From Armatimonadia bacterium (GTDB taxonomy: Bacteria > Armatimonadota > Zipacnadia > Zipacnadales > UBA11051): a stretch of 21,334 nucleotides of DNA. The notes beneath the pieces were generated by a model. The model was not told the DNA's origin, did no database searches, and worked only from the letters and a program-made list of their open reading frames with translations. How positions within the stretch are numbered: the stretch's first letter is position 1; each line of letters opens with the position of its first letter. The stretch is from NCBI GenBank assembly GCA_039683575.1, contig JBDKRC010000309.1, positions 1 to 21,334 of the forward strand, read 5' to 3'. Both the position numbers and the translations under genes were made by a program. Positions 1-21,334 of the stretch are shown here, piece by piece.

Positions 1-228
1 CTGTGCCGGGCGGGGGCGGGCCTGGGGCGATGGGGGGGGACTTGCGAGGGGGAGATCGCCGAGGCGCCGCGGGGGACCGCCGGGTTTGGGTTCGACCCGG
101 TTTTTCTGTATGAGGGCCGGACGTTTGCGGAGATGACCCCGCAAGAGAAGAATGCGGTGAGTCATCGGGGGAGGGCGTTACGCGAATTCGCGCGGGCCCT
201 GCCTGGGATTCTCGACGAGGCTTTGTAA
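1..228 (+). CDS. rdgB: RdgB/HAM1 family non-canonical purine NTP pyrophosphatase, 3' part (truncated by window)
   Basis: Frame 1 reads ...[48 protein letters not shown]... with the HAM1 motifs GFGxDPxF, TFAEM and KNxxSHR. Stop TAA 226-228 overlaps the next ATG (TAATG). Confidence 0.93.
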
Positions 229-1310
229 TGAATATTCTGCATGTCATCACCCCGAGGCACTACTCGGGGACCGAACATACGATGGTGTATCTGTGCGAGG
301 GGCTCAAGGCGCGCGGGCATAACGTGGTCGTGGCCTGCAAGCACAACGCGGAGATGATGGGCGAGCTTGAGAAGCGGGGGATCGAGGCCCATGCGCTGCC
401 GATCTCCGGCAAGGCAAATGTGCTGGCGCCCCTGCGATTGGCGAGGTTTGCGCGGAGGATGCAAGCGGATGTCATTCATACGCATCTGTCCACCGGGTCG
501 CTGTGGGGGAGTCTGGCGGGGAAGCTGGCGGGCATCCCGGTGGTCGCGAAGGTGGCGGCGCTGAACAGCAAGACCTGCTTCACGCTGGCCGACCATATCG
601 TGACTTGCAGCGGGGGCGTGCGGGAGCACATGGCCAGGCAGGGCATGCCGCTCGAGCGGATGGAAGTGCTGTATAACGGGCTGCCGACGGCGCAGTTTGA
701 GGGGCTACGCTCAGGGGCGGAGATGCGGGAGGAGTTGGGGCTGCCGGCGCAGGCCCCAGTGATCGGCGTGGTCGCGCACCTGTCTGAGAAGAAGGGGCAG
801 ATGGTCATCGTTGAGGCGCTGCCGACGCTTCTGAAGCAGTTCCCCGATCTGGTGTATGTGCTCGTGGGCAGGGACTACGGGATGCAGGAGAGGCTTCAGG
901 CACGGGCGCGGGAGCTTGGCGTCGAGCGGGCCGTACGGATGCTCGGCTTCCGCATTGATGCGGTGCAGATCATGGCCGCGATGGATTTGGTGATGCTGCC
1001 GTCGATTGCCAAAGAGGGGCTGGGGATAGTGCTGATCGAGGCGGGTTTCATGGGCAAGCCCGTGATCGGCAGCGACGCCCCGGGCATCGATGAAGTGGTG
1101 GTGCATGGCGAGACAGGGCTGCTGGCACGTCCGGGTGATGCGGAGGAGTGGGGGAAGGCAATCGAGCGGATTCTCGCTGTGCCGGAGTTGGCGGCGCGAT
1201 ATGGAGAGGCGGGGCGGAAGCGGGCGTACGAGGTTTTCTCGCTGGAGACGATGGCGGAGCGGGCGGAACGGATATACCTAAGGCTGATCGAGAGCAAGCG
1301 CAAAGCGTGA
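228..1310 (+). CDS. Glycosyltransferase family 4 (GT-B, RfaB-like)
   Basis: N-terminal MNILHVI..SGTE, DVIHTH, VLYNG, KKGQ, and EGLGIVLIEAGFMGKPVIGSDAPGIDEVVVHGETGLL (E-x7-E motif). Confidence 0.92.
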   Translation: MNILHVITPRHYSGTEHTMVYLCEGLKARGHNVVVACKHNAEMMGELEKRGIEAHALPISGKANVLAPLRLARFARRMQADVIHTHLSTGSLWGSLAGKLAGIPVVAKVAALNSKTCFTLADHIVTCSGGVREHMARQGMPLERMEVLYNGLPTAQFEGLRSGAEMREELGLPAQAPVIGVVAHLSEKKGQMVIVEALPTLLKQFPDLVYVLVGRDYGMQERLQARARELGVERAVRMLGFRIDAVQIMAAMDLVMLPSIAKEGLGIVLIEAGFMGKPVIGSDAPGIDEVVVHGETGLLARPGDAEEWGKAIERILAVPELAARYGEAGRKRAYEVFSLETMAERAERIYLRLIESKRKA

Positions 1311-1348
1311 CGCTGCGAGAATCGTCGGCACGTCCTGATTGGATTGGA

Positions 1349-2122
1349 ATGCAAGACCGCTACGTCGGCGACATTGGTGATTTCGGGAAGTACGGGCTGC
1401 TGCGGTTCATGGCGGGCTATGGGTTCCGCTTGGGCATTGTGTGGTATCTGAATCCGGACGAGGAAAGCAACTCCGACGGCTCCCTCACTGACTACTTTTC
1501 ACCGGTGCGACACAGTCTCAGGGATTGTGACCCGCGGCTCTATGACGCGCTCGACACTCTGGTGAACGATCGAGACCGCACAGTTGCGGGTGTGCGAGAG
1601 CGGGAGATTCTTCCCGCCGGGACCAGCTTCTATGAATCCCCACTGAGCTTCGGCGGAATGCCGGTGGCCGGCGGGAAGGCGCGCCAAATGCGACTGGCTC
1701 GGCGCCAGCAATGGTTGGAGGCCGCTCTTGACGAGACGCGGGAGGCAGACCTGGTTTTTCTGGACCCGGACAATGGTCTAGGCGGGAAGTCTGCCAAACC
1801 ACACGTCAACAAGGGACAGAAGTTCGCCTTCGTGAGCGAGGTAGGCGGATGGCTGGAGCGCGGACAGACTGTGATCGTCTATCATCACTCCGGACGGCAG
1901 CGTGGAGGTATGTCGGCGCTGGCAGCGGATTGGCTTGCCCGGCTGCATCAGGAGACGGCCGCCGCGAGAGGCTGGGCTCTAGGCTATCATCGCCAGACAG
2001 CACGCCTGTACTTCGTCCTCGCTCACGCGGACCACAGCCCGTTCCTAACGGCGGCTATGTCGCAACTCCTGACCGGCCCGTGGGGCACAAACGGTCATTT
2101 CAGCCTACAGTGCGAATTCTAG
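1349..2122 (+). CDS. Conserved hypothetical protein, possibly SAM-dependent methyltransferase-like fold
   Basis: The ORF track start at 1148 overlaps the GT gene, so ATG 1349 is preferred. It gives MQDRYVGDIGDFGKYGLLR and an internal DLVFLDPDNG motif reminiscent of the hhhDP motif IV of amino-methyltransferases. Function is inference. Confidence 0.65.
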   Translation: MQDRYVGDIGDFGKYGLLRFMAGYGFRLGIVWYLNPDEESNSDGSLTDYFSPVRHSLRDCDPRLYDALDTLVNDRDRTVAGVREREILPAGTSFYESPLSFGGMPVAGGKARQMRLARRQQWLEAALDETREADLVFLDPDNGLGGKSAKPHVNKGQKFAFVSEVGGWLERGQTVIVYHHSGRQRGGMSALAADWLARLHQETAAARGWALGYHRQTARLYFVLAHADHSPFLTAAMSQLLTGPWGTNGHFSLQCEF

Positions 2123-2277
2123 ATCCAGTTCCGGCTCAACGGTCATGATTGACAGTTGCAGAAACATTGCGCGTTTACTGTAGATTGCGAGACTTCTCCG
2201 GGTCAAGACTAATAGCGGAGTTCTGTCTCCACAGGGAGGCTCTGTCTCCGCGCACCCGTCCAAACTGGAGCCGCAAT

Positions 2278-4971
2278 ATGAACTGGATACGCTACTCTGG
2301 TCGGATCATCCTGGCATTGGGCGTGATCGCGATTGGGGTGTGGGCCACCACCAATGAGTTGGTGGACAAGCCAGTCACGAAGTTCTGGCTCGGCCTGATG
2401 GTGTACCTCGTCGCGGCTGAATTGGCGTGGACCCTGGCTGATTACTACCTCACGGATTCGCAGTCTCGCCTTCCCCGGCGCGGGCTGCTGCGGTTGGCGA
2501 GCAGCGACCGCTTCATTCTCACCCTCAACAGTTGGCTCTATGACGGTGGCCGGTGCCGTTACGTGGACATCCTGACCAAGCAGGACGTGCTGCGCGACGC
2601 CCATCAGTCACTGCAGGCGGCGGTCCTGACAAGGGAGTCGCGCCCGCGCGTACACCTGCTGCCAGGGGCAGTAGGGACGGGGCGGAGCACGCTGCTGTTG
2701 CGGCTGGCGCGCATCCTCGCCGAGAACAGCCAAACCGTCTTCGTAGGGCTTCCGGGACCAGAGATTGCCGGTCTGGAGACCGTGATTGAGACGGCGCGGA
2801 ACCGGCAGGTCTACCTGTTCATCGATGATCTGGACCTGCAGCCGCAGGCGGAGGAGTGGCTGTACGATATCTATCGCAGCCAGTTGCCGATTGTGGTGGT
2901 GGCGACGACGAGCGAGGAAACTCGGCCGCAGTATGGCGGGCACAAGCTCGCGGCCGTGCGCCCGGCGGGGCTGCTGGCGGAGGGGACGGCGCACCCATCG
3001 CCCGTCACGCCCAACGACCTCGCGGAACTGGCCCGGAAGTTGCAGTCACTCGGCCGGATGAAGCGTCAGGAGGTTGCTGTCGGGACGACGACGGACCTGC
3101 TGGAGGCGACGCGGTACATGCAGGGGTGGGATCCGAAGCAGGGACTGTGGCAGGACCTGGACAGAGGACCGAAACTGGCGCAAGAGCAAAAAGTGATGCT
3201 GGCGCTGTGCGGTGCGGCGGAGTTGGCGATACCCGAGAGCCTGTACGGAGCGATCTTTGGCGAGAAGGCAATCGGGCGTTGGGCGAAGGCAGACCTCGTG
3301 TCGCTGCAGCATTGCCATGCGCTGCCGCCGCATCACAAGGTGTGCCTTGATCTGCTGCGCGAACTGGACCCGGCGAGTGAGACGGTGCATGGGGCCCTGG
3401 ACAAACTGACCAAGCTCGTGCTGCCAGTGACGCCGGTCTTCGCCGTGCGGCTGCTGTACGGGCTCGCGAAGGAAGACACGCTGCGAGAGGTTGCGCGGGC
3501 GCAGGTGCAGGCCCTGCAGGTGCAGGCAATGCAGGGGCAGGTGCGGGAGAGTTGGCCGCAGGCGGTACAGCGGGCGTGGAGGCGGGTGCTGGAGGAATTG
3601 GACCTGGTCACGGCGGACGTGACGCAGGACGAGAGCTATCCTCCTGAACTACTGATCGCCATGTCCAGGGCCTTCGACCGCAAGGACTATGAGGGCGCGC
3701 TGGCGGCGGCGCAGAAGCTTGCGAAGCATGAGTTGTATGAGAGCGCGGCGGGGTTCAATATAGCGCTGGCGCTGTGTCATCTGGGCCGGATGGAAGAGGC
3801 CGGGGCCGTGCTGGCGAAACTGAAGTCCGAGCCACCGGGGACGCACTACCTGCGCGGATTGATCGCCGAGAGCAGAGGCGACTGGCCCGCGGCACTGGAT
3901 GAGTATGAGGAGTCACGGAAGGCGGATGAGGTGCAGTTGATGGCGACGCGCCAGCTCGCCTTCGCGTACCTCAAATCGGGCGCCCCGCGGGCAGCATTGC
4001 CGCTTTTTGAGGCAGCGTTGCTACACACTCCGAAGAGCGCGGACCTGTATGGCGGGCTGGCGGTGGCATACCTGCAGGCGGGAATGGCTCAGCGGGCGGC
4101 GGCGCAGAGCGCGCGAGCGATACAGGCGGGGGTGGAGCCGAGTGAGGCGCGCAAGGCGGTGGCCAGCGCGTGTGCGAAAGTGCGCGCCTACAGCCGGGTG
4201 GCAGCGGAACTTGAGGCATGTGTATCGTACGAAAGCGGGGACCTGGAGGCCTGGAGCGGGCTGGCGACGGCATGCCGGTGGCTGGGGCGATTCGAGCGCG
4301 AGGCGCAGTGCCTGGAGCAACTGCAGGAAGCGCAGCCGATGACGGATGACTTGCGGCTGCAGATGGCTCGCAACCAGCGTGATCTGGGCCATCCCGAGAC
4401 CGCCTTGGAGCTATTGCAGCCGCTACTGACGGCGGACCAGCCGCCTCTGCCGGCACTGCTGCTTGCGGCGGAAGTGGTCGCGGGCAATAACGACCCGGTG
4501 CTGCAGGAGACGCTCGCGCAGCAGGCAGTGGCGCAAGGGGAGGCGAGTGGCTGGGCGCAGTACTGGCTGGCGGATAGCGAGACGCAGAGCGGCCGCACGG
4601 AGCAGGCGGGCGAGCACTATCGGGAGGCCGTGCGCAGGCTCAAGGCGCAGGTCAATGAGGGCGTAACGCCGGGGCGGGCGGCGAAGTGTTGGCAGGCGAT
4701 CTACCTGTCCGCGGTCCAGCTCGGAGACGAGGATCTCGCCAGGGAGGCGGCGCGCAAGGCACGCCAGGAGGCTGCCATCTGCGAGGCGCTGGGGGCGGAG
4801 GTCGAGTCGGTCGTGCATCACCGCGCGGTGCCGACGGCTCTGTTCCTGGAGAGCCTGCCGAGCACGTTACCCGCAGGCCCTCCGAGCGAGCCAACCGAGG
4901 CGCAGCCCGCGCCGAACCAGCCAGAGGTTCGGAGCTTTCGCAAAGGGGGACCGTTTCGGGCGCGAGGGTGA
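2278..4971 (+). CDS. Membrane-anchored (2 TM) protein with degenerate STAND-like P-loop domain and C-terminal TPR repeats
   Basis: GGAG at 2267-2270 precedes ATG 2278. Two hydrophobic segments (IILALGVIAIGVWA; FWLGLMVYLVAAELAW), Walker A-like GAVGTGRS, Walker B-like VYLFIDD, and TPR-type helices (AGFNIALALCHLGRMEEA, THYLRGLIAESRGDWPAA, LYGGLAVAYLQAGM). Confidence 0.75.
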   Translation: MNWIRYSGRIILALGVIAIGVWATTNELVDKPVTKFWLGLMVYLVAAELAWTLADYYLTDSQSRLPRRGLLRLASSDRFILTLNSWLYDGGRCRYVDILTKQDVLRDAHQSLQAAVLTRESRPRVHLLPGAVGTGRSTLLLRLARILAENSQTVFVGLPGPEIAGLETVIETARNRQVYLFIDDLDLQPQAEEWLYDIYRSQLPIVVVATTSEETRPQYGGHKLAAVRPAGLLAEGTAHPSPVTPNDLAELARKLQSLGRMKRQEVAVGTTTDLLEATRYMQGWDPKQGLWQDLDRGPKLAQEQKVMLALCGAAELAIPESLYGAIFGEKAIGRWAKADLVSLQHCHALPPHHKVCLDLLRELDPASETVHGALDKLTKLVLPVTPVFAVRLLYGLAKEDTLREVARAQVQALQVQAMQGQVRESWPQAVQRAWRRVLEELDLVTADVTQDESYPPELLIAMSRAFDRKDYEGALAAAQKLAKHELYESAAGFNIALALCHLGRMEEAGAVLAKLKSEPPGTHYLRGLIAESRGDWPAALDEYEESRKADEVQLMATRQLAFAYLKSGAPRAALPLFEAALLHTPKSADLYGGLAVAYLQAGMAQRAAAQSARAIQAGVEPSEARKAVASACAKVRAYSRVAAELEACVSYESGDLEAWSGLATACRWLGRFEREAQCLEQLQEAQPMTDDLRLQMARNQRDLGHPETALELLQPLLTADQPPLPALLLAAEVVAGNNDPVLQETLAQQAVAQGEASGWAQYWLADSETQSGRTEQAGEHYREAVRRLKAQVNEGVTPGRAAKCWQAIYLSAVQLGDEDLAREAARKARQEAAICEALGAEVESVVHHRAVPTALFLESLPSTLPAGPPSEPTEAQPAPNQPEVRSFRKGGPFRARG

Positions 4972-5003
4972 GGGCACATAAAGCAGACCATAGCATGGCA
5001 TCA

Positions 5004-5043
5004 GCCCGCAGGGAAGAAGGTCCCTGCGGGCGTCTTCTTTTCT
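5004..5043 (+). terminator. Rho-independent terminator
   Basis: Perfect 11-bp stem GCCCGCAGGGA/TCCCTGCGGGC, 6-nt loop, followed by the T-rich run GTCTTCTTTTCT, about 30 nt after the stop codon. Confidence 0.8.
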
Positions 5044-5092
5044 GCCCGGTGCCGAGTACTGTTGCGGTCCAATAATCGCGTAATGGTACTTA

Positions 5093-5122
5093 TTGACGGA
5101 CCTCGGAGGGTAGTCATATACT
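5093..5122 (+). promoter_or_regulatory. Sigma70-type promoter
   Basis: TTGACG (5093-5098)-N18-TATACT (5117-5122) in an AT-richer intergenic region, upstream of RBS GGAGGT (5165-5170). Confidence 0.6.
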
Positions 5123-5174
5123 GCCAGCATGGGGAGCAGTACCCGCTGGCTGTGATGCTTTGGCGGAGGTCCCG

Positions 5175-6071
5175 ATGGCAGGCAGGCATGTGGTTCTGAG
5201 CTTACGCGAGCAATTGCCGGGCGGTCGGCCGAGGCCCGCGTTCGCGCTCGTGTTGCTGCTGGTGAACTTGCTGCCGTGGCCGGTGCTGTCTGGGGTGGCG
5301 TGGAGCGCAGACGACGTGACGATGATGCCGATCAACCCGGCGGCCGCAGCGGAAACAATCGTTGGCCGGTACCTGACGGAGGGCCCGAAACGATTCACCA
5401 AGCCAACGTCTCTGCGGGACTGCGATCTCGATGCCCGGCTCAAGGGACAGGTTGAGATTGAGGTGTGGCGGCGTCTGGAATGGCTGCCACACCGAGCGGA
5501 GCGCCGGGTGAAGGAATGGCTCGTGCAGTTGCAGCCAGATCCCGGGCAGGTAGTCAGTCTGCCGCAGCTCCTGAAGCTGCCTGGTGATGAGGGAGGGGGG
5601 CTTGAGGTGTCCGGGCTTGGAGACCTACCGGAGGAGTCGTTCACTGAGCAGACTATGTCCGGCAAAGCCGGAGGATCGGCTGGCTGGCCCAAGGCCGAGA
5701 TCGGCCTGGAGTTAGGCCTCGGCCTTACCGTCCTGGAGTGGTCGCGCTACAGCGTCTGTCGCATCCCCCATGTCTCAAGGCAAATCACCTTCTGCAGCGG
5801 CGTGTCGCAACGAACCATGATGATCTGGCTGACCTTCGGGCCTACAGACAACGGCGCGGACCTGCACCGGTGGGCGACCGCGGTCCTGTGCCGCGGCCAG
5901 GAAATCGGGTTCGGTCCCGACCCCGTGCGCCATAGCGGCAAGTGGCGCTTTCGATGGGGGAAACATGCTCTGTCGAGAGAACTGGCGGAGCTGGAGAAGC
6001 GGAGGGAGCAGGCGTGGAGTTCTTCAGAGGAGCTTCACCCGAAGCTTATCGCTTTCGGCGCAGAGGGGTGA
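5175..6071 (+). CDS. Putative secreted hypothetical protein (paralog of the next gene)
   Basis: GGAGGT then ATG 5175. Hydrophobic signal-like stretch AFALVLLLVNLLPWPVLSGVAWSA. Shares LEWSRY and IGFG blocks with 6129..6959. Confidence 0.7.
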   Translation: MAGRHVVLSLREQLPGGRPRPAFALVLLLVNLLPWPVLSGVAWSADDVTMMPINPAAAAETIVGRYLTEGPKRFTKPTSLRDCDLDARLKGQVEIEVWRRLEWLPHRAERRVKEWLVQLQPDPGQVVSLPQLLKLPGDEGGGLEVSGLGDLPEESFTEQTMSGKAGGSAGWPKAEIGLELGLGLTVLEWSRYSVCRIPHVSRQITFCSGVSQRTMMIWLTFGPTDNGADLHRWATAVLCRGQEIGFGPDPVRHSGKWRFRWGKHALSRELAELEKRREQAWSSSEELHPKLIAFGAEG

Positions 6072-6128
6072 GAGGGCCTTAACGGCCGGCTTGCGCCGGC
6101 TTAGCCACTGCGGAAGGGGACAGTAAAG

Positions 6129-6959
6129 ATGAGCAGGTCTGAGCTATTGAGGCTGTCCATGCTCGTGCTGTTGATGGTGCTGCTGGTGATGGGAGTGGCG
6201 GCGGCTGGGACACCGCCGGTGACGATCGATGATCCCGTCATTCCGCTGAACCCGGGGATGATCAACACCCGGGCTATGGATGAGTACTTCCGTCTGAATA
6301 GCGCCGCTGATGCGGACAAGAAGTCTCTGGAGGAACTCCTGGGGAATACGCCGGCTGACCCCATGTGGGTCAGGAAACTGTTAAGTATTCTCACCAACAC
6401 AGACTTCGAGGCGCCTCCCATGTCCCCCGCTGAACTCACTCATGAGGAGTGCCGAGCGTATCTGCTCGACAAGGACGTCTCGATCAAGATCGGCTATGCT
6501 CCCGCAGGGCTGAATCTGGGGGCGGACAAGAAGAAGACGACCCTCATTCTTGAGTGGAGCCGGTACCGGCGCTACCAGGTGCCCTACAAGATAACAGTGC
6601 CGACCGGCGCAGACGGCTTTTGCCGGTTCCGATACGGAGTGGCGGCGCGTATGGTGATGCACACCACGAAGGAGGGAGTCGAGTTCGGCGTCACGGGCGG
6701 CTGTCTGGGATTGGGCGTGAAGGCCAGCGTCAAGGAAGTGAAGTGCGACTACCAGATCATTGGCTTCGGTTCCGCTGACGCCTCGCGCGCTCTGCCCGCG
6801 CTGGTGGATCTCAGTGATGCACAGGGCGTCCGACACGTGACAGAGGCATTCAGGACCATCAGAGAGTGCGCCTGGAAGTGCGTACAGCAGGGGGGCAACG
6901 ACAAGGTGTTCTACCCGCAGGTCATTGCGGTGGAGTCCAAGCCGGCGGTGGCGCCATAG
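6129..6959 (+). CDS. Putative secreted hypothetical protein
   Basis: Signal peptide MSRSELLRLSMLVLLMVLLVMGVAAA, purine-rich RBS GAAGGGGA, typical GC3-rich codons. Confidence 0.8.
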   Translation: MSRSELLRLSMLVLLMVLLVMGVAAAGTPPVTIDDPVIPLNPGMINTRAMDEYFRLNSAADADKKSLEELLGNTPADPMWVRKLLSILTNTDFEAPPMSPAELTHEECRAYLLDKDVSIKIGYAPAGLNLGADKKKTTLILEWSRYRRYQVPYKITVPTGADGFCRFRYGVAARMVMHTTKEGVEFGVTGGCLGLGVKASVKEVKCDYQIIGFGSADASRALPALVDLSDAQGVRHVTEAFRTIRECAWKCVQQGGNDKVFYPQVIAVESKPAVAP

Positions 6960-6990
6960 GAGGCTGCCAAAGCAGTCCGTGAACATGATC

Positions 6991-7021
6991 AGGATGCCGC
7001 GCCACTGGTGCGGCATCCTTG
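6991..7021 (+). terminator. Probable terminator or stabilising hairpin
   Basis: AGGATGCCGC(GCC)...(GGT)GCGGCATCCT stem of 10 perfect bp plus 3, about 30 nt after the stop codon. The U-tract is weak. Confidence 0.55.
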
Positions 7022-7032
7022 ACTCTCGGGAA

Positions 7033-7181
7033 CAAAACCCCTTGGCGACTCCGCTTCTAGCTATACCGATGGTGTGAGACCATCAGGTATTACTTCCCCG
7101 TGAGTCCCACTTGCTTTGTCGTCTGCAGGAGAATTGCCTTCACGAGACGAAGTGTGGTGGGAGGCTTTGCCATGGGGTTTG
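7033..7181. ncRNA. Candidate structured RNA or leader (three-way junction), family unidentified
   Basis: Closing stem AAACCCC-T-TGGC (7035-7046) with GCCA-T-GGGGTTT (7169-7180). Inner hairpin ATACCGATGGT/ACCATC-A-GGTAT (7063-7090). Long hairpin with TCCCAC/GTGGGA and TCGTCT/AGACGA (7105-7162). Confidence 0.45.
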
Positions 7182-7190
7182 ATGTGATCT

Positions 7191-7694
7191 ATGGCTGTTA
7201 ACCCTGTTCCGGGTATCAGTAACCCGCGGCTGAGGCGGCTGCATGCAGATTTGGCCGCTGTCATCGAGCTTACGAGGGCATCCGATCTGATCGCGGCGTC
7301 CTATGCTGGCAACCCGCCCGACCGCTATCGGATCCTTTATCGCTGCCGGGGGTTGTATCTGCCCGAGGGTACGTCGGAGCCGGAGTTGCTAGACCACCAC
7401 GAGGCTGATTACTACCTGCACCGGGATTACCCGCGGCGTCCGCCGCAGATTCTCTGGCGGACCCGGATCTTCCATCCGAACATCATCAGCGCCGAGAACG
7501 GTGGCGGCGTATGCATCGGCTCGTGGACGCCCTCCGAGTCGCTGGCGGACCTGGTGCTGCGCGTTGGTGAGATGATACAGTACCGGCTGTACAACCCCGA
7601 GGATCTACTCAACCGGCAGGCTGCCGCGTGGGCTGAGGCTCACGCAGACGAGCTGCCGGTAGATGACCGCCCGCTGGCGGTTTACGGACTTTGA
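7191..7694 (+). CDS. Ubiquitin-conjugating enzyme E2 (UBC fold)
   Basis: Canonical UBC motifs in order: DYPRRPP (YPxxPP), IFHPNI, GGVCI (catalytic Cys108, codon 7512), SWTP, and LNRQAA (PLNxEAA-like). Confidence 0.92.
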   Translation: MAVNPVPGISNPRLRRLHADLAAVIELTRASDLIAASYAGNPPDRYRILYRCRGLYLPEGTSEPELLDHHEADYYLHRDYPRRPPQILWRTRIFHPNIISAENGGGVCIGSWTPSESLADLVLRVGEMIQYRLYNPEDLLNRQAAAWAEAHADELPVDDRPLAVYGL

Positions 7695-7734
7695 GAGCCG
7701 CTGCCGCGCCACTTCGCTGTTGGAGAGTACCCTA

Positions 7735-8736
7735 ATGAAGAATTACTGGCGGTTGGCAATCTGTGCGTGCGTGCTGCTCACGGCAGCCCTGGCCCAGGCC
7801 CAGGAGGGCGGCCTCAAGGAAGCGGTGGACAAGATCGGCGACGCCGTGGTGACGGTGGTGGCTGGCAATCGCGCCGGGGCAGGGCTCATCGTCAACTCCG
7901 ACGGCTATGTGCTGACCAACAAGCATGTGCTTGATAAGGCGCAGGCGGCAGACGTTATCTTGCGCAACGAGGAGAAGGTCAGCGCCAAGGTCGTCAGATT
8001 CGCCACAGAGCGCGACCTGTGCCTGCTGAAGGTCGAGCGACAGCATCTGCCGGCGGTGCAGTTCGCGAGCTCTAAGGGGTTGAGGCAGGGGGAGGACGTG
8101 GCAGCCATCGGCGCGCCGCTCGGACTGCCGAACACGGTGACCAAGGGCGTCATCTCGGCGACGGACCGCGATATCTCCGGGCAGAAGTTCCTGCAGATTG
8201 ACGCGGCACTCAATAAGGGCAACTCCGGCGGGCCAGTCATCAACGAGAAGGGGCAGGTCATTGGGATCGCGACGAAGGTGGCGAAAGAGGCGGAGAACAT
8301 GGGCTTCGCGATCCCGAGTGATGATGTAACTGCCTTTCTTAGTGAGGCTAACGTAACATTCGCGACGGCCCTGACCGCGGAGGCCCCGGAGGAAGCAAAG
8401 CCGACTGCCGAGGCTGAAGCGCCGGCAGCTGAGGCTGCTCCCGCAGTGCCTGAGGCGCCGGCGGCACCGGCAATAGGGTTGCAGAATCCATGGATGCTGC
8501 TCGCGGCGGCTGCGCTTGTATCGTTCCTGGTCTCTTTGATTACTGCCTTGCTTGTGTCCCGCAGCGCCGCAAGAGAGGCTGTCGTGCCTGCTGCGCCAGC
8601 GGGGTATCCTGCGCCCGCGCCGACGCTTGGATATCAGCAGCCGCCAGCCCCTCCGTTGGCGGCACCCATGCCTCCGCCGCCAGCGGCTCCCCCGCCTACT
8701 GACGATTTGAGCGACATCGACATCGAGTTGCGATAG
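7735..8736 (+). CDS. Membrane-anchored trypsin-like (S1C/HtrA-type, PDZ-less) serine protease
   Basis: GGAG RBS then ATG 7735. Signal peptide ending AQA, catalytic triad TNKHV / RDLCLL / GNSGGP, Ala/Glu/Pro linker, TM helix WMLLAAAALVSFLVSLITALLV, and a Pro-rich tail ending DDLSDIDIELR. Confidence 0.9.
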   Translation: MKNYWRLAICACVLLTAALAQAQEGGLKEAVDKIGDAVVTVVAGNRAGAGLIVNSDGYVLTNKHVLDKAQAADVILRNEEKVSAKVVRFATERDLCLLKVERQHLPAVQFASSKGLRQGEDVAAIGAPLGLPNTVTKGVISATDRDISGQKFLQIDAALNKGNSGGPVINEKGQVIGIATKVAKEAENMGFAIPSDDVTAFLSEANVTFATALTAEAPEEAKPTAEAEAPAAEAAPAVPEAPAAPAIGLQNPWMLLAAAALVSFLVSLITALLVSRSAAREAVVPAAPAGYPAPAPTLGYQQPPAPPLAAPMPPPPAAPPPTDDLSDIDIELR

Positions 8737-8758
8737 GCACATTAGCGCAAGTTATAGT
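8728..8758 (+). promoter_or_regulatory. Possible internal promoter for the Ubl gene
   Basis: AT-rich 78-nt spacer with TATAGT (8753-8758). TTGCGA lies at 8728-8733 but with a long 19-nt spacer. Strong RBS GGAGGT before 8815. Confidence 0.3.
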
Positions 8759-8814
8759 CACAAACATAGACAGACATATACCGAAAACTCCAGCGAATAG
8801 AGCGGAGGTGCCTT

Positions 8815-9084
8815 ATGGGCAAAGTTAACGTGGTCATCATGGACACAACCGGCAGTAAAGAGCAGAAGGCGTCGCTGCCGGACGATGCACCCGTGCGCCG
8901 GATCATCGCCAAGCTCGTACAGATGATGACCCTCCCCACCACGGGCCCGGACGGTCAGCCGCTCAGCTACAAGTTCCACCACAAGGCCTCCGGCAAGCAG
9001 CTCACCGATGAGCAGACGCTGGGCGAGGCCGAAGTCAAGGATGGCGACGTGCTGCGCCTGCAGCCGGAGATCACCGCCGGTTAG
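8815..9084 (+). CDS. Ubiquitin-like beta-grasp protein (YukD/EsaB-like) with free C-terminal Gly
   Basis: 89 aa. GKQLTDEQTLGEAEVKDGDVLRL parallels ubiquitin [23 protein letters not shown]. Ends ...PEITAG-stop and lies between E2 and E1. Confidence 0.9.
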   Translation: MGKVNVVIMDTTGSKEQKASLPDDAPVRRIIAKLVQMMTLPTTGPDGQPLSYKFHHKASGKQLTDEQTLGEAEVKDGDVLRLQPEITAG

Positions 9085-9123
9085 CAGCGCTGCTGGGTCT
9101 CAACCATCTTCTCAGGAGGCCCC

Positions 9124-10323
9124 ATGCCATCCGATACCCCGCTTGATGAAATGGATGTAGTCCTCGAGGAGGACCGCTATGATCGCCTGCGCCTGATCCC
9201 CTGGTGGGACCAGGAGCGGCTGCGTGCGGCGCGGGTGATGGTTGTGGGCGCCGGCGCGCTGGGCAACGAGATCATCAAGAACCTCACGCTCTTGGGCGTC
9301 GGCCGGATCTTCATCGCTGACCTTGACCGCATAGAGGACACTAATCTCACCCGGGCCATCCTCTTTCGCCATGGCGACGTCGGCCGCTGTAAGGCGGAAG
9401 TGGCCGCGGAACGCGTACCCGAGATCAACCCGGACGTGATCGCCCAGGCCTTCGTCGGGGACATCAACTACGATCTCGGGCTCGGCGTCTTCCGCGACAT
9501 GGACCTGGTTTTCGGCGCGCTGGACAACCGCGAGGCGCGAGTAACGATCAATGCCAACTGCTGGAAGCTCGGCAAGACGTGGATAGATGGGGCGATAGAG
9601 CTGATGCAGGGCGTAGCGCGGGTGTTCGCGCCAGCCGAGGACGCGCCGTGCTACGAGTGCACGATGTCGGAACTCGACTACAAGCTGCTTAGCCAGCGGC
9701 GATCCTGCGCCTTGCTTTCGCGGACGGATGTGTTACAGGGCAAGGTGCCCACGACGCCGACGATTGCCTCGATCATCGGCGGGATCCAGGTGCAGGAGGG
9801 GATCAAGGTCCTGCATAGCGACCGGGAGCTGCCCAATCTTGCCGGGCGGGGCTTCTTCTTCAATGGGCTCAACCATGATTCGTACGTTGTGCAGTACCAG
9901 CGGCGTTCTGACTGCCCTGCGCACGAACAGATGTTCGAGATAGTCGAGTTGGATGCTTCGAGTGCCGACTTGACCGGCCGCAAGATGCTCGAGATTGTGC
10001 AGGCGGAGGTGGGGCCGAAGGCCGTAGTGGAGTTTGAGCGGGAGCTCTGCACCTACCTGAGCTGTTCGCGTTGTCAAACGAAGCACGAGCACTTCCGCTC
10101 CCTGGGCAGAGTCACCGTTGACGATGCGGTGTGCCCAACCTGCCACGAGCTATGCGAGCCGGAGCTGACTCACAGCCTGAGCGGCGCCGAATCGTATCTG
10201 GACATGACCTTGGAGCAAATGGGCATTCCGGCGTATGACGTCGTTACGGGCCGGCAGGGGCTGACGATGAAGCACTTCCTGCTCAGCGGCGATCGATCGC
10301 GAGCGCTGGGTGCGCTGGCGTAA
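9124..10323 (+). CDS. E1 ubiquitin-like activating enzyme (ThiF/MoeB/E1 family) with C-terminal Zn-ribbon extension
   Basis: DRYDR, VMVVGAGALGNEIIKNLTLLGVG, D..IEDTNLTR, KAEVAA, ALDNREAR, PCYEC (C176/C179), candidate catalytic Cys195 (RRSC), CPAH, and extra CSRC/CPTC pairs. RBS CAGGAGG. Confidence 0.93.
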   Translation: MPSDTPLDEMDVVLEEDRYDRLRLIPWWDQERLRAARVMVVGAGALGNEIIKNLTLLGVGRIFIADLDRIEDTNLTRAILFRHGDVGRCKAEVAAERVPEINPDVIAQAFVGDINYDLGLGVFRDMDLVFGALDNREARVTINANCWKLGKTWIDGAIELMQGVARVFAPAEDAPCYECTMSELDYKLLSQRRSCALLSRTDVLQGKVPTTPTIASIIGGIQVQEGIKVLHSDRELPNLAGRGFFFNGLNHDSYVVQYQRRSDCPAHEQMFEIVELDASSADLTGRKMLEIVQAEVGPKAVVEFERELCTYLSCSRCQTKHEHFRSLGRVTVDDAVCPTCHELCEPELTHSLSGAESYLDMTLEQMGIPAYDVVTGRQGLTMKHFLLSGDRSRALGALA

Positions 10324-10336
10324 CAGGTGACTTTTC

Positions 10337-11284
10337 ATGGACCAACCGTCAGACGACCTGGAGCTCGAAATAGCGCCGACTGAGGCCCCCGCGAGTACGG
10401 CGGCCAGCCCGGCGGTTCTGGTCTCATCGCAGGCCTTCGACGAGATGACGCAGCATGCGCTCGAGGAGGCGGAGCACGAGATCGGCGGCATCATGGTCGG
10501 CTCCGTCGTAGAGGGCACCGGGACCGTCGTCATCATCGAGGACGTGATCCGCGGCACACATATGACCCATAGCCGCGGTAGCGTGACCTTCACCCACGAA
10601 TCCTGGACCGAAATCAACCGCGTCAAGGACGAGCGCTTCGCGGACAAGCGTGTAGTGGGCTGGTATCACAGCCACCCCGGCTTTGGGATCTTCCTCTCCA
10701 ACCACGACCTGTTCATCCACGAGAACTTCTTCAATCTGCCGTGGCAGGTGGCCTTTGTGACCGATCCCAGGGCCAGTACCTGTGGTTGTTTCGTGTGGCA
10801 GGACAAGACAATCGTTCAGGACCTTGATTTCGGTGTACTGACCTCGCCACAGGAGCATCTCAGCGGCCGTAGCAAGCCCACAGCGCCGGCACCTGCACCA
10901 ACCGCATCGGCTCCGCAGGCGACCCAGCAGCCGGTTTTCAACATGCCCGCGCCGACCCCGGTGCTGCGCCGAGACCCTGGGCTCTCGTGGGCTCTCGGGA
11001 TTCTGGCGATGCTTGTGGCCCTGGCTGTCGGTCTCAGCCTCGGGAACTTCGACGCCGGACGTCGAGCCTCCGCCAGCATCCAGGCCCTGAACGTCAAGCT
11101 GGACACCATCGTCAGTGACATGCAGGAGCTGCGCAGTGCCGTGTCAGAGCGTCAACCAGCGGCGCAGGCTGAGTCGCGCGAGCCAGCTTCGGAGCCGAAA
11201 GCGCCCCCTCCAGCACCCACACCAGCCGCAGTTCCTCCAGAAAAGGGAGATTCCGGTGCCGGATCAGCCCCACCAAGCCCCTGA
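10337..11284 (+). CDS. JAB/MPN+ (JAMM) metallo-isopeptidase with C-terminal TM helix and coiled coil
   Basis: EIGGIMVG and VVGWYHSHPGFGIFLSNHD (intact E..HxH-x7-S-x2-D), TM helix LSWALGILAMLVALAVGLSLG, then heptad-like IQALNVKLDTIVSDMQELRSAV. Confidence 0.92.
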   Translation: MDQPSDDLELEIAPTEAPASTAASPAVLVSSQAFDEMTQHALEEAEHEIGGIMVGSVVEGTGTVVIIEDVIRGTHMTHSRGSVTFTHESWTEINRVKDERFADKRVVGWYHSHPGFGIFLSNHDLFIHENFFNLPWQVAFVTDPRASTCGCFVWQDKTIVQDLDFGVLTSPQEHLSGRSKPTAPAPAPTASAPQATQQPVFNMPAPTPVLRRDPGLSWALGILAMLVALAVGLSLGNFDAGRRASASIQALNVKLDTIVSDMQELRSAVSERQPAAQAESREPASEPKAPPPAPTPAAVPPEKGDSGAGSAPPSP

Positions 11285-11915
11285 AGAAGATGAAATTGAG
11301 ATAGAAGCGTTGTCGGTCGAGGCCGCACTGCCGTCGTGGGAGCCGGAGGGACCGCCTGGCGCGGTAACCGTGCGCTGTGGCGGCGCTCTGCAACCTCCCC
11401 TGGCGTGCTATGCCCTCGGTGTTCTTGAGGATGTTCAGGGCCACGGGGTTGCCGAGCCTGGCCGGGAGGTCGGAGGCATCCTCCTTGGACAGTTCGTACA
11501 GACGTCCCAGGGGCCGCTGACGCGGGTAGATGACATGATCATCGCCGACAGCGACCAGGCGAGCCGCACGCACGTCACCTTCACCCACGCGTGCTGGCAG
11601 CAGATCCATCGCGAACTGGAGCGGCGAGACGACGGGGCGCAGATTGTTGGCTGGTACCACACTCATCCGGGATTTGGGCCGTTTCTCTCCGCCCAGGACC
11701 TTTTCATCCAAGAGAACTTCTTTGCCCATCCGCTGCACGTCGCCCTGGTCTTTGATCCGGTTCAGAGCAGCTTTGCCAGCTTCGGCTGGTGGGATGGCCA
11801 AATAGTTCGGGCCGCGGGCTGCTATGTGTGGGCCTCAGGGCCTGAGGTTGCCGACCTTTCGGCCTTTCTGCAGACGGTAAAGTACTCCGCGAAGTCACCA
11901 AATGCCACCAGATAA
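11256..11915 (+). CDS. Second JAB/MPN+ (JAMM) metallo-isopeptidase, soluble
   Basis: AGGGAG RBS (11244-11249) then GTG 11256, in frame with the ORF track entry 11115. EVGGILLG and IVGWYHTHPGFGPFLSAQD are intact. No TM segment. Confidence 0.9.
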   Translation: MPDQPHQAPEEDEIEIEALSVEAALPSWEPEGPPGAVTVRCGGALQPPLACYALGVLEDVQGHGVAEPGREVGGILLGQFVQTSQGPLTRVDDMIIADSDQASRTHVTFTHACWQQIHRELERRDDGAQIVGWYHTHPGFGPFLSAQDLFIQENFFAHPLHVALVFDPVQSSFASFGWWDGQIVRAAGCYVWASGPEVADLSAFLQTVKYSAKSPNATR

Positions 11916-12870
11916 TGACGATTACCTTGATGTCGAACTGGACGACGAGCCCGAGGGCGCGCCGGAGAACGTCCTGGATGTCAGCCTGGACGACGCTGCC
12001 CCCCCCAAACCCCCGCGCAAACTCCCCTCGACGCCCCCCAAGCCCGAGGCAAAGCCCGCAGAACCAGAATTGCCGATGATCTCAGGCGGGATCTGCGAGC
12101 GCTGCGGCTACGCGCTGCGCCCCCTGGAGGACCATTGCCCACGTTGCGGGCGGATAGGGGCAGAAGCGCCTCCGCCCGCCGAGGCTCCGGATCGACTGCC
12201 TGCACCGGCAGAGCTACCAGAGGTTGCGCCCGCCGCGCGGCGTTCCGGATGCTCTGCCTGGGCCGTGGCTGGCAGTTTGACGCTGGTACTTGCCATCGCG
12301 GGGCTGCTGGCGTGGCTGTGGCTCCAACCGCGGTTCCGGGCGCAGCGCGAATACCGCGCGGGATTGCACGCTCAGCTTGCCGGAGACTTCAAGGGCGCGC
12401 GCTTCCACTATATGAAGGCGCTGGAGTTGAACCCTAACATGGGGCTGGCGGCGCTCATGATGGGCACAACGTACCTACGAATCGGCGACCCGGCCATGGT
12501 GAGCTCGATTGACCAGTTGGTCAAGCAGGCGATGTGGGGTCAGACGGGCGATCTCGACCGCGCGGACCAATGGTTCCGGAAGGCAATCGCGATTGGGTCG
12601 CAGCTTCCGGCCTCGACCGAACTTGCAGACCCCAAGATCAACACCCCTCCGCGACTAAGGGCGTTCGCACGGGCCTTCATGGCGCTCACAGCGCTGGTGC
12701 GGGCCTCTGCGGCCCTGCAGGCGGATCAGCTCGAGGATGGGATGAAGTGGCTGGGCGTGGCCCAACAGGAGGGTCAGGCCGCGCTGACCGATGATCCGGG
12801 GAATGAGCAGGCGCAGAAGATCCTGGGCTCAATACCGCCGAATCCGCCCACAACGGCACCATCTCAGTGA
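11902..12870 (+). CDS. Bitopic membrane protein: acidic/Pro-rich N-terminus, Zn ribbon, TM, TPR domain
   Basis: CERC-x10-CPRC, TM helix AWAVAGSLTLVLAIAGLLAWLWL, and TPR EYRAGLHAQLAGDFKGARFHYMKALELNPNMGLAALMMGTTY. Overlaps the upstream JAB gene by 14 nt. Confidence 0.82.
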   Translation: MPPDNDDYLDVELDDEPEGAPENVLDVSLDDAAPPKPPRKLPSTPPKPEAKPAEPELPMISGGICERCGYALRPLEDHCPRCGRIGAEAPPPAEAPDRLPAPAELPEVAPAARRSGCSAWAVAGSLTLVLAIAGLLAWLWLQPRFRAQREYRAGLHAQLAGDFKGARFHYMKALELNPNMGLAALMMGTTYLRIGDPAMVSSIDQLVKQAMWGQTGDLDRADQWFRKAIAIGSQLPASTELADPKINTPPRLRAFARAFMALTALVRASAALQADQLEDGMKWLGVAQQEGQAALTDDPGNEQAQKILGSIPPNPPTTAPSQ

Positions 12871-12876
12871 TTAGCC

Positions 12877-12905
12877 TTGCAAGCGCGAGCGGGAAGGATT
12901 ATTAT
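12877..12905 (+). promoter_or_regulatory. Sigma70-type promoter for rsmG-parA-parB
   Basis: TTGCAA (12877-12882)-N17-TATTAT (12900-12905). Confidence 0.6.
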
Positions 12906-12937
12906 GACTTGACGCAACGACCACCCCATAGAGGATA

Positions 12938-13591
12938 ATGTTTCACGTGAAACATTTTTCCAGTTCCGACACCCCATTGACCTCTCAACTCGCCTCCACC
13001 ATCACCAGTCTTCAACTGTCCTCCGACGAGTTCGATATTCGCAGGCTTGCCGACCTTCTGGCCTGGCTACACCCCGCAGCGGCCCGCCTGGGCTTGACCA
13101 ACTACCGGGACATCCAGACCTATATCGCCCAGCTAGTTGTACCGGCTCTGTACCTGCTCTCCCCCACTCTGGCGCCGTATCGCCTGTCGCCGATGCTTGA
13201 TTTTGGGGCTGGTTCAGGGGCTGTCGGCCTGTCTCTGGCGTGTTTGCTCCCCGAAGCCGAGGTAGTGCTTGCAGATCGACGCAGCCGTGTGGTACAATTC
13301 CTCGACCTCGCTGTTAGCCGGGGCGGCCTGCGCAACTGCCGCAGCCTGCTGGCTGACCTCTCAGCCCCGTCTCCGGAGCAGCAAGGCTCTTGTGGCACGG
13401 TTTTGATAAGGGCGTACGGACCCACAACAGAGGCCCTGAGGCAGGCTGTCCTCTGGACGCGGCCTGAGGGTACCATCGCCCTGTGGCATCAGCCGCCTGC
13501 CCCTGACCCTCCCGATCATCTCACGCGAGCAGATACCTTGCAGACTTCCGTGCCTGCGCTCGCGCTCACAATATACCGCCGAGATACCTGA
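12938..13591 (+). CDS. rsmG: 16S rRNA m7G527 methyltransferase RsmG/GidB-like, divergent; start codon uncertain
   Basis: SAM motif MLDFGAGSGAVGL, LADRRSRVVQFL (equivalent to DSxxKRxxFL), LIRAYG (equivalent to SRA), and the classic position upstream of parAB. Confidence 0.75.
   Translation: MFHVKHFSSSDTPLTSQLASTITSLQLSSDEFDIRRLADLLAWLHPAAARLGLTNYRDIQTYIAQLVVPALYLLSPTLAPYRLSPMLDFGAGSGAVGLSLACLLPEAEVVLADRRSRVVQFLDLAVSRGGLRNCRSLLADLSAPSPEQQGSCGTVLIRAYGPTTEALRQAVLWTRPEGTIALWHQPPAPDPPDHLTRADTLQTSVPALALTIYRRDT
12939..12954. promoter_or_regulatory. parS: parS centromere site
   Basis: Perfect 16-bp palindrome TGTTTCACGTGAAACA, the established chromosomal parS consensus, next to parAB. Confidence 0.97.
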
Positions 13592-13620
13592 ATTAGCCAT
13601 TTCGGCGCTGGAGGGCATGT

Positions 13621-14400
13621 ATGGTAGACACCTATGCCATCATCAACCAAAAGGGTGGCGTGGGAAAGACCACAACGGCGGTCAACCTGGCCGCCTGGGC
13701 GGCCCACGATGGCAAAAGAGTGCTTCTGATCGACGCTGACCCGCAGGGCAATGCCACAAGTGGCCTGGGCATTAACCGCGCGGGCCTAACGCGCTGTCTG
13801 TACGACGTGCTGACCTCGGACATGACGGGTGGACCGCCCGTGCCGCTTCAGGAGGCCATTGTGGCTTCCTGCCAGCCAGGGCTTGATGTGTTGCCGGCCA
13901 CCATCAATCTGGCGGCCGCGGACATCACCCTTGCCAGCGCCATTGCGCGCGATACCCGCCTTAAGCACGCTCTGGGGCCCGCACAGGGGCTTTATGACCT
14001 GATCATCATCGACACAGCGCCTTCGCTCGGCGTGTTGACGGTCAATGCCCTCGCGGCGGCGCACAAGTGCGTCATCCCCATCCAGTGTGAGTACTACGCG
14101 CTGGAAGGTCTCTCCCAGCTCATGCGGATCATCAATCTGGTGCAGAGCCAGATCAACCCGGCCCTCCTGATCGCCGGGATGGTCCTCACGATGTACGATT
14201 CCCGCACAAACCTGTCGAACGAAGTCGCCACGGATGTCCGTGAGACCTTCCACGGACGCGTCTTCGAGACGACGATACCGCGCAACATCAGGCTCGCCGA
14301 GGCACCGGGGCATGGCCTGCCGGCGCTTCTCTATGATCCGCACAGCGTCGGTGCCAAACGCTACTGGATGCTGTACAAGGAGGTCTTCGACAATGCGTAA
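13621..14400 (+). CDS. parA: Chromosome partitioning ATPase ParA/Soj
   Basis: NQKGGVGKTTTAVNLAA, LLIDADPQGNATSGLG, IPIQCEYYALEGLSQL, IPRNIRLAEAP. Confidence 0.97.
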   Translation: MVDTYAIINQKGGVGKTTTAVNLAAWAAHDGKRVLLIDADPQGNATSGLGINRAGLTRCLYDVLTSDMTGGPPVPLQEAIVASCQPGLDVLPATINLAAADITLASAIARDTRLKHALGPAQGLYDLIIIDTAPSLGVLTVNALAAAHKCVIPIQCEYYALEGLSQLMRIINLVQSQINPALLIAGMVLTMYDSRTNLSNEVATDVRETFHGRVFETTIPRNIRLAEAPGHGLPALLYDPHSVGAKRYWMLYKEVFDNA

Positions 14401-15301
14401 GAGAGGCTTAGGCCGAGGGCTATCGGACCTGCTTTCGGGCGAGGTGCTGTCGCAGAGCCGCGCAGTGATCGAAGTGCCACTAGACGAGATAGAGCCCAAT
14501 CCGCACCAACCGCGGCAGATTATGGACGATAGCGCCCTTGAGGAGCTCACAGTGTCCATCGAGGCCCACGGCGTGCTGCAGCCGATCATGGTTCGCGCGG
14601 CTGGTAGCGGCTATCAGATCGTTGCGGGGGAACGGCGCTGGCGAGCCGCGAGGCGGGCTGGTCTGCGGACGGTGCCTTGTCTGGTGCAGAATGCCGACGA
14701 CGCCCAGTCCCTGGAGCTGGCGATGATCGAGAACCTGCAGCGCGATGACTTGGATGCCATTGAGGCAGCCCGTGGCTACCGCACGATGGTGCACGATTTC
14801 CGCCTCACGCAGGAGGAGGTATCCCGCAAGATCGGCAAGAGCCGTTCAGCGGTGGCAAACTCCCTGCGGCTCCTTGAGCTCCCCAGCGATGTTCAGGACC
14901 ATATTCAGGCCGGGCGCATCTCAGAGGGGCACGGCCGGGCGCTGCTGCCGCTCGTGAGCCAGGTGGACACCTTCACGACGATATTCGAGGCGGTGCTGGA
15001 GAATGGACTGAACGTGCGCGAGACCGAGCGCCTGGTTCGCGTAACGCTCAATCCTGAGCTGGCAGAGGCACCGACAGAGGCCGCTGAGAAGCCAGAACCG
15101 GCCAAATCACCGTCGCAGGCGCATGATGTAGCCCGTGATCCCCATGTCGCGGCGGCCGAGCAGGCGTTGCAGACGGCCCTGGCGGCCAAAGTGGTAATCC
15201 GGCCCGGAGCAAAACGGGGAGGCGTGATCCACATCCGTTACTATGATGGAAACGACCTGGAGCGACTGCTGAATGTCCTGGGTCAGGCGGACGAGGGGTA
15301 G
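14393..15301 (+). CDS. parB: Chromosome partitioning CTPase ParB/Spo0J
   Basis: ATG 14393 overlaps the parA stop. RGLGRGL, PNPHQPR, GVLQPI, IVAGERRWRAA, IENLQRDDL, and HTH TQEEVSRKIGKSRSAVANSLRLL. Confidence 0.97.
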   Translation: MRKRGLGRGLSDLLSGEVLSQSRAVIEVPLDEIEPNPHQPRQIMDDSALEELTVSIEAHGVLQPIMVRAAGSGYQIVAGERRWRAARRAGLRTVPCLVQNADDAQSLELAMIENLQRDDLDAIEAARGYRTMVHDFRLTQEEVSRKIGKSRSAVANSLRLLELPSDVQDHIQAGRISEGHGRALLPLVSQVDTFTTIFEAVLENGLNVRETERLVRVTLNPELAEAPTEAAEKPEPAKSPSQAHDVARDPHVAAAEQALQTALAAKVVIRPGAKRGGVIHIRYYDGNDLERLLNVLGQADEG

Positions 15302-15321
15302 GGCAGGGGACAGGAGCGCAA

Positions 15322-16320
15322 CTAACGACTAAGGGCGGAGCCAAGGGCTCCGCCCTTTTTGTTTGCCGCGCCGAGGGGCGAGGGCTCTACGACAGAGAAG
15401 GTAGCAGTTGCGAGCGCAGTGGTGTCACCAGCCATACTGACGGTAACGCTGTATTGCCCGGGGGGCAGCGGGGAAGCTGGAGGGGCTTGCAGCCACGCAG
15501 AGGCTGTCCCGGCGGTTGAGGGGAGCACTATCTCTTCCGTGGCCGCCTTGATCGGTTCGGTGCCGCCGTACCACTTCACAACGATAGCGCTGCCAGGCTC
15601 GGCCTGTGCGAACTTGAAGGCCGCGAAGATGCGCTCACGCCCGTCAAAGCTCTTCTGCGGGCGTTGCGGCAGGTGCTGTGCCGAAACGGCGGTCGCAAGC
15701 GCGAGGTCGGACACCTTCACCTGTGCGTCGGCCGGCGCGGCTTGACTGGCGATCTGCTCCGCACCCCATGCAGCCACGAAGCTTGCGGCGAGATTGGATG
15801 GTCCCAGCTTCAGTTCGACCTCGTACACCCCCGGCACAAGCTTCCCCCCAGGTGGGCGCAGCAGAATCTTACCGGAGCTGCCGCCAGGGTCCGCGCGTAC
15901 GTCACCAGCGGGTGGCGGGGTCAGGGGCTTGCCGTCCCGGGTCCATCTGACCTGTGGTTGATCAGCGCTTCGGCGCCCGGGCGCCTCGTAGAAAGCATAA
16001 ACCGCCGAAAGCCCGGCAGGCAGGAGATCGGGATTTGCAGTGGGCTTGACGTCATTGCTGCTAAAGAGTATCCCCGCCTCATCCTGCGGCGGGAGCGCCA
16101 TACGTAGCAACTGCCCTGCCAGGGGCACATTAGGGGCCGTGTCGCCTGGTGGCCGGTTCGAATACTGCAAGCCCAGGAGCACTCCGGCGACGACGCCGAC
16201 CAGCGCGAAGATTAGGAGGGGGAAACGCGGGAGCGAGGGGAGGCGCGCAGGCGCTGCCACCGGCGCGAATTCGTCTGTGCCGGGATCGGGTAAGTCGGGC
16301 CGCTGAGGCGCTTGCGTCAT
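15322..16320 (-). CDS. Membrane-anchored protein with two tandem Ig-like beta-sandwich repeats
   Basis: TM helix FPLLIFALVGVVAGVLLGL. Repeat 1: VYAFYE..VRWTRDG..PGVYEVEL. Repeat 2: IFAAFKF..VKWYGG..PGQYSVTV. Confidence 0.72.
   Translation of the reverse strand: MTQAPQRPDLPDPGTDEFAPVAAPARLPSLPRFPLLIFALVGVVAGVLLGLQYSNRPPGDTAPNVPLAGQLLRMALPPQDEAGILFSSNDVKPTANPDLLPAGLSAVYAFYEAPGRRSADQPQVRWTRDGKPLTPPPAGDVRADPGGSSGKILLRPPGGKLVPGVYEVELKLGPSNLAASFVAAWGAEQIASQAAPADAQVKVSDLALATAVSAQHLPQRPQKSFDGRERIFAAFKFAQAEPGSAIVVKWYGGTEPIKAATEEIVLPSTAGTASAWLQAPPASPLPPGQYSVTVSMAGDTTALATATFSVVEPSPLGAANKKGGALGSALSR
15331..15364 (+). terminator. Rho-independent terminator of the parAB operon, possibly bidirectional
   Basis: 12-bp stem AAGGGCGGAGCC/GGCTCCGCCCTT, loop AAG, followed by TTTGTTT. 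Confidence 0.85.
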
Positions 16321-16326
16321 CTTTGT

Positions 16327-17424
16327 CTAATCGGCTTCCATTTCGAGGTAGGCTGGATAGCTGGTAACCTCATCGTCCACTCGGACAGTGAGAGAGTATC
16401 GGCCGGGTAGCCCGACTTGGCTGGGAGTGAAGACGCCCTCTGAGGTGACCTCTGAGCCAGGTGCCAGTGCCACAGTGCCGTTTGTTGATAGGTTACCCAA
16501 ACTATGTTTCAGCATCGCAACATCGCCCTGCGGGCCGCGCAACGCGATTATGGCTTCGGTACCTTTCAGACTCCAACGTCCGGGCCCCGGGTTCCATAGG
16601 CTGATAGTCCACGATACCGTCTCTCCCCGTCCATAGCGCTGCCTATCGGGGACGATGCGGCAGGCAATGCCTGCGGCGCCCTCGGGCTGGCTGGTGCTCG
16701 TATAGGCGAGGTAGGGGAGAGCATTGGCGGCGAGCCGGACTGTCGCCTGCACGACAACCCGCCGCCCCAGGCGCGCGTAGGGCGTAAAGCGTTGCGATCC
16801 GCCACCCAGAGGCGACAGCGAGGCACTCGCCGGAGCGGGAGGGGCGGGGGCTGGAGAGCAGTAGATGGCTCCGTCGTCATTGTGCAGGACCCAGTCGCCG
16901 CTACCGACGGGCGGCCCGAGGGCGGTGGCGAAATGGAAGCGATCAGGTCCCCAGCCGACATACTCTCCCGTCACAATAACCTCACGCCCAACCCATGCGG
17001 GCGGGTCGGCCAAAATGGGAGCCAGACCGGCGTCAGACGCGGTGCCAGGGGCGGTCTGCAGCTCCACGCGCCGTTGCGTGTGATCCCAACTGACCCTGAA
17101 GCCAAGCTGCCGCAGGGCGGGAAGTGATAGGTAGACCGTTCCATTCACGCGGCGGCCGCAGAGGGGCGGGTGAGGAGTCGAGAGGTCAAGGAGGGCGCCG
17201 GTGGTCGGAATTGCAAGGGATCGGTCCGGCAGGGCGAGGAGCATCCGCCGCTGCGCTGGCTCCCAGCGCACCGTGTAGCCTGCTCGCTGCAGGATTGCGC
17301 GCGCAGGAGCCCACGTGCGGCCCTGCTCAACGAAGGCGGGAGCAGGCAGCAGGATTTGGACGCCGCCCAGAAAGACGGCGACGGCGAAAGCGCCGATGGG
17401 AAGCATCTGGCACCTCGGGCGCAT
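16327..17424 (-). CDS. Exported protein with copper-amine-oxidase N-terminal (stalk)-like domain and C-terminal beta-rich domains
   Basis: N-terminal hydrophobic segment, GRTWAPARAILQRAGYTVRWEP and NGTVYLSLPALRQLGFRVSWD (stalk-domain half repeats), and C-terminal PGRYSLTV. Confidence 0.68.
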   Translation of the reverse strand: MRPRCQMLPIGAFAVAVFLGGVQILLPAPAFVEQGRTWAPARAILQRAGYTVRWEPAQRRMLLALPDRSLAIPTTGALLDLSTPHPPLCGRRVNGTVYLSLPALRQLGFRVSWDHTQRRVELQTAPGTASDAGLAPILADPPAWVGREVIVTGEYVGWGPDRFHFATALGPPVGSGDWVLHNDDGAIYCSPAPAPPAPASASLSPLGGGSQRFTPYARLGRRVVVQATVRLAANALPYLAYTSTSQPEGAAGIACRIVPDRQRYGRGETVSWTISLWNPGPGRWSLKGTEAIIALRGPQGDVAMLKHSLGNLSTNGTVALAPGSEVTSEGVFTPSQVGLPGRYSLTVRVDDEVTSYPAYLEMEAD

Positions 17425-17447
17425 CCGGGAGCCGGGAGTGCCGGCGA

Positions 17448-18722
17448 TCAGACGGGCGGGTTGATTTCAGCGCGGCCGCCCATGTAGGGCCGCAGTGCCT
17501 CGGGCACGACTACCACGCCGTTCTCCTGCTGGTAGTTCTCCAGGATCGCGGCGAGGCTGCGGCCGATGGCGAGACCGGAGCCGTTCATCGTGTGGACGTA
17601 GACCGGCCTGGCCTCGGGCTCGGGGCGGTAGCGGGTCTCGCAGCGGCGGGCCTGGAAGTCGCCATATTGGCTGCACGACGAGATCTCGACCCAGCGGCCC
17701 ATGCCGGGCATCCAGACCTCGAGATCGAACGTCTCGGCCGAGCCAAAGCCCATGTCGCCCGTGCACAGGGCGAGGCGCCGGTAGGCGAGACCCAGACGCT
17801 CGAGGATCGTCTCGGCATTGCGAGTCAGCTTCTCAAGCTCATCGGCCGCGGTCTCTGGCGTGACGTACTTCATCAGCTCGACCTTGTTGAACTGGTGCAG
17901 GCGGATGAGGCCACGCGACTCGCGACCGGCGGCGCCGGCTTCGCTGCGGAAGCAGGGCGTGTAGGCAGTATAGTACTTGGGCAGATCCGCGGCTTCGAGG
18001 ATCTCACCCTGGTGGATATTGGTCAGCGGCACCTCGGCGGTCGGGACGAGGTAATAGCCAACCGTGGTCTTGAACAGGTCCTCTTCGAACTTGGGCAGCG
18101 AGCCGGTCCCGATCAGGGCCTGGGCGTTAGCCAGGAAGGGCGGCAGCACCTCGAGGTACCCATGCTCGCGGGTGTGCGTATCGAGCATGAAGTTCATCAG
18201 AGCGCGCTCTAGCTGGGCACCAGCCCCAAAGTCGCAGGCGAAGCGGGCACCGGCCAGCTTGGCCGCAGTGCCGAAGTTGAGGATCCCGAGCCGCTCGCCG
18301 ACCTCCCAGTGACCTTTCGGCTCGAAGTCAAAGCTGGGCTTCGTTCCGTGCTCGGCCACGACCACATTGTCGTCTTCGCCGCCGCCGACGGGGACGTGGG
18401 GGAGAGGGATGTTTGGAATCTCTAACATTCTTTGTTCGAACAAGCTGTCAACTTGCGCAAACTCTTCCTCCATGGCCGCGATCTGATCCTTCAGCTCGCT
18501 CACGCGCGCTTTCAGAGCCTCGGCATCACCGCCGGAGCGGATGATCTCGCCGATCTCCTTGGAGAGGCGATTACGCTCGGCCTTGAGTTGCTCGACCTCA
18601 AGCAGTTCGCGCCGGCGCTCTTCGAGGCGCACTAGTTCGTCCACGTCGAAGTCGGAGCCGCGGTTGCGGATGCCTTGGCGCAGGACGTCAGGTTCTTCAC
18701 GGATTAGTCTGCGGTCAATCAT
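17448..18722 (-). CDS. serS: Serine--tRNA ligase
   Basis: N-terminal coiled coil, IPNIP, GTGSLPKFEEDLF, LVPTAEVPL, CFRSEAGAAG..RGLIRLHQFNKVEL, EISSCS, HTMNGSGLAIGR. Confidence 0.98.
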   Translation of the reverse strand: MIDRRLIREEPDVLRQGIRNRGSDFDVDELVRLEERRRELLEVEQLKAERNRLSKEIGEIIRSGGDAEALKARVSELKDQIAAMEEEFAQVDSLFEQRMLEIPNIPLPHVPVGGGEDDNVVVAEHGTKPSFDFEPKGHWEVGERLGILNFGTAAKLAGARFACDFGAGAQLERALMNFMLDTHTREHGYLEVLPPFLANAQALIGTGSLPKFEEDLFKTTVGYYLVPTAEVPLTNIHQGEILEAADLPKYYTAYTPCFRSEAGAAGRESRGLIRLHQFNKVELMKYVTPETAADELEKLTRNAETILERLGLAYRRLALCTGDMGFGSAETFDLEVWMPGMGRWVEISSCSQYGDFQARRCETRYRPEPEARPVYVHTMNGSGLAIGRSLAAILENYQQENGVVVVPEALRPYMGGRAEINPPV

Positions 18723-18762
18723 GGACGACAGCCTCCATAGCCTTCACGAGCCATAGTCACAG

Positions 18763-19794
18763 CTACTTCTGCAGGGCATACCAGAGCCAACCAGCATAGA
18801 GCGGGCCACCCAGGAGCAGCACGTACGGCGACAGGCGATGCCTCGTTCGCATCGCCAGGAACACGACGGTCACCGACAGCAGGGCCGCGGCCGCAGAGGC
18901 GAGGGCGCGAGGCTCCAGGTGCCACGGGGTGAGCAGCACGCCCACCGTGACCGGAATGCAGCTCTGGAAAACCATGGCCCCGGTGATGTTGCCCATGGCC
19001 AGGGTGTCCTTGCCACGCCCGACCCACAGAACGCTGTTGAACTTCTCGGGAAGTTCGGTCGCGATCGGGATGATGGTCAACGAAAGCAGCAGGGCGACTG
19101 TGGCGGCATCCCAGCCGAGCAGGCGGGTGGCCAGAATGCTCGACAGGGTCTCGATATTGCGCACGAAGAGCTCGGCCCCGAAAAAGATCGCGGACAGAGC
19201 AACCACAACCTGCAGGAGCACGAACCGCAGGCGAGGCACGTCCAGGCGGCGGCAGAGATAGAGCGGGTTCATGTCGGCTTCGCTCGTGTCACACTCGCGC
19301 TGGAAGTGACGCCGCACGTACACCACATACGCCCCCAGCAAGAGCGCCGCGCCAACCAGGCGCATCCAATATGCCGGCACAAAGGACAGGCCGATGGCGA
19401 AAATGTAGACTCCGAGGAAGTACCCCATGTCCTGCCCCAGAGTATGCGGATCAATGCTCAATTCCAGACCGCGGCGGCCGCGCTTGTGGTACACGATGGC
19501 AGCCAGGCCGGTTATCAGGAAGGCCAGCGTGCCGAGCATGAAGGGCGCGCCCAGAATTGCGCCGATGCCGATGGCATTGGAATGCTCGCCCTTGACGACC
19601 AGCAGAGCCACGATAGGCACCAGGGTCTCGGGCAGGGCAGTACCAACAGCCGCGAGGACGCTGCCCACGGCGCCGCAGGAGAGGTTCAGCTTGCAGCCGA
19701 CCCATTCAATCCCGTTGGTAAAGAGCTCGCAGCCCGCGAGAATTACACCAAGAGCGATCAGGGCCACGAATGACGGCCCGGCCAATTCAGACAT
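18763..19794 (-). CDS. Ca2+/cation (CaCA, Na+/Ca2+ exchanger, YrbG-like) antiporter
   Basis: About 10 hydrophobic helices, with alpha-repeats AAVGTALPET and IPIATELPEK...GNITGA. Confidence 0.88.
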   Translation of the reverse strand: MSELAGPSFVALIALGVILAGCELFTNGIEWVGCKLNLSCGAVGSVLAAVGTALPETLVPIVALLVVKGEHSNAIGIGAILGAPFMLGTLAFLITGLAAIVYHKRGRRGLELSIDPHTLGQDMGYFLGVYIFAIGLSFVPAYWMRLVGAALLLGAYVVYVRRHFQRECDTSEADMNPLYLCRRLDVPRLRFVLLQVVVALSAIFFGAELFVRNIETLSSILATRLLGWDAATVALLLSLTIIPIATELPEKFNSVLWVGRGKDTLAMGNITGAMVFQSCIPVTVGVLLTPWHLEPRALASAAAALLSVTVVFLAMRTRHRLSPYVLLLGGPLYAGWLWYALQK

Positions 19795-19818
19795 CGAGAC
19801 GATACTCCTTCAACCCGG

Positions 19819-21279
19819 TCAGCCCTTGACGACCGCGAGCGGCCGTAGACGGGCGACCTTGAGCGACAGTCCGGCCTGGTGGCAGACCTCGACGACGCGA
19901 TCAACATCCTTGTAAGCGTCCGGCGCCTCTTCGGCCAGCGTGTCGCGCCCCGAGGCACGGACGACGATGCCCTGCGCCTCAAGTTGGCGCCGGACTTCGC
20001 CGCTGGGGTGCTTCCTGATCGCCGCATGGCGGCTGAGCACGCGGCCCGCCCCGTGGCAGGTCGAGCCCCAGGAGGCCTCGAGCGCCGTCGGCGCGCCTAC
20101 CAGCAGGTACGAGGCCGAGCCCATATCGCCCGGCACGAGCACCGGCTGACCGAGCGGGCGGTAATCCGCAGGCAGCTCCGGCCGGCCGGCCGGGAAGGAT
20201 CGCGTCGCGCCCTTGCGGTGAACGCACAGGCGCTTGCTGACCCCACCGACGCGGTGCTCTTCGAGCTTGGCGACGTTATGGGCTACATCCCACACCAGGT
20301 CGAGGCCCAGAGCTTGCCAGCCCCGGCCCATGACCTGCTCAAAGGCCTCGCGGACAAAATGCATAATCGCCTGGCGGTTGGCCCACGCGTAGTTCGCGGC
20401 GGCGGCCATGCCGGCGAGATAGTGCTGCGCTTCGGGAGAGGTCACCGGGGCGCAGGCCAGTTGCTTGTCGGGAAGATTGATGCCGTACTTGCGCGCGGCC
20501 AGCACCATCACATCGAGCGCGTCCTCGCAGACCTGGTGGCCCAGACCGCGAGACCCGCAGTGGATCATCACGCAGACCTGGCCGACTTCGTCAAGGCCGA
20601 AGCCCGCCGCGGTCTTCTCGTCATAGATCGCATCCACCGCCTGGATCTCCAGGAAGTGGTTGCCTCCGCCCAGTGTGGCCAGTTGCGGCGCCCCGCGCTC
20701 ATACGCCCGCTTGCTCAGTGCCGCGGGGTCCGCGCTGGCGATACGGCCGCGATCCTCAGTGTGCTCGAGGTCAGCGGCGACGCCGTAGCCTTGTGCCACT
20801 ACCCATGAGGGTCCGGTGGTCAGGACCTCTTCGAGTTGCTTGCTCGAAAGGCGTAGCTCGCCCTTCTCGCCGGCGCCGGCGGGAATGCGGGCATTGATGG
20901 CAGAGGCCAGCTTGTCGAGGCGCAGCTTCAGGTCTTCGACCCGCAAGTCGCTGCGCAGCAGACGCACGCCGCAGTTGATGTCATAGCCCACGCCGCCAGG
21001 GGAGATGATGCCCGTGTCCACATCGAAGGCAGCGACCCCACCGATGGGAAAGCCATAGCCGTAGTGGCAATCCGGCATCGCCATCGAGGAGCCGACGATC
21101 CCCGGCAGGCAGGCCACGTCGGCCACCTGTCCGAGCGCGGGATCGGTGCGCAAATCTTCAAAGAGCGCGGCGTCGGCGAAAACGATTCCATCGGTGCGCA
21201 TGCCGCGATTCTCGTCGCGCGGCAGCCGCCACCGGTAAGCGTCAAGTTGCTCGATGGGTCCGGTATATGGTCCCGGCAT
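19819..21279 (-). CDS. rtcB: RtcB family RNA ligase (3'-phosphate/5'-OH ligase)
   Basis: MPDCHYGYGFPIGGV, PGGVGYDINCGV, GGGNHFLE, HCGSRGLG, HNVA, HRKGAT, PGDMG, STCHGAGR, EEAPDAYK. Confidence 0.97.
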   Translation of the reverse strand: MPGPYTGPIEQLDAYRWRLPRDENRGMRTDGIVFADAALFEDLRTDPALGQVADVACLPGIVGSSMAMPDCHYGYGFPIGGVAAFDVDTGIISPGGVGYDINCGVRLLRSDLRVEDLKLRLDKLASAINARIPAGAGEKGELRLSSKQLEEVLTTGPSWVVAQGYGVAADLEHTEDRGRIASADPAALSKRAYERGAPQLATLGGGNHFLEIQAVDAIYDEKTAAGFGLDEVGQVCVMIHCGSRGLGHQVCEDALDVMVLAARKYGINLPDKQLACAPVTSPEAQHYLAGMAAAANYAWANRQAIMHFVREAFEQVMGRGWQALGLDLVWDVAHNVAKLEEHRVGGVSKRLCVHRKGATRSFPAGRPELPADYRPLGQPVLVPGDMGSASYLLVGAPTALEASWGSTCHGAGRVLSRHAAIRKHPSGEVRRQLEAQGIVVRASGRDTLAEEAPDAYKDVDRVVEVCHQAGLSLKVARLRPLAVVKG

Positions 21280-21334
21280 CTATATCAACCCCTTGTCGCA
21301 TCCCCGGTCGGGTAGGTCTTCTGTAGGGCGGGGG

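Follow-up and report, generated by a model that had tools for sequence, protein, structure and literature searches.

Seven co-directional genes lie together in the window, a 21,334-nucleotide stretch (positions 1 to 21,334) of contig JBDKRC010000309.1 of an Armatimonadia bacterium (assembly GCA_039683575.1), and each has a Pfam match to the family to which an earlier note on this DNA had assigned it (Table 1). That note had described a eukaryote-like gene set for the conjugation and removal of a ubiquitin-like protein (Ubl), with intact catalytic motifs and three single-pass membrane proteins, and our analysis supports this description. The E2 residue C108, the E1 residue C195 and the protease triad are invariant in alignments, the JAMM motifs are intact by eye, and a Kyte-Doolittle scan, by which all transmembrane (TM) segments here were called, shows the protease, JAB1 and the Zn-ribbon/TPR protein to have a single TM segment each. 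The gene order is kept in relatives and the cluster is more than a chance association. RNA contigs from four libraries of one study overlap parts of the E2a, protease, E1 and Zn-ribbon/TPR genes and also span the Ubl-E1 junction (9007-9539) and the JAB2-Zn-ribbon/TPR junction (11750-12006); as these libraries may contain DNA, the contigs are no proof of transcription.

Table 1 Genes and features of the Ubl conjugation locus in the window.
Feature	Position	Strand	Description	Match or basis
E2a	7191..7694	+	UBC-fold E2, 167 aa	Pfam UQ_con 3.6e-9
HtrA-like serine protease	7735..8736 (ORF open from 7663)	+		Pfam Trypsin_2 3.4e-34
Protease C-terminal tail motif	8701..8733	+	DDLSDIDIELR-COOH	Protease tail comparison
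Ubl	8815..9084	+	89 aa, beta-grasp modifier	Pfam YukD 4.6e-14
E1	9124..10323	+	399 aa	Pfam ThiF 4.2e-52
JAB1	10337..11284	+	315 aa, JAMM peptidase with TM segment	Pfam JAB 7.3e-14
JAB2	11115..11915	+	Up to 266 aa, start uncertain	Pfam JAB 1.2e-10
Zn-ribbon/TM/TPR-like protein	11902..12870	+	322 aa	Pfam TPR_2 3.6e-7

The Ubl, which is single-copy in this genome, ends in EITAG immediately before the stop codon, and its exposed C-terminal Thr-Ala-Gly is invariant in 10 of 10 sequences; because it already ends in Gly, it needs no processing. In Foldseek searches with an AF2 model (pLDDT 89.4), the top six matches included a ubiquitin variant, the Caldiarchaeum ubiquitin (6fj7, rank 2, 27% identity), yeast and human SUMO and BilA (8tyx_A, rank 6), and SUMO and SUMO1-SIM complexes were among the fold neighbours. 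Over 80 loci the Ubl is 66-98% identical and the E1 about 40-79%, as expected if the Ubl is the hub modifier. The E1 consists of an adenylation domain, a C195-bearing crossover loop and, C-terminally, a domain that holds a C4 zinc site. Residues C176, C179, R192, S194, C195, C264, H267, C314, C317, C337 and C340 are invariant in 11 of 11 sequences, and in the AF2 model (pLDDT 87.3) the loop formed by residues 192-206 is disordered. By sequence the E1 is more like UBA7 (4.4e-30) and UBA1 (7.7e-26) than MoeB (9.9e-19) and ThiF (1e-17). E2a has an H95-P96-N97 motif, read from the sequence, and C108 is invariant in 17 of 17 E2 sequences; its closest solved relatives by sequence are the eukaryotic UBE2D3 and UBE2D2 (E 1.6e-6). 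Wherever E2a is present (21 of 21 loci), the protease gene follows it.

The earlier note had called the locus complete, a claim that does not stand because there is no E3 in the window. A second E2 (E2b) and a membrane RING protein are found on another contig of the same genome, C200, where E2b adjoins a Zn-ribbon/Prok-RING_1 protein (2.2e-9) that contains two TM segments. Besides its single Ubl the genome encodes two E2s and two Prok-RING_1 proteins, and the RING protein on C200 is its only RING E3 that adjoins an E2. E2b and its RING may use the Ubl and E1 of the window, since this is the sole Ubl of the genome and the genes are syntenic in relatives.

JAB1 is predicted to have a cytoplasmic JAMM peptidase (E48, H111, H113, S121 and D124, the E...HxH...SxxD pattern read from the sequence), a TM segment at residues 215-233 and a low-complexity extracytoplasmic C-terminus. 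In Pfam searches a LysM domain was found in the C-terminal region, for which the earlier note had given a coiled coil, of three scanned orthologous TM-JABs (L054, L111 and L023), and none in JAB1 of the window. JAB2 is soluble, keeps all motif residues of a JAMM peptidase (E118, H182, H184, S192 and D195 in ORF numbering) and has orthologues in L026 and L027; its ORF overlaps the 3' end of JAB1 by 170 nt and there is no ATG near the point where conservation starts. In the last protein of the cluster the N-terminus is acidic and contains two DxLDVxL motifs; a C4 zinc ribbon (C65, C68, C79 and C82, invariant in 5 of 5 aligned sequences) follows, and then a TM segment at residues 121-139 and a predicted extracytoplasmic, helical TPR-like domain. 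The second zinc site of a RING is not present, and the TM and TPR part is 30% identical (E 2e-13) to that of a Prok-RING_1/TM/TPR protein at L054:12927-13817. By these features the protein appears to be related to RING-TM-TPR E3s but to lack the RING.

The protease likely starts at 7735 with a signal-peptide-like segment (MKNYW...AQAQ) and from there is 333 residues long. Next come the protease domain, an Ala/Pro linker, a TM segment (residues 256-274) and, as a predicted cytoplasmic tail, the last 59 residues. There is no PDZ domain; NCBIfam Do/HtrA-family models cover the protease domain only, with scores far under their cut-offs. The triad H64, D94 and S164 (numbered from 7735) is invariant in 33 of 33 sequences. 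The protease gene lies directly 5' of the Ubl gene in 46 of the 74 loci with enough upstream DNA and is missing from the other 28, which include all Anoxynatronum/Tindallia loci and most of those from Ignavibacteria; it is therefore an accessory and not a core part. The cytoplasmic tail in the window contains zero lysines, so the protease is not an obvious substrate.

The tail ends in a short acidic motif. The pattern [ED]-D-L-x-D-[IV]-[DE]-I-x-L-x terminates 50 of 53 distinct protease tails, and D327, I330 and L332 are invariant in all 33 protease sequences. With a matrix built from the protease tails only, the C-terminus of E2b ranks 8th of 9,450 ORFs; the strict matrix also places the Zn-ribbon/TPR protein in the top 1%, and these two alone stand out, not E1, JAB1 or the RING protein. 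A looser acidic motif occurs in the protease (51/54), E2b (51/57), E1 (49/85, at the N-terminus), JAB (42/105) and Zn-ribbon/TPR proteins (5/5), is barely enriched in RING proteins (19/96) and is found in neither E2a (0/25), which has no acidic C-terminal tail, nor the Ubl (0/80). These counts come from related, non-independent sequences, and the looser motif is common by chance, as 1,036 of the 9,450 ORFs (11%) contain it. The DLSDIDIEL-x motif of the protease tail, with the similar end of E2b and the looser copies at the termini of E1, JAB and the zinc-ribbon protein, is possibly new, and we propose from these sequence patterns that it is a putative docking motif for a shared partner.

Eukaryotic SUMO-interacting motifs (SIMs) have a short, alternating hydrophobic core with acidic flanks and are present in several enzymes of one Ubl pathway. 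The motif described here has the same kind of core and flanks and also recurs in several enzymes of one Ubl pathway; it differs in its position at the extreme C-terminus of the protease and E2b, which is not required of SIMs. The putative partner would most likely be the Ubl itself, bound in the manner of a SIM. A complex prediction for the Ubl and the protease tail scored 0.39, with 0.00 for the best of three controls, and the runs share at least 86% of contacts with a partner pLDDT of at least 54. In calibration of this method, 58 of 80 solved complexes passed the mark, as did 2 of 110 mismatched pairs, and passes at 0.60 or below comprised 7 of the 80 solved complexes plus both passing mismatches. 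By this calibration a pass of this kind is more likely false than true if the pairing had little prior probability, and the prediction gives weak support to a contact between the Ubl and the tail.

Across the phylum, 65 of the 401 genomes sampled carry an E2 of the window's family. Within the order it is present in 41 of 42 genomes from five families and in 0 of 18 from two others. A scan of species-representative genomes for the Ubl returned 193 relatives, from which 80 loci were kept; their titles name Armatimonadota, Bacillota, Actinomycetota and Ignavibacteria among others. In other families of the order the system forms a single cluster (Prot-Ubl-E1-JAB(TM)-JAB-E2b-RING(TM)-JAB), as it does in other classes of Armatimonadota (E2a-Prot-Ubl-E1-JAB/LysM-RING x3-RING/TPR-E2b-JAB-FHA-RING). 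The membrane genes are hence co-conserved with E1, E2 and Ubl, as the protease and the TM-JAB recur in relatives. The novelty that the earlier note had seen in the membrane set is not sustained, since TM-RING and TM-JAB-LysM proteins recur in the relatives examined and the class itself is said to have been predicted in 2011. Burroughs, Iyer and Aravind (Mol Biosyst 2011) reportedly predicted prokaryotic E1/E2/Prok-RING_1/JAB systems with YukD-like Ubls. Passages of PMC3417536, PMC10557695 and PMC7159879 cite this paper as the source of such operons.

Collectively, the region probably represents the main operon of a eukaryote-type Ubl conjugation system that is associated with the membrane and belongs to this YukD-like Ubl/E1/UBC E2/Prok-RING_1/JAB class. 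Shared with the class are the YukD-like Ubl ending in Gly, the E1 that has a catalytic Cys plus an additional C-terminal domain, the UBC E2 with HPN and Cys, the JAMM peptidase and, in this genome and in the clusters of relatives, the Prok-RING_1 E3. The system described here differs in being split, with a main operon that lacks a RING and with E2b and RING on another contig, and has as extra parts E2a, the exported HtrA-like protease with its tail motif and the RING-less Zn-ribbon/TM/TPR protein. In the literature searched we did not find biochemistry for this class. The Caldiarchaeum subterraneum operon for ubiquitin, E1, E2, a small RING and Rpn11, reported in abstracts as reconstituted in vitro (PMC5654768, PMC6043591), has the same five activities, its deconjugating enzyme being an Rpn11-type JAMM peptidase. 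That system is archaeal and its abstracts mention no membrane anchoring, whereas the system described here has four predicted kinds of membrane protein (RING, one JAB, protease and Zn-ribbon/TPR protein) and a Ubl that, ending in Gly, needs no processing.

Two characterised groups of bacterial systems are also similar. Type I and II BilABCD, as described in passages of PMC10557695 and PMC11601603, likewise encode Ubl, E2, JAB and E1 by separate genes; both systems are expected to work through thioesters, and BilA is a structural neighbour of the Ubl. The E2 in the window is however of the UQ_con, HPN type, whereas BilB is described with a CEHH motif (PMC11354881), and the Bil operons as described contain no RING, protease or membrane anchors. 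The Bub system, according to passages of PMC11601596, also combines a bacterial E1/E2/Ubl set with a serine protease, but its E1 and E2 lack catalytic cysteines and form oxyesters, whereas both cysteines are invariant here; BubE, as described there, is a DUF6527 enzyme with a Ser-His dyad and targets the Ubl in the cytoplasm, in contrast to the trypsin-fold, predicted exported HtrA relative of the window. Bil, Bub and sulfur-carrier identities were rejected on the weak or absent PADLOC Bil matches, the catalytic Cys and the greater likeness of the E1 to UBA7 and UBA1, respectively.

A Bil-like role in anti-phage defence, in which infection would lead to attachment of the Ubl to a membrane-located phage protein, with the protease or the membrane proteins as sensor or effector, is in our judgement unlikely. 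The characterised bacterial E1/E2/Ubl/JAB operons, Bil and type II CBASS, are described as defence systems in passages of PMC11601603 and PMC10557695. The patchy large-scale spread (65/401) agrees with such a role, as do the occurrence of a closely similar Ubl in several phyla, suggestive of horizontal transfer, a HicB-like antitoxin gene inserted within the cluster in one genus and a STAND NTPase gene 2 kb upstream of the locus in the window. The E1 and both JABs also give weak, partial matches to the PADLOC E1-E2 and JAB models. However, BilD (1.7e-5) and BilC (7.4e-3) match only weakly, and E2a, the Ubl and the Zn-ribbon/TPR protein are without any PADLOC match. The flanks are not defence islands: at 1e-8, PADLOC models matched 0 of 7 flank proteins in the window and 4 of 78 in the window plus eight further loci, two of these four matches being one gene and the others resembling a generic sigma-54-type activator and a metabolic enzyme. 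Likewise, the upstream STAND and secreted-protein genes have no match beside the locus of the same-genus relative L026. Finally, the E2 is kept in 41 of 42 genomes of five families, with the same gene order in the loci examined, and defence genes seldom persist in such a conserved manner.

It is very improbable that the Ubl is thiocarboxylated and not conjugated, as a sulfur carrier or in cofactor synthesis along the lines of ThiS/MoaD-ThiF/MoeB. The appeal of this reading lies in the E1, which matches the ThiF/MoeB model TIGR02356 (2.5e-37, under its cut-off) and whose adenylation domain gives its best structural superpositions with ThiF and MoeB, but the E1 sequence is nearer to UBA7 and UBA1, among the top Foldseek matches the Ubl is closer to ubiquitin and SUMO than to ThiS or MoaD, and the E1 is accompanied by RING E3s, two to three JAMM peptidases and two E2s of the UBC type that have HPN and Cys, with no thiamine or molybdopterin gene among the Pfam matches of the window. 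Least plausible of all is a structural role, in which the Ubl stays unconjugated as a YukD-type subunit of an envelope or secretion machine (cf. type VII secretion) and E1, E2 and JAB are separate or vestigial: YukD is indeed its best Pfam match, the NCBIfam EccD N-terminal domain matches at 1.5e-7, EccD Ubl domains appear at Foldseek ranks 32 and 38 and the B. subtilis YukD is reported in a passage of PMC1779556 as unconjugated, but conjugatable Ubls are the best fold matches, no EssC/FtsK-type ATPase, WXG100 or mycosin family is among the Pfam matches in the window and L054, and the invariant, exposed Thr-Ala-Gly is encoded directly 5' of an E1 with an invariant catalytic Cys.

For the membrane-associated conjugation system that we favour, a mechanism can be proposed from the established chemistry of E1, E2, RING and JAMM enzymes. 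The E1 would adenylate the free Ala-Gly end of the Ubl and load it onto C195, from which the Ubl would be handed on to C108 of E2a or to the C200-encoded E2b. The two-helix membrane RING E3 beside E2b would direct it to lysines of proteins on the cytoplasmic face of the inner membrane, and the membrane-anchored JAB1 and the soluble JAB2 would remove the tag. Three parts, the HtrA-like protease, JAB1 and the Zn-ribbon/TPR protein, are predicted to span the membrane, and the protease may be linked to the cytoplasmic machinery via its tail motif. LysM is a peptidoglycan-binding domain. Given the three membrane-spanning parts and the LysM domain on JAB1 of relatives, the system is probably coupled to the state of the cell envelope, and a function in trans-envelope signalling or in membrane-protein quality control would be reasonable.

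The window, contig C309 of a 6.2 Mb genome that is 96% complete, carries at 7191-12870 seven ORFs that share one direction and either overlap or are separated by short gaps. Promoter-like sites were looked for in the interior of this cluster and none was found; there is one weak terminator-like site only, and a promoter-like site lies at 12877, just past the cluster. The products are an E2 (E2a), a protease, a ubiquitin-like protein (Ubl), an E1, two JAB proteins (JAB1 and JAB2) and ZnTPR, a zinc-ribbon/transmembrane (TM)/TPR protein. In E2a the H95-P96-N97 motif is present and C108 is unchanged in 17/17 E2 sequences, while C195 of the E1, the putative catalytic cysteine, is unchanged in 11/11 sequences and the protease triad H64/D94/S164 in 33/33. 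The JAMM motif, E...HxH...SxxD, reads as intact in both JAB1 and JAB2. The Ubl AF2 model has a β-grasp fold (pLDDT 89.4), and its C-terminus, T-A-G with an exposed Gly, is unchanged in 10/10 sequences. The earlier note's description of seven co-directional genes with intact catalytic motifs is thus borne out by a Pfam match for each product, by conservation of E2 C108, E1 C195 and the triad, and by the JAMM motifs.

Positions, strands and matches of the cluster genes, their neighbours and a second Prok-RING_1 gene of the source genome
Feature	Position	Strand	Match or property
STAND NTPase protein, 940 aa	2149-4971	+	novel STAND NTPase 5 domain 1.6e-10, TPR repeats, N-terminal hydrophobic segments
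Secreted unknown	5160-6071	+	signal-like N-terminus
Secreted unknown	6129-6959	+	signal-like N-terminus
E2a	7191-7694	+	Pfam UQ_con 3.6e-9
Protease	7735-8736	+	Pfam Trypsin_2 3.4e-34
Ubl	8815-9084	+	Pfam YukD 4.6e-14
E1	9124-10323	+	Pfam ThiF 4.2e-52
JAB1	10337-11284	+	Pfam JAB 7.3e-14
JAB2	11115-11915	+	Pfam JAB 1.2e-10
ZnTPR	11902-12870	+	Pfam TPR_2 3.6e-7, plus C4 zinc ribbon
rsmG, parA, parB	12938-15301	+	directly after cluster
Second Prok-RING_1 protein of the genome	L145:691-1821 (contig C63)	-	Prok-RING_1 1.4e-7

The E1 sequence lies closer to those of UBA7 (4.4e-30) and UBA1 (7.7e-26) than to those of MoeB (9.9e-19) and ThiF (1e-17). In its AF2 model (pLDDT 87.3) the loop around C195 is disordered, and the adenylation domain superimposes best on the ThiF and MoeB structures; when the C-terminal domain was tested as a UFD against UBA3/UBE1L chains, 412-442 columns were aligned with an rmsd of 10-14 Å, and we therefore assign no UFD. 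E2a is closest by sequence to UBE2D3/D2, and the top six structural matches of the Ubl model include a ubiquitin variant, Caldiarchaeum ubiquitin, yeast and human SUMO, and BilA.

We compared the cluster with the named systems that share such parts. PADLOC, which the earlier note had proposed running, made no Bil call: BilD (1.7e-5, partial) and BilC (7.4e-3) were matched weakly and BilA and BilB were not matched, so that a type I or II BilABCD system was set aside. Passages of PMC11601596 describe Bub operons as encoding an E1 and E2 without catalytic Cys (oxyester chemistry) and a DUF6527 protease, BubE. A Bub operon is ruled out by the invariance of both cluster cysteines and by a protease that matches Trypsin_2, not DUF6527. 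A sulfur carrier of the ThiS/MoaD-ThiF/MoeB kind was rejected on the presence of E2s and JABs and the absence of cofactor genes among the Pfam-matched neighbours; the NCBIfam ThiF, MoeB, sulfur-carrier and HtrA models all scored under their cut-offs. Nor is this a type VII secretion YukD/EccD context, as Pfam searches of the window flanks and of a cluster from another Armatimonadota class (L054) showed no EssC/FtsK-type ATPase, WXG100 protein or EccD-type membrane domain.

Nearest to the cluster are E1/E2/Prok-RING_1/JAB systems with a YukD-like Ubl, a class that Burroughs, Iyer and Aravind reportedly predicted in 2011. As far as sequence tells, its features are present here: a YukD-type Ubl, a Cys-E1, an HPN/Cys E2, intact JAMM motifs and, elsewhere in the genome, a Prok-RING_1 E3. 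The 2011 prediction is cited for bacterial RING-containing ubiquitin-like operons in passages of PMC10557695, PMC3417536 and PMC7159879. The window cluster therefore belongs to a known, still uncharacterised kind, from which it differs in its split layout and RING-less ZnTPR. Full-text literature searches turned up no experimental study of the class.

The locus had been called complete, which does not hold, since the window encodes no Prok-RING_1 E3; the system is split in this genome and the E3 is encoded outside the window. On contig C200 lies a second E2 (E2b), 45% identical to E2a, and adjoining it a membrane RING protein (RINGtm) in which an N-terminal zinc ribbon is combined with a Prok-RING_1 domain (PF14446, 2.2e-9) and two C-terminal TM segments. 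Genome searches gave one Ubl gene, two E2s and two Prok-RING_1 proteins in all. The second of the latter, on contig C63, is soluble with a C-terminal part that by eye resembles ankyrin repeats, and is a candidate E3 that would recruit substrates for this one Ubl. The TM segment and extracytoplasmic helical domain of ZnTPR are 30% identical (E 2e-13) to those of a Prok-RING_1/TM/TPR protein of another Armatimonadota class. Its N-terminus has four cysteines only, the second RING zinc site being absent, and we read ZnTPR as a putative RING-less relative of a membrane E3.

Hydropathy scanning placed one TM segment each in the protease, JAB1 and ZnTPR, in keeping with the proposal of single-pass membrane proteins with an extracytoplasmic trypsin protease or TPR-like domain. 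The protease has a signal-like N-terminal segment and a 59-residue tail after its TM segment, and therefore its protease domain is predicted to be extracytoplasmic and its tail cytoplasmic. It has a trypsin-fold domain with a His-Asp-Ser triad as in the HtrA/DegP/DegS family; however, that family carries one or two C-terminal PDZ domains, whereas the window protease has no Pfam match to a PDZ domain and has instead the TM segment and cytoplasmic tail. The NCBIfam Do-family models align only to about residues 69-227 (175 bits against a cut-off of 416).

Scanning species-representative genomes gave 193 relatives, and we kept 80 loci; because the Ubl alignment was the query (the E2 alignment held no conserved stretch), the survey is biased towards systems with a conserved Ubl. 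Record titles of the 80 loci include Armatimonadota, Syntrophomonadaceae, Gelria, Anoxynatronum, Tindallia, Acidimicrobiales and Ignavibacteria, and identity to the window protein across them is 66-98% for Ubl and about 40-79% for E1. Of 52 related loci whose downstream DNA extends for 5 kb or more, 48 contain a Prok-RING_1 E3. Upstream DNA sufficed in 74 loci, and in 46 of these the protease lies directly 5' of Ubl; it comes after E2a in all 21 loci having E2a. A TM-anchored RING and one TM-anchored JAB are found repeatedly among the relatives examined. These counts support co-conservation of the membrane genes with E1, E2 and Ubl. The novelty that the earlier note had seen in the membrane-anchored set is not supported, as TM-RING and TM-JAB proteins recur in the relatives examined and the class was reportedly predicted in 2011.

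In the same and sister genera (L026-L028) the gene order is E2a-Prot-Ubl-E1-JAB1-(JAB2)-ZnTPR-rsmG-parA-parB, where Prot is the protease. Other genera of the family have E2a-Prot-Ubl-E1-(HicB-like insert)-JAB(TM,LysM)-E2b-RING(TM), other families of the order Prot-Ubl-E1-JAB(TM)-JAB-E2b-RING(TM)-JAB, and other classes of the phylum E2a-Prot-Ubl-E1-JAB/LysM-RING x3-RING/TM/TPR-E2b-JAB-FHA-RING. The HicB-like antitoxin gene (5e-14 class hit; PF15919 1.6e-13) sits between E1 and the TM-JAB of one genus (L023:11096-11518, +) and is also matched in loci L080, L085 and L099. Cultured Anoxynatronum strains have a compact Ubl-E1-E2b-JAB(TM,LysM)-RING(TM) operon without the protease. In Anoxynatronum buryatiense (L111:9001-9273, +) Ubl ends EITAGS, one residue past the Gly, and so would need trimming, unlike the window Ubl. 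One Ignavibacteria locus encodes its E1 as two overlapping ORFs (L128:9281-9859 and 9729-10457, +), reflecting a frameshift or assembly error; most Ignavibacteria loci showed no E2 or JAB within 9 kb by tblastn at 1e-5.

The cytoplasmic tails of the protease share an acidic C-terminal motif. Among 53 distinct tails, 50 end [ED]DLxD[IV][DE]IxL-x-COOH, and D327, I330 and L332 show no more variation than the catalytic triad. E2b ends DDL[GD]IEL-x and frequently carries another copy further upstream; an acidic tail of this sort is lacking in E2a. With a strict matrix built from the protease tails alone, the E2b C-terminus ranked 8th of the 9,450 ORFs of the genome and the ZnTPR N-terminus fell in the top 1%. 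We make the strong claim for the protease and E2b alone and reject a system-wide motif, because E1, JAB1, JAB2 and RINGtm did not stand out under that matrix (rank fractions 0.04-0.30) and enrichment is seen for a loose pattern only. This loose pattern, acidic and alternating, is present in 51/54 proteases, 51/57 E2b, 49/85 E1 (N-terminal), 42/105 JAB, 19/96 RING, 5/5 ZnTPR, 0/25 E2a and 0/80 Ubl sequences, against a background of 1,036/9,450 ORFs, and the counts overstate independence as the sequences are mutually related. The motif may be new. In the FtsZ of the same genome (contig C293:14994-16142, -), which ends ...DEDDIDIPAFLRRR, the conserved C-terminal peptide scores within the top 11 of the 9,450 ORFs for the protease-tail matrix, a short likeness that may be due to chance.

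The motif resembles SUMO-interacting motifs. For this reason, and because we count Ubl as the only core component without it, we predicted the complex of Ubl with the protease tail. The score was 0.39, against 0.00 for the best of three controls, where 58 of 80 solved complexes pass the mark, as do 2 of 110 mismatched pairs; of those that pass, however, only 7 of the 80 complexes but both mismatches score 0.60 or less. At least 86% of contacts agree between runs and the partner pLDDT is at least 54. The model lends weak support to binding of the tail by Ubl, which is a lead rather than a result.

Pfam-matched neighbours in the window are a glycosyltransferase, the STAND NTPase, rsmG, parA and parB. 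The last three are a typical origin-proximal gene set, and their adjacency to the cluster is seen in L026-L028, the three same- or sister-genus loci examined that extend so far, and not in loci of other genera; we treat this location as incidental. Upstream, the STAND-TPR gene lies 2 kb from the cluster and is followed by the two secreted unknowns, which have no Pfam match. All three were rejected as system parts, having no match beside the locus in the same-genus L026 and no PADLOC match. RNA-library contigs of a single study cover all but one of the seven cluster genes in part, span the Ubl/E1 and JAB2/ZnTPR junctions and also lie over both secreted unknowns (e.g. 5657-6069 and 6214-6659). 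This cover is compatible with expression of the cluster without proving it; bins without contigs (e.g. 10552-11245) are uninformative, depth cannot rank genes and DNA carry-over is possible. At 7644-7648, near the E2a 3' end and upstream of 7735, the likely start of the protease, RNA contigs of two runs carry a one-base insertion and a compensating deletion. Together with their many substitutions elsewhere, this suggests that the samples contained a close relative at strain level.

From established family knowledge and the intact motifs, Ubl would be activated by E1, passed to E2 and transferred with the assistance of RING, and would be removed by the JAMM proteins. We argue for cellular machinery linked to the envelope, and against a defence island, because several components are membrane-anchored, because the extracytoplasmic modules are an HtrA-like protease, LysM in relatives and a TPR-like domain, and because the system is steady within lineages with housekeeping or unremarkable neighbours. 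Of 42 genomes in five families of the order, 41 have an E2 of the same family as E2a; in two further families none of 18 has one. At phylum scale the distribution of this E2 is patchy (65 of 401 genomes sampled), as an anti-phage defence function would allow, but PADLOC matched 0 of 7 flank proteins in the window and 4 of 78 overall, and we consider such a function quite unlikely.

The envelope-linked reading can be taken further. The motif at the C-termini of the exported protease and E2b, and more loosely at the N-termini of E1, the JABs and ZnTPR, would bind Ubl, and events in the periplasm or peptidoglycan would be coupled to ubiquitin-like tagging at the inner membrane face. That DLxDIDIEL is a bacterial counterpart of the SUMO-interacting motif, binding Ubl non-covalently, and the cluster a trans-envelope device serving housekeeping rather than defence, is speculative and, taken whole, rather doubtful. 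If true, bacteria would have a ubiquitin-type signalling pathway with a housekeeping role. To our knowledge, the ubiquitin-type pathways that have been studied in bacteria (Bil, Bub, type II CBASS) are tied to phage defence by experiment or genomic context. The present class is the bacterial set nearest in design to the eukaryotic machinery, since it combines UBC-type E2s, RING E3s, Rpn11-like JABs and a ubiquitin/SUMO-like modifier 66-98% identical across several phyla. Its steady presence in Armatimonadota lineages and its membrane anchoring suggest a cellular, envelope-linked role, which, if correct, would bear on the origin of ubiquitin signalling, and the compact five-gene operon of cultured Anoxynatronum offers an organism in which to study the class.

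Follow-up and report, generated by a model that had tools for sequence, protein, structure and literature searches.

An acidic linear motif shared by the components of a bacterial ubiquitin-like conjugation system and its possible role as a Ubl-docking peptide

Introduction

What is the function of a short acidic peptide that recurs near the ends of several proteins encoded at one bacterial ubiquitin-like conjugation locus? We addressed this question for the window, the whole stretch of 21,334 nucleotides analysed here, together with the remainder of its genome and 80 related loci (Armatimonadota-type, Clostridia, Acidobacteria and Planctomycetota). The conjugation system is widespread and mostly membrane-anchored. 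It consists of a YukD-like Ubl, a ThiF-type E1, UBC E2s, a Prok-RING_1 protein, JABs, a membrane trypsin-like protease and a membrane FHA protein (TM-FHA), and the motif is found on nearly all of these components other than the Ubl. A first-pass annotation had described the peptide as a Ubl-interacting motif that assembles enzymes and substrates at the membrane and may substitute for an E3. This interpretation holds in part: the peptide is confirmed as a genuine short linear motif that is conserved and system-specific, and it may serve to assemble the enzymes at the membrane, whereas the proposed replacement of an E3 did not find support (see below). We found no published description of the motif.

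Results

Six copies of an acidic peptide at the locus

The genes of the locus and the motif copies are summarized in Table 1.

Table 1 Genes of the conjugation locus and copies of the acidic motif
Feature	Position	Strand	Description
E2a	7191..7694	+	UBC-fold E2 with HPN...C; Pfam UQ_con, E 3.6e-9
Trypsin-like serine protease	7735..8736	+	Pfam Trypsin_2, E 3.4e-34
Ubl	8815..9084	+	89 aa, YukD-like, ubiquitin-like; Pfam YukD, E 4.6e-14
E1	9124..10323	+	ThiF/MoeB/UBA5-like adenylating enzyme; Pfam ThiF, E 4.2e-52
JAB1	10337..11284	+	JAB/MPN peptidase, one membrane helix after the domain; Pfam JAB, E 7.3e-14
JAB2	11256..11915	+	Paralogous JAB peptidase; Pfam JAB, E 1.2e-10
ZnR-TM-TPR protein	11902..12870	+	Zinc ribbon, one membrane helix, TPR repeats; Pfam TPR_2, E 3.6e-7
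Motif copy 1, DDLSDIDIEL	8701-8730	+	Protease C-terminus, followed by R and the stop codon
Motif copy 2, DEMDVVLEED	9145-9174	+	E1 residues 8-17, directly before the conserved (D/E)RYxRLRLIPWWDQ
Motif copy 3, DDLELEI	10352-10372	+	JAB1 residues 6-12
Motif copy 4, EEDEIEIEAL	11283-11312	+	JAB2; weakest copy
Motif copy 5, DDYLDVELDDE	11917-11949	+	N-terminus of the zinc ribbon/TPR protein
Motif copy 6, ENVLDVSLDD	11965-11994	+	N-terminus of the TPR protein; local duplicate of copy 5

The protease has a signal-peptide-like N-terminus and, in its C-terminal part, one membrane helix and a tail rich in Pro; its translation probably starts at 7735 (MKNYWRL) within an ORF that itself opens at 7663. 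The E1 has a Cys-rich C-terminal domain, and its AF2 model (mean pLDDT 89.7) shows the fold of the homodimeric ThiF/MoeB/UBA5 class, as judged from Foldseek matches to ThiF (1zud, TMt 0.87), MoeB (1jw9, TMt 0.87) and UBA5 (5iaa, TMt 0.75). Homologues of the ZnR-TM-TPR protein occur in just three of the 80 loci (L001, L002 and L013). The tail of E2a, ending in ...DELPVDDRPLAVYGL, carries no motif in this genome.

Reading the DNA confirmed all six peptides at exactly the positions at which they had been reported. They share an alternation of hydrophobic and acidic residues that is followed by acidic ones (e.g. DIDIEL and LDVELDD), giving the consensus h-[DE]-h-x-h-[DE][DE]. The claim that they sit on five unrelated proteins has to be narrowed: JAB1 and JAB2 are paralogues with ~41-43% identity over the domain, and both copies at the N-terminus of the ZnR-TM-TPR protein stem from a 48-bp local duplication (11925-11947 and 11973-11995; 83% identity over 23 nt), which reduces the count to four protein families with about five copies of independent origin. 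The JAB2 copy (IEIEA) is the poorest fit to the consensus among the six and is missed by the regular expression used below. For this copy to be part of the protein, JAB2 has to start upstream of 11283, and the likely start, in an ORF that opens at 11115, is the GTG at 11256 with AAGGGAG six bases upstream.

The motif had been placed on disordered termini on the predicted cytoplasmic side. Single-chain AF2 models indeed leave the ends of E1 (residues 1-20, coil, pLDDT 53-54) and of TM-FHA (residues 1-90, pLDDT 40-54) disordered, and the motif-bearing ends are probably cytoplasmic.

The motif is rare in the genome and marks further components of the system

Our regular expression, which was written after the copies had been seen, demands h-[DE]-h-x-h with at least two acidic flanking residues and at most one basic residue. 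It yielded 284 matches in 5113 crude ORFs of this genome, i.e. 0.15 per 1000 residues. Matches lie within the first 36 residues of 19 ORFs and the last 15 residues of nine. With 28 of the 5113 ORFs having it at a terminus, the motif is rare in this genome. Five of these 28 ORFs encode proteins of the Ubl system, which has ten in total (hypergeometric p = 8e-10, with the expression having been fitted on the four in-window proteins counted among the five). The fifth protein is TM-FHA, encoded on contig C204 and recovered by the proteome scan that the first-pass annotation had suggested for finding more carriers; homologues of it are present in 55 of the 80 related loci. On the contig of the window, four of 20 ORFs match, namely E1, the protease, JAB1 and the TPR protein, and the housekeeping ORFs are free of matches, as had been noted before. 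The chance of finding the motif in at least four of seven adjacent genes is 3e-8 (binomial). Two more copies lie at the end of a second E2, which is encoded on contig C200 next to a Prok-RING_1 protein. The motif thus marks system components encoded on other contigs, i.e. the second E2 and the membrane FHA protein.

Upon shuffling of the residues within eight terminal segments, 8 of 20000 trials attained the observed total and 2 of 20000 the observed segment count, where both the segments and the statistic had been chosen after the fact. Across the related loci, the system families contain 0.84-3.7 motifs per 1000 residues vs 0.06-0.07 for ORFs of these loci that lie outside the families. This density is 12- to 60-fold above that of these other ORFs and 6- to 25-fold above that of the ORFs of this genome.

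The motif is conserved in Armatimonadota-type and Clostridia loci

The independent evidence for the motif is its conservation in the sequences of other genomes. At the protease C-terminus it is present in 18/18 Armatimonadota-type and 18/18 Clostridia loci but in 0/23 from Acidobacteria, although the proteases that keep it are just ~30-35% identical to each other. An alignment of 31 protease tails shows a mean column identity of 26%, with the D and I of the core as the sole invariant residues. E2b tails carry the motif in 15/15 Armatimonadota-type loci, mostly as one copy at the extreme C-terminus and a second one directly after the UBC domain, and it is found in 25 of 26 E2-TM-FHA fusions. 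The alternating acidic form is less constant in E1 (13/22 Armatimonadota-type, 4/34 Clostridia, 0/20 Acidobacteria, 0/3 Planctomycetota) and in the N-terminal region of JABs (24/38, 23/43 and 0/21 for Armatimonadota-type, Clostridia and Acidobacteria, respectively), with at least one motif-bearing JAB in 15/20 Armatimonadota-type and 22/28 Clostridia loci. The strict motif was absent from all 12 JAB2-type ORFs and from standalone E2a tails in ten loci; the JAB2 orthologue of L001 has KDDLVLEP at the position equivalent to copy 4. RING-like ORFs bear the motif in some loci. Taken together, the expectation of conservation in orthologs is borne out for the Armatimonadota-type and Clostridia loci, while the acidic form is missing from Acidobacteria (none among 20-23 proteins per family) and from the three Planctomycetota loci.

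These data also speak to the possibility that the likeness arises from chance or from compositional bias, the termini being acidic and of low complexity and the genome GC-rich. In its favour, the motif is short and degenerate, a local duplication accounts for two of the six copies, the JAB2 copy fits poorly, and single segments are ordinary when shuffled (E1 0.39, TM-FHA 0.23). Nevertheless, the joint shuffles, the densities, the cross-locus counts and the alignment of the protease tails, whose core residues are invariant across two phyla while the remaining tail is unconserved, already contradict this explanation, and low-GC Clostridia carry the motif as well. We therefore consider a chance origin extremely improbable.

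The Ubl is a candidate receptor of the motif

For the function of the peptide, the explanation we favour, with about even confidence, is that of a Ubl-docking peptide, comparable to SIM, LIR or UFIM. Its binding to the Ubl would be non-covalent and would probably take the form of an added β-strand next to β2 and helix 1, in which acidic side chains of the peptide lie opposite basic residues of the Ubl; each enzyme could then capture the Ubl in its free or conjugated form. SIM, LIR or UFIM peptides serve eukaryotic E1s, E3s and proteases in the same way to capture their modifiers, and the handle proposed here would resemble the one by which human enzymes grip SUMO or UFM1. UBA5, whose class the E1 of this locus resembles in fold, has a disordered tail with a short, conserved LIR/UFIM region by which it recruits UFM1 (PMC8304084). 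The term SIM-like, as used in the first-pass annotation, is apt as an analogy only. The LIR core is fitted by one of the six copies, and the alternating h-x-h-x-h core departs from the SIM consensus.

The Ubl itself is strongly conserved (mean column identity of 76% over 73 aligned orthologues) with an invariant PEITAG at its C-terminus (...LRLQPEITAG), and the basic segments SKEQKASL and VRRIIAKL quoted earlier are present in it. Among 79 Ubl ORFs none contains the strict motif, making the Ubl the only universal core component that never carries it; this is a weak argument for a receptor because the Ubl is an 89-residue domain without tails. A complex prediction, as had been proposed, was run for one pair, the Ubl (73-row alignment) with the protease tail (31 rows), and three controls. 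The score of 0.43 (runs of 0.43, 0.41 and 0.43) lends weak support compared to 0.00-0.02 for both kinds of control (best of three, 0.02); the runs had at least 84% of contacts in common and a partner pLDDT of at least 57. Of 80 solved complexes, 58 reach the mark applied to such scores, as do 2 of 110 mismatched pairs, but at scores of 0.60 or less just seven of the 80 solved complexes pass, along with both mismatches. The tool rates scores in the range of 0.43 as wrong more often than right, save for guesses that were likely from the outset. Its output for this pair was a score and no interface. The score may also reflect a likeness to solved Ubl-peptide complexes.

Acidobacteria offer a further observation. 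In the motif that survives on their TM-FHA, the first x position is occupied by R or K in 17/17 proteins, and their Ubl shows K3 to Y/T, G13 to E, S/G20 to E and K33 to V, together with E16 to R in the opposite direction. These five charge changes among 28 differing columns represent one lineage and one evolutionary event, including one change in the wrong direction.

Other receptors and functions

A docking peptide might equally be received by another core enzyme, i.e. a folded domain of the E1 dimer, the UBC fold, a JAB or the Prok-RING_1 finger, so that one hub gathers the others. The rarity, density and conservation of the motif apply to this arrangement just as well, E1, E2 and JAB are as universal as the Ubl in the 80 loci, and eukaryotic non-canonical E1s recruit their E2 by a short tail peptide, as exemplified by the separate UFC1-binding region of UBA5 (PMC8304084). 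Yet such a hub would itself bear the motif, as E1, E2b, JAB and RING all do, and the lone E1 model leaves its own N-terminal copy undocked, which is a weak negative. The Ubl with the protease tail, the sole pair tried, passed weakly over its controls. We thus judge an enzyme hub to be unlikely. Still less probable is binding to the FHA domain of TM-FHA as a membrane scaffold for E1, E2, JABs, the RING protein and the protease tail, the form that the membrane assembly proposed in the first-pass annotation would take here. TM-FHA is a common core part, and extended peptides are ligands of FHA domains. By eye, this TM-FHA lacks the Arg and Ser that bind phospho-Thr in the FHA consensus, and acidic residues of the motif could replace the phosphate. 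Against this, no Thr is conserved across the motif copies, and both N-terminal copies in the AF2 model of TM-FHA itself stay undocked. Moreover, the genomes of L047, L048 and L053, whose completeness is not stated, have the motif on E1, E2b, JAB and RING but no TM-FHA homologue (profile A4). The best match (E 2e-5 to 2e-3) is a CdsA-like membrane protein in two of them and an unrelated N-terminal-FHA protein in the third, compared to 8.7e-124 and 5.4e-59 in two control genomes.

The peptide could also be functional without docking, as a degron or cleavage site, as an auto-inhibitory pseudo-substrate that imitates the extended tail of the Ubl in the active sites, or as a metal-binding acidic strand. 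It is terminal, disordered and acidic, the last strand and tail of the Ubl likewise alternate (VLRLQPEITAG), and related bacterial Ubls are reported to respond to Ca2+ (10.1101/2024.11.21.623966). However, the presence of the motif at N-termini, at C-termini and internally between zinc fingers argues against a terminus-specific degron, its presence on non-enzymes (the ZnR-TM-TPR protein and TM-FHA) argues against a pseudo-substrate, and no conserved Lys or Gly-Gly-like context marks a cleavage site, so that we hold a non-docking role to be rather improbable. Returning to the Ubl-docking peptide, the suggestion that it may stand in for an E3 is not supported, as this genome encodes the Prok-RING_1 protein beside the second E2 and a C4HC3 RING-like ORF is found in 66 of the 80 related loci.

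Gene content of the operon

The carrier of the motif is an operon of the prokaryotic YukD-Ubl/E1/E2/Prok-RING_1/JAB type, which Burroughs, Iyer and Aravind reportedly predicted by comparative genomics in 2011. A Ubl ending in glycine, a ThiF E1, an E2 with an HPN...Cys signature and JAB peptidases lie in one neighbourhood, and a Prok-RING_1 protein is encoded elsewhere in the genome. Unlike the 2011 operon type, the system of this genome is split over three contigs and additionally comprises E2a, the E2 of the window, and a TPR protein with a zinc ribbon and a membrane helix (ZnR-TM-TPR).

Genes of the Ubl system and upstream neighbours in the genome of the Armatimonadia bacterium
Feature	Position	Strand	Basis or remark
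STAND NTPase (nSTAND5), 940 residues, TPR repeats	window 2149-4971	+	domain search
Two paralogous membrane proteins	window 5160-6071, 6129-6959	+	common 'LEWSRY' block
E2a	window 7191-7694	+	UQ_con E 3.6e-9; HPN...C read in sequence
Trypsin-like protease	window ORF 7663-8736, probable start 7735	+	signal-peptide-like N-terminus, one late membrane helix, Pro-rich tail
Ubl, YukD-like, 89 residues, ends EITAG	window 8815-9084	+	Pfam YukD E 4.6e-14
E1, ThiF-type, single ThiF domain, 399 aa	window 9124-10323	+	Pfam ThiF 4.2e-52
JAB1, JAB peptidase with membrane helix	window 10337-11284	+	Pfam JAB 7.3e-14
JAB2	window ORF 11115-11915, probable start GTG 11256 behind AAGGGAG	+	Pfam JAB 1.2e-10
ZnR-TM-TPR protein: zinc ribbon, membrane helix, TPR repeats	window 11902-12870	+	
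ZnR/Prok-RING_1/membrane protein	C200 13111-13929 (outside window)	-	Prok-RING_1 E 2.2e-9
E2b (second E2), two C-terminal motif copies, ends ...PEVELDIELGDLEEEKEEGDGDDLGIELG	C200 14200-14928	-	directly adjoins Prok-RING_1 gene
TM-FHA (membrane FHA protein), 400 residues	C204 28947-30149 (L081 1948-3150)	-	Pfam FHA E 1.7e-17

The window Ubl terminates exactly at its glycine without an extension, and the C-terminal ...EITAG is invariant in an alignment of 73 orthologues. Many orthologues extend beyond this point (e.g. L020 4238-4528, L024 7153-7953, L030 950-1564 and L044 3346-3933 among the related loci), some by 1-10 residues and three by a zinc ribbon and a membrane domain. As residues follow EITAG, these orthologues must be cleaved for exposure of the glycine, like ubiquitin precursors.

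Neither upstream membrane paralogue gave a Pfam or PADLOC match. Together with the STAND NTPase they had zero BLAST matches among the ORFs of the 80 related loci described below, so that all three look like genome-specific neighbours. Directly 3' of the operon lie rsmG, parA and parB (window 12938-15301), a trio located near the replication origin in many bacteria.

Motif copies in the window

Reading the DNA verified all six peptides, in the protease (8701-8730), the E1 (9145-9174), JAB1 (10352-10372), JAB2 (11283-11312) and, twice, the TPR protein (11917-11949 and 11965-11994). The first-pass annotation had counted these carriers as five unrelated proteins, which needs correction: JAB1 and JAB2 are paralogues, and both TPR copies derive from a single local 48-bp tandem duplication (window 11925-11995; DNA 83% identical over 23 nt). 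We rejected a DNA repeat as the source of the motif similarity, since only the TPR pair is duplicated and the other similarities span at most 16 nt; these short stretches exist because the encoded peptides resemble each other.

The motif was written as a regular expression (h-[DE]-h-x-h, flanked by two or more acidic residues and allowing no more than one basic residue), composed after the copies had been seen. In the window's genome it matched 284 times in 5113 crude ORFs, corresponding to 0.15 per 1000 residues; 19 ORFs matched within their first 36 residues and 9 within their last 15. Of the 20 ORFs on the window contig, four matched, those of the E1, the protease, JAB1 and the TPR protein. 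The JAB2 copy does not satisfy the expression. None of the housekeeping ORFs on this contig matched, which agrees with the earlier remark that housekeeping termini lack the motif. The chance of at least 4 matches among 7 neighbouring genes is p ~3e-8, and of 20,000 shuffles within eight terminal segments, 8 attained the observed total of matches and 2 the observed count of segments hit; expression, p-value and shuffles are all post hoc, and conservation in other genomes constitutes the independent test.

Conservation across related loci

A search with the E1 as query gave 198 candidate stretches, of which 100 were confirmed as relatives and supplied the 80 loci used here; these span Armatimonadota and allies, Clostridia (including gut species), Acidobacteriota and Planctomycetota. 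When the window proteins were compared with the ORFs of these loci by BLAST, there were 80 rows for the E1, 79 each for the Ubl and E2, 60 for the protease and 105 for either JAB query, while the TPR protein was matched in only 3 loci. The motif counts for each family are summarized by clade below.

Motif occurrence by protein family and clade, as number of sequences / strict regular expression / alternating form with acidic x (clade-corrected counts)
Family and region	Armatimonadota-type	Clostridia	Acidobacteria	Planctomycetota
Protease, last 25 residues	18/16/18	18/17/18	23/0/0	
E2b tails	15/11/15	4/0/3	21/0/1	3/0/0
E2-TM-FHA fusions, 140 residues after UBC domain		26/20/25		
JAB, 50 residues before domain	38/8/24	43/19/23	21/0/0	3/0/0
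E1, 28 residues before (D/E)RYxRL	22/10/13	34/0/4	20/0/0	3/0/0
RING-like ORFs	20/9/13	47/4/30	20/0/4	3/0/0
E2a tails	10/0/1			

This is a genuine, conserved motif that is specific to the system. Its density amounts to 0.84-3.7 per 1000 residues in the system families versus 0.06-0.07 in other ORFs of the same loci, and the Ubl ORFs themselves carry no strict motif (0/79). Across 31 aligned protease tails the mean column identity is 26%, and no position but the core D and I is invariant; the flanks vary, being a Pro-rich linker at one extreme and the end of a membrane helix at the other. The motif typically reads DLSDIDIEL[KR] in the Armatimonadota-type loci, ERTDF[DE]I[DE]ILE in Clostridia and DD[LIF]xIE[LF]x at the extreme C-terminus of E2b. 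A PSSM built on protease tails only scored the window protease at 28.1 bits versus 15.0 bits for the next ORF and did not transfer to any other family except the E2b tail (9.4 bits); it was therefore dropped as a cross-family test.

In the Acidobacteria (L055-L080), the E1 N-termini retain a non-acidic strand, PETIRVDA, and many E2b tails end in W-x-E-K-I-V-I. As non-acidic strands are thus kept at the same sites, the strand is more widespread than its acidic decoration. On TM-FHA, an N-terminal stretch of eight residues, h-x-[IV]-x-h-[DE][DE]-L, is kept in 7/8 Armatimonadota-type and 17/17 Acidobacteria sequences; all 17 of the latter have R or K as the first x, giving the version h-[RK]-[IV]-T-L-[DE][DE]-L. 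The Acidobacteria protease was observed to be without a membrane tail.

Unlinked parts of the system

That the motif would lead to further carriers was borne out by a proteome scan, whose 24 terminal matches outside the window contig include TM-FHA on contig C204. Behind two N-terminal motif copies (DDEIEISLEDLEED and ALVIDTEDLLDLSDE), this protein has a polytopic membrane domain and, at its C-terminus, an FHA domain. Homologues are present in 55/80 related loci, either standalone or, in Clostridia, fused behind an E2. The other motif-bearing ORFs of related operons encode zinc-ribbon, RING or membrane proteins, and a C4HC3 pattern is found in 66/80 loci.

The Prok-RING_1 and E2b genes form a pair on contig C200 (13111-14928, minus strand; L082 3112-4929), which stops 128 bases past the E2b gene. 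Since the window's genome has one Ubl and one E1 of this type, as counted in an assembly of 352 contigs that may be incomplete, the genes on C200 and C204 must work with the window operon. The suggestion that the motif may substitute for an E3 did not hold up, as the system possesses its own candidate E3, the Prok-RING_1 protein beside E2b.

Inspecting the FHA domain of TM-FHA (residues about 313-377) by eye, we found that the positions usually occupied by the phospho-Thr-binding Arg and Ser of FHA domains read G-S and A-P-Q-H. As read from these residues, the domain may be phosphorylation-independent.

Two proteins of the same genome with signal-peptide-like N-termini also end in motif-like strings, YIDDLELEIEG (C69 11462-13522, plus strand) and WYDDVEVELLP (C159 2314-3369, plus strand). 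As both proteins are probably secreted, these ends are more likely terminal β-strands than docking sites.

Structure models and the candidate receptor

The peptide very probably serves as a docking motif. In AF2 models the motif-bearing ends are disordered, as had been supposed: residues 1-20 of the E1 form a coil (pLDDT 53-54; mean for the whole model 89.7), and residues 1-90 of TM-FHA have a pLDDT of 40-54. In these single-chain models neither protein docks its own motif copy, a weak negative. Foldseek places the E1 fold in the ThiF/MoeB/UBA5 class, with a TMt of 0.74-0.75 against UBA5 structures (5iaa, 0.75).

Regarding the receptor, the Ubl is, with about even confidence, the probable partner. 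Modelling of the peptide with the Ubl, proposed in the first-pass annotation, was carried out for one pair from Ubl and protease-tail alignments and lent the proposal weak support. The score was 0.43 (0.43, 0.41 and 0.43) versus 0.02 for the best of three controls, on a calibration in which the mark was attained by 58/80 solved complexes and 2/110 mismatched pairs, in which passes at 0.60 or below comprised only 7 of the 80 solved complexes plus both mismatches, and in which a pass may reflect likeness to solved complexes, solved Ubl-peptide complexes being among those that exist. Between runs at least 84% of contacts were common and the partner pLDDT was at least 57; the output is a score without an interface. 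Between the acidic-motif clades and the Acidobacteria, the Ubl changes from K3 to Y/T, G13 to E, S/G20 to E and K33 to V, and in the opposite direction from E16 to R. Four of these five charge changes would fit a charge-complementary contact, an anecdotal agreement from one lineage.

Alternatively, the receptor could be the FHA domain of TM-FHA, in which case genomes that have lost this protein should also lack the motif. Loci L047, L048 and L053 nevertheless carry the motif on E1, E2b, JAB and RING, although TM-FHA was not found in their genomes, which are of unreported completeness and were searched with the TM-FHA profile A4 only. The profile gave weak partial matches there (E 2e-5 to 2e-3), to a CdsA-like protein in two genomes and in the third to an unrelated protein whose FHA domain is N-terminal, as compared with 8.7e-124 and 5.4e-59 in two control genomes. 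These loci lower the probability of the FHA domain as receptor.

Comparison with known Ubl-binding peptides

The motif would function in the manner of SIM, LIR or UFIM peptides. SUMO-interacting motifs (SIMs) bind the β2/helix-1 groove of SUMO-family Ubls by strand addition, and their consensus is a hydrophobic core of V/I/L residues, three to four in number and mostly contiguous. The earlier label 'SIM-like' is apt for the acidic flank, as each of the six copies has at least two D/E within four residues of the core, but not for a contiguous core, since five of six alternate (IDIEL, LELEI, IEIEA, LDVEL and LDVSL). Only the E1 copy (DVVL, with a V-V-L run) resembles a SIM core. The motif shares with SIMs a hydrophobic strand with an acidic flank on many enzymes of a single Ubl pathway, and its supposed partner is likewise a basic Ubl face; SUMO is described as recognised non-covalently by its own conjugation and deconjugation enzymes (PMC12687455). 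The Ubl here is YukD-like and ubiquitin-like, not SUMO. The E2a C-termini in L012, L014, L052 and L068 (Syntrophomonadaceae-type) are acidic and then read I-I-I-[LS], e.g. ...DNEIIIL; they resemble the alternating motif less than a classical SIM-like run, and the window E2a has no such tail.

The motif resembles the LIR/AIM peptides of Atg8-family binders in that acidic residues precede a strand which would pair with β2 of a beta-grasp protein. The LIR core, given as [W/F/Y]-x-x-[I/L/V] in PMC5538626, fits 1/6 window copies (YLDV of the TPR protein), and the residues of the Clostridia form F-[DE]-I-[DE]-I are wrongly spaced for it, so that this identity was rejected.

According to PMC8304084, a short conserved region in the disordered tail of UBA5 recruits UFM1, with activation in trans within the dimer. 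Like UBA5 with this LIR/UFIM, the E1 here is a small enzyme of the homodimer-type ThiF/UBA5 fold and has a short conserved peptide in its disordered tail; the N-terminal copy is kept in 13/22 Armatimonadota-type E1s. In contrast to the UFIM, the E1 copy here is N-terminal and strongly acidic, and the six window copies have no conserved aromatic residue. Moreover, the motif is common to E2, JAB peptidases, the RING protein, the protease tail and scaffold proteins.

Relation to bacterial Ubl systems and wider meaning

Complete prokaryotic Ubl systems are known, as stated in PMC7159879, which cites the 2011 work. The locus resembles the Bil and Bub pathways in combining a bacterial Ubl, E1, E2 and peptidase into a conjugation pathway. 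Bub systems have DUF6527 serine proteases, fused enzymes and oxyester chemistry, and Bil E1s have tandem adenylation domains, as described in the accessible part of 10.1101/2024.11.21.623953, which makes no mention of a common peptide. We rejected a Bub or Bil identity: no DUF6527 match was obtained, the E2 has HPN...Cys, the E1 has a single ThiF domain, and BilD matched at only E 1.7e-5 over 113 residues, a part of the domain. PADLOC matched no known defence system and reported generic E1, JAB and protease similarities only. A literature search, which did not cover the 2011 Burroughs paper and its supplementary files, found no description of the peptide, and no experimental study of this operon type in bacteria was found in the literature searched.

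A more far-reaching, and in our judgement unlikely, reading is a bacterial 'glue' network in the manner of SUMO and SIMs. Ubl-binding peptides on the E1, E2, RING, JAB, membrane FHA scaffold and protease tail would allow free or conjugated Ubl to build a transmembrane complex, held by many weak Ubl-peptide contacts. With the cytoplasmic tail of an extracytoplasmic protease among the carriers, this complex would couple cytoplasmic tagging to proteolysis outside; the motif would predict clients across the genome and might share an ancient origin with SIM, LIR and UFIM.

A docking peptide shared by the enzymes would by itself make this the first bacterial ubiquitin-like pathway with a described short-linear-motif logic, and would test whether peptide recognition of beta-grasp modifiers predates eukaryotes. 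It would also offer a simple route to unlinked subunits, as with the recovery of TM-FHA, and to candidate substrates, and define peptides and Ubl residues for mutation. The operon type is widespread, with relatives in Armatimonadota, Clostridia, Acidobacteriota and Planctomycetota.
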